Of a stretch of DNA of 64,000 nt, positions 1 through 64,000 are shown in pieces. Each line of letters begins with the position of its first letter. Position 1 is the first letter of the stretch. The stretch comes from Negaprion brevirostris (Eukaryota). The DNA is taken from NCBI GenBank assembly GCA_030324005.1, contig JARDVH010000110.1, positions 46,592,949 to 46,656,948 of the forward strand, read 5' to 3'. The translations under genes were made by a program, and so were the position numbers. A model generated the notes under the pieces. That model searched no databases. It saw nothing but the letters and a program-made list of their open reading frames with translations, and was not told the origin of the DNA.

Positions 1-505
1 ATCTCACCTCATTCTTCTAAACTCCAGTCAATATAATTCTAACTTATTCAATCCCTCCTTATATGTCAGTCTGTCATCCCAGGAATCAGTCTGGTAAAGC
101 TTCTCTCGCTCCCTCCCATCCTTCCTCAGATAAGGAGACTAAAACTGCACACAATATGCCAGGTGTGGCGTCATTACTGTCCTATATAATTGCAGCAAGA
201 CATCCCTGCCCCTGTATTCAAATATTCTCACTGTAAAGGCTAAGGTACCCTTTGCCTTCTTTATCGCCTGGTGCACCTGCATGCTGACCTTCAGCGAACA
301 CCCAGGTCTCGTTGCACATTTCCCTCTCGTAATTTATAGCCATTCAGATAATAATCTGTCTTCCTGCTTTTGCTACCAAAGTGGATAATCTCACATTTAC
401 TCATGGTATACTGCCATGCATTTGCCCACTTGCTCAGCTTGTCCAAATGACACTGAAGCATCCCTGAATCCTCCTCACAGCTCACCATCCTACCCAGCTT
501 TGTGT
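1..505 (-). mobile_element. CR1 LINE fragment (ORF2 region downstream of the RT core), decayed
   Basis: Minus-strand translation LQCHLDKLSKWANAWQ..KCEIIHFGSKSRKTDYYLNG..VQRDLGV is typical CR1 ORF2. Confidence 0.9.
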
Positions 506-1390
506 CATTAGATTCAAACGCAGTCCAGTCAACCTTTAGTTTAAGAGAAACAATAATTAGGAATAGAATTTGTGAAAATAGAAAAACCTTCAGAATTGTC
601 AGAATTCCAGAACTCCTCTGTAAGCAACCTTAAATAATGTTGCAACTGAAGAAGACAAAATCTCATAAGTGCCTCAAGAAAGACTTTTGCACAATTGCCA
701 GAATTGCTGAACAAAGTTGGTTGACAGTAGAAATTCCAAGTAAATTTCGCAATCTACAGCACAATGCATTGTGATTTACACAGAATGGTTTTCAGTTATA
801 GTAGGTGTCTTATGCACTGATCCAAACTATTCAGTCATGTAAATCCAGATTTCCTAACTGGCATTACTTTGAAGATGGGCCCATTCATTTTTAAGTAGGT
901 TACTGTAATACAAAAATAACACCAATTACCTTTTGAATTCTGTATCTGTGCTGGGGATTTTTTTTCTCTGTTTCCCATGAAGCCAGGACAATGTGAGCAA
1001 GCAAAATGACTCATGCTGATTTCATTGGACTGAGAAGGGGAAAATAAAGAGCAATCTTATATTTCAGTTCACTTTCGCTAAACATAAACCAATGTATTTG
1101 TAGCAAGCATATTTTAAATACATGATTTTATTTTCAATAAAAGTGTAAAAGAAATTCTTTGACACTTTCAGTTGTGCAGTTAACAAGCATGCAATTAAAT
1201 CGTGTACTGATATCACATGTGGCAGTTTCTCTTACACCCAGTAAACTTAACAGTGACTCATGTGCTCCAATGTTGTCTGGATGAATAAATATAAACATTT
1301 AGTGCTGGCAATCATAGTGAACAAATGCTTAATACATGAATTTTGCTCTCCACTATTTGCATTATTGAGATGGGTTAATGGTTGCATGAA

Positions 1391-1696
1391 GTTTTAAGTT
1401 TATTTATTAGTGTCACAAGTAGGCTTACATTAACACTGCAATGCAGTTATTACAAAAATCCCCTAGTCGACACACTCTGGCACCCGTTGAGGTACACTGA
1501 GGGAGAACTTAGCACGTACAATTCACCTAACCGGTACATCTTTCGGACTGTGGGATGAAACCGGAGCACCCGAGGAAAACCACGCAGACACAGGAACAAT
1601 GTGCAGACTTCCCACAGACAGTGATCCAAGCCAGAATTGAGCCTAGGTCCCTGGTGCTATGAGGCCACAGGCTAATCTCTGTGTCACCGTGCCACC
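1391..1696 (-). mobile_element. tRNA-derived V-SINE (HE1-like head and core), tail type B
   Basis: Reverse complement has a GGTGGCACGGTGACACAG head, the V-core and a tail ending GTAAGCCTACTTGTGACACTAATAAATAAAC. Confidence 0.85.
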
Positions 1697-2604
1697 AAAA
1701 GGTGCAAAATGCCACACAAATGTCATATTCAATAATTACCATCAGTAATTTCTATCCTGAGTGGTGTTATCAAAGGACACTTTTAGCCCTCAATTTTCTT
1801 ACTTTTATCTGTAGTTATGTTAATATTATGTAAAATGATTGAGGAAATTTGCATTTCTAAGCATGACATGCCATCCTTCATTGCCCTCTCAGGACAGAGG
1901 GTGCTTGTATATCGTTCTTCAGCCATTACCTCCTTCAGTGCTGGTCTCCTGCACCCAACAGTCCCATCAATGCCAGCTTGCTAGATTTTTTTAAATCTGG
2001 TAGGAGAATAAAGATGGTGGAAAACATACATTAATCACCTCAGTTGGTTGTCAAAAGGTTTTGGAATGATGAAAGGTGAATAAAATACTGTCACTCCAAA
2101 GTAGAATGAAACCAAGTGGAATATAAATTACAAGATTGATGTTAAAATTGGGAAGATAAGTAAGCTCGAAATCATTAATGTACAGCTGCAGAGCTGTGAA
2201 ACAATAGAAAGAGCTCCTTTGCAATATGCTCACAGTCAAATTGAGGGGAGATTACCAATTTTTCAAGAACAAAACTATTTGTTGCAAATAATATTGGATT
2301 AAAGTCAAGAATTAATGTCAGTGAAATACAGCAGGCAAGTCTTTAATTTTTGAAAAAAAACTTTGTGGACTTGACTATCCCTGGTGTGAGGAGCCAAGTT
2401 CATTTCACTGCGTTACAAGGTGTTGTACCACATTTTCTAATAAATGCAGCATACACTTACCATTTGGTCAGAAGCCAATAACCTATTTTTCAGCTGTTTT
2501 GATTCAATCAGGGCCACCAAAGGTATGGGAAATGTTTGCATCTCATTCAGATATAAAAATTAAATTGGAATTGAGAAACTTCAAAATAAGTTCCTGCCCC
2601 ATAA

Positions 2605-3300
2605 TGTGAATGTGAAATTATATGTTAACGTTTTTGTTTTTGTCTTTTTATTCCGCAGGTATCGGTCCACCTTGTTGTCAAACAAGGGGCATGCACATGA
2701 TGGGTTGTGCGTGGGCTGCTCTTGGAGGTTCCGGGAGTGGCCTAGTAACGTCGTGTCGGTGTGTGTGTGCTTAATCCTGCACCAGTAGACAGGCGCCGCA
2801 ACAGCTCAGTGACTATCACTGCTAGCTGTGCAGATACATGGATTTGGGCCAGTGTCTGTGGGAGTTTGCGCANNNNNNNNNNNNNNNNNNNNNNNNNNNN
2901 NNNNNNNNNNNNNNNNNNNNNNNNNNNNNNNNNNNNNNNNNNNNNNNNNNNNNNNNNNNNNNNNNNNNNNNNGTAGGAGGATGCGGCGGCGCGGGCTCGT
3001 TGGGCCGAAGGGCCTGTTTCCCGTGCTGGGCTGTTCTTTGTTCTTTGTATGTGAAGGAGGCAATTTTCAGAAGCAAATTCATACACTAAATCTTACAGAA
3101 CGAATCTAACAAGAATCGGGATACACACTCCAGTGACCATAGCACAGCTCCTCCAGAAGGGTCCAGGCTGCAAAACCATTGCAAAACTAATGACCTGCTC
3201 TGTGATGGTTCACATGGCAGCATAGCTCTCATTGTATTCATGCTGGCCATGTGAAGTTGGGTTGAAAAGTAGGGTTACAAACCAAGCCTATGTTGCAACA
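2605..3300. mobile_element. Unclassified TG...CA element, copy 1 (possible solo LTR), interrupted by a gap and a CR1 tail
   Basis: Colinear homology with the reverse complement of 30748-32403; starts TGTGAATG; hairpins at 2670-2687 and 3209-3255. Confidence 0.6.
2973..3048 (+). mobile_element. Young CR1 3' tail
   Basis: GGGCCGAAGGGCCTGTTTCCCGTGCTG followed by (TTCTTTG)n terminal repeat; CpGs retained. Confidence 0.8.
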
Positions 3301-3960
3301 TAATGATTCTTAGGTTCAATGTGGTGATTGAAAGACTGAAGGACTAGTGGATTACTTCAGAATGAAAACTCACCAATTGCACAGTCAACAAGTGGTAATC
3401 TTTGAAGCTGCAGTACATTCAAGTATTGAGATGTTATGTCTGGAAAGCTACATGTGCGCAGTCAATGATATCATACATCAGGGAAGCCAAATGCATGCCC
3501 CACCTGTCTTCCATGGTGAAAACAATGAACTTCCCATGTCTGGGCTTAAAAATTGTCTCTCAAATAGGACATTCAGTGAAATTTGTCCATGCCAGTGCTT
3601 ATGTTCTACTCAAGTTTGAATAGGATGCAGCAATTTAGACCATGTATTTATGTGGGTGTCATTATCATTTAGGACAATGACCAGAATGGTCAACACTTGC
3701 TTTTCTCACTATAAGTCGCAACAATCCAATGTCAGCCAAACCTCAGGAAAGAGAATATGGCCTTGGAAATAACGCAGCACAAATTGACCAAAGTGACAGC
3801 AGGATAAATTTTGAGCAGAGCTTTGCATGAATTTGACTCGTAGTCTTTTGACTTTGTATGGTGGAGAGCAACCTAATAAAGGTGTTTAAATGATAAAGGG
3901 ATTGGATTGGATGAATACAGAGAAACCGATGGGGAATCTAGAACAGGAAGGATAATCAGT

Positions 3961-4072
3961 ATGGTGGCACAGCGGTTAGCACTGCTCCCTCACAGCACCA
4001 GGGATCTGGGTTTGATTCCTGCCTTGGGTCACTGTCTGCCTGGAGTCTGCTTGTTCTCCCTGTGTCTTCATG
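3961..4072 (+). mobile_element. V-SINE 5' head, truncated
   Basis: GGTGGCACAGCGGTTAGCACTGCT (A box) and GGGTTTGATTCC (B box). Confidence 0.8.
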
Positions 4073-4980
4073 CTGGAAGATACCAATGGGATGCCAGAGC
4101 TTCAGGAGAATCAAGGGACACAGGTGAGTGTACTAGTCATTGCTGAGGTGACTGTTCTGGGGAAATTGAAAGGTCCGAAGGTGGATAAGTCACCTGCATC
4201 AGATGGAATACACCCCAAGGTTCTAAAAGAGATAGCTGAGGAAACTGTGGAGGCATTGCTGGTGATCTTTCAGGAATCACTGGAGGCAGGGAGGTTCCCA
4301 GAGGACTGGAAAATGGCTAATATAACACTGCTGTTCAAGAAGGGAGGGAAGCAGCAGACAGGAATTTACGGGCCAGTTAGCCTGACTTCGGTCATTGACA
4401 AGATTTTAGAGTCCATTATTAAGAATGAAATCGCGGAGTACTCGAAAGTACATGATAAAATAGGACTGAGTCTGCACGGCTTCGCAAAGGGGCGGTCATG
4501 TCTGACAAATCTGTTTGAGTTCTTTGATGAGGTAACAGATAAAGGAGAACCAGTGGACCTGATTTATTTAGATTTCCAAAAAGCCTTTGACAAGATGCTG
4601 CATAGAAGACTATTAAATAAGAGCCCAATGTGTTAAGCCTGGCATGGATAGAGGATTGGTTGACTGACAGTAGGCAGAGAGGGGGGATAAAGTGGTCTCT
4701 CTCAGGATGGCGGCTGGCAATTAGTAGTGCGCTCAAGGGTCGGTGCTGGGACTACAACTTCTCACAGTACACAGTAACGATTTGGAAGAAGGAACTCAGG
4801 GCACTGTTGCTAAGTTTGCAGATGATACAAAGATATGTAGAGGGACAGATAGTATTGAGGAAGCAGGGGGCTGCAGGAGGATTTGGACAGATTAGGAGAA
4901 TGGGAAAGGAGTGGCAGTTGGAATACAATGTGGAAAAGTTGAGGTTATGCACTTTGGAAGGAGGAATGGAGGCATAGACA
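4073..4980 (+). mobile_element. CR1 LINE reverse transcriptase fragment with frameshifts
   Basis: KSPASDGIHPKVLKE..FPEDWKMANITLLFKKG..PVSLTSV..GRSCLTNLFEFF..IYLDFQKAFDK, then KFADDTK at about 4812. Confidence 0.95.
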
Positions 4981-5390
4981 CCTCATTTTTAGGTATGCCT
5001 GGTGTTGCACCTGGCGTGCCCTCCTGCATCTTCACTGAACCAGGATTGACCGACTGGCTTGGTGATGACCAATGGGGGGGTGGGGGGGATATGTGGNNNN
5101 NNNNNNCCCAAAGGGGGCACCATAAAGTTAAAGATTGCAATTGAATACAATTCTGCTGCTGCTGATGACCCACAGCACCTTATGTATGTCCAGTCTTGAG
5201 TTGCTAGATCTGTTCAAGGTCTGTCCTATTTCGCACAATGGTAATGCCACACAACACAATAGGGGGTATCCTCAATGTGAAGACAGGACTTGACCTCCAC
5301 TCGGACTGTGTGGTTGTCATTCCTACTGAGACAGTCATGGACAGGTATATCTGCAGTAGACAGGTTTTTGAGGATGAATCGAGTATGAGG
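4981..5390 (-). mobile_element. Fragment of a second LINE family (CR1/L2 group), probably the endonuclease region
   Basis: Resembles a common shark LINE from recall; probably the family whose 3' ends lie at 10430-10835 and 24520-24862. Confidence 0.55.
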
Positions 5391-5887
5391 AATTATGAGA
5401 GAAAGAGCACGAGTCTTGACAGGAAGAGTGCTTTCTGGGTGATGTAGTCCACTCGTGTACCCTCATGTGTAGACATCAGCCCCTAAAGAACTACAGGAGT
5501 GAAGGTGGCAGAGTGGAACTGGAGGACCAGTGCAAGCGGTAGGTGTAGCAACAGCGAGGCCAGGAACAACTGAAGGATTAGACAGGGCCTGGAGGAAACA
5601 CACCTTGCCAAAAAAGCAAAAAGGTTCTATTAGTTAGCTCTACTGCTTGACAATTTTTAATGACCATTTTTATTAATTACTATTGTTGTTTATGTTTCCT
5701 GCATACTTACGCTTTTTATAAAATTCCTGTTTAAATTTATGCCAGACCAGATCTCAGGCAGCTGCTGTTGGGTTTCTTGCTGAAGAGCAATGAGGGATTC
5801 ACAAAATGTTTGATTGCTTTCTGAACGGCTGGCAAAAAGGGTAATATTTGCTTAAGTAGATACAGGGAATGTTACAAATATTCCACC

Positions 5888-6153
5888 TGGCTTACATCAA
5901 AATTGCAATGATGTTACTGTGGAAATCCTTAGTCACCACACACCAATACCTGTTTAGGTACACTGAGGGAGAATTTAGCACGACCAATGCACCTAATCAG
6001 CACATCTTTGGACTATGCGAGGAGACCAGAGCATCCAGAAGAAACCCACAGAGAGAACATGCAAACTCCACAGGGACAGTGACCCAAGGAGGGAATCAAA
6101 CCCAGGGCCCTGACATGTAAGGTAGCAATGCTAACCACTGTGCCACCATGCCA
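5888..6153 (-). mobile_element. V-SINE, tail type B
   Basis: Same head, core and tail as 1391-1696. Confidence 0.85.
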
Positions 6154-8142
6154 CACTAGCTTCAATACACAATGAGAAAATATTTATCATTCGATGCAAA
6201 GCATAATTTTTCTCTGAACTAAGCTCAGTGTGGATAGAAATAGCACATTATTGAAGGTGAATTGGTTGGTGCTAATTTACAGGAAGATTTTGTCATTTTT
6301 AAAGTTGGAAATGAAAGCACCATTCGAGTATGTCACTGCTAGTGTAAGGTATTCTCATTTGTACAGGGGGATTGTTGTTTGCGGTGCTTGACATTCAAGT
6401 TTTTTGAATGATGCTCTGCAGACACTTCAGAGGGCACCCAATATTATTCAATTATACTGGTCCCTCTCAGCTACATTCATGTTGAGATGCCCTCTCAATC
6501 CTTGGGCTGCCTCAATAGTGCCCACCTCCCAATGGAGCTGCCAAGGCTCAAAAGCAGGCAACCTTCTAACTGAACCAACGGCATCTCCATCCCACCTAAC
6601 TTCCTTAATAGAATGATCAGTTTTGGTGTGCCAGTTAAGAAGCCATCTCAGGACACATTGCTGTGCCAGTCTTGCTCCTGCCATGTGTGCACGGGAGGTT
6701 CCCCACTTGGTCTGACGTCGGGGTCCAGTAGGCTGCATTAAAATCCTGCTCAGCATCTCTGAGCTGAAAGATTGGAATAGAAAGCTCTGCCTTCACGATT
6801 ATGAAGTTCGGTGAAATGTTGTTTACTATAATAGAAGCATGCTAAAGCAACCAATACACAATCACTCCCATGTGGCAATTAAATGCCCCAGCTTTTGGCC
6901 TCAGTGGGCAGTTAAGCAAAGTCAGATGTTCACATTAGCCTGGCATAAACAACTTTATTTGAATCCCTAACCAGATCTAGCCTAGAAAAACTGCCAGCAC
7001 ATGTGTCAGGTTAGTATTTCATTACTTTCTTGTGCTTGAGCCGAGTTGGGAGCAATGTTCAGTATAGATGTCAAGGAATCCCAACCCAAACTGGAGGCTG
7101 ACAAGTATAAGCGGAGGGGGAGAAGTAATGGATGCCAATTTAAGCAGTAGATAAATCACATTCCTTAAACCATCAGGCTGGCTAATCTTGTAGGCTCATC
7201 CTAACATTTGCTTTTCTTTATATAACTTACTGAGTGCCCTAATTAATTCTGAGTTATGGAACATATTAATTAAGGGCAAAAGAAAAGTTACAACATTTCT
7301 GTGCTGGCTGTTTACTAGAACAGTTCACAGCTAATTCCACTGCCCCACTTTCGCCTCAAAGCCTTGTAACTTCCTCAGTTTCAAACTTTGCTTCGAAGAC
7401 GCAACGGTGCTGACTTTAACTAAAGAGAAAATAGCTGAAGCTGCAATATCCGACTGTTGTGAATGCAAAAACAGCCTGTACCGTTTATTTCTTTTCTCAG
7501 TCCCAAGTTCAGCTGGGAGTCTAACTGTGATGTGCAGTGGCTCCAGAGAATATCAGAGTAGCACATTCGCACCGTTGTAAAGTTTGAGGCATTTTATCCC
7601 ATGGTCTCAGTTTAAGTTTTGAAATGCTGATTCTCAGCTGATGCTGGCAGCACTGAGTGATTAACACTAGGACATGGAGCAGCTGGAAGCCACGTCCAGG
7701 GACTGGAGCTGGGGAGGGAGAAAGGGGACAGACAGGTAGATGGATGGGAATCGGAGGGGAGAGCTTCAGGCCCAGGAGGCTCGATGAGCGGTTGAAGGAG
7801 CACCTCTGCACCTGAGCCTGCTCCAGTGTTTCATCTCTCAAAGCGAATTCCTCTCAATTTTCTCCACGAATTCTGATATGTGGTGCTGCAGGAGGGCATG
7901 GAGTAGCTCTACGAAGGCCTGGCATCTCCCCTTCGATCCTCTTCTGCTTCCAAATCTAACAGCATTGAGCAGTCCAAGTGACAAATCTATCAGTATCAGA
8001 AAAGGGAACTGAGGGAAAAATTTTTAAAAAGTAACAATCAAAACAGTAAGTGGCTCTTTCATGTTTAATTGTAATAATTGAATTGGTTGCCCCTCCATCT
8101 TGCCAATTAACTGGAAGGTAGCAAAAAATGAATAGAGCCAAC

Positions 8143-8248
8143 AGCTGGAATTTTACCGACACACCCGCCTGGATTCCGGGGTGGGTGAAGCTCAGACAAT
8201 GGCATTCTCACACGAACCTCGGGCGGACATGCTGGTAAAATTCTACCC
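8143..8248. mobile_element. Harbinger-type MITE
   Basis: 14-bp TIRs AGCTGGAATTTTAC / GTAAAATTCTACCC; perfect 3-bp TSD AAC (8140-8142, 8249-8251). Confidence 0.8.
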
Positions 8249-8282
8249 AACCATTTCAAGCCTGGATGACCTTGGTGCTCCG

Positions 8283-8318
8283 CTACTCTGATGAAGGGTC
8301 ATCTAGACTCGAAACGTT
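8283..8318 (+). ncRNA. Minimal hammerhead ribozyme motif in a Penelope-type terminal repeat (truncated by a gap)
   Basis: CTGATGA (8288-8294), stem II GGGTC/GACTC, then GAAA and CGTT. Confidence 0.7.
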
Positions 8319-9348
8319 NNNNNNNNNNNNNNNNNNNNNNNNNNNNNNNNNNNNNNNNNNNNNNNNNNNNNNNNNNNNNNNNNNNNNNNNNNNNNNNNNN
8401 NNNNNNNNNNNNNNNNNNNNNNNNNNNNNNNNNNNNNNNNNNNNNNNNNNNNNNNNNNNNNNNNNNNNNNNNNNNNNNNNNNNNNNNNNNNNNNNNNNNN
8501 NNNNNNNNNNNNNNNNNNNNNNNNNNNNNNNNNNNNNNNNNNNNNNNNNNNNNNNNNNNNNNNNNNNNNNNNNNNNNNNNNNNNNNNNNNNNNNNNNNNN
8601 NNNNNNNNNNNNNNNNNNNNNNNNNNNNNNNNNNNNNNNNNNNNNNNNNNNNNNNNNNNNNNNNNNNNNNNNNNNNNNNNNNNNNNNNNNNNNNNNNNNN
8701 NNNNNNNNNNNNNNNNNNNNNNNNNNNNNNNNNNNNNNNNNNNNNNNNNNNNNNNNNNNNNNNNNNNNNNNNNNNNNNNNNNNNNNNNNNNNNNNNNNNN
8801 NNNNNNNNNNNNNNNNNNNNNNNNNNNNNNNNNNNNNNNNNNNNNNNNNNNNNNNNGGATTAGAACTCAAAAGGATGAAAATAATTTTGGATTTGTATGA
8901 CACCTTAGTTAGTTTGTGAGACTGTGTACAATGCTGCTCTCCATACTATAAAAATATGATTGATCCAATGGACAAAGTGTATAAAATGTTTACAGGATCT
9001 TAAAAGAATCGAGAAGCTACAAGTAACAGATGAAAGCATTTTGGATGCTTTTTCTTTGATAAAGACATTGATCTGAATTTTCATCATCGAGGCAGGAAAC
9101 AAAGCCAGAGCTGTTTTGGGTCAGAAATCTAACTCCACTGGGAAGATTTTCACAGGGGTGAGTTTGTAATTGATATGGGGACAGGTTTCCTGTCCACTTT
9201 GAATCACCGGGATGGGAATGGAAGTGGATGAGATGAATTATGGGGCTCATTTGGACACTCACAGAAGCCTTCACTAAGGCTGTGGTTGCCCTGAGGAAGA
9301 GATTTGCAGTTTGTGCCAAAGGCTTCCTCTTCACCAGAGGAAAGTGAA

Positions 9349-9500
9349 ATGTCACAGGAGAGTTGGAGGTCTGACACCCGGGACAAGCCAGTCACTCACT
9401 TCATCAATGCTGACTTTGAACCAAAGTTAAAGGTTGTGAGGAAGAGAAGGAAGGTCCTCTTCCTGGAGGCTGGGAGGAGGAAATCACCTCATGGTGCAGA
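9349..9500 (+). pseudogene. Harbinger Myb/SANT-like DNA-binding protein, N-terminal remnant
   Basis: HFINADFEPKLKVVRKRRKVLFLEAGRRK resembles the RF.D..LE.L...V..R..VLF motif of Harbinger ORF2. Confidence 0.6.
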
Positions 9501-9599
9501 TTGGACATTCCTCTGTCCAGTGTCATGTCCCTCCATTTCCTCCCTTAGCTCCTGCTTCTTGCCTGATGTGCTGTCCCATTCCTGGGCTTCACCATCCTC

Positions 9600-10420
9600 A
9601 GGTTTTCAGGAGGCTATCTGGAGGGCTATGTGATGGAGAGCACAGTAGATTAGCACAATGATCACGATTTTTGCAATAGGTTTTCTGAGCATCCTCTCCA
9701 GCCAGCCCAAGCACAGAATTCCCATCTTCAGAATCTTCAGAAGCCTGATGGCTTACCCATTGCTGAGCAAGTGTCATTGGTTGCATTTTCACAGTATCTC
9801 TGTCCATGGCTCCCACAGGGGGATGTCTCCACGAACTTTTGGATTTGGAGAGAAGTTCTGAGGCAGCCTATGTCTGTAAAGAATGAAGGAGTTATGGAAG
9901 CTGCCAGGAGAGTGAGTACACACAAGAGGAAGCTTTTGTTGTGATCACAGACCTGTTGAACATTAAGGGAATAGAAGCCCATTCTATTGATGCTTCTAAA
10001 TAGCAAGTCACTCGGTGCCTTGATGGCCACATGGGTACAACTGATGATACCCTGTACGTGGGGGAATCCAGTGATGGCATTGAAACCCAATGCCCTTCTG
10101 TCCCTGTGAGAGTGCATCTGTCATGAAATGAATGTGCTGATCAGCTCTGGTAGAAAGTACATCTGTAACCGAAGAGTTGCAGTGCTATTCAATGCTTTAT
10201 GAAATGCCGCTAAGGTCTGCAATCGATCCTTGGAAGGAGCAAGAAGTGAAGATGTTGAAGGCCACAGTGAGGTTCAGAGCATCAAACAGGACATGGCAAT
10301 CAAGGCTGCAGGGTCCAAGGTCTTCAGTGATGAGGGCACAGACGACTATGACCATCTGCTGGAGAATCCCAGTCTTCTACAGCACTGCTGTTTCAATTCA
10401 GTTATGGAGTATGGGTATTG
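9600..10420 (-). pseudogene. Harbinger DDE transposase remnant (HARBI1-like)
   Basis: GFNAITGFPHVQGIISCTHVAIKAP..INRMGFYSLNVQQVCDH. Confidence 0.9.
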
Positions 10421-10429
10421 CTAACTAGA

Positions 10430-10835
10430 CAAACATTTATTGCTCATCGCTAATTGCCCACCTTCTTGAATTGCTGCAGCCCCTGAAGTGTAGATATACT
10501 ACAGTGCTGTTAGGGAGGGAGTTCCAAGATTTTGACCCAGTGACAGTGAAAGAACAACAATACATTTCCAAGTCATGTTGGGAAGTGACTTGGTGTGGAA
10601 CTTCCAAGTGGTGGTTTTCCGAGGTTATCTGCTGCTTTTGTCCTTCTATATGGTAGTGGTCATGGATTTGGAAGGTGCTGCTTAAAGAACGTTGGTAGGT
10701 TCCTGCAGTGCGTCTTGTTGACATTGGAGGAATCAGTGATGGTAATGACATTGAATGTCGACAGGCAATGTTTAGATTCTCTCTTGTTTGAGGTGATCAC
10801 TGTTTGACATTTGTGTGTCATGAATGTTACTTACC
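10430..10835 (-). mobile_element. LINE 3' end (CR1/L2 group) nested in Harbinger A
   Basis: SFTVTGSKSWNSLPNSTV motif; homologous to 24520-24862. Confidence 0.8.
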
Positions 10836-10839
10836 TCGT

Positions 10840-10942
10840 GAGCTTTAACAAAGGGTCATCTGGACTCAAAACATCAGCTCTTTTCTTTCCTTACAGATGC
10901 TGCCGAACCTGCTGAGATTTTCCAACATTTTCTCTTTTGGTT
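10840..10942 (+). repeat. Penelope-type terminal repeat with decayed hammerhead core
   Basis: GAGCT-TTAACAA-AGGGTCATCTGGACTC-AAAA..AGCTC, then CAGATGCTGCC..CCTGCTGAGATTTTCCA. Confidence 0.7.
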
Positions 10943-12175
10943 ACTTACCTTTTATCAGCCCCAAGTCCATCTCATGTAGTTCCACCTTCAGTGGCAGATC
11001 CTGTGCTGAAGGTACACATCTTTTCTTTCTCTTCTGTGTCCTCTTGATACTCAGGATTCTGTCCTTCCAGCTAAAGGTGTTCCCCCATTTCTACAAGGGC
11101 CCAAAATCAAAGTATTGTGCCCCCACTGCTAGCTGAAGCCTTCTGAGCAATAGCTATGACAAAAATTGTCCTTGGCTGTCTTGCCCCTTACTCCTCTGCC
11201 CCTGTGACGCTGAGTGGAATGCCGACAATGTTCAAATACCAGACACTGTGCCCAATCTCCCTGCCATCACTGCAACACCAAGGGCCCTTACCAAGTTCCC
11301 ATTTGTCCCTTTGAGCCTCTTATGAGGCTGTGGGACAAAGGGAATGACTGGCTCCATCCTTGGTCCTAACCTCCCTTCGGGTAATCTGTTTTTGAAGATG
11401 TGGGCCCTGAAAAACTTTGAATTTGACCCTAAAAAGCTCTTAACGAACTTTTCAAGTGCTAATTGACCTTAATTGAGAGGAGGCCAGGATTCCAGACTTG
11501 ACAGCCCCAACCTGCACCCACCCACCCAACATCCCCCCCTCCTCCTCCCCACCCCAAACCAACCAGCCTGGTGATTATTGCCAATGCCAGGGTCACAGCC
11601 TCAAAATTGACCCACTTCCCTGTGCTAGTACTTGTGGGGCCCCATACCTCTGTTGCTGCCTTCAGGGAGGGCCCAGAAAATCAGCCCATACCTGGAGACC
11701 TGACAGCAACCTTTAAACTTTGGAGCAGTTTGAGCAAGCGGATGTAAAAAAATTGTTTACATTCCAAGACAGAAGACATCTGTGTAAGATAATCACTAAA
11801 TAAATGAAAACTTAGGCTGAATTTTTATATGCTGTGGTAAGAACTTGGAACTTGCTGTTGCATAGAGTCATTGAAGCAGGTAGCATTATGTATTTAAGGA
11901 TAGGTTTGATGCATATATAAAAGAGAAGTGACAAGACAGATAGGAAGTCATGTAGGAATACATAACTAAAGAGGGTGAGGCATGAATATTTCAATATGAT
12001 TCCATCAATGGTCCACAGCAATAAAGATAATACCTTTAAACATATTAAATTTAAGAAAAGCTTACAATTTTTGGATTTAGGCTAAGTTCTTCAGCAAGTT
12101 TCATTTGAATTCTGCTGGTTTGTTTCAAGTCCAAACCCATTTTTGTAACAGTGGGTTAGAAGGTTCAGTTAAGTT

Positions 12176-12430
12176 AAAAGTAAAATACTGCGGATGCTGG
12201 AATCGGAAACAAAACCAGGAAATGCTGGAAAATCTCAGCAGGTCTGACACCATCTGTGGAGAGAAAACAGGGCCAATGTTTTGAGTTGAAATGACCCTTC
12301 GTTAGAAACATAGACAGGCCTGATAGCGACTTTTGATGGGCTCTGACAAAGAGTCATTCAGACTTGAAACGTTGGCTCTGTTCTCTCCCCACAGGTGCTG
12401 TGATACCTGTGGAGATTTTCCAGCAATTTC
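12176..12430. mobile_element. Inverted dimer of Penelope-type hammerhead repeats with a 15-bp TSD
   Basis: Minus copy at about 12176-12308 and plus copy at about 12338-12430; AGGTTCAGTTAAGTT at 12161-12175 and 12431-12445. Confidence 0.8.
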
Positions 12431-12689
12431 AGGTTCAGTTAAGTTTTTAGCCAGCTGTGTCCTTGTTGATCTGTACCAGATTCTTTGAAAGTTTGATGGT
12501 GAATTCTCATTTGATTTGTTGGTAATCTTAATTGTTAAAATATTACTGGTGCTCATGTGAGAGTCTGAACCTTTATATATTTTTGTTGCCACTTGCCAGT
12601 ATTGTGTATTTTCTGATGTGCTACTGAATGTAGCTCCGTCAGTGTGACCCAACAATATGGTGCAGCCGCAATCTGCTGAATGCCAAATG

Positions 12690-12936
12690 GCATCACCATT
12701 TCCTCAATTAACATTCTTCTGGTTACGCTGTATGACATTGCCAACTTTGAGACAATTTGTGCAAAATTGTGAAGCATTCTTTCGTGTCTAAGTGGAGGCG
12801 AAACAACCAAAATTCCCTTTACAGAGGATATTTGTGGCCGATCCACAGACAACATTTTCGTTTGTCAATCTGGACTTGAGTCAAATGTTGGTCCCTAAGG
12901 TTGATAGGATGCTAAATTACTGCACCATCCAAACCT
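12690..12936 (-). mobile_element. Ancient LF-SINE-like relic
   Basis: Minus strand has a tRNA-like head GGATGGTGCAGT and TCACAATTTTGCACAAATTGTCTCAAAGTTGGCAATGTCA, resembling the LF-SINE core as I recall it. Confidence 0.5.
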
Positions 12937-12972
12937 TCTCCAGCTCCATATGGAGTCAATGAACATAAAAAT

Positions 12973-13240
12973 GGGGCGGCACAGTGGTTAGCACTGCTGC
13001 CTCACAGCACCGGAGATCTGGGTTCAATTCCAGCCTCAGGTCACTGTCTGTGTGGAGTTTGCACATTCTCGCCGTGTCTGAATGGATTTCCTCCAGGTGC
13101 TCTGGTTTCCTCCCACAGTCCAAAGATGTGCAGTTTAGGTGGATTGGCCATGATAAATTGTCCTAGGACTAGGGGGCACAGCCTCAAGATAAAGGGGGGG
13201 CGGTTTAGAACGGAGTTGAGGAGGGACTTCTTCACTCAAA
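12973..13240 (+). mobile_element. V-SINE (to about 13165) joined to a young CR1 fragment
   Basis: SINE head and core, then RTRGHSLKIKGGRFRTELRRDFFTQ. Confidence 0.85.
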
Positions 13241-13563
13241 NNNNNNNNNNNNNNNNNNNNNNNNNNNNNNNNNNNNNNNNNNNNNNNNNNNNNNNNNNNN
13301 NNNNNNNNNNNNNNNNNNNNNNNNNNNNNNNNNNNNNNNNNNNNNNNNNNNNNNNNNNNNNNNNNNNNNNNNNNNNNNNNNNNNNNNNNNNNNNNNNNNN
13401 NNNNNNNNNNNNNNNNNNNNNNNNNNNNNNNNNNNNNNNNNNNNNNNNNNNNNNNNNNNNNNNNNNNNNNNNNNNNNNNNATTTTTCTTTGTACGTTTAT
13501 AACTTAGCTTTGGAAGTCCTGGAATCATCTTTGTTGCTCTTCTCTAAATATCTTTAATCATTT

Positions 13564-13912
13564 GGGGTGGCACGGTGGCACAGTGGTTAGCATTGCTGCC
13601 TCACAGCACCAGGGACCTGGGTTTGATTGCAGCTTGGATAACTGTCTGTGTGGAGTCCCTGTGTCTGCGTGGATGTCCTTCAGGTGCTCCGGTTTCCTTC
13701 CCACAGTCCAAAAATATGCAGGTTAGGTGGATTGGCCATGCTAAATTGACCCTTAGTGTCTGGGGTGTTGGGGGGGGGGGGGGGGGGGGGGGTGGAGTGC
13801 TAGCTAGGGTAAACGTATGGGATTATGGGGATAAGGCCTGGGTGGGATTGTGGTCAGTGCAGACTTGATGGGCCGATTGGCATCCTTCTGCACTGTATGA
13901 CTCTATGACTAT
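13564..13912 (+). mobile_element. Full-length HE1-type V-SINE, tail type A (CR1-like)
   Basis: Head and core, then GATGGGCCGATTGGCATCCTTCTGCACTGTATGACTCTATGA. Confidence 0.9.
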
Positions 13913-14611
13913 CTAAAAGGAAATAATGTTCTTTGAAGATATAAAGTTGCTTGAATTATTCTAATTGTTATTATCAGAGTTACAACAGGTTACAATAACT
14001 TGTTTTGATTTAATTAGCTCAAGATATATCTTTGTACTTGATTAGCTTTGTTGTGAGTTGCTTCATTAAGCAGTTGATTATCACATTCAAGTTCATGTTG
14101 AATTTTCATCTTTCCGAATGGATACCTGGGCCTAGCTTTTCATCTTGCCAGAGAACCTCTCCATCATGGTGAAAATGGTGGAAGAGGCCTGAATCCAGAA
14201 GTCCCCATCCCCACAACACAACATATATCTGTGTTGTGAAGTAGGTCATAATTTGTGTACGCACATTTCGAGGAGGTAGCCACCCATGGAAATCAGAAGC
14301 CACCATCACTCACGGGATCAGAGAATCACAGAATCATTGCAGAAGTAGGTCATTTTTCCCATCAAGNNNNNNNNNNNNNNNNNNNNNNNNNNNNNNNNNN
14401 NNNNNNNNNNNNNNNNNNNNNNNNNNNNNNNNNNNNNNNNNNNNNNNNNNNNNNNNNNNNNNNNNNAATCATTGCAGAAGTAGGTCTTTTTTCCCATCAA
14501 GACTTCACTGCTCCCTGAAAAGCATTCCTACCTAACCCACTCCTCTCTCTTATCTGCGTAACACTGAACATTCTTCCTTCCCAGATATCAATCTTTTAAA
14601 TGCCTCAATCT

Positions 14612-14859
14612 CGGTGGCACAGTGGTTAGCACTGCTGCCCTGCAGTGCCAGGGACCTGGGTTCAATTCCTGGCTTGGGCGACTGTGTGTAGTTTGCACGT
14701 TCTCCCGTCTCTGCATGGGTTTCCTCCATGTGCTCCAGTTTCCTCCCACAGTCCAAAAACATGCTGGTTCAGTGCATTTGCCATGCTAAAAAAATTTCTC
14801 CCTCAGTGTATCCAAACAGGTGCTGGAATGAGGTGACTAGGGGATTTTCACAGTAACTT
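14612..14859 (+). mobile_element. V-SINE, tail type B, 3' truncated
   Basis: Head and core, then TCTCCCTCAGTGTA..GGGGATTTTCACAGTAACTT. Confidence 0.85.
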
Positions 14860-16768
14860 GGGTCTGCCTATGGAGGTGGGGGGGTGGGGGTGGGGGGTGG
14901 TTAAAAGGTCAGTTGGCATGGTAAGTATAAGGGCAATAGGGGTGCAAAGGTTGGCTTGGAGGGAATGAGGAGACACGGGGTCAACAGAGCAGCTTGGGTT
15001 GGTGTGGAAGGTATGATGGGCAATGAGGGGTGGGCGGGGCATAAGATAGCATGGGTTGACGTGGGTGGAGCATGAAGAGTGTATGGAGTTAAGCAGGAGT
15101 GAGAGGTGAGTGCCAGAGGGCTTATGTTTTCTTTTTCTTAAACTTCAATACAGAACCAATGCAGCAAGGCAGAGTGTCTGTCCAGAACGCCTTCCTGTCT
15201 GGCATCCTCCAAACTCATTCCAGGGTCATTTCCCCCGAATCCAAGGAAACCCCACCACTCTGAATGACAATCTGACCTCTGGGCCACTTCTTCCTAGATT
15301 GGATTTGATGGAACAGCAAATGTCTTGACTCCACACTGCCAACAAGGGAGTGAAATCCAGATCCCACTCAATATCCATATTAACATCCATTAACCATTTC
15401 TTAGAGCACTTACCGAATTTGTACAAGTTCCTTTCAGAGCTGGCAATCTTCTTGCTTCATCAAATTTCGTCATTTCATGGAAAATATCATAAATAGATTT
15501 CAGTTCCTCTACATAACATATAAATAGCATTAACAGCTGGGAGCCATGAATAGATTCCCTCCTTGTCACTGTTTCCCAGACATCACCACGCACTGGGATT
15601 GGGGTGGATCTCTAACAATGTGCCACAGATGGTGCATTAATTGAAGGAGCCCAATACTAATATCTACAGTGCCATGATGGGATTTGTGTGGCAGGTCCGA
15701 GCCAACTAGCAGCAGAGACCCCCATGACAGAAACATTAAGGATAGCCTAGCATCTGTCATTGATGTTGAAGACTGCTTTAAAGAAACCTTGTGGGGGCCA
15801 AAGGGGAGACGACCGTTGCCTCCAACTTCAGTAGGTTACAAAAAAAATCATTTCTCAAGGCCTCACTAATCTGATTGATACCATTAGGTCTAATTTCCTG
15901 TTGATCAGTGGTTGTGCAGAGCCTATGCTTAATACTAACAGCATAGTACTTGGGTCATTTTTTTAAAACTCACCTGCAATTAACATAATCATGTCGACAT
16001 TGCCACCCACATTCTCCATTTAAATTTTAATTGTTGAGTCTAAAGCTCCACATATGCATGTAACTACACAGTGGAGCTCCAGTCAAATAATGTAAATGGG
16101 GAACTGTCTGTCAGTAAACCACAACCTTCTGATAAGTGAAGTAGAGATCCAGACAAAGCAAAGGTTACCAAAAGTCACTATTACACTGCACACGGTTTGT
16201 ATTTTTGAAGGGGTTAATGGTCCAAACTCTGGTAATCTGTTCCAGCCTGAGGAAAAAGCTGGTTTAATTAATATTTTAATAAGACTATGACTGAAATAAG
16301 GAACTGAGGATTAAAAAGTGGAAACGTGCGGAGATTTTTCTGCTGATCCCTTAGCCGTCCCGGGTTCTTTGATTTCTTTGCTGTATTTGCATATTCAAGC
16401 AGTTGCTTAGATAAAGAAACCCAGATGCAGAGTCACTTGTCCTGGGTCCACAGTCAAGCACAGTCTCATTTTATATCAGATTATTCCTTTACCAGAAACA
16501 TTTAGCTGGATTGCCATTTTAGATTTAAAAATAAGAAAAATTGCTGGAAAAAAACAACTCTGTAGCTTACCAAAATACTTCTTTCCCTGAGATTGCTGTT
16601 ATTTTGTTGAGATACTTGGAAGGCCGTCACTTGTTTATAGGACCTTGTTCCTTTCCTTAGCTGTCTAGCCACTTCCAAGAACAGCTGGTCTTCCTGAAGT
16701 CGTGTGCATGTTTACAATGATAAACGCAAAGCTACCCCGTTGCCAGAGGCCTCGTGACATCCTGATAT

Positions 16769-16948
16769 CAGTGGTTAGCACTGCAGCCTCACCGTGCCAG
16801 GGACCTGGATTTGATTCCCGTCTTGGGTCACTGTGTGGAATGTGCACATTCTCCCCGTGTCAGTGTGGGTTTCCTCTGGGTGCTCCCACAGTCCAGTGCT
16901 AGTTAGGTGCATTGGCCGTGCTAAGTTCTCCCTCAGTGTACCTGAACA
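16769..16948 (+). mobile_element. V-SINE, tail type B, ends at a gap
   Basis: CAGTGGTTAGCACTGC..TTCTCCCTCAGTGTACCTGAACA. Confidence 0.85.
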
Positions 16949-17754
16949 NNNNNNNNNNNNNNNNNNNNNNNNNNNNNNNNNNNNNNNNNNNNNNNNNNNN
17001 NNNNNNNNNNNNNNNNNNNNNNNNNNNNNNNNNNNNNNNNNNNNNNNNGGTATTTGTGATCTGTGACCTTGTAATGGTCAGCAGCAGTTGACTTACTAGT
17101 CATTTATGTTAACTTTGCTTGTAGATATTATTGTTGTAAAACAAGTACATATTCAATTTAAAATCTGGATTGCCAGCAATGCTATTGCAATGGACTCCGA
17201 GACACAAGTGCAGATACAAGTGCAGCAGCAGTTATAGATGTTTTGTCAGAGTAGAGAAAGGTAGAAATCTAGCCTAATATCAAGCAAAGAAAGTATTGAC
17301 TGAAGCACTCCCTAAAATGCAAACATGGTGCACAAAATGGTAAAACTAACGGCTGCAGAAAAATTAGGCCCAATCCGAGAAACAAATGTTTAAAAAACAT
17401 TGTTCAACAACAATCGTCACTTCCTCAAGGGCAATTATGGATGGGTAATAAATAGTAGCGTTGCCAGAAATGCTCACCTCCTCAGAATGAATTTTTTTTA
17501 AATCTTGTTCAAAGAAACTTATATGAACAAGCTGCAAGATTTATAGATTTACACTGTGTCCATTTTATACAGATGAGCACCAGGGTAGAAAAAGAATTAG
17601 GTCCCAGAAGAGATGTATTTACATACTTTAAGCCTCCAATTAGACCTCATCAAGCCTGTTGCATGTGTTTGCCCAAAGTTTGCCAAATCTTCATCACAAA
17701 GAGTGCAAAACATCAAGCCCGCCATTCTAGCCTGCCAGCTTTGGAGAGATGGTG

Positions 17755-17935
17755 GGAGCAGACACAATAGCGGCATTTCAGGGCAGCTAGATGAATACAT
17801 GAATAGGATGGGGAATGGAAGGATACGAGCTCCGTAAGTGTACACGGTCTTAGTTTAGGCAGACATCAGGATCGGCGCAGGCTTGGATGGCTGAAGAGCC
17901 TGTTCCTGTGCTGTAGTGTTCTTTGTTCTCTGTAA
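17755..17935 (+). mobile_element. CR1 3' end
   Basis: GCATTTCAGGGCAGCTAGATGAATACATG..GGCTGAAGAGCCTGTTCCTGTGCTGTAGTGTTCTTTG. Confidence 0.85.
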
Positions 17936-18026
17936 ATGGAAAATGGAGGCTCGTGAAACTGGAAAGGAAGGAAAAGGGAAAGAAAGGAATATAACTTATT
18001 AATTATTGCTTTGTACGTGAATAAAG

Positions 18027-18390
18027 AAAGCACTCTTGCCCCTGAGTCAGAAGACCATAGGTTCACACCCGTTTCAGAACTTGAGTACATAATCTAGACT
18101 AACCCCTCACTGCTGGATTAGGGATAGTGCTGCATTGTCAGAGACTCAGTGTTTTTTACCTTATTTGTTAAACCAAGTCTTGTCCACTTTTTTGGAAAAT
18201 CCTACGGAAATATTCAAAGAATAACAAGGGAATTCTCCCAGTGTCCTGATCAACATTGATTCGTCAGAGAATACCATCAAAGGGAAACAGATTAACTGGT
18301 CATTCATTTCATTGCTGTTTTTTGAAACCTTTCCCTTTGCAATTGACTGCCATGTTTACCTACCAAATAATAGATACATCCTGAGGATGG
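18027..18390 (+). mobile_element. DeuSINE (SacSINE1-like), decayed
   Basis: Head GCACTCTTGCCCCTGAGTCAGAAG; Deu-like core GTGTCCTGATCAACATT..ACAGATTAACTGGTCATT..CATTGCTGTT. Confidence 0.7.
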
Positions 18391-18675
18391 GGAGCGTATT
18401 TTCTAATTGCAGATATTTCTGAGTCTATGTCAACAGTAGCTAATGATGAATATACATGTTCAGATGACTATAAGTAAAATAATGAATATTTGGAATGTGT
18501 CAGAATTGTAAGCTAATAAAAGGATCAAGTGATTTAAATATATAATTGCACGTAACTAGAAGTTAACACAAATTAGTAGAATTCTTTAAAGATAGTCAAA
18601 GACAGTAATGGAGTGGATGTTAGATATCCATTATTTCATCAGGCACCGTGTAACATATCACATGGAAGACATAGA

Positions 18676-18842
18676 GGGAGGGATTTTCTGGCCTTCCCGC
18701 AACATGTTACTCGCAGTGGGGGGTGGCACACCACTGCTGGCAGTGGGATCTTTTGGTCCTGACACTGTCAATGGGATTTCCCATTGATTCCATCCCACAC
18801 CACATAGGAACGCTCAGCATAAACAACTGGAAAGTTCCAGCC
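18676..18842. mobile_element. Harbinger-type MITE inserted in a CR1 tail
   Basis: TIRs GGGAGGGATTTTCT / GGAAAGTTCCAGCC; perfect TSD AGA (18673-18675, 18843-18845). Confidence 0.8.
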
Positions 18843-18932
18843 AGAGTTTCACAGCACTAAAAAGGTCCTTCAGCTCATCATGTCTGCACTAGCTATCAAG
18901 CATCAATCAATTCTAAAACATATGAATGACTG

Positions 18933-19020
18933 ATGATGATGAAGGGGCAATGCTCCGAAAACTTGCGCTACTAAAAAACTGTCAGACTTTAACCTGGTAT
19001 TGTGAGACTACTTACTGTCC
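18933..19020 (+). repeat. Second Penelope-type terminal repeat family with a hammerhead-like core
   Basis: (A)TGATGA-AGGGGCAATGCTCC-GAAA, then GACTTTAACCTGGTATTGTGAGACT. Confidence 0.6.
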
Positions 19021-19287
19021 ATATGAACGAAATGAAATCTATTGGCATAAAGCATAGAATAACAGAGGATGCTGTAAATTGGATGTAAAATTGACTAAAT
19101 AATATGAAAGGGGTAGTTCTAAGTGGAATCTGATTTGAAATCTTTGCTATTTATGGTTCTTATAAATGAGCGTAATACATCCAAAACATTCAAAAGAAAG
19201 AAATTTTATGAATTATAGCTGGCATTTAGTATTGATAAATCTAAGGTAATGGTACTAAAATAGCAAACAATTTTCCAAAATAAAAAA

Positions 19288-19907
19288 GGGTAGAATTCCA
19301 TTATTTTTGATCAACAGTGTAAACACAATACAGGTGGAACCAACAAAACCAGTAGGGGGATTTAAATACAAGTGAGTTACACCCAAAACCACATCTACTT
19401 GGGTTTTGCTCAATCTTTTAAGTGGGTTCAAAAATCAAGTCACCTGGTTTTGGCCCCACCCACAATGGCCATGACCTGAGGTCAAAATTTGGAAATAGAC
19501 TTAAGTGCACCAATGAGGGAAAGCATTTCAAATTGCATTGCCTTCTGAGGCGACATCAAAAATATTTAATTTACTGAACAGATATGCACCAACTAAGCTT
19601 TATTTGAATTAATTTTCTGTTACTTTAAAACTGGTCACCAAGAGTAGAACTTGAAATGCATATTTTGGAGTTTTCCCCTATTTTTGCTGTATTCATAAAA
19701 TTGTGCAGGTTACTGCTCTCAAATACTCAAAAAATACTTCTGAATGGAAAGAAAATAAACCATTAGGTTCTATTACACCGAGAGGTTGCACAAGTTCACT
19801 GAGGATTTCATATTTCCGATTATGTGATAAGTTGCTTCAGAACTTGAACTAGCCAGTGCAGTTTCAAGCAGAATTTCCTGATTGCATCCAAGACAGGAAC
19901 TCTACCC
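19288..19907. mobile_element. Non-autonomous Harbinger-type element (about 620 bp)
   Basis: TIRs GGGTAGAATTCC / GGAACTCTACCC; flanks AAA / AGA. Confidence 0.65.
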
Positions 19908-21339
19908 AGAACGTTTAATTAAATAAATAGCCAAGGTATATATAATATGTAAATGAGTACATGGGGTAGAATGAAATAATAAGTTAGTCTCTTCCTTAAA
20001 GGAATCGTTGTTTTCAGAGGTTACAATGATGATTAAATCGAACATAAATAGTGTAAATANNNNNNNNNNNNNNNNNNNNNNNNNNNNNNNNNNNNNNNNN
20101 NNNNNNNNNNNNNNNNNNNNNNNNNNNNNNNNNNNNNNNNNNNNNNNNNNNNNNNNNNNATAAATAGCCAAGGAAAAGATCCGTGCGTGCATATCCTGCA
20201 TTCATACATACGCAAATTGTTCTTTGGATGGTTAAAAAATGGAATGCTAAATCCTTAAAAAAAATTCATCTTAATAGCAAACCAATGAGGACAATTTTGA
20301 GCCGGCACTTCTGCAGAAATGGCAGCATACTCGGAATCCGGAAAGCAGGATTCGCACCAATGAATGTACAAGTTCCAATCTTCCCGGCTCCTCACTAACC
20401 AAGTGGCATGAATTATGCCACAGGACTGCAGAAAGTTCTTTGGCATGTCATTAGCAAATGCTTTTTCCCCACCTCGCCAGATATTCAGCAGGCACTGGAG
20501 TAAAGTCATGTTGGTGCCATTCACAACAGGTCTACGTAAGCATGAACCTTCACCTCCGGGAGGGATTCTGGAGGTGAGTGCTCAGGCAGCCAGTACACTC
20601 CACAGTATGGACTGCTCGGGGGCCCCAGAGAGAACTCGGGGGACACAAATAAATTCAAGTTGTGGCTGAGGTGGGAGTCCCAGAACCATCATTTCAGGGA
20701 GAGAGGTCACGTGCAGGCCTTACCTTCCCTTCATGTCGAGGCGCCCCCCGCTTTGAAGGGGTTATAAAGGTTGATATGCAGGCAGTGTTTCACATGTCCT
20801 CCTTCCTGGGTTCCTGTCCATATCACAGCTGAGGGATTGCCCTTCCTTAGTGGTGGCTGGCAAGAGGGTGGGAGGGCTTGAAAACAATAGGCTCAGCACT
20901 GGGGGGGATTGTGAGTTACTTGGGTGGGGTTCCATGTGTGACTGGATTGTCAGGGCACAATAGAGGATTGATGAATAGACTGCATCTCCCCTCACGCAGC
21001 CTGAAGGGCCTTACACTCGGGAGAGGATGACTGCAGTGTGATTGGACCAGAGATGCAGTGCTGTAGAAGGTAGCATCTGTCCCCAGTGACAGTGCACCAT
21101 CTCTGCCAGACCCTGCAAGAGCTGGCAAGATATGGAATGGGTGGATACCCACTGCCAGGGCTCTTAAACTCACAGCCACTCTGAATTTCTATATGTGTGG
21201 CTCATTCCAGGGCAGCACGAGCGACCTGTGTGGTATTTCCTGATAGGCCACACACAAATGTATTGGGGAGTTTACAGATGTTCTTACTGCAAGGGCTCAC
21301 AGGTGGAGCAACTGGGACTAGGACCAGGCAAACCAAGAC

Positions 21340-21930
21340 GGCAGGGCCACGGACTTTCTCACCTTAGCAGGCTTGTCCCAGGTGCAGGGTTTGATTGAGT
21401 GCACCCACATGGCCTTGTGCACTCCATGGCACAACACGACCCCATTCATGAACCGCAAGGGTCTCCACTCCCTCAATGTGTATCTCATCTGTGACCAAAC
21501 AATGCACTTCATGCAGGCGTGTTCCTATTTCCCAGGAAATGTCCATGACAGCTACATCTTGGAGCACTCTCAGATTCCAGCTGTCTTTGAGGGAGGGCGG
21601 CAGCTGGAGGGATGGCTCCTCAGAATTGAAGGGTATCCACTCAGGGGGTGGCTGATGATGCCAGTGTGGAGTCCACAATCACCTGCTGAGACATGTTACA
21701 ATGAGGATCAAGCTTCAATGCGCGTGCTGATCGAACAAGCCATTGGCCTGCTGAAGAAGCGGTTCAGGTGCCCACACCAATCAGAAAGTGCCTACAATAC
21801 AACCCCCAAAGGGGCTCCTGCATCATTGTAGTTTGCTGTGCCCTCCACAACTTGGCACTGCAGAGGGGAAGCTACCTGGACCTGGAAGAGATGGACAAGT
21901 GCCATATCTCCTCTGATGCGGAGGATGTGC
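21340..21930 (+). pseudogene. Harbinger DDE transposase remnant
   Basis: QVQGLIECTHMAL..FMNRKGLHSLNVYLICD..FPGNVHDSYIL..GYPLRGWLMMP..IEQAIGLLKKRFRC, frameshift, then LQYNPQ..IIVVCCALHN. Confidence 0.95.
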
Positions 21931-23049
21931 AGNNNNNNNNNNNNNNNNNNNNNNNNNNNNNNNNNNNNNNNNNNNNNNNNNNNNNNNNNNNNNNNNNNNN
22001 NNNNNNNNNNNNNNNNNNNNNNNNNNNNNNNNGACGGCGGTAAGGGTGACTACGCAGAGGAGGAGGTGGAAGAAGCCCGAGCAGTGGTCAGAGCCCGACT
22101 GGGCCAACACACTAAGAATGGCCTCATAGTGTCTTGCTTCAGGGACAAGGAGGACGAGGATCAACTAGCTTTGCTACCACAGCAACAATTATCTATGTGG
22201 TGCCAACAGTATGTTCCCTTGCAGCTGCCAGGCATCATGGGCAGGATACTGAACTTATTGGCTGGACTCTGCGGGAGAATGATGATGACTTGCAGCAAAG
22301 ACAGAGCGATGATCCTCTGTAATATGTCTGATTCCTGCTTGACAGAGTTTAAGGCATCCTGCCATGGGATGGGCTTATCAGTATTGCTGGATGCGCAGCA
22401 CCATGTATTATGGGCCCACCCACCACAGGGGTCCTGGTGTTCACAGCCCGGATGGGCAGCCTGACAACACCTCAACAGCCCTCAGCCTCATGATCACTAA
22501 AGAACACTGTTAAACATGGGGGGTGTGTGCTAGATGGAGGAGGGTGCAGGGGTTCACCTTTCCATGGATGGAGGCTGGGGGATGGGCTCCAGGAGCAGGG
22601 GTGAGCATTCCAGCAGCAACGCCTCTTTGCTACGTTGCCATTGTGAGGGGTACATAACACAGCCATTCTCACACTCCACTGGGTTGAAGTGTCTGGTTAG
22701 CGTGGTGGTTCTCCCGAGTTTGGTGGCATGAACAAAAAGGTGGAGGCCCTGTGAGTGAATGAAGTGAAATTTATTGCCAAACATTCAAAACAAGTGGTGC
22801 CCAATCTACACCAGTGCCTGTATTCACCAATGCCCAATTAGTGCCTACAGTTTCTTAATCTTCCACCCCCTCGCACTGTGTCTAGGTGTATTCCCAAGAT
22901 CCACAATGAGGTTGAGGTGCCCTGCTGACATCCCAACCCTTTGGGCTGCGATGACCTTGGTAAGTGTCCCCTGGGGGACTAGGATCTTGTGGGTCCAGGC
23001 CTGCTTTTGTGCAGTACAGTTGTCTGACAGCTGCCCTCCTCAGGGTCAA

Positions 23050-24480
23050 GGGCTGGTGTGTCGATCACAGAGAGGAGGGCTGAAGACGCCCAGGATCAGG
23101 AGGGTCTGGGCTGTACTCCTACTGATCCTCATCCATTTGGGTTCCTGGGGGCCCCTGTGCTCCCCCATGGGATAGAGGGACAGCTTGATGCGATACAGAA
23201 ACCCTGCCGCTCTCTGGCGCTGACACACAGATTTCCACCAGTGCCTCCACCTTACATTAAAGCCCGGCACCATGGTGTGAACATCTCCTGCTATGGAGAG
23301 CATGTCTCGCACCTCTGTCTCCTCTGCGAACTCCAACCTCAGTGTTAACCTCAGTGCTTTGCAGCGCCAGCACCATCTCCTCAGATAGAAGGAGATGGGA
23401 CTCCTCCAGTCAGCCTTGCTCTCTGAGAAGGGCTGTATCATCCCTTCCTCATACTCATGACTCTGCATTTGCAACTCCAGCATCTTTGGGGCGACTGTGC
23501 CTGGGGCACATCATTGGCAAGGGGCTCAGCAGGGTCCCGGGCTCCGGCATCCCTCCAAGTGCTGGTTCCCTGGGACGTCCCTGCTTCCGCCTGCTGTGGA
23601 TCTTCAGCTTGAAGTGCTCACCAGTGAGGGACCCGGAAGCCTGTCTACTTATTGAACCCACCCGAGGTGTGAGTATCTGCATTGGTGACAGGTGTGGGCA
23701 ACAGCTGTGATGCCTCTTCAATGGTGGGGTTGGAGCTGATGGAGTCCAGTAGATCCAGAGGCACAAGGATGGCCCAGCCTGTGCCACTGTCGGGTTGCAA
23801 GAGAAGAGACGTGGCATCAGTGCATTACAGGGAATGCAGAGGAAATATTGATTACTCATCTGTGGTTTGAAGAATGACAGCATTTGTGTTGAGGATTCTC
23901 ACATTTATTTGCTGCTGCCACTTCATCAGCGTAGACAGGCTCTTCCCCCTCCCTGGCCAGTTCAATGGGTCTCTCCTCAAAAGATGTGAAGGTCCTCAGC
24001 TTCAGCAAGACTCCAGAAGCTGGCTGCAGCCACTCACACCTATTATGGTTGAGCTTGTCCTGCAATGACACAGAGAGGGAGAGTAAGGATGGGAGTGTTG
24101 ACATTTAAGATGGTGATGAGGTGTGACAGGCATTGGGGTTGGGTGGGAACTGGAGTGTGAAGAGTAAAACAGCTATTGGGGAACATGGTGATTGTAGGAG
24201 GTGGGGGGGGGGGGGGAAGTCTGTTGCCTGGTGTTGGCAAAGGCCAAGGTAACTGAGTGGGAGAAAGGGTTGGGTATGCAAAGGGTGTGTGAGGTGGTCC
24301 AGTGGAAGACTGGGGGTGGTTTGCTTATCCTGACTGAGCGGAGAAGATCATTTATCTTCTTCCAACACTGCTGTCCATCCTCTTCTGGAGCACACTTGCA
24401 TCGACCAGGGCTGCCACTGCATCCTAGGTGGAGGCGGTGACCCTGCTGGGAGGCAATCCTTGCAATTAACTCGCCAAGTG
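23050..24480 (-). pseudogene. Harbinger Myb/SANT-like gene remnant, spliced
   Basis: QQCWKKINDLLRSVR with a decayed donor at about 24328; acceptor CTCTGTGTCATTGCAG at 24060, then DKLNHNR..LRTFTSFEERPIELA. Confidence 0.8.
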
Positions 24481-24519
24481 CCACGTTAAATAAACAACAC
24501 CAGTGCATCATGGTTGGAC

Positions 24520-24862
24520 CATGTACCATCTGCAAGATCAACTGCAGTAACTCACCAAAGTTTCTTCAACGGCGCCTCAAAAACACAAAACATCCGTCAC
24601 CTAGAAATACAAGAAGAGCAGGCACATGGCAGCCTGAAACATTCCCTCCAAGTCACACATCATCCTGACATGGAAATATACCATTGTTCCCTCAGTGTCA
24701 CTGGGTCAAGATCCTGGAACTCCCTCCCTAACAGCACTGTGGGAATACCTTCATTACATGGAGTGGAATAATTCAGGAAGGTGATTCATAACAACATTTT
24801 CAAAGGCAATTAGGGATGGGTAATAAATGCTGGCTTTGCAGTGCCGCCCACATCCCATAAAT
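24520..24862 (+). mobile_element. LINE 3' end (CR1/L2 group)
   Basis: SLSVTGSRSWNSLPNSTVG; tail GGCAATTAGGGATGGGTAATAAATGCTGGC; further tail copy at about 17415-17490. Confidence 0.8.
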
Positions 24863-25713
24863 GCCTTTTACAATAATTGCTCAGTTTGCTAATTATCGCC
24901 AAAACATCAAGACACATCTCATCTCTTGTACATGCTGTGCCACTGTGTGGGAAGCATTTACCTTTGCTGGCAAGAAAGCAAAGGAAAGTAAAGGCACGAT
25001 GACGTAATTGAGGTGTCTCAACATGATTATATCGGTTTCCATTCATGGGCAGGTCACCACAATTCACAAAAAAGCAGACAACTCTCGGGATTCTCAAAGG
25101 GAAGCTTCATATAGACGTTCTTCCATCAATAAAGTTAAAGACATTTACTGGGCAATTTAGAGGTAGGGTTGATCATGTGTGCAATCCTTTTAGATCTGAC
25201 CTTGTGTCTTTGATTCTGAGGGGAAGTACTAAATTTGCAAAATGGGTTAACCTTTATCAAGTACTTTGCAAGCGAGTACACATAACACTGATTGGATTGC
25301 TCCTGTATATTGGCTATATGAGATCCTCATATAAATCCAGTAACTTGGCAAGGTGTAATCTCCTGCTTGTAAATCCACATGACCTTTCATTAACCACATT
25401 TATCTTTGATCGTATCTGCATTATGATTCAAAATAATAATCTTTAGTATTTTATTGATACCAATGTTTGACGAAGCAAACCATAATACCAAACCTTAGAA
25501 TTAATCCTTTATTTAAATTAAAGTACAATTTTTTTTTAATAAGCTACAATAGCCTCATATCGCGTTATAAAGCTTGGCTTCTGACTAGCTGAAGTAATAA
25601 CTTTGTCATTTTGAGTATGGAATAAAAACAAATTTAATATTTTAAATACAACATCATTTTATTCTAGCCTGATTAGCAATACCCCACTTTTATTTTGGGA
25701 GCACCCAGTCAAT

Positions 25714-26012
25714 GGATGGCACAGTGGCACATTGGTTAGCATTGCTGCCTCACAGTGCCAGGGACCCAGGGATTTCTGGCTTGGCTATGTGGAGTCTGCA
25801 CATTCTCCATGTGTCCATGTGGGTTTCCTCTGGATGCTCTGGTTTCCTCCCACAATTCAAAAGACATGCTGGTTAGGTGCATTGGCCATGCTAAATTCTC
25901 CCTCAGTGTACCTGAACAGGTGCCAGGGTGTGGCAACAAGGGGATTTTCACAGTAACTTCATTGCAGTGTTAATGCAGCCTACTTGTGACACTAATAAAT
26001 GAACTTTAAACT
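25714..26012 (+). mobile_element. Full-length V-SINE, tail type B
   Basis: Ends CAGTAACTTCATTGCAGTGTTAATGCAGCCTACTTGTGACACTAATAAATGAACTTT. Confidence 0.9.
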
Positions 26013-26346
26013 TAATTAAGTTTAAATTGTGAGTTAGTAGTGATAAATTAGATCAGTTCAAACCAAATCCTCCTTCACTTCATCCCATGTATGTAAGCTA
26101 AATGTAGGAACAAACTCCAGCACATTTTCAAATCACTAAGGGCTTCGGAAAATAATAAAATGATTTATGCGTGCATTTTGCTATTTCCCAAAAGGAAAGC
26201 TTTTGGTCATATGGACTCAAAACGGCAACTCAGTTTCTCTCTCCAAAGATACTGCTGAGTATTTCCAGCATTTTCTGTTTATATTTTTGCAATTTCCTTT
26301 TCCTTTCAGGGTTCCCAGAAGTCTGTTTAATGTCAGCCAATAAACT

Positions 26347-26650
26347 TAGAATCATAGAATCCCTACTGTGCAGAAGGAGGCCATTTGGCCCATCAAACCT
26401 TCACTGACAATAATCCCACCCAAGCCCTATCCCCGTAACTCCACATATTTATCCTGCTAATCCCTTTGACACTAAGAGCAGTATTTCACAGCCTCATTCA
26501 TCTTGAAACTGTAAAATACTGCTCAAAGTCAATGGACCTTTCCATAGTGGGACCCTCACCCGCTCCAATTCTCATGGCGGGTGGGACAGTAAAATTCCAG
26601 CCCAAGGGTCAATTTAGCATGACCAATCAACCTAACCCACACATCTTTAG
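26347..26650 (-). mobile_element. HE1-type SINE 3' half (tail A) with a nested MITE
   Basis: CATAGAATCCCTACTGTGCAGAAGGAGGCCATTTGGCCCATC is the reverse complement of tail A. Confidence 0.8.
26476..26602. mobile_element. Harbinger-type MITE (same family as 50700-50824, opposite orientation)
   Basis: Right TIR GTAAAATTCCAGCC; interrupts the SINE motif ACACTAAGGGTCAATTTAGCAT; flanks TAA / CAA. Confidence 0.75.
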
Positions 26651-26869
26651 AGTAAACTTATTAGGGTTATTGGTGTTTCCCCATTTAGAAAGTGAAGCTA
26701 ATTTAGAAGGTAACTTTGATCCAGTGGAAACAGTTAACAGTTCAGAGAAATGTGGTAATATCCAAAAAATAAAAATATGGAATATTTCATTCAGAAATGA
26801 CACAGGTGTGACCCTGGAAATTATGAGTTGGTTAGACAGCCATCAATTGCAATAAAAAGCTAAAGATTA

Positions 26870-27370
26870 TTTTGAGACACATGACCCATATGTCTGAGCC
26901 AAAGCAAATATAATTCATGAAAGGTGATATGGATTTATGGGCAGATGATTTTACCTTGCCAATTTACTAGATTCTTCTGAGGACGTTAAAATGTCAGGAG
27001 ACAGAAGCAATCCAGTAAATGGTATAAAGGCACCTGACAAAGTTGTTCTGACTGCAGAGAGATGAAGGTTCACAGAATTGGTGACATGAGTAGAAAACTG
27101 ACTTGACAATAGGAAAATAGTACAACTGTAAATGGATATCGACAGACATGCAGCGAAGCAGTAGGACTCCCCGGGGATTATTGCTCTAGTTGATACTGTT
27201 CACAATCTGCACAACTGACCTTGATGAGATCAGAGGCAGAATTATAATGTTTGCCATTGACACAAGTATGCGTGGGAGGGGGAAATGTGTAGCAGAGGCA
27301 GATACTCGTTCAGCAGGATCTGGAGAACCTCAGCAGTTGTACTAATGAATGGCAACTGGCATTTAAAGAG
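26870..27370 (+). mobile_element. Highly decayed CR1 RT fragment
   Basis: Remnants of CLTNLL.FFE, KAFDKV, GLPRG.LL and FA.DT motifs. Confidence 0.6.
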
Positions 27371-30300
27371 GGAGTTGAACCATTAGTATCCCTTTTAAAA
27401 AAATACAATGGTTACAAAGAACTATGATTCATTTTAACATCCTTTAGTTTATTTCTGTCCATTTCTGTTTATTTCTAGAACTTTTCTGTTTAAATAGTGA
27501 GTTCTGATAAGATTGTCGAGGGAACTAACTAGGGGCAATTACTCAGCCCAACAGTGTAAGGAAACTGGATTAACACACAGTTTAAATGGTATGCTCAGCA
27601 AAGGATCCAGGGTTAATGATTGTATCCCTGCTGATGTTAATTCTACTCCCTAAATACTGGTAACTCCTCCAAACCAGGTCTATGAGTGAAATCTTCAGTG
27701 TTGTGTGCATTAGCAGAAATATTTAAAACGTTAACAGAAGCAGGTACAAAGAAACAAAAAGGACATAAAATTAATTAGAATTCTTTGTAAATATTGCTTT
27801 TTAAAAGAGTGCTGAGGGTGAGTGTACCTTTTAAAGGGGTGTTAACTTCATAGAAGACTGTCTGGCAAGCCTTCATTTGTTTACAAACATACAATGCACC
27901 AGTGTAAATCTTTTGAAAATGTGTCACTATGTAACCTATATCTAATGTTACAGTTATAGAAATGGCACACAATATTTGTGACTTACTTCCCTCCTAAGCA
28001 AAGGATTAGCCAAATCAACCAATCACCAGCACAATATTTCTTTGTTTAAATACCCATAATTACTTTAAGATTAAAAAAAAAGGTTTTATTAGAAAACAAA
28101 TTATTGTAGAAATGAAGACATTTGAGGTATATTTTCCACCATAAAAAAATGTTAGTAACCCTACCTCCAGCAGATTTTAACACCCCTCAATTAAATTGAA
28201 GGCCCCTTTATGAATTTTCCTGCAGTTGATGTAGTGAAACTTTAGTTCTCAGGGAAGAATTGTTATTTGTTTAATATTGCCATTTAACTGCCAAAAAATT
28301 CAATAATCCAACCTTGGATTGCACCTGAGAAAATTAGTCCACAGAAATGGAGAATTCCAATTTATCCATAATGTTCAATCTTTGCAAATAGACAATCTCA
28401 ATCATGGAAGGTTGCTGCCTCTACTGGAAATTAAACATTCCACAGCTAACTTTAAAACAGATTTATATCATTTTCTGCATTGAATTGTATGATTGCCATA
28501 CCTGGAAATTACAGTTGTGTCATATGAATATGTCCAGAAATATAAAAGTGTAAGGGTTACTATGTGAACAATTTCAGTAATTTAGTTTTCATACAAGGAT
28601 TAATGTTCAATGCATAAATCATATTTAAATATCTAAACTCAGATAATTATGGGTCCTGTATTCTCTCCTGTATTCCAGAGTTGATTTAACTCTGGAATCA
28701 TGTAATAATGCGGCATTATTATGGTTATTGACAGTCGTACAACAGCCAACACAAATTCATAACTCAGACTTGCTGTGTTTATTTATATCAATTTATTCAG
28801 AATTTGGGTATTAAATTAATTATTACTAATGTTTTCAACTGCAGGTTTTATTGCATCCATGGCATCACCACAGCAATTGCCTCACTATAGTTGGAGTTTG
28901 TGTTGGTACCATCAGGCTCATATAGTCACCTCTTTTGCTGTACCTCCTATATCAAAGTGAGCAATATTATTCATGCTTACTTCTCTGGCATCACCTGAAT
29001 TTCCCCTCTAATATAAACTGCTGCCTTTGGAGTATTGTTCTCTCAATGGATTGGAGAATCCACGTGCTAGTATCCTGCTCTAATTTGGAGGAACCGCTCC
29101 CGTCACAAAGTGTAGTGTAGTTTCCCCCATGAGCTGTCATTGCAGATGAATCTACACTATAGGCCATAATTACAAGATCAAGGCTAATTAAGCACCAACT
29201 GTGGTAACAATGCTAAACTTGCTTTTATTGGAAAGAAGCAGACTGTTGTGTGTTTGTGAATGTTTTATTGATTGATGCTGTTTAGTGAATGTGAAATTTG
29301 AGCCTGCCAACGTTGCATGGCATACGAATCTCAGATACCTTATCACACACTATGATTATATTGGACATGTGCCAGGGACAAAACTTTTAATTATATAGAT
29401 AGGGTAGAGAATGTAATCTTATTTTATACAATATAAAGTGTTACATAATTTGTTTTAAAGATACTGAATGTTAATTTATCATTAGTCATATTGTTACATT
29501 AATTTCATACTTTGTCAAGAAAATGCTATGGGTATCATTTTGATGACATTATTTTGATTTGATAATAAATAGATTCATAATTCTGATCAGTTTTATTCTA
29601 TTCTTATTTTGTTTTAAAAGATATATTTTACATGTTTGATAATGTTACCGAAATAATAGTGTAAAATTTGAATGTATCTAACATGTTTTTTTTTAAATTG
29701 CATTCAGCGCTATAAGGAAGTCAATTCTGTAAAATGTAAATTGTGTTCACCTTTTGGCTAACGACAATAACAAGTTCTCCCAGGTCAGGTATAGCAATGG
29801 TTAGATTCAAACCAGGCACATGACAACTTTGATGTAAACTTCACCTATAACATTATTTTAAAGATACCTTGCCAAAGCATAATATGGATTAAATATGCAA
29901 GCTTTCTCCAACTATCCTATTATTTTACTTACAGAGTATATGTTCAATGCAAGGTAAAGTTCTTGCTGTTCCGTGCCAACTTTCGAAAAGCATCTTCTAC
30001 TGCACCACTGCCAACTTCCAACTTTCTACACCAATCATACTGTAGTGTCTCTGTATGGAATTATTGTTAATGAGAACTCATGCTGAAAATGAACAAGTTT
30101 ATGCTGTGAACCCATTGGGCAGAATTTCCCCAGGCTGTTGGAGATGGATTCAGGTGTGGGCCAAGTGGGAAAGTCCTGCAGCAGGTTGTTGAGTCAGAAT
30201 CCTGCTTTCTTGTGGCTTTCCCCAGGGTGCCTTGTGAGTCCAGCAAGGAACCCACATGGGCTTCTTTGAGCATTGGGATTCCTCTTTGCCAACAGTGCAT

Positions 30301-30784
30301 CGGTTACATATTGTATCAAATGTACAGCTGGAACTAAGTGTGGGGTGAAAAAGACAATGATGTGAGTAGTATAAACAGTGAAGCCAACAAACCTGTGGCC
30401 AGCCACAGGGAAAGCCTTGCATTGACAAAAGCATTTCCTTCAGTCTAAACCCATTAGGAGCAGCGGTTTTGTGCAGCTTATGCAAGTGCCTTTGACCCCT
30501 GAAAGAATTGATTTCACCTTATTGCCCATGATGTTCCCAGTGACATTGGGTCCACAAGTTCTGAAATTGGTTGCACCTCTGAGGAGAGGTATATTGTCCT
30601 CCAGCTAAGCAGCCACAGCAACAGAGGCAGCAACACCAATAAAAGCAGTAGCTGCTGCCTTCCCCATAGCGACATGCAGCTAAACAGAACAAAAGGGATG
30701 GACACAGGGGCAGCATTCATTGGTGGCTTGTCGTGTCTGATTCTTCATGTGGTTTACCATTTGTTCAATGGAGGTGTCCATCAG

Positions 30785-30880
30785 AAGAAATGGAGGAGCC
30801 CAGCTCTCACATAAGCAGCATGATGTGGAGTGTGTGAGACATTGTGCTGTTTATGTGAGAGCCGGGCTCCTCCATTTCTT
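30785..30880. repeat. Inverted repeat with 42-bp arms and a 12-nt loop
   Basis: AAGAAATGGAGGAGCCCAGCTCTCACATAAGCAGCATGATGT versus the reverse complement of 30839-30880: 4 differences. Confidence 0.95.
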
Positions 30881-31280
30881 GTGCAAGGCTCCACACTGCT
30901 TCTCGAATTTCTGACAGATGCGCACTCATTTTCATTACCATTGCACAATTACTCATTTAATGGATGAGAGTCAGATCTGTGTCCACCTGAGCAGAGCCTT
31001 GAGTGTCCTGCACCCTCTGAGAGGGAGTCTCCACCTCTCTCCCTGTCTCCAGAAACTGCTCTTCCTCACACGGGATGTGGGCCTCACTATTTACTACCCA
31101 GCCTAACTGAGAGGCCGGACTCACAAAGGTGTACCGCTGTATAGCACCTATAAGAATTATGTAATAGCGCGCCCTCCGAGTGCTCTGGGGAATCCGTGAA
31201 CTTCTCCTTCATCTCCTGCCCCAAGTCCTGCAAAGCACCAGTAGTTGATGAAAGATATGAGTTACGCTGAGTGCAGATTA

Positions 31281-31360
31281 TACAAGGTGAGGGGGGAGAG
31301 GTACAACACAGATATTAGAGGGAGGTTTTTCACACAGAGGGTAGTGGGGGTATGGAATGC
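31281..31360 (+). mobile_element. CR1 fragment running into a gap
   Basis: YKVRGERYNTDIRGRFFTQRVVGVWN. Confidence 0.85.
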
Positions 31361-33756
31361 NNNNNNNNNNNNNNNNNNNNNNNNNNNNNNNNNNNNNNNN
31401 NNNNNNNNNNNNNNNNNNNNNNNNNNNNNNNNNNNNNNNNNNNNNNNNNNNNNNNNNNNNNNNNNNNNNNNNNNNNNNNNNNNNNNNNNNNNNNNNNNNN
31501 NNNNNNNNNNNNNNNNNNNNNNNNNNNNNNNNNNNNNNNNNNNNNNNNNNNNNNNNNNNNNNNNNNNNNNNNNNNNNNNNNNNNNNNNNNNNNNNNNNNN
31601 NNNNNNNNNNNNNNNNNNNNNNNNNNNNNNNNNNNNNNNNNNNNNNNNNNNNNNNNNNNNNNNNNNNNNNNNNNNNNNNNNNNNNNNNNNNNNNNNNNNN
31701 NNNNNNNNNNNNNNNNNNNNNNNNNNNNNNNNNNNNNNNNNNNNNNNNNNNNNNNNNNNNNNNNNNNNNNNNNNNNNNNNNNNNNNNNNNNNNNNNNNNN
31801 NNNNNNNNNNNNNNNNNNNNNNNNNNNNNNNNNNNNNNNNNNNNNNNNNNNNNNNNNNNNNNNNNNNNNNNNNNNNNNNNNNNNNNNNNNNNNNNNNNNN
31901 NNNNNNNNNNNNNNNNNNNNNNNNNNNNNNNNNNNNNNNNNNNNNNNNNNNNNNNNNNNNNNNNNNNNNNNNNNNNNNNNNNNNNNNNNNNNNNNNNNNN
32001 NNNNNNNNNNNNNNNNNNNNNNNNNNNNNNNNNNNNNNNNNNNNNNNNNNNNNNNNNNNNNNNNNNNNNNNNNNNNNNNNNNNNNNNNNNNNNNNNNNNN
32101 NNNNNNNNNNNNNNNNNNNNNNNNNNNNNNNNNNNNNNNNNNNNNNNNNNNNNNNNNNNNNNNNNNNNNNNNNNNNNNNNNNNNNNNNNNNNNNNNNNNN
32201 NNNNNNNNNNNNNNNNNNNNNNNNTCGAACCAACATCCAAGAGCAACCCTCACACGACACATCACGTCTATGCCCCTTGTTAGTCAACAAGGCGAACCAA
32301 ATCGCCTGTGGATGGAAAAAGGAGACATCAAGAGACAAGTCTCCACAACAGGATGAGCCTTTCCATATCTAGCATTGATTCTACAATTCTTTCTTCATTC
32401 ACATTGACTTTATCCCTCCAAACACTGCTGTCATTGTAAATCCTCTAAGAATGTCTGTAAGTAGAGATCCTTCATTGCTGATCTGTACCTCATTCCAGCC
32501 GTCCTTCCTGTTTCATCGAGAAACCAAGAGGTAAGCCAATAATTAGCTTGCTCCTGGAAAGGTCAATTACAAGACACAAAAAGTGGATATCCAACTTCCT
32601 GACCTGAAGATGGTCCCACACTTCCAGCAGAACTCATGCACTGAAATTTCAACCATTTTGCACAATCAACATGGAAAGAACATTTCTTCCCATTAACTTT
32701 GATTTACACCCAAGTCCTAGAGGTGAATGAACAATATGCTAACATCAGATCCCTCTCCATGTTACATTTATAATGATACTCGCCTAATTGGTGAACAATT
32801 GCATGTGCATGTCATAATTCCAATTGTGCAATCAGTTGAAATATTGTGGAATGTATCAATTATGTCCCCTACTGTTTTAATTCAGTTCTTTACAAGTTAA
32901 TGCGAATAAGTCATGGTCACGCTGACACTGAACCTGTTGTACAGGATATTTATGTGACTATATCCATGGTGCACAGTTCTTTCTCAACCATTCTGTATGA
33001 CCATGCCATCCTCCTCCAACACCATTCCTCATTAACCTTCTGGGTGTGACCTCCCTCACCTGGATCCATTCTTACCTATCTAGTTTTAACTGCAATGGTT
33101 TCTCTTCTCACTCCTGCATCAAAGATCTATCCTTGGCCCATTCATCTACATGCTGCCCCTCAGCAACATTATCAGGAAACATGTCAAAATTCATGTGTAC
33201 TCTGACAACATCTGGCTCCACCTCTTCACCACTTCTGCTTTGTCACACTGCTTGTGTGGCAACCAATTTTGGATTAACGTAAGTTTCCTCCACTTAATAT
33301 TAAGAAGATCAAAGTCATTGCCTTGGGTTCCAACAACAAGCTTTACTCCATAGACTGAATCCATCCCTCAATCTGACAAATGTCTGAGGTTAAACCAGAT
33401 CATTCACAACATTTGTATAATTTTTGGTCTGAAGTGAGCTTCCAGCCACATATTTGTGGCTCCATCACCAAGATGCCTACTGTCACCTCCATAACATCGC
33501 TTACCTCCTTCCTGTGTAAGCTACAGAAATGCTCAACCATGCCTTTATTACTCTAGTCTTGATTAATTCAAAGCTCTCTAGCTGGCCATGCAAGTTCCAT
33601 CTTCTATCAACAAACTCGTCTAAAACTCTCCGGCTAATATTCTTACATGCATCAAGCCCTGTACAACCATCATCCCTTGCTCACTGACCTTCATTGGCTT
33701 CTGGTCTAAGAAGGCCTTGATTTTAAGATTTTCATCTTTGTTTTCAAATCTTTACA

Positions 33757-34591
33757 GTGCACAAGGAGGCCATTTGGCTCATTAAATCTGCACCAACTCT
33801 CTGATAAAACTTCATGCCCAGGCGCACTCCACTGTTCTATCCCCACAATCCCATACATTTACCATAGCTAATCCCCTAATAAACAAATCTTGGGACACTA
33901 AGAGGCAATTTAGTATGGCCAATCCACCTAACCTGCTCATCTTTGGACTGTAAAGTGGATTTATTAGTCACAAGTAGGCTTACGTGAACACTATGATGGA
34001 GCAATTAAAATCAGGGATGAAGACGAGGCCAGAATTGGAGGAGTACAGCAATCTCAGAGGGTTGTATGGTTGGAGGGAGGTTATACAAGCAGGGAGAAGC
34101 ATTGCACTAGATAGGTGGCACAGTGGCACAGTAGTTAATACTGCTGCCTCACAATGCCTGGGACCTGGGTTCGATTCTGGCCTTGGATGAAATTACTGTG
34201 AAAATCCTCTAGTCGCCACACTCTGTGCCTCTTTGGGTGTACTGAGGGTGAATTTAGCATTGCTAATTCACCGAACCTGCACATCTTTGGACTGTGGAAG
34301 GAAACTGGAGCACCTGAAGGAAACCTACACAGACATAGGGAGAACATGCAAACGCCATACAAACAGTGACCCAAACTGGGAATTGAACCTAAGTCCCTGG
34401 CCCTGTGAGGCACCAGTGCTAACCACTGTGGCACCATGGTGATAAGTGGGAAGAAAACATAACACCCAGAAAAAACTGATGCAGACATCGGGAAAATATG
34501 CAAACTCCATACAGTCATCCAAGGCCAGAATCAAACCCAGGTCCCTGGCATTGTGAGGCAGCAGTATTAACTACTATGCCACTGTGCCACC
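33757..34591 (-). mobile_element. Stack of three V-SINE pieces (tail A 33757-33950; tail B 33951-34437; head 34445-34591)
   Basis: Matches the other SINE copies in the window. Confidence 0.8.
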
Positions 34592-34712
34592 TATCTAGTG
34601 CAATGCTTCTGCCTATTTGTATAACCTCCCTCCAACCATACAACCCTCTGAGATCGCTGTACTCCTCCAATTCTGGCCTCTTGTTCATCCCTGATTTTAA
34701 TTGCTCCATCAT
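33993..34712. repeat. 198-bp inverted duplication (33993-34190 versus 34515-34712)
   Basis: Arms are near-identical reverse complements spanning an L2/SINE junction. Confidence 0.95.
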
Positions 34713-34723
34713 TGGCCAACTGT

Positions 34724-34826
34724 GGGCGGAATTTTATGGCCTTGTTTGGGTGAGACCAAAGATTCCTACCTCAGTCAATGTCAGAACCTCGCCCATGCTG
34801 ATGAGTGACGTGGTAGAGTTCCGGCC
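34724..34826. mobile_element. Harbinger-type MITE inserted in L2
   Basis: TIRs GGGCGGAATTTTAT / GTAGAGTTCCGGCC. Confidence 0.75.
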
Positions 34827-34954
34827 CACATCTTCAGCCACCTAGACCCTTTTGAACTCCCTCCCTAAACTTCTTCCCCTTTAAGGCACTCCTTAAACCT
34901 ATTTGATCAAGCTTTTGAGCATTTGTTCTAGTACTTAACTATATTTGTTCTCAT

Positions 34955-35262
34955 GCAGGGAAATACAGGCAGCCAATTTACATTGCAAATTCAGCACGTG
35001 CAGAAAATCTTTTTTGAGGGGGTGATGATAATTGAAAAATATATATGGATCAGGCCACCAAGAAATGTCCCAAATCTTCTTCAGACAATGGCATAAGTAA
35101 GGTCCCATTTTAAACATCTCACTTAAAGGTGACACTTAAACCAGGACAGCATTCCCTTAGTACTCCACTGGAGTGCCAGTTTGGATTATGTGTTCCAGTC
35201 TCTGGAGTGCAGTGTGAATCTTCTGACTCAGAGGCAAGCGTGCCACCGCTGAGCCAAGACTG
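34955..35262 (-). mobile_element. DeuSINE (SacSINE1-like)
   Basis: CTTCTGACTCAGAGGCAAGCGTGCCACCGCTGAGCC is the reverse complement of the head; homologous to 18027-18390. Confidence 0.7.
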
Positions 35263-35264
35263 GC

Positions 35265-35596
35265 AGAATGGCTAGTACTGCTTCCTAACAGTGCCAGGGA
35301 CCTGGGTTCAATTTCAACAATTTGCAGTGTTGATGGTAGATCAACTCTGACTTCAGACATCTGTGAGGAGTTTTCACATTCTCCCTGTATTTGTGTGGGT
35401 TTCCTCGGGGTGCACCGGTTTCCTCCCACACTCCAAATCTGTGAGGTGGATCGGCCATGCTAAATTGCCCTTTCGTGTCGGGGAATTAGCAGGATAAATA
35501 CGTGGGGTTAGGGGAATCGGGCCTGGGTGGGATTGTTGTCCGTGCAAGCTCAAATGGGCCGACTGGCTTCCTTCTGCACTGTAGGGATCCTATGAC
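35265..35596 (+). mobile_element. HE1-type V-SINE, tail A
   Basis: Ends GGGCCGACTGGCTTCCTTCTGCACTGTAGGGATCCTATGA. Confidence 0.85.
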
Positions 35597-36191
35597 ACTG
35601 AACTAACTCTCTACACCATACAAAGTATTTACATATACACTTCATATAATTACATTTATACTCAAAATAGAATAAAATGCTATAATTGATTTTGATGTTT
35701 ATATAACATGAAGTCTATGGTTATATAGTAGCTGAGCAAACTGTCTAGTGTGCAACTCAGTCAACAACATAACTTCTGCAGCAGACTAAAAAATTACACT
35801 CGGACCACTTTGGAGAGTAAAGTTGTGTGTGTGTTTCCACATGTGCACAGAGCTCCATTCTCTCTACCAGTACAATCTTGAAGTTTTACGAACTCAAAGC
35901 AGAAATGTTCACTTCATAAAAACGAATAGGCAGTAAGTTTCGAAAATGTACTAGAGGCCCAATGGAATACTTGGGGTATTTTGAAACCTACCTGCATATC
36001 TTTAGAACTATACTTCGCTGAGTCTGAAACCCAAACCTTGCTACTGACCGTCGTACTCCCCATTTCTGCAGTCAAGTTAGGATCTGACCCCAGGATTAAA
36101 TTGTCACTTTTAAGAAGCTGAAATGGCTGTATCGGTTGCAGCCAAATAACACGTTAAATGTGTTCAGTGGCTAATGGGATGAAGGTATAAA

Positions 36192-36492
36192 GGGGTGGCA
36201 CNNNNNAAGAACTGCTCTCTCACAGTGCCAGAGAACCAGGTTCGATTCCAAGATTGGGTCGCTGTCTGTGTGGAGTTTGCACGTTCTCTGCGTGGGTTTC
36301 CTTCAGGTGCTCTGATTTCCTCCCACAGCCTGAAAGACTGGTTAGGTGCATTGACCGGAACAGGTACCAAAGTATGGCAACTAGGGGAATTTCATTGCCC
36401 TTTATACCTGTATCAGTTGCAGCCAAATAACACGTTAAATGTGTTCAGTGGCTAAGGGGTGGCACTTTCTTGTGACTAATAGACTTTACTTT
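36192..36492 (+). mobile_element. V-SINE, tail B, with a templated insertion in the tail
   Basis: Head and core; tail interrupted at 36399-36465 by copies of the upstream flank. Confidence 0.85.
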
Positions 36493-37439
36493 AAATGAAC
36501 TATAGTTTTATTCGAAAATATTAAATTCAATAAACGAATGTATTTGTACAGTTGGCCAAGGCAATAGCAATAATGCGGCTAGTGTTTATAAATAAAACTC
36601 AGTTGATTGGTTTAAATACTGTGTGATAAATGTTCCTCACACATGACCAAGGTGTAAACAGGAAGGTGCGACATTACTGCAGCACCAATAAACAGTGACA
36701 GAATTAGTAGGATGAATGGTACATCCAATGATGCGTGCTCTATGCCTTGTTCCAGTTCCCCCCGTCCGCTCAGTTTAAGGGAAAGCGCCGCCCCACCCTG
36801 GACCTCCAGACGGCGTCGCAATAACAGAACCCAGGTCAACAAGCTCACCGCAGCCTTCTCTCCCAGGCAAGGTGTGTGGCAAGGTGAGATTAATAAGAAA
36901 GGAGAGGGGATGAAAAGTGTAATTACCTGAAAGGTGGAAAAGGGTGCGTTTTCCTCCTAAACAAAATAAAGGTCCGCCTAACAGCTGCCTTGACTTGAGA
37001 TCCTGCACCCAAGCACATCTTGTGGGCAGTGCCACTCGGTAAATAAAAACAGATGTCACCTTTCCAGAAAAGTAATGTACCTAATCTGCTTGTTTACAAG
37101 ATAAGCTCCCAAAAGATTATAAAAGCAACACTTTAGCTTATATTTCAACATAAACAAATGAAAGGTACTTATTTANNNNNNNNNNNNGTGGCTAAGGTCA
37201 GAACTGCAGTAATTCCGAAGGTGGGGAGGAGGAGGAGTGGGGGGGGGGAGCAGGTTGGGAAAGGGCATTGGCAAATCCTCAGTCTTTACCCAGTATCAGA
37301 AGGTGGCCGGCCTTAGATAAAGCAGCTGTTTGTGGACTGAGTGAGCCCAATTCTCTCTCGGTTGTAACCATTACCGAGCACAGAAATCCGGCACACACAC
37401 ACATACACACACACTTACAATTATATATATTTTTAAAAA

Positions 37440-37682
37440 GCCACCTCCAGCTCTCTTGCAGAAACTGTGCTGAGTGAGCACACAGCCTGGTCCCAAGGGT
37501 GGGGAGGCCTGACGTCATATGTCAGGCACGGAGGCAGCTGCCGACCCAACTTCCCATTCCCGATCCCACTACAACCCCATCCCTGTTCCCAGACTCGCTG
37601 CTTCTGGCTGGTAACTCTCACTAATGTGGAATAGCACGTTATCCGGGACAGCAGAACTTCACCCAAACCATGCAGATAAATG
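37440..37682 (+). other. Candidate first exon A (start approximate); donor ATG|GTGAGT
   Basis: Consensus donor at 37683; TA-rich stretch at about 37421; ATGs at 37624 (MWNSTLSGTAELHPNHADK, phase 2), 37670 (ACCATG; MQIN, phase 1) and 37680 (phase 0). Confidence 0.5.
37510..37517. promoter_or_regulatory. Full CRE (CREB/ATF site)
   Basis: TGACGTCA within the near-palindrome CCTGACGTCATATGTCAGG. Confidence 0.55.
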
Positions 37683-40600
37683 GTGAGTCCACACTTTCAA
37701 CATGTGAAAGACAGAATGGAGAAATCAAACACGTGTTTTATTTTTTTAAAAATATGTTGCACTGTCTGTCAATTAAGATGAATCCCTGTGGGAGCGCGGA
37801 AAAGGTTGTCAAAATTTCAAAATAAATCCTTTACAAAGAATAGCACTCGGTGGCAATGTGACCGAAGATCACGGTCACAAAAACAAACAGCAGAGAAACT
37901 GAGGTTTGATTCTTCGCTATTTGATTTGAATTCTCTTCCGCCTTCCTTTTTCTTACACTTCAAATGTTACACTTTTCCAAAGTGTTGTGATGGAGGANNN
38001 NNNNNNNNNNNNNNNNNNNNNNNNNNNNNNNNNNNNNNNNNNNNNNNNNNNNNNNNNNNNNNNNNNNNACCGCTCGCCTGAAGGGTTTTGTCGGATTTCA
38101 CACCGCGTATAAATTATGTACAAACTCTGTGGTTCGTCAGACCTGCGACCGACACACCAGAAAGTTCCAAAGTGTACTTTTAGAGGGAGAAAAGTAACAA
38201 ACGGGGAGTGTAAATCTTGTTTTATTACCTCTGTTTAAAGTAAAAAGGGCTCGCATTGGGCTCTTTCCTACTTTACCGCATTTGTTTCAGACTAAAGATA
38301 GAACTTATTTGAAGCGGCCCCTCACTGGGATTTTTTTAAAAATCGGAGTCGCTGTGTAGGAGGCAGAAGGATTTCGCCCCTAACAGCAACATCACACACA
38401 CGAACACGCCAATTCCAGAATGTATCTCGACTCAACCTGCACAGTAATCATCAAGCGTGGTTCAACATGTTATCGAGACGATGAAGTAAAGAAAGTAGGC
38501 AAAAATATGTTTTTAAAAAAAAACACGCATTGTTCAAAATGTTAGATGTCACTATGGAGTTAGAGCGGTTGCAGACAGACAGGGATTCGCACTTAGAAAC
38601 GCGCGATCATAATTATAACTGGGGACAGATCCAACTGGAGAATGGGTTATGTTTAAGGGTTTGAAATGAAAGGCAAACCCAGCCCCAATAATGTAATCGG
38701 AGGGAGAGAAATTATATTTCTGTCAATAACATGAGGCGGTTCCCACTTGTTCTTTAACCGAATCAAACATTTCCTTAGTGTTAAGATTATTGATTTTACC
38801 AATAATATAGGTCAGATATGTATGTGTGTGTGTGCTTGTGCGTAGCCCTGATTAAATCATGAAGTGTTCGTCATTAGCTCCACTTTAAATATAAAAATAT
38901 CTGGGTTGCAAAATATGCGGCAAAATATATGTCAAGTGAATTTCTTATCGGTTAACTGAATGTTGCAGGGTTGTTATTGGAATCTGCAAACGTTTTAAGT
39001 CATGTTTTCAAAAGTGGTTTGTCATTCGTTTTAGTCCAAGAATTCGGCACTTAGTAACACAGCATTTGCTGTGTTTTATATAGTAACAGTAGAGAGAATG
39101 CCAAGTAAAATCCAACGCTCCAGTAAAAAAACAGGTCAGCGATGAGGAGAGAATATCCCTTTAATGCAATTTAAATTTTGGCCCAATGAAATATATATCT
39201 ATGAATAATCGACTGCTGCATTCTTTTAAACATACGTTACTTGCTGAATTCACTGCCAGCTTGTTTTCCATTGTAATACGTTTCCGCTTACATTTACAAT
39301 CTGAATGTAATTGTTGAATTAATTAAAATATTTCAGAATAAATTGGCAAATGACTGTCTCCCATCAAATAAAGAAAACGGTCAAATCTGCCTCTCGGCCT
39401 TTTCAGAACACTTCTTTTATGCAGATCGTTTTTAGTGAGCCGCCCAAAGGATTTCCCTGAACGATATATGGGAGCCCACAACACCTCACAAGAAATAACT
39501 TTCATTGCCTCTTACTTCCAACAGTGTCTTAAAATAAGTGTTCAACAGCAGTCAACGAGTGTAAAAACTGGCAAAAGGAATGGCAATACGACTTGATTAA
39601 ACATTTCTGTAAAACGTTCCACGGCCAGTTATTAAACACCAACACTGTGGCCCGGGTTCGAAAAGCCCCGAGAGAAGGCCACACAGTGTAGGGGTATAAA
39701 TAAAGAAGTGCAACGTTTCACTGCTCAATCTAAGATTTTCAACACGAGACATTGTGTTTTGGAAATAATTCGCAACATAAACGGTTATTATAAAGGTGTA
39801 TTTATTGAAGCCAGGTCAATGATGGTTAGACATTGAAACGTTGCTCTGTTTGAATGGCCTGTTCATCTTGGGCTCAAATCAAGCGCCAAGTAAGTGTTAC
39901 TTGGAAAACGATATTCGAACATCATCTCTCGACCTCTGATATTTTCTAAACGCTTAGTGGCACCGCTTTTGTAATATAAGTTAATTATTTAACACATTTT
40001 TAAAGGATGTTACATATTCAATAGCAGAAGTATCGGGCACAAACTCAAGGCATGCACAGCCTTGGCGGAATATATTTTCTTTTAAGAAAATAATTCTCCA
40101 CTGCCTCCTAATAACACTGCTTCCTAATAAACAGTCAAAATTTTGTTTGCCCTCTGTCTTAGGCAGTGATTCTGACTCGGTACCAACTCAGGGATAAAAA
40201 GGGGGTGTCTTTGTAAGGAAAATGCTGAAATCTGATAGTCAGCCTTCTGCAGAGTTGTGTTTTGATCATAGTATTTAGTTCAAACCACCTAGAGTCACAG
40301 GAGGGCCTGTGGATTTGTGATGTTTCTGCTGTGGGTGGGGTAGATAAATACATAAGTACTATCTCCGCTGATTCTGGTCGGCGTGGGGGGAGGGGGGCAA
40401 CACACTAAACAAATAAGTCAGTATAACCAAACAAGTGCGTGATATCGGCCGAAGGAAAGGAAATTATAGATAAAATTCGTTTGGTTCGCTGCAGTCCTTG
40501 CGCCTGGATCTTGCCTGCCAAGGGAAACTCGGGGGGCAAATGTACAAGGACTGCTCGATTTGCTAATTAACCATCAGATTTCACCTTAAGAATTTTTGTT

Positions 40601-40840
40601 TTGAATTTGCTAGATTCAGGTGGAGAAAAGATTCTAAGTTTTGGACCAGGGTATAGAAGACTAAGAACATCTTTGCAAAGTCGTGACCAGAGCAACGTGA
40701 TGGAATGTGCAGTGGCTATTCAGATTTGTACACGGAATGTGACTAATATTCTCAGAGATTTTCTCTTGCCCTCCATAGTTGGCGCCTGGAAAATAATAGG
40801 TGGCTTCATGCAGTTATTTCGCTTCTGTAATGGAGAAGTC

Positions 40841-40853
40841 GGTCATTTTGACC
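40841..40853. promoter_or_regulatory. Perfect consensus estrogen response element
   Basis: GGTCA-TTT-TGACC(T). Confidence 0.5.
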
Positions 40854-41171
40854 TAAAGAAAGTCATTTACTCGGTGCTTTATTTTATTACGGCCGCCAAA
40901 CGCCCGCTTCCCAATCAAAAGTCAATGTGCTAATTAAAATGAACTCTTTGACAGCGATGGCATACACGAGGCTACTGCAATAGCTGTTGGAATTTACTGA
41001 AATAACGCCAAACGCTAACTCGGCACAATTGCACCAAATAATCTTTGTGCTGTCTATGTCCCCTTAAATTTNNNNNNNNNNNNNNNNNNNNNNNNNNNNN
41101 NNNNNNNNNNNNNNNNNNNNNNNNNNNNNNNNNNNNNNNNNNNNNNNNNNNNNNNNNNNNNNNNNNNNNNN

Positions 41172-41391
41172 TACCATTTCTAACCAGTGAGCTGACTGAA
41201 GCCAGTGCCGATCCTACACAAGAGGCGGTAATTACTGAGCACGTTAATAATTCTGTCGAGGGAAACTTATTTTCAGCAAATGTCTCTCCCGCCCGTGTCT
41301 AATTATTTGGTTTGATTGCTTTATCAGAGATCTAAATTCAGCACGAAACGGAAACATCACTAGAAGAGGTCGCCCTTCTCTGCAGATTCAG
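41172..41391 (+). other. Candidate alternative (probably non-coding) first exon B; donor CAG|GTAAGA
   Basis: Strong donor at 41392 in the CpG-retaining region; the start may lie in the gap at 41072-41171. Confidence 0.45.
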
Positions 41392-44300
41392 GTAAGAGAC
41401 ATTTCTTTTATTCACCCATCTGTGTGTCCCCGGCGACCGTGTTTTCCCGAGTGGACATTCTTTGTCGAGCTGCTTTGGAGGAAATGGACACGCGGGTCAG
41501 GATTAGGCTCTTCTCACAGAAATTGCAAAATATCGCAATGGAATGTAGTCAAATCAATTGATCGCTCATAACCAGAGGCCAGGAAAGGGATCTCTGTATA
41601 AACCACCCTCTTGAGTCACTGCCTGTTACAATTAATTAACTGCGCGTTAAATGAATTCTACTTTGTAGAATGGTTAGTTAGCCTGTGCGTTAACGTTGCC
41701 GTTTTGCAGAAAGTGTATGTTAAAGCATGTTTTAAACGTGAAAGACCAAAGTCATTTGAGACTGGACAGTTCCTGCTTGAAATTCACAAGGCTCAACCAT
41801 TGATTTCTCATCGGCGTGTGCCTTTTGAAATGTGATGTTGAAGAGTAAACATAATTCTTTTAGATTTCTTTTAAAATGCTTTCCCTGTGAAAAGACCACG
41901 TCCAGATTAACAAAAAAAAACAGACCGCGGCTAACTCATGGTGCGTCAGCCTCCTATAATAAAAGTTGACATTAACTTTACTTAATTATTTTACAAATTG
42001 AATATAAAATAGGGACCAAATGAATCTATCAGAAATCACAACCACCACTGAGTTGGTATTTATCAAAGATCTTATTGGTGTTCTAAACGCTTCAGGTTAG
42101 AAATTAATAATATTGTTAAAGTGTTGAACAAATTATTCCTAAGATTCATTTTTTTCTGTAAAATGCTACATTACTTCAGTTTGCTTTTGAACAATGAAAC
42201 AAATGCTCTCTCACATTACGGAAATCCACAGAATATAGAAATATATTTGGAGCCTGCACCTTCAAGGGGAGAATCTACTCAACTAAGCAAGTCAGGTTGG
42301 AAATTGAAATAGAAGATTAATCCAAAAATTAATATTAAAAGAATATATTTCCACTCATTGCAGTTATAAACAAATGATACAGCCTGCACAGAATAGTTAA
42401 AGCCTCTGGACTATTACATACCCCAATGTTGTAAAATAATGAAATGTGTTCTTATGTTTAATGATAATCATCTTCACCATGCACTTGTCACTATGGCTGC
42501 AATTGTAAGAAAAAAATGCTTGAGGGTCAAAGAAAATAAACCCAAATACCTGGAGGAATACACTCTTCTGACTCACCAGCAGAGAATTCTAATAAAGTTT
42601 CAATAAGCAAAGTAAATTGCCTTTTAGTCATTTCTGACAATGTCACATTTTGACTAAAAAGCCTGACATTGACAATTGACTGAGATTGTGTAGCCAAGTT
42701 GGTTAGGTCAGAGTGATGAAAATTCCTTTTTAAAAAAATAGAATTGGAAAAACTCTCCCCCACAGCTGCAAAACATTCAAAATGCTGGCAGATACATATA
42801 CCTTATTAGTCCATATTTCTTTTCGGAGTTTCGGTAACGTGTTTCCTTGTTGTGAAAAATTTAAGTTTAAGCTTTCTGTGAGTTACATTTTATTCCAAAA
42901 GCTAAAATTTCTCACCCATAATACAACTGTAATTGGTAAAATAAAATCAAGTGTCAGAAATCAGAATGTTATTTTAGTGGATAGATATTTTATTTTCGTC
43001 TTTCTTTCCTTGACATTCTGTCTTCTCAATTTAACATAGACATCAAATGAACAAATAAAGTACCAAAGGTGTATAGTATCTCTGTAGTAATATTGCTTCC
43101 CACCAGTACAAAATATAACAATCCCCTGGTCTTGTTCATTAACACTGAATATAGTAGATGAAATTAAGTGGTTTCATCAACCTGGCAATATGGTCTGTGC
43201 CTCCTTTTATTTCTGTTAATTTTTTTTCGAAGTGCAGTCTTTTTTTAGATTGAACATGCAATAACTCACTTCCAATCACATGCTGCAGAGTTTATGTGAA
43301 ACTGGTATGTCACTAATGCATTTTGATGAAATGGAAAAGGAAACTCTGCTTCCTGGGTATGCCAGGCACCCTGGGGAGGAAATCTTATTATCAGTGCATC
43401 CTTAAAAAAAATCAAGAATTATGATTAACTTCAACACCTATTTTGTTCTTTTTTCATTTATCTACTTTTGTTTTATTTGTTTTGATTAAGCTAGCAAGGG
43501 ATACCAAATCGGAGGGGTTACTGAGCTTAACAGTGTGAGATAGTTGAATTATCATCAGGAGATACTGATGTCAAGACAGGATTCTTCAGTTAGCTCAAAT
43601 CTATATTAATGACCTCCACACTGTTGGGTGCAGTATCTCCTCCAAGCCAATTGACATATATAATCTCTTTTGCTTTACTCTGTCAGAAAGAGATATATTA
43701 GTGTGCTTATTGATGCCTTTCAATCACCTTTTGTTACCATGGCTTAATGCTTTGAAACTATTGGTTTTAGGCAGTCAAGAAGCTGACATTTGGCGTAGAA
43801 CTCCCCTGATGTGACACCAGGATGTTTTTCCCTGATAACATGATGGGTGAGAACTCTGGACAGTACTTCACTATTCAAAAAGTTACAGGCTGAAAACCTA
43901 TAGTGACAGATTTAAGGAATCTCTTTACAAAATGTTTGCCCTCAAGCCATAATCTTAAAGCAAGAAACACAATAATAGCAGCAACTGAGGCTGCATTTAT
44001 ACTGATGTTTTGATGCAAAGTGATTTTGGCTGGGTATCGTTGTAAATGTGCTGTTTAAAAGCAAACTCAGTTATCATTTAAGACTGCTCATTCAATTAAA
44101 GCCCTGAAGTTCAAAATGCCAATTGGGCTACTGCACACCATTTTATGTTCACAAACAGCACAAAATAAATTCAGTCTGCAAGGTAGCAATAAGTGTACCT
44201 TCTTTTGGACATTTTGTATTATTTGACATGGGAGTGGAATGCACATCCTCTTGAAATGCATTAAGTACATTTTCCACCCATTAACAAATTTAGTTGTTGT

Positions 44301-45349
44301 TAAATTAATATCTGAATAGTGCGGTCACTAATGGAATTGGTTTGAAAAATGCCCAGGTACAACAATTCAACCCACTTGGTAACCATTGGTCACATTATTA
44401 TTAATGCAATGCAAGAGGCAAACAAGATCGAAGAGAGAAGTGGGAGCATAGAAGCGTAGAATTACTATGTGGTCCTTTCATCTATTGACCTAGGATATCT
44501 ATCCAGCTTGATCTACAGTTTTATTTTTCGCTCTGTAACTCTCTGTCTTCTGAAAACATATTATTTTGCAAACAAAATGAGTTTGGATGTGATTCAATTC
44601 AGTTCCTAGCGAATATGAGTTCACAACACAAACTACCCACAATTCTGTCTAAATTGCAATTAAATTGGCAGGTTCAAGCAATGGCTGCTTAATGTAGGAA
44701 ATAATGTAGGTTCAGTAGGAGGGAAGCTTAGGGCACATTGAAGGAACAGTAGCTCTGGTTTCTATGTGTACCAACCTTGTAAAGACATTTATTTTCAATG
44801 CATTTGTAATGCCACTACACATAGTAACTATTTCTATAGACATTGTTGGTACTTTATATATGATTGTGCTATAGTTGACCTGGGTGTGCGTGATGTTGAC
44901 ATTTGCTTGAGAAGTTTTTCGTTGCCTTAAACTAACATCCTGCACTTCAGTGAGTATAGGCAACCAATAAAACTACAAAATTAAAATAAAAATGCGTGGT
45001 TCTAGAGCTAATATACAATTTTATGATGCAGCAAAAAATTGAACTAAATATTAGATTATATGCAAAGCTAAAAAAGAGAAAGTATGCATTTTTATATTGG
45101 TATCTCATTGTATATTTTATAACCATTCTTGTTTTAACTCATGCCTTTTAGATTTATTTTTATCTGTTGTTATTTCTATAGAATATTTCATTTCTCTCAC
45201 TCTTTCTGCCATCTCCTGGTCAAAAGTATAGGCATGCCTCTGAAGATTCTACTGTCAAGCCACTTTTTAGATGATGTATAGTAGTTTATTACCTTAGTAT
45301 TGAATGCGTATCTGTCGAATGTATATCTTTGTTCAGCATTTGCCTGTCA

Positions 45350-45950
45350 CAGCAACAATTTGCATTAGTATCTTTAACATAGTAAAACTATCCAAAGATT
45401 CTTTGCAAGAACGTTATCAAACAAAATTTGACTCAGTGGACAAGGAAATATTAGGGTCGACAGCAACGTCTTAAAGAAGAGCTATGAGGGCAGAGAGCTT
45501 TAGGGAGGAAATTACAGAGATTAAGGCAAATGAAGGCTACAGCTGCAAATGTTGTAGTGATGTAAATTGGAAATGTATAAGAAGGTGGAACTAGAGGAAC
45601 AGAGAGATCTTGCATTGTTGTAGAACTGAAAGAGGCTGAGGAGAGAGGAGATCTGACTCCACGGAAGATTTGAAAACCAGGATGAGAATTTTATAATTGA
45701 GGCATTGACAGAATAAGAGCCAGTGTAAGCCATCAAGCATAGGAGTGATGGTAAATTGTGTTTGGTGTATGTTAGAAAATGAGCAGCAGAGATTTTGATC
45801 TGAAGTTTACAGAGGGTATAGGATTGGAGGTCAGCTAGGAGTGCATTGGAATAGCCAAGTCTAAAGGTAACAAAGGCAGAGATGAAATCTGGAAGTTGCC
45901 ATTGTCGAGAAGCCTGTGCATGAACCCAGATCTTGGCACTGTAGCACGGC
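45350..45950 (-). mobile_element. L2 LINE 3' end
   Basis: ISAFVTFRLGYSNALLADLQSYTLCKLQ..SAAHFLTYTK matches the L2 C-terminal motif. Confidence 0.85.
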
Positions 45951-46819
45951 ATATTAATGTTTTAAGGTGGCATATTAATGTTCTAATATTGCACTGTTTC
46001 ATCTTGGTTGTTTGATCCTCTTAAATGCGAGAATTTTAATAACTTCCATATGACTAATTCTAAAACTTCAAAAAATATGCTGCATTCAATAAAAGTTAAT
46101 TGCATTAAGACAATTGATGCTTTGCACAGCTGTACAATTTCTCTTGTTAACAATTAATACCTGAAACTATATAGTTATTTGTAATAGAAATGTTAGTCTT
46201 TTAAACAAGATTACAATTAAAATTTTATTATATTTGTATAGCATGTCTGAGGACTTCAAAATATTTTAATATTATCTCCTAATGTAATTCCTAAAATATA
46301 TTCCCTTGCTAGAGTGCAGCAAATATTTCACTCGGAGATGGATTTTAATATTTATTATTCATGTCTGATCCAATCAGCTTTATTTATGCAAATTATATAT
46401 TACATTCTCTATACATTTTTCTTACTAAAAATGTAGCTAAAGAACGTTGGGTAGGCTCCGATATTTCTGTTTTATGTTTAATAGAGCCAAAAATAAAGAG
46501 AATATTGTGGCATAGATGTAAGACATAACTATTCCAACCAGCCATGGCATAGTGCAAAAGACAATATGACAGTGCTTACATATGGTCTATTTGCAACCAT
46601 CCTGTCAAAAAGATATGACAGGAAAGCAAAAAAATATATATATTACCCTAAATTCTCATTCTCTTGCACATAACATAAGAATCACTAGCAGAAACTTGAA
46701 AGCGCGTAGATTGCCAATCTATCCCCTCAGATTATAATATTCCGGGAGAATCCGAAATGTGGGACTGTAAGTGCAAGATAATTACTAATTAATCCAATAG
46801 GGAAACAAAGATTTGTTTT

Positions 46820-47040
46820 ATTCAGAGACTAATCGAATGTCTCAGGAAGTGATTGAGGTAAAAAGTTCATATGCTTTCAAAACAAAACTAGTTAAGTACA
46901 TAAGGGGAAAGAGACTCGAAAGGTATGTTGAAACTGAGATGAGACAGTTGAAATGGGAGGAGACTCTTGGGGTATAAGCACCAGCACAGACTAATTGAGC
47001 CCATGTTTCTTTACTGACTGTATATTTCATGTGATTCTGT
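46820..47040 (+). mobile_element. Old CR1 3' tail
   Basis: GAAGTGATTGAGG..GCTTTCAAAACAAAACTAGTTAAGTACAT..GGGAGGAGACTC..TAAGCACCAGCACAGAC. Confidence 0.65.
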
Positions 47041-50000
47041 ACTGACCCTGATAATAAAGTGAAATGGGAAAATATATTTTAAAATTAAATATATATTGAA
47101 CATTTCAACATTCATTCTCCATAGGTTCTCATTATAAATTGGTTAAGGTCTCATGCACAATTTAGATATTTTACTTTTCTAAGAAATGGCACAATAAAGT
47201 TAGTGTAGTAACAAAAGTTAATGAGAGCTAAGATCTTTTCAATGCATTCAGTCTGCACCCATTCTGCTCCACATTTTCAGTTGTAGTACTTTGAAGACAT
47301 TTGGGGTATATTCACTTGACCAAACAGCTTATCATGCAAATTAAATGATCACTGACATTGACCGTAGCAACAGCTGACATCCCGAGAGCCCAAGGACCAC
47401 TAACATGAAAGTGAACCTTCTATTTTCTTACAGTATAATATTGCACAAGGGCTATGCAGTCCACAACTGCTGCTGTTAGTTGTTATTTTAACTTCCCTGC
47501 TCATTTTCTGTATACACAGAAAACATTTAAAGATCAACCATTGTTCGAGTCTATTACTTTCACTACAGTTGTCTAAAAATTGATTAACAATCAAAGTTTC
47601 CCTGATATATTACGGTATAAAACAGATCTTATGGTGTATAGTTCATCTTCTATTTTCTGCTTGTTGTCTCAATATTCAAGTATGTTGCTGTTGACTATTT
47701 ATAGAATCTAAAAGCATGAATAAAAGTGAAACTTACGCACCAGATTTTACACAACAGCCACCAAGCACCTATTATTGTTTGCTCATTAAAATGTAAGACT
47801 TAAAACGTGCACAGATTTTTTTAAAAAATCTTTTTTTTATCATGTTGGAAATATTGGTTTATCAGAACAAGGGATATCAATAGGTAACAGTGCCCCTTTC
47901 ACTGAAAGGCATGAATCTGATCTTGATTCAATAAAGTTCAAATTACTACTTCTCCATTATTAAATCCATTTACCATTGAAATACATTTAAAAACTATATA
48001 CGTGCATTACACATAAATATTCACACGTATTCAAGGTATTCAACCACTCAAGCTGGTGATGAATGTTTTTTGGGTTAGATTTATTTTCAGAATCTAGCTA
48101 ATTTAATTGTTTTTAGCATTCAGTGTGACAACTTGTACCAACTTCAGGGAGGTGCCTGCTGAGTAGAATTTAGCCCCAAGATCTGGCCAATTGACTCAAA
48201 AAAAAAATTCTTGCCTCAACACCCATTTGGCTGAAGCATTGGTTTGACAATTTCTAATCGGTTAGCATTCAGAAGGAAATTCATCCAGTTCTTGTAGTTC
48301 AACATGGTGGAGTAAACTTCCCACCTTGCCATAACATTCAATTCTGAATGTAAATCCCACCCAAAATTGCACAAGTGTTNNNNNNNNNNNNNNNNNNNNN
48401 NNNNNNNNNNNNNNNNNNNNNNNNNNNNNNNNNNNNNNNNNNNNNNNNNNNNNNNNNNNNNNNNNNNNNNNNNNNNNNNATCTCCTCGGGGTTTCTGCTT
48501 AAATTTGTTTCCATACCACCAAATACAAAATCTTCCATAAACCAGCACAAATGGGCAGTGGTTTAAAACATATTATTTTGCTTTTAAAAAATTATTCCTT
48601 GATATATTTAAGATTTGGAACTTGGTGTAATTTGCTTAATACAGCTGAAAATGGGTCTATCAAAAAAAATTACGCATTTAATCAGTGATTAGTTCTGCAC
48701 TGGTGAATAAGCCAATTTTAAATTACTGAAAATTACTATAAGAAAATATAGAACCATTTGCTAGGTATATTGGGAGACAATAGACAGTCCCTTAAATTAA
48801 AATATATAAATCCAAAAGCTTCTAAAGCATGTCTATTAGTGTCCTTGCACCTAAAATCACCAGCTGATTTTTTAGAAGTTTCTCTGAAGGCGACCCAAAT
48901 TAGCATAATTCATGGAAACTCACCTTGAGGATTGATTTGCTCTGGAAACATGACCAGTTTTTGTGTTTACTATGCTCTATTTATTACATTCAACTAATTC
49001 TCCAGTCTTCTATGCTGGTTTTGCCAATTTTGGGGAAATTTCCCCCAAACATTTACAACTTGGCCAAAACTCCAGACTAGTATTTCCCCTCAAAAGGAAT
49101 TTCACCTTTCCATAAGCTACAGCAACCCCACAAATTGCTGTTGTTCAAATATTTTCACTCCTATTAATTTCATCAATATCCTTTTAAGGGACTGAGGGCA
49201 CGTGTGAATGGGTCAAGGGCCTCCCCATCGGGATTACGTTTAATAAGGCAATCCTGCTATCAAGACTTTTTGACATGGGAATTGTGTGAATTCTGATTGT
49301 TTCTGGGGTCTCTTAACTCAGTTGGCTAGATGACTAGTATGTGGATCAGATGAATCCCAAAAGCCCAGTGTTCAATCCTCATTCTAGCTGAACATAGGGC
49401 CTGCTTCCTCACTCTAGCCATGTTAAAATAATCATGCCACTTTAACTTGGTTCAGCAAATAAGCACCAAGGGGCTGCCTTCAGGCAGAGAACTTGAGAAA
49501 AATATGTCTCTTTCAAAGAAAGACTATCCTCATTACTGCCATTTGCAATCTAGAAGGCAATGCAGACAAGTAGACATGGCTTCACTTATTGGGGGTATAG
49601 TGAGTAATAGAATTCCAGTAGGGTTTGTTCTGGCTGTTTGCTTTCTATATTACTCATAAGCATTTGCATTTGCTTTTTACATTACTCATAAGGCCAGTAC
49701 AGGAAATAGAATATGTTATGTACACAGTTGATGTGTGTTCACTTCTAAAGTCAGAGCGAAAAAAGTAAGAATACCACCATCTGCTGAAAGTATGTAGCCA
49801 ATGTTAAGGTTTATTATTCAAATTAATGATTAGATGCATTTTCTTGTTGTATTCCTATATAATTTTGTGTTAAAGTTACTTTTGAAATACTAAGTGCAAT
49901 TCAGATTCCCTACACTTAAAAAAACATAAATTGATGCAATTAAATTATTTAGAGAATTGGATGTTGAATTCAACAAGGGTTATTTGGGAGACTAAGACGT

Positions 50001-50699
50001 CTAAATTTTGACAGGGAGCTAATCAAATTAATTTGCCTCGTTTGAAGAAAAGACAACTAAAAGAGGAGAATTATTTAGATTTTATCATGCTGAAATACAT
50101 AAATAAGATGATTGCATTTGCATTATTTAATTCAAAATAAGATCACAGATTTTGAAATCATGGATTCATGATTAAGACTGTAGTGAAATGGGAAACTGAA
50201 GATTTGTTCCACAGCAGTAGTAGACTTACGGACTCCTAATGGGAATCAGTTATACAGTGCTTGTTGCTTTCTTTGAACAACAGCTGGTTAAATATTTGGT
50301 TAAATTGAGATTAGAATGATAAATGCAGGGTGTAGTTATCAATTACTCTTTGTGACACTAGGTTCCAGTCCTAACAGGGCTGTGAGAATGTTACTTGTGG
50401 AATGTAACATGGTCACAGTTGAATAATGTGGATTTTAACATAGGAGTAATATCTGAGATAATCTTCATAAACCTGGAAGAGTTTTATTTTCTTGATGATG
50501 TGGCAGATTATGATTGGATATCACAAATTATAAATTTGGATTAATAACGTAGCATTTTGCTTGATTTCCTTTGAGCATCAAATACAACTTTCACAGGCCC
50601 TATATCATCCTTAAGGTTACTCTTGATTAGTTGGCTCCTTCAGGTAATTGGGTGATGGTCATGACAGTGTAATTCTATATCTATGGAATAAATAAACTA

Positions 50700-50824
50700 G
50701 GCCAGAATTTTACCGCCCCGTCTATCACAGGAATCAGAGCAGGCGAGGGACAGAACATGAAAAGGCCATTGAACTTGGCGGGATTTTACAGTTTTGGAAT
50801 GAATAAGGCTGTAAAGTCCCACCC
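50700..50824. mobile_element. Harbinger-type MITE
   Basis: TIRs GGCCAGAATTTTAC / GTAAAGTCCCACCC plus an internal TIR copy GGCGGGATTTTAC. Confidence 0.75.
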
Positions 50825-50987
50825 TACAGGTTGAATGTCTCGACTTGTTCCATACTTCTTTAAAAACTGTTGAAAATATCGGACCAATGACCTTTCTCTT
50901 TCCATGCTTTTTCATGTTGAATTGACTGCCACAGAAAGTAGTCGAGTCCAAAATGTTGTCAGATTTCAAGAAGAAACTAGATACAGT

Positions 50988-51210
50988 TTAAAGTTTTTAA
51001 GTTTATTTATTATGGTTAAAAGTATGCTTACATTAACACTGCAATGAAGATACTGTGAAAATCCCCTACTTGCCAAACTCCAACACCTGTTCAGGTACAC
51101 TGAGGGAGAATTTAGTTTGCCCAATGCAAACTCCACACAGACAACGACCCAAGCCAGGTCCCTGACACCGTGAGGCAGCAGTGCTAACCACTGTGCCACC
51201 GTACTGCCCC
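50988..51210 (-). mobile_element. V-SINE, tail B, internally deleted; followed by a CR1 tail (+) at about 51213-51355
   Basis: Matches the other SINE copies. Confidence 0.8.
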
Positions 51211-53019
51211 ACATTGCTCTTGGGGCTAAAGGGATGAAGGATATGAGGAGAAGATGGGATCAGAATATTGAAAATGATGATCAGCCATGATCAAAATGAA
51301 TGGCGGAACAGGCTCAGAGGGCCGAATGGCCTACTCCTGCTTCTATTTTCTGTTTCGAAGAACAATATATTAATAGCAAAAAAAAAGTTTGACATCATAC
51401 CAATGGAATTTCTTCTTTAAAACGAGCTTACACTCTTGGGTTCTATTTACAAAAAACACCACTGTACCAATGATCTAGTTGATTAGAAATGACAAGATGC
51501 AGCATAATTTGTAAGTAAATGTTTAATCAATATACCATTTAAAACACAAATATAGAGTCAAAAACTTTTTTATGCTTATTGTATTTAGCTTTGTTCAGCA
51601 TTCTTACTCCAAAGTAATCTTATGTCATTTTAACACTTGTGTGGTCTGCTAGTCCTGCTGACTAGGAAAGATTTATTCCACACAATGGGATTATTATGTC
51701 TACACTTTTGTTTAATGTGATTGTATGAATCTTAAAAAAGAACAAAGTTATTAAATTTCATCCTAAAAGCAGTCCTGTACATTTCTAATTACTGCAGACA
51801 CATTTACATTTCTGAGGAATTACATGTTCAGATTTTTTTAAATTTGCTGTAATAATCATTGGATTTCAAAAAGACAGTCACACTACCCTTTCGATTTGTC
51901 AGCTGACTGTTCACAGTAGATCTCGTTTCCCAGTGTTTTCCTATTCTTACCNNNNNNNNNNNNNNNNNNNNNNNNNNNNNNNNNNNNNNNNNNNNNNNNN
52001 NNNNNNNNNNNNNNNNNNNNNNNNCATCACTTCTGAACTTCCCTCCCCGCACCTTAAATCTGTGTCCTCTCGTAGCAACCATTTCAACCCGGGGAAATAG
52101 CGTGGCATTGTGCTAACTTTACCCATGACAGCCATATCCCTTGAATACAAAAACACATAACTTACACTTGCAGTGAAAATTACACAGCTGTAGAGTGCTA
52201 TATGTTAGGATGAACTGTACTGAGTAATAGATCTGGGAGAATGTGAAACAACAGATTAGTTTGGTGCAGTACAGATCTTGTGAAGTGCCTCTTCAGCTTG
52301 TTCTTGGGCTAGGTTGGTTATGTCAGGGAATAGACTTCATATCCCTCAATGTTTCTGCAGTTTCAAGCTGCAGCTGGCAGAAATTTTACATGTAACACAC
52401 AACACATTTGTTATAAGGCGTGTTTGAGGGTTCCACAATGGGCCAATATATCTTCATTCTGTCAGGAATGACACCTGTGTGAGCTTGAAAATGGAAGACA
52501 GTTTGTTTAAATGTAAGTGCTGATGATATCACTGAGATAATAACTTACTGAATCCAAGTGTATGAGGGAATTAAATAAACAAGTAGTCAGGCATTCATTG
52601 ACTCTGTGATGATTTAACAAGTGCTGATGATTCAACTCAGTATGTGTTAATGGAGCCCTATTAATTTGAGCTTGGAACCCTTGAGCTCAATATTCATTCA
52701 CTCCAAAATGTCATCAAACCAACTTTTAAATAAATAGATCCAAAGACATTTGCTTCTGCATTAAAAAATAAATTATTAATGTTCATTTTATTTTAAAAAA
52801 TATTCCATTCTGGTGATACTCTTCAATCTTGTCTAATGCTACAAAGTGCATTTAATACTTCCAAAAATTAGAATTTGTTCATTTTATTAATATAATATCA
52901 GAAAAATGATAAACCCCATGATTTATTTGTAATATCATATATATTCATGCCATTAAGTTTACATATGAAAAGTATAAGTCGGCTTACAAAATACATTTCA
53001 AATGCATGATACTACCAGA

Positions 53020-53545
53020 ATGTACACAGCAGCAGAAGAAAGCTACTTGGCCCCTCGAGCCTACTCCACCATTCAATAAGGTCATGGTTGATCTGATGTA
53101 ACCTCAACTCACATTCCTGCCTACTCACAAAAATATTTGACACCAAAAGTCTGTCTAGCTCTGCTTAAAGACTCTGCTTCCACTGCCTTTTCAGGAAGAG
53201 AGTTCCAGAGACTCACAACCCTCTGAGGGGAAAAAAAAATCACCTTACCTCTGTCTTAAATGAGCGACCCCTTATTTTTAGAAGTGACCCAGTTCTAGAT
53301 TCTTCAACAAGAGGAAACACCTTCTCCACATCCACCCTATGAATACCCCTCAAAATCTTAAAGGTTTTGATCAAATTGTCTCTAACTTTTCTAAACTCTG
53401 GTGGATCTCCAACCTTTCCTTATAAGACAACACAACCATTCCTGGTATAAGTCTAGTAAACTTTCTCTCAACTGCTTCTAATGCTTTTACATCTTTCCTT
53501 AAAGAAAAAGTCAATACACCAGAAGTGGTCTCAACAATGCCCTTT
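53020..53545 (-). mobile_element. CR1 3' end
   Basis: GGCCCCTCGAGCCTACTCCACCATTCAATAAG..GAGTTCCAGAGACTCACAACCCTCTGAG. Confidence 0.85.
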
Positions 53546-53552
53546 TTTGATT

Positions 53553-53965
53553 AAATTTGATTTATTATTGTCACATGTATTCACATACAGTGAAAAGTAT
53601 TGTTTGTTGCACGCTTTGCAGACAAAGCATATTTTCCCGATGGAAGAAGGTGGAAGAGAATAAATTATTAATGTTCATTTTATTTTTAATGATATTCCGC
53701 TGTGGTGATTCTCTTTAATCTTGTCTAATGCTACAAAGTGCATTTAATATGTCCAAAAATTAGTATTTGTTCANNNNNNNNNNNNNNNNNNNNNAATTAT
53801 CCTGGCTGCTTTGCTGAGACAGTGGGAAGTGTAGACAGAATCAATGGATGGGAGTCTGGTGTGCATGATGAATTGGGCTACATTCACAACCTTTTGTAGT
53901 TCCTTGCAGTCTTGGGCAAAGCAGGAGCCACACTAAGCTGTAATACAACCAGAAACAACATAAGC
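53553..53965 (-). mobile_element. Rex1/Babar-type LINE 3' end (interrupted by a duplicated segment and a gap)
   Basis: Minus translation SGCITA*CGSCFAQDCKELQKVVNVAQFIMHTRLPSIDSVYTSHCLSKAARII; tail TACATGTGACAATAATAAATCAAA. Confidence 0.8.
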
Positions 53966-54939
53966 AAAGCTTCCCTGTTTTAATCAATTCCCCACATGTT
54001 AGGTGATAACATTCTACAAGATTTCTAATTACCTGATGTACCCCACCTCCACAACCCCACATACTAACCTTGTTTAATAGACAACACATGAGAGATGGTA
54101 ACAACTAATAGGATGAAATAAGAAAAGCCGAAATTCCTCATCAATTCACAGATTGCACAAAATTTATGTCTTATGATTAGAACTTAACAATTTCTATGCT
54201 TTTCCATATCCACATCAATCACGTCAATAACAATATGCTCACCAACTGCTGATGCATTTGCGGAAGCTACCTTCATCTCACCAGAAATATTTGGAATTTT
54301 ACCTTGTCGTCTTTCAGGAAAAGAGAACTTTACAGAGGATAAAAGCAAATTACTGTGGATGCTGGAATCTGAAACCAAAAGAGATTTCCAGCGTTTTCTC
54401 TCTTTGGGAACTTTACAGAAATTTTTCTCAGGTGGTTTGGTTAGGCAGAATTGACATGGAAAAGCTTACACTTTCAATGGCCTAAATAGTTGTAATTTCA
54501 TCAGCTAGCATGATCTTAATTTTTATATCCCCTTTGCTATTTCTTGTCTTGACAATTTCTTCCATTCCACCCTCCCTTTAAAGGGGGGTGGAAATAAACA
54601 ATAGAGCTGGAAGGATGTCTTTTCCACCAACTCAAAGCTTTTGGGTAAAGCTGTTTCTTTTTGTTTTGCTGTAATACACAGAGCCTTTCCTATCTCTGCC
54701 ATTACCATGCGTAATATATTCAATGATGGGGAAAGGTTTTACGCTCCCCGACCACTGGGCTTGAAGTTGGGGGTATGTTAAAAACCAGTGGGTGGCCTTC
54801 ATGCCACTTTTCCTTGGGCATATTAAGGCAATTTAAGCAGCAGGGACCACAGTAAATTAAATTTAAATTCAGTATCTCAATGAAACAGTTCTTGTCAAAA
54901 GTTGGGAAACTAAGAGATTGTATGGAACATTACATAAGT

Positions 54940-55985
54940 ACACCTCACTACAGGAAGAATGTGGAAGCTATTGAGAGGGTGCAGAGGAGATTTACAAGGA
55001 TGCTGCCTGGATTGGGAGGCATGCCTTATGAAGATAGGTTGAGGGAGCTAGGTCTCTTCTCCCTGGAGAGACGAAGGTTNNNNNNNNNNNNNNNNNNNNN
55101 NNNNNNNNNNNNNNNNNNNNNNNNNNNNNNNNNNNNNNNNNNNNNNNNNNNNNNNNNNNNNNNNNNNNNNNNNNNNNNNGTGGGAGTGTCCCAGGCTCCT
55201 GGTTACTGAGTCGAGACAAACATCTCCTTCTGTCAGTTTACACTGTGTGAAATCTGCCTGAAGCTGCAGCAACTTTAAATATTAAAACAACTAATCTCCC
55301 TTCATTTTATGCTGGAGAAAGTATCGACTGCCGCACATTTGTTTCAAATACAACCTCCTGATCAAATTGATCCCGCACAATTTATTGAAGAACAACGGGA
55401 CACTCCACCAATAATATTTCTGTTTTCGCTCCCTGACAGACTCGAACGGTAAAGTCGACGAAAAAACAACAGGGAAAATAATAGAGGAAGAGCTGGTATT
55501 CATCAGATTCAGGGTGTGAGAGAGAGATAAGTTTCCAAATCTTGTCGAGCATTTTGAGAAGTTGTTAAAACGACACCCCTCGAGAGGCAGGGGATATCCA
55601 GCCACTCCCCTCTCACACAAAATCAGAAAATGTTATAAAATGTTGAGAGGAATGCATAGGGCGGATTCTCGGAGGCTGTTTCCCAGGGCTGAAATGGTCG
55701 CTCCGAGAGGACACAGGTTGAAGGTGCTGGGAAGCAAGTACAGAGGAGATGTTAGGGGTACGTTTTTCACTCAGAGGGTGGTGAGTGAGTGGAATCGGCT
55801 GCCATTGGTGGTGGTAGAGGCGAACTCACTGGGGTTTTTTAAAAGACTTCTGGATGAGTATATGGGATCTAATGGGATTGGGAGTTACAGATAGTTCTGC
55901 GGCTTGGTAGGTATAGATGTGATCGGTGCAACTTGTGGGCTGAAGGGCCTGTTTGTGCTGTAGTGTTCTATTTTCTATCTTCTAT
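54940..55985 (+). mobile_element. Young CR1 3' end split by an insertion
   Basis: PHYRKNVEAIERVQRRFTRMLPG..FSLERRR, insert, then YKMLRGM..FFTQRVV..WNRLP and the tail. Confidence 0.9.
55180..55619. mobile_element. CpG-rich insertion inside CR1, possible solo LTR (left end in gap)
   Basis: Interrupts the CR1 reading frame; ends CCACTCCCCTCTCACACA. Confidence 0.5.
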
Positions 55986-56799
55986 TACCTTCCCTTCTCC
56001 GATTAGGTTCAAATCCAACTCACTTTATGAAGTTAGGTCTTTCCGTTCCTCTATATGAATTTGATTTAAACAGTTATAACCTGGTTCTCATGGGATAGAT
56101 AAGGGCCAGGCATGACACTTTGGTGATCTTCTACAAATGGGCAAATTGTAGCAAACTTGACTATTCTAGATTATAGAGGACCTGGGAATACCTAATGCTG
56201 TGTCTGAAATGAGGAATACTCCACTTCTCATTCCTGATAGTCTTTGCTTTTGTTAGCTTAAAAATTCACTAAAAGGAAATAAAATTAGAAAATAAGGGAT
56301 AACTGGCTAGTTTGGCAGTAAACTGTAAGGTGGAAAATTGAGATTTTGAATTTATGGAAGACATTGTCATTCTATCCATGCTATTGGAGGTAATGATGTA
56401 TGCTTTGTATTAGTCACATGGGTACTGGCACCAAGTACCTCACCCAAATGGCCATTCTTTTTCTATAAATCTGAGTTCTAGACTATAAGCAAACAAGTCT
56501 ATGATGAAGGTAATCAGAGTTGGATCTGATGCTGTTCTTACCTGGTAATTACATATATGCATTATCTAGATAATGATTAGGAACCATTACTTATTTTGTT
56601 GTGCCTAATTCAGGGATGCCAAGAGAAATTACTGACTAAGGATTACTAAATCAAAGATTATTTTAAAAAACAGGCTGGCATTTACATAATGCCTAAGTAT
56701 CTCTTTCAGAACCATCCCAAAGCCTCCAAAAATAACTTTAAAGAACAGTGACATCTGTTATGCTGGCAATGCAGCCATCATTTTGCATGTAGCAAAGAT

Positions 56800-57340
56800 A
56801 TCTGGAATATTATGTACAGTTTTAGCCTGGTTACCTAAGGAAGGACATACTTGTCCTAGAGGGAGTGAAATGAAAGTTTTACCAGATTGGAATGGCAGAA
56901 TTGTTCTCTCCAGAGAGATTGAGNNNNNNNNNNNNNNNNNNNNNNNNNNNNNNNNNNNNNNNNNNNNNNNNNNNNNNNNNNNNNNNNNNNNNNNNNNNNN
57001 NNNNNNNNNNNNNNNNNNNNNNNNNNNNNNNNNNNNNNNNNNNNNNNNNNNNNNNNNNNNNNNNNNNNNNNNNNNNNNNNNNNNNNNNNNNNNNNNNNNN
57101 NNNNNNNNNNNNNNNNNNNNNNNNNNNNNNNNNNNNNNNNNNNNNNNNNNNNNNNNNNNNNNTTTTCTATCCCAGTGGTTTGTGGAAGCTCAGTTCAAGA
57201 TAGAGATTGAAAGATTTCTAGATATAAAAATATCAAGGGAGATAGGGATAGTACAGGAAAGTGGTGTTGTGGTAGAGGATGATCTAAATGGTGTTGCAGG
57301 CTCAAGGAGCAAAAGTCCCACTCCTGCTCCTATTTCCTAT
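56800..57340 (+). mobile_element. CR1 3' end spanning a gap
   Basis: FKIEIERFLDIK..; tail GCAGGCTCAAGGAGCAAAAGTCCCACTCCTGCTCCTATTTCCTATG. Confidence 0.8.
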
Positions 57341-57516
57341 GTTCAAAGCAACAATGAGGTAAATGGGAAGTTAATTTGCTCTTGTTAGAGAAGTAGTAGC
57401 TCCAACACGAGACTAACTCCTTGTTCTTCTTTCAATAGTGATCAGCTTTTTAGCATTATCTAGATAGAAAGAAAGAACTTTGTATTACCTGGCATTTAGA
57501 ATGAAATGAAAACAGA

Positions 57517-57661
57517 TAAATTTTAAGTTCATTTATAAATGCCACAAGTCAGCTTACATTAACACTGCAAAGTAGTTACTGTGAAAATTCCCTAGTCGCC
57601 ACACTCCGGCAAATCTGGAGCCCTGACAGTGTGGCTGCAGTGCTAACCACTGTGCCACCGT
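57517..57661 (-). mobile_element. V-SINE, tail B, internally deleted
   Basis: GCTTACATTAACACTGC..CCCTAGTCGCCACACTCCGGC..GCTAACCACTGTGCCACCG. Confidence 0.8.
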
Positions 57662-58245
57662 GAACTTGAGATCTTATTGATCTGTATGGTACAAAATGGC
57701 ACACATGATCCTCTCATTGAGTTACCAGGGAAAATGACTATTGCGAGTTTTCAAAGGATGATCTGTCACTTCAAGAGTTCAAAAAGTAGTGNNNNNNNNN
57801 NNNNNNNNNNNNNNNNNNNNNNNNNNNNNNNNNNNNNNNNNNNNNNNNNNNNNNNNNNNNNNNNNNNNNNNNNNNNNNNNNNNNNNNNNNNGGCAAGGGG
57901 GTTTTCGGCAAGGGTGGCAGTGGGGGTGGAATCTCTGCAGACAGGGGTGATTGGCAGGGGTGAGGCTGATGTCCATGGGGCAGGTAGGGGAAGGCAGTAG
58001 GAGATCTCTGGGAGACCAGGGTACCTGGACAATGGCGCTTCTCTGGCGAGCTTAGGCTCTGCCCCCTGCTGACAGCAATCACATCCTGCAACTTCTTTTG
58101 CACCAAATGCCATAAGATTGTGACTCGCAACTCACCCAAAAAACCAGAGTGACTTCTTTGCATTTTCTCACTTGTTCTGCACTTAGAATTGTTTTGTAAT
58201 ATCGCGGCCTCGGTCAAGCTGAGGAAAATTCCACCTAAGAGCTGA

Positions 58246-58410
58246 AGGATGTGCAGATTAGGTTTATTGGCCATGCTAAATTGCCCCTTCATATCGAGGG
58301 ACTATCAGGGTAAATATGTGGAATTAGGGGATATGGCCTGGGTGGGGTTGTTGTTGGTGCAGGCTTGATGAACCAAATGGCCTCCTTCTGGACTGTAAGG
58401 TTTCTATGAG
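58246..58410 (+). mobile_element. HE1-type SINE 3' half, tail A
   Basis: ATTGGCCATGCTAAATTGCCCC..CCAAATGGCCTCCTTCTGGACTGTAAGGTTTCTATGA. Confidence 0.8.
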
Positions 58411-60261
58411 TCAAACATGGTGGGGGAGAAGAGAAAGTAGTGTTAAGGCTACAGTTTAATTTTTACACTCACAATCGATTTTTAATTGTGACTGTTAATG
58501 TAATGGTTTGTGCTAGTAACTACTGTAATACAGTAATCAAACTAACAAAGCAACAATTTGTGTTTAATCTGGATTGAGCTTTGATTTGAAGACTCAACTA
58601 AAAAAGCAGAGACACATTGATCTATGTCCTTGCCATTTGAAAACTGAATGTATGAAGACATAAATCTGTGTACAAAAGATATTCATGGGCATGATTATTT
58701 ATAACAAGAGTTTAAAAGAACATTAACTATGTCAGAATAAATCATGCCATCACTTAAAGTAACATGACAAAAATGTATGGGTATGTGCTCCTAAATCTAT
58801 AAAAGGCTTGCCTTGGAGTTTGACCAATTCCAGTTAATGATAGGTTCACACAGAGGATCTTAGCCTAACTTGCTCTTTCAGATCCTGATATACCTTCTGC
58901 CCTACTAACAGCATTTTACACTTTTACTCAAGGCACACTAAATACATTTCCAGGAGGATAATGCTACTGCAACTTGTACATCCTAGCCAGATCATTCAAA
59001 AGCAGAAAGAGGCTCCATTGTAGAACATTTTTTCTAATCCAGAAACAAATCCAGACTGTGTGTAACATTATCAAACCATTAAAAGCAAAACAAACCAGAC
59101 ATTACAAATTTACTAAACTGCTCCTTTAAAAAAACTCTGGTCTTTATGGATACCAATATTGTACCAGTAAGAGATGAGTGAGGTGATGCAGTATAGATAC
59201 TTCTCAAGTCATTTGTTTCCTTATAAAAAGTTTTGGATTATTCACTCAATCAAGAATGTACATACTGTTATGGCACCTCCTGGAGTCAAACAGCAACTTC
59301 ATGTGTTCTTAGGTGCCCTATAAGAAACAATGCAATGGAAACAAATGTATTTTTTCTTAATTTAGAGGGCCACGTAATCAGTAAAATTGCTAATATCTAC
59401 AAGGATGTTAATAGTGCACATTAGATACTCATTTCCTCAAGTTGTTAATGCTCTATGTTGAGAAAGAATGTATCATGTCCAATTAAGAAATCACTTTTTA
59501 TTTATATTGACTGCTATTTAAAAATTAACAAGCTGGATTAGTGCCAGGCTACAATTAGGCTTGTTTCTCCAGGTCCCATTTCTCTTTGTTATTGTACCAA
59601 TTTAGTGTTAAATTTACATCAGTATTCACACTAAATCAATGGTGTAATCACCCAGTGAACCATTTTCTTTTCAAGCAAATACCCCCAACAACATCTTCAG
59701 TTAGAATCTCAAAAGCAGAGTTCTTCTGAGCAATGATATCTTTGTTAACAGTGGAACAGTTAACACCAGCACTTTGCACAGAAATCTGATCACAGTGAAA
59801 GTGAATTTGACTAAACATTGATGTCTTTTGCTTCCAGTGGAATCACTGTAGCCAAGAGCGTGCCACCACCCTTGGGGGGTTTAATTCAGTAGCCCTGAAA
59901 ATGAGTACAGGAGTTGTGACACAATTACTCCCAACATTTACTGTATTGCAAGCAATATTCAACATTGTGCTGTCTGCTGTTTCAAATGATTTCATTGTCA
60001 AGCCAGTGTTGGCTATCTTGTTGATTGGCAGGAAAACTGAGCAGGAAGCCAAAATCATTGATTGGCATCAGTTAAAAGTAAAATAAAAACTGAAAATATT
60101 GCAGGTCTGTCAGCACCTTTAGAAGAGAAACACAGCTAATATTTCAATTTGAATATGACTCTTCTTTGGAACCGGTCAAAACTTGTCTGCAACTCTGAGG
60201 CAAGGTATATTGTGCCTAGAGCAGATGTTGGATGTGAATTTGATCTGAGAAACATTGGTTA

Positions 60262-61275
60262 GGCACAACATGGGAGAGAGCATGATACTAGGTTTTTGAA
60301 TCCTGCATGCGAGACTTTACTGGAGGAGGTGCAAAGGAACAGAGATGCACTGAAACTACAAGGGGTCAGGAGGCTCTCCAAACACATCACAGAAGGCAAC
60401 AGGAGCAGTTAGCTATGGAGATTACAACCATGGGTCAAGCAATAAGGACCTGACGACAGTGCCGCAAGAAGTTCAATGACCTTACATGAATGACCAAAAT
60501 CAGTGAATGCATCACTAAATACCATATCCTGCTACCTGTAGTATAAGTGTCTGGTATATACAGGGCTAACATGGGACTGAGTTCAGTGGTATAAGAAGGC
60601 GCATGGCCCAGACCTAGGGTCAGTGTAGTGTTGAGCAGAGAATCTTAAACACAGAGCTAGCTCCTTACCTCTACCCTTTACTGTATGTATGTATTTAGTT
60701 ACANNNNNNNNNNNNNNNNNNNNNNNNNNNNNNNNNNNNNNNNNNNNNNNNNNNNNNNNNNNNNNNNNNNNNNNNNNNNNNNNNNNNNNNNNNNNNNNNN
60801 NNNTTAGTTACAAGTAGTTAATAAACCATTGCTGTTAACATACAGAAGACTATGAAAACTTCCTTAACAGACATGTTTTATAACCAATGTCATTGCAACA
60901 AATGACCTCAGATACTGCTCAATTCACCACACCCACATCATTCATCTACTGACCATCCCCATCAATCACAATTCATATCTGACATTCATTTGCTCCTCTG
61001 CACCCTCAGACACTGCTGAAAGCCTCATACCCAGAACTCTCAACTTGCAAACATGATCAGCTATTTAGCCATAACAGCCATATCATCGAAATAGATTGAT
61101 GACACTTACTGAAACATTCCCTTTCTTGCAAGACAGAGTAATACTTCATCAAAGGCTGCAGAAGCGAACCAGTGAGGGACAGTCAAGCCTAAATATCCTC
61201 TTCCCATGGAGGAAATGGTGCTGGCCATTTGTGGAATGCCAACTGCCGTGACCAGGGGCAGGGCTGAAATCCAAG
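60262..61275 (+). pseudogene. Harbinger Myb/SANT-like gene remnant (first two exons)
   Basis: RFLNPACETLLEEVQRNRDAL; QCRKKFNDL at 60457-60483; second exon from about 61131 (DRVILHQ..MEEMVLAI). Confidence 0.75.
60537..60886 (+). mobile_element. Probable solo LTR in the Harbinger Myb intron
   Basis: Starts TGTAGTATA; TATAAGAA at 60590; AATAAA at 60820; TSD not resolved. Confidence 0.55.
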
Positions 61276-61986
61276 AAAATTGTTGTATTCTCNNNNNNNN
61301 NNTTTCCCTTCCCTCACGCACATCCCACACTCTTCTGATTTACAGATTTACATTGTGTGAGCATGCACTTCTTACTCACCCCAAACTTACCACCAATCCT
61401 CGGCCCCTTCCCAGACAAGTAGAACTTTCTCTTTGTATCTTTCTCTTTTCAGTTGCCCAAGATATTCATATTGACCAAGGAGAAAGATAGATTATAATGA
61501 TGATGAAGACACAGTATCCCATCACCCAATTTCACACTTCAATTCAGATTTTAACACTGCATGTCATTTAGAGAATAGTGAAGAAGCAGGATGTGCTTGT
61601 CATAAGACACCTACAGTCAGAATGTGAGGCAAGGTTAGCATTGGGACAAGGTGAAACTCATTTTTTTCTGGCAGAGGACTCAATGACAGCTTGGATGTAA
61701 GCAGTATACAAAGGATTCTGATGGGTTTTCCCAATGGAGCATTTGAAAGCCTGTCAGAAAGCTAGTAGTCATTAACAAGGAGTATGAAACAGTCCAGCCT
61801 CAACTTGGCCCAGAAATGTGCACAGAACTTGGATCCCATCTTTCCAGCATAGAGATGGTAGCCAGTTCCTCCGACACATTTGTAGACCCAACCATGGTGT
61901 AGTGTCTGATGGCCAATGTTTCAACTTCTGTGCAGAACAAGCAATTTCCCCTTGAAGTCTCAATGCTGCAGTGGAAGCTCCAGCTA

Positions 61987-62430
61987 AGATTTGTCCTATG
62001 AAAAAAGATTGAGTAGTGTAGGCCTATACTCTATAGAGTTCAGAAGAATAAGGGAATTCTAATTGATCTAATCTATCAGAAGCTAAAAGGATTGATAGGG
62101 TAGGTATAGAGTGAATATTTCCTCTCGTGGGACAATATAGAATGAGAGATCATAGTTTTACTATAAGAGGCAGCAGATCTAAAACAAATGAGAAGAAATT
62201 ACCTCTCTCAAAGGGCCATGAACTTGTTGAATTCACTACCCCATAGTGTGGTGGATGCCGGGACATTGAATAAATTTAAGGAGGAGATAGACAGATTTTT
62301 AATTAATAATGGGTCGAAAGGTTACAGAGAATGAGCAGGAAAGTGGAATTGAAGCCATGATGAGACGAGCCATGATCACATTGAATGACGAAGCAGGCTC
62401 AAGGGGTGAATTGTCTACTCCAGCTCCAGT
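61987..62430 (+). mobile_element. CR1 3' end nested in Harbinger C
   Basis: LSYEKRLSSVGLYSIEFRRIRG..; FKEEIDRFL; tail GCAGGCTCAAGGGGTGAATTGTCTACTCC. Confidence 0.85.
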
Positions 62431-63039
62431 TCAGACTGCTGTTATCATGACTGTGGATTTCAAGGTGATGCAAAGGGACTTACAGTCACAGCAGTCCAAC
62501 AATCTGTCCTCCAACAGAGTCCTGCGAGTACTGAGGTGCCATTCCAGCAGAGCAGTAATGGCTTCATGGAGTGCATCATTACTGTGCTCTCTCAGTAAAA
62601 TAGCATTCTTCTTCTAATCTCTGCCAGTGCCCTTGTCTATCAGACAGTCAGCCCATGTCAGCTGGTGCAATCCGCAGTTGGCCTCACTAGGTCCAAAGTT
62701 GCTCAAAGTTATCATCCAAAGCCATCAGTAGTCTTCACCACGGAAAAGCATCAGCCTTTCCTTAGCTATGCTGCAGTAACTGTGTTAGCACTGCGTAAGA
62801 GCACATAGAGAAACTGCAGTAATGGAATGCACATGGGAAAATAACTATTTCCTGCGTAATATGGAATGACATTACTAAAAATAAGTGAAGCTAATTTTGG
62901 GATGGCCTTTTTATTGCATTCTACCTCTGTGTGTGCTGTGATGGTCAGTGACAGAAGGATGATAATATTTGGGACTGCTGGTGAATAGGAAATTGGCATC
63001 ATGGATATTGATATTGCATTTATAAATGTTCTTCACAAG

Positions 63040-63850
63040 CAGCCTGGCCAGAAAGAGGTTGTGTAAATTGCCTCTTCTCTTTCTCTTCCTCTTCCTGCTC
63101 ATATTCCTTTCCTGAATAATTTGCAACAAGATCTGTCACCACATGTTGACAAGATTGGACAAAATGCAGCAGACTACCCCTAAACTTGACACCCACTCTA
63201 ACAAGTGCTGCGGGGCACTTCCAAGGTGGGTTCAGGTAGCAGAAACATAATTTTGGCATGCCAATGTTCTGGTCTATAAGGGTTAATGGGCCAGCACCTA
63301 CTACATTGTAAACGTGCTGTGTAGCCAAGTCATCAGCCACATCATCAGCGGATATTGTCATTGTGAGGCCACCCTTTGGTTTGATGTGAAAACTCTAATG
63401 AAGTGGGTAGAGTAGATTGCTGAAGAATGGAGTCATCACAGCTGCTACCAGGCATTGACATGTATAATTCTCCACCTATGGTCACACACCAATTGGGTGT
63501 AGAGGGAAAGGAACCCCTTCCAGTATAGATCATGCAGTTTCTGCAAAAAAATATGCATGCAGTCACTGCACCCCACACCATGGGTAAGCCTGCAATCCTA
63601 GCAAAGTTGTGTGCTCATTGCAATGGCTTCTTTATGGAAAGAGGAAATTAAATGTAATGTAATACAAAAAATAAAATGTAGTTGGGTGTGAATGTATCAA
63701 GTGTGTCAATGACTTTTCTTACACAGCATTGGAAGGCAAAATATTCATCTGTAGTTCCAGCTGGAAGGAGCCAAAAATGTAAATGTTCATTGTCACCTTC
63801 ACCTCCACAGCAATTTACAATGCTATCTTTGCCCTGCACTGTGGTTGCAA
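63040..63850 (-). pseudogene. Harbinger DDE transposase remnant
   Basis: RIAGLPMVWGAV, RKGF.SL..QLVCDH, PGSSCDDSILQQS and IDQNIGM.K motifs across frameshifts. Confidence 0.8.
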
Positions 63851-64000
63851 TTTTGGCCTCAGCAGAAGCTACATTTCAGTGAGAATCAAATGTCCCCTAT
63901 AAATTGCATGCATACAACACAGCAACCCACAAATGATCACACCAGTCCCTAGGTTGTTCTAATTAAAGGTACCATGTATGTTACTGCAACTTTAAAGAGT

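What the first reader, a model, noticed from the sequence alone, without database searches (positions are those of the whole stretch)
2605..3300. Unrecognised ~0.7-kb TG...CA element present twice, with hairpins conserved across diverged copies
Seen: 2605-3300 is colinear with the reverse complement of 30748-32403, about 29 kb away. Matching blocks include the start TGTGAATG, AACAAGGGGCAT..GCTCTTGGA, TAATC(C)TGCAC..GAYTTGGG, TGTGA.G.AG..CA.TTT and CTCC..CAGA.GGGT.CAGG. The stem CCTTGTT/AACAAGG is kept while its loop changes (GTCA at 2670-2687; GACT on the minus strand at 32275-32292). The terminal hairpin TTCACATGGCAGCAT..ATGCTGGCCATGTGAA (3209-3255) matches TCACATAA.CAGCA..ATGCTGCTTATGTGA, with a compensatory GG:CC to AA:TT swap. 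Both copies keep a polypyrimidine-CAG acceptor-like site, and each carries a CR1 inserted at a different site. Copy 2 has near-TSD flanks TTCA/TTGA. Inference: a solo LTR or a structured-RNA mobile element whose hairpins were functional. I cannot assign it to a family.
Basis: partly seen in the sequence, partly recalled or inferred. Interest (0 to 1): 0.7.

Follow-up and report, generated by a model that had tools for sequence, protein, structure and literature searches.

The report
CR1 LINE tails with folded cassette
Both 'copies' are clipped tail ends of a common jumping gene (a CR1 LINE, in what is likely a shark genome), not a new LTR element; this LINE's unusually long tail carries a captured SINE piece, a splice-site-like motif and a stretch predicted to fold alike in three subfamilies, which likely helps process the element's own RNA.

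Summary
The shared 5' block is real (80.6% over 67 bp; 0 of 500 shuffles as high), but there is no 0.7-kb TG...CA element. Copy 1 (about 2609-3048) is a 5'-truncated CR1 LINE 3' UTR ending in a CR1 stem-loop and (TTGTTCT)n, between 7-bp ATGTGAA repeats. Copy 2 (32337-32225, minus strand) is the UTR of a sister subfamily. The CR1 'inserted' in copy 2 is a third subfamily of the same lineage. Longer genomic copies run into ORF2 (Pfam RVT_1). The 3' halves and the two 'terminal hairpins' are unrelated flanks (144 of 500 shuffles as high).

One feature is unusual. The fold is sense-strand specific and is kept mainly through wobble changes; two-sided covariation is not significant. No spliced retrocopy was found, and splicing is untested on RNA. 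Verdict: a new variant of a known kind, of modest interest.

The parts
2604..2610 (+). Left target-site duplication ATGTGAA (overlaps the element's first bases; a second ATGTGAA at 2610-2616 makes the exact start uncertain)
   Evidence: sequence
2609..3048 (+). Copy 1: 5'-truncated 3' UTR of CR1 subfamily A (closest to A1, 136/142 in the block)
2625..2659 (+). Branch-point-like TTAAC, pyrimidine tract and CAG|G acceptor-like site (CAG 2656-2658); use in splicing untested
2659..2790 (+). Structured block, predicted three-way junction: P1 (2664-2669 with 2778-2783, one mismatch in this copy), H1 (2670-2687), long rod (about 2688-2772)
2793..2872 (+). Decayed SINE-derived part (tRNA-like head with the B-box region deleted in A, then the start of the conserved body); continues into the N gap
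   Evidence: the V-SINE/HE1 name is recalled
2873..2972 (.). Assembly gap (100 N); relatives hold the rest of the SINE body and a spacer here
2985..3048 (+). Native CR1 3' terminal stem-loop region and (TTGTTCT)n tail, shared with short-UTR sister CR1s
3049..3055 (+). Right target-site duplication ATGTGAA
3056..3300 (.). Flank, not part of the element: an old low-copy repeat (67-70% to 3 loci) holding the 3209-3255 hairpin
32225..32337 (-). Copy 2: 5'-truncated 3' UTR of CR1 subfamily B (73/84 to the B majority); acceptor-like CAG at 32308-32306, H1 at 32292-32275; 3' end lost in the gap
31361..32224 (.). Assembly gap (864 N) between two CR1 pieces that face tail to tail
31283..31360 (+). ORF2 3' piece of CR1 subfamily C, the same long-UTR lineage, on the opposite strand
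30700..31282 (-). Flank, not part of the element: an older repeat (60-64% to several loci) that likely continues on the far side of the CR1 pieces (L058 matches both flanks in order)
30782..30883 (.).

Best explanation
The two matching stretches are 5'-truncated 3' UTRs of sister subfamilies of one CR1 LINE lineage, whose long UTR carries a splice-acceptor-like motif, a predicted three-way RNA fold and a decayed SINE piece that were likely gained once and likely kept because they act in cis on the LINE's RNA. Shown: the link to ORF2, the ragged 5' ends, the tail, the TSD at copy 1, and one clade of long-UTR elements with short-UTR sisters. Inferred from established LINE biology: copies arise by target-primed reverse transcription from the tail and usually stop early, so only the UTR is seen here. 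Inferred: the cassette entered one master element between stop codon and native tail, most likely by template switching onto an intron-end/exon RNA that already held a SINE. Inferred and untested: the fold and the 3'-splice-site signal help process, stabilise or export the unspliced LINE RNA; any spliced product is not copied back at a detectable rate. I put the CR1 identity at about 0.95, selection on the fold at about 0.55, and real use of the acceptor at about 0.35.
For: Long copies of A (L008, L023, L026, L027), B (L035, L036, L076) and C (L223) run into an ORF2 C-terminus. L076/L099 holds about 2 kb of ORF2, with RVT_1 at E 5.6e-24. An ORF2-end tree of 21 rows puts all 12 long-UTR rows in one clade (97/95), sister to a short-UTR CR1; 5 automatic labels were corrected by eye from the printed downstream sequence. 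Other CR1s in the loci reach their tail within about 90 nt of ORF2. Fold of the four subfamily majority sequences: sense z -3.2, -4.7, -1.7, -5.5; antisense 0.4, 0.6, 0.2, -1.4. 12 of 46 pairs vary between subfamilies and 10 stay paired in all four; 13 of 92 paired against 18 of 32 unpaired columns vary (Fisher p 7.5e-6). A YTRAY at -23 to -25, a 74-80% pyrimidine tract, no intervening AG, and CAG|G are present in all 5 variant groups.
Against: No two-sided covariation above shuffles: 311 of 500 (A+B) and 143 of 500 (A+B+C). The structure was derived from the same sequences, so the paired/unpaired contrast leans in its favour. In B the fold is weak: mean z -1.1 over 30 copies, the MFE differs, and P1 probability is 0.56. 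RNAalifold on 51 copies gave a different overall fold. No spliced retrocopy: 1 of 46 B and 13 of 213 A exact exon-start matches lack the intron-like flank, and none joins sense CR1 sequence at the AG; that filter passes only about 9 in 16 random junctions. No donor was found, since no full-length copy was recovered.
Confidence: 0.8

Rival explanations
1. Same CR1 identity, but the cassette is a neutral passenger. The rod arose from an old fold-back duplication, its G-U richness came from A-to-I editing or G/T-rich composition, and the acceptor is a leftover from the captured host sequence.
For: No significant two-sided covariation. Most differences at paired sites are A-U/G-U exchanges, which editing would also give. 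B folds weakly. No spliced copies. Short-UTR sisters lack the cassette.
Against: The block is better conserved between A and B (80-84%) than the spacer after the SINE part (62-71%). Unpaired columns change more than paired ones. The acceptor motif survives in 5 variants although the spacer before it differs in length and sequence.
Confidence: 0.4
2. The T-rich motif is an antisense polyadenylation signal rather than a splice acceptor; it would end transcripts that read through the element backwards.
For: AATAAA or ATTAAA on the antisense strand in 4 of 5 variant groups.
Against: Absent in A3 (4 copies) and at a different position in B, whereas YTRAY and CAG|G are in all 5 groups.
Confidence: 0.1
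3. A solo LTR, or an independent structured-RNA element of 0.7 kb with TG...CA ends.
For: The 5' block and one stem are shared between the two places.
Against: Ragged 5' ends, a tandem-repeat tail, continuity with ORF2, nothing shared beyond 3053, and non-homologous terminal hairpins.
Confidence: 0.02

Closest known systems
CR1-clade LINEs of sharks and rays (HER1 is listed as partner of the HE1 V-SINE in a table of PMC3747384; CR1-group elements cover 22-34% of elasmobranch genomes in PMC13343379; passages seen)
   Same: RT-bearing ORF2, 5' truncation, terminal stem-loop region plus tandem-repeat tail, short TSD.
   Different: The 3' UTR is about 550-700 nt instead of about 40-120 nt, with an inserted acceptor motif, folded block and SINE piece. 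Identity with HER1 or any Repbase/Dfam entry was not tested.
V-SINEs (HE1) and MER6, a DNA transposon that captured a V-SINE (PMC6887750, passages seen)
   Same: A SINE head and conserved body carried inside another mobile element.
   Different: Here the carrier is an autonomous LINE's 3' UTR, the SINE lacks its own tail, and the head is decayed. The V-SINE label for this genome's SINE is recalled, not checked against a library.
SINE-LINE module exchange and bipartite LINEs (PMC5786205, PMC5499810; passages seen)
   Same: Retroposon modules recombine, likely by template switching.
   Different: The passages seen describe LINE parts entering SINEs (and one possible SINE-to-LINE case in a 5' UTR); here a SINE plus extra sequence entered a LINE 3' UTR.
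Spliced L1 transcripts and retroviral RNA-export hairpins such as the CTE (recalled, no call)
   Same: A splice signal or long hairpin in a retroelement RNA that could govern processing or export.
   Different: No spliced copies found; no sequence match; Rfam gave 0 hits at gathering in the window and none on the block in 5 loci at E up to 5.

Membership tests
CR1 LINE | ORF2 with a reverse transcriptase contiguous with the 3' UTR | tested here: met
   RVT_1 E 5.6e-24 in L076, contiguous with the B UTR; ORF2 C-termini in A and C copies
CR1 LINE | Variable 5' truncation with a fixed 3' end | tested here: met
CR1 LINE | 3' stem-loop region plus short tandem-repeat tail, no poly(A) | tested here: met
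   (TTGTTCT)n tail, shared with short-UTR CR1s; the motif's CR1 label is recalled
CR1 LINE | Short target-site duplication | tested here: inconclusive
   7 bp at copy 1, 9 bp at L139, 6 bp at L104; of 28 A loci examined only 7 had a readable tail and most gave no clear TSD
CR1 LINE | APE endonuclease, ORF1 (esterase) and placement in the CR1 clade by RT phylogeny | not tested
   No full-length copy recovered; the tree used only ORF2 ends from this genome; the clade label rests on recalled C-terminal and tail motifs
Solo LTR | Fixed TG...CA termini shared by copies | tested here: not met
Solo LTR | Fixed-length 4-6 bp TSD directly outside the termini | tested here: not met
   TTCA/TTGA lie in unrelated flank; the real TSD at copy 1 is 7 bp around 2609-3048
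Solo LTR | Paired copies flanking gag-pol with PBS/PPT | tested here: not met
   Upstream of long copies is CR1 ORF2, not an LTR internal region; no genome-wide pair search was run
V-SINE (embedded part) | tRNA-like head followed by the V domain | tested here: inconclusive
   The B UTR aligns with the free window SINE 25705-26020 from its head onward; no V-domain reference was available
Known structured RNA (Rfam) | Match to a covariance model | tested here: not met
Functional conserved RNA structure | Two-sided covariation above background | tested here: not met
   311/500 and 143/500 shuffles as high; only about four lineages, so power is low
Functional 3' splice site | Branch motif, pyrimidine tract, first AG | tested here: met
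   5 of 5 variant groups
Functional 3' splice site | Junction reads or spliced retrocopies | tested here: inconclusive
   No spliced retrocopy among 46 B and 213 A exon-start matches, with a filter of partial sensitivity; reads not examined

The most novel reading that the evidence does not exclude
A vertebrate CR1 lineage captured, and has since kept under selection, a cis-acting RNA module in its 3' UTR: a working 3' splice site followed by a three-way-junction RNA and a disarmed SINE. The module controls the fate of the LINE RNA (spliced and not copied, or unspliced, exported and copied) and, in subfamily A, sets a preferred stopping point for reverse transcription, so that most longer insertions deliver a ready-made splice acceptor and exon into the host genome.
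Probability: 0.3. Interest if true: 0.65.

Novelty: new variant of a known kind. Interest (0 to 1): 0.33.

Why it matters
As a family it is ordinary: CR1 is the dominant repeat class of sharks. The twist is the UTR. CR1 UTRs in this genome are otherwise about 40-120 nt, and this lineage carried a 450-600-nt cassette through at least three waves of expansion. If the fold and acceptor work, they would be a testable cis-control of LINE RNA fate, and hundreds to thousands of insertions would seed splice acceptors across the genome. I found no description in 7 literature searches. Repbase, Dfam, subscription papers and supplements were not seen, so the consensus may already be deposited there without comment.

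Tried and rejected
Solo-LTR ends and 4-bp TSDs: rejected. Homology of the 3' halves: none by nucleotide alignment or tblastx (best E 0.19). Conservation of the terminal hairpins: homologs of the copy-2 flank lack the inverted arm (10 loci), and homologs of the copy-1 flank keep at most the inner stem (3 loci). Coding potential of the block: substitutions between A and B are not concentrated at third positions in the most open frame (read by eye; no formal test). Rfam: nothing. Ribozyme, SECIS and tRNA-like readings: no recalled core motifs seen, and 5' ends are spread rather than at one base. A lariat branch-point stop as the cause of the 5'-end pile-up: no single sharp peak. Naming the flanking old repeats: Pfam on 78 of 124 open stretches gave only sub-threshold hits, including DDE_Tnp_4 at E 0.013 in L065, so a Harbinger-like origin remains a guess. 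Tail-anchored truncation sample: uninformative, 18 of 30 loci end in N and 3 failed to align. Search for a splice donor: no full-length copy in 6 extended loci. Covariance model R1 found only copy 1 and the H1 stem of copy 2 in the window; no genome-wide model search was possible. Sequencing runs: no RNA holder listed, which is no evidence on expression; no reads were examined. Earlier scan notes: nothing. The original V-SINE paper was not held.

Full report
Observation. Window self-comparison finds one significant match between the two places: 2664-2730 against 32298-32232, 80.6% over 67 bp. The 5' parts align far above dinucleotide shuffles (113 against 45.7; 0 of 500). The middle part (36 of 500) and the 3' halves (144 of 500) do not. 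Both places contain assembly gaps: 100 N at 2873-2972 and 864 N at 31361-32224. Only the first 110-230 bp of the claimed element is therefore shared.

What copy 1 is. A genome search with 2640-2872 gave 2025 first-look candidates, of which 40 were scored at 87-94% identity apart from the window itself. In the 29 other fetched loci, homology to the window ends at 3053 or earlier and never includes 3054-3300. The copies have ragged 5' ends and a fixed 3' end of GGGCCGAAGGGCCTGTTTCC followed by (TTGTTCT)n. The longest continue upstream into an ORF2 C-terminus. Copy 1 spans about 2609-3048 between two ATGTGAA repeats (2604-2610 and 3049-3055).

What copy 2 is. Its family starts at about 32337 (356 candidates) and has the same UTR plan with a longer upstream spacer. 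One locus carries about 2 kb of ORF2 contiguous with it, with Pfam RVT_1 at E 5.6e-24. Copy 2 is closest to this subfamily B (73/84) and copy 1 to subfamily A1 (136/142). The plus-strand CR1 piece at 31283-31360 belongs to a third subfamily, C (1576 candidates), whose UTR again has the acceptor motif, block, SINE piece and tail. The flanks on both sides of copy 2 match one locus (L058) in order, so the CR1 pieces likely interrupt an older repeat. The genome is likely a shark or ray; this is inferred from recalled SINE and CR1 motifs, not from a label.

The terminal hairpins. The one at 30782-30883 is a 102-bp near-perfect inverted repeat (z -14.3); homologous loci have at most the left arm (10 loci), so it is likely a local fold-back. 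The one at 3209-3255 (z -3.3) lies in a different old repeat, whose 3 homologs keep at most the inner stem. The two flanks do not align by blastn or tblastx, so the proposed compensatory swap is a chance resemblance.

The unusual part. Other CR1s in the fetched loci reach their tail within about 90 nt of ORF2, and the closest short-UTR relatives share the same (TTGTTCT)n tail. In a tree of 21 ORF2 ends, the 12 long-UTR rows form one clade (97/95), sister to a short-UTR element (five automatic labels were corrected by eye; midpoint root). A cassette was therefore likely gained once between stop codon and native tail. It holds, in order: a spacer; a YTRAY at -23 to -25, a pyrimidine tract without AG, and CAG|G in all 5 variant groups; a block of about 140 nt; a decayed SINE head and body that align with a free SINE of the window; and a second spacer. 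Between A and B the block is 80-84% identical, the SINE part 89-91%, the tail 89-96%, the second spacer 62-71% and the acceptor region 61-72%.

The fold. Individual A copies fold well on the sense strand only (mean z -3.1 against +0.1; 26 copies); B copies fold weakly (-1.1 against -0.4; 30 copies). 19 loci were skipped, mostly for gaps or truncation. B can adopt it at 1.4 kcal/mol above its minimum. Of 46 pairs, 12 differ between subfamilies and 10 remain paired in all four, nearly all through A-U, G-U and G-C exchanges; 13 of 92 paired and 18 of 32 unpaired columns vary. Against this, two-sided covariation is at background (311 of 500; 143 of 500 on 35 chosen copies), the structure was derived from these same sequences, RNAalifold on 51 copies kept only the two hairpins, and A-to-I editing could give the same G-U bias (inference). 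Rfam has no match.

The acceptor. If LINE RNA were spliced here and then copied, retrocopies would join upstream sequence at the AG. Of 46 exact B exon-start matches, 1 lacked the intron-like flank (an insertion into an unrelated repeat), and all 30 fetched kept the acceptor region. Of 213 A matches, 13 lacked it; their upstream sequences are unrelated flanks ending in G or AG, consistent with truncation at microhomology, and none is sense CR1 sequence. The filter passes about 9 in 16 random junctions. No donor was found and no reads were examined, so use of the site is open.

A truncation hot spot. In A, 5' ends pile up just upstream of the fold: 13 ends in 417 nt of exposure at -45..+5 against 14 in 2305 nt inside the block (p 6e-5, window chosen after looking), and 23 in 674 nt in a second, partly overlapping sample. 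B shows none (5 in 1269). The reverse transcriptase may fall off at the U-rich tract after crossing a strong fold, or the tract may offer microhomology to tail-like target sites; short-read assembly bias may add to the effect. This is unresolved.

Mechanism and verdict. Shown: CR1 3' UTR identity, three subfamilies, one clade, conserved motif order. Inferred: insertion by target-primed reverse transcription with early stop; one-time capture of the cassette, likely by template switching; retention because the fold and 3'-splice-site signal likely aid processing or export of the LINE RNA (about 0.55 for the fold, 0.35 for real splicing). The main rival is a neutral passenger. Papers were seen only as search listings and keyword passages (PMC13343379; PMC3747384; PMC11481361; PMC6887750; PMC5786205; PMC5499810); none of those passages describes this UTR. 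Supplements, Repbase and Dfam were not seen and may hold the consensus. It is a new variant of a known kind; interest 0.33.

Noticed in passing
L104 (G000:C97:82399312-82402343) and L112 (G000:C193:72216431-72219462): Two truncated A copies share 99 bp of upstream flank at 99% but differ downstream; L104 has a 6-bp TSD and a SINE just upstream. L112 is likely a retrocopy of a read-through RNA from L104 (5' transduction).
   Followed up: partly
Subfamily A, -45..+5 around the acceptor (window about 2614-2663): About five-fold excess of 5' ends just upstream of the fold; absent in subfamily B.
   Followed up: partly
window 30782-30883: Locus-specific 102-bp near-perfect inverted repeat inside an old repeat.
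   Followed up: yes
window 30200-31282, 32338-33000 and 3056-3500: Two different old low-copy repeats (60-70% identity to a few loci); one weak DDE_Tnp_4 hit in L065 (E 0.013, below cutoff). A Harbinger-like origin is a guess.
   Followed up: partly
window 33993-34190 and 34515-34712; 12208-12435: A 198-bp inverted duplication at 95% identity, and an older inverted repeat at about 72%.
   Followed up: no
window, e.g. 1386-1696, 5890-6154, 12975-13163, 13560-13909, 14604-14859, 25717-26014, 34187-34591: More than a dozen copies of the abundant tRNA-type SINE, 70-85% alike.
   Followed up: no
L081 (G000:C106:2276994-2280015): A B-type ORF2 end and spacer joined to a C-type tail, next to a second B copy; a possible recombinant or assembly artefact.
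   Followed up: no
L075, L080, L088, L092: The UTR start appears twice across N gaps; likely assembly artefacts.
   Followed up: no
one search run list: 11 of 23 rows are marked as holding the A stretch, in 5 studies and 5 coded organisms, one possibly the source.
   Followed up: no
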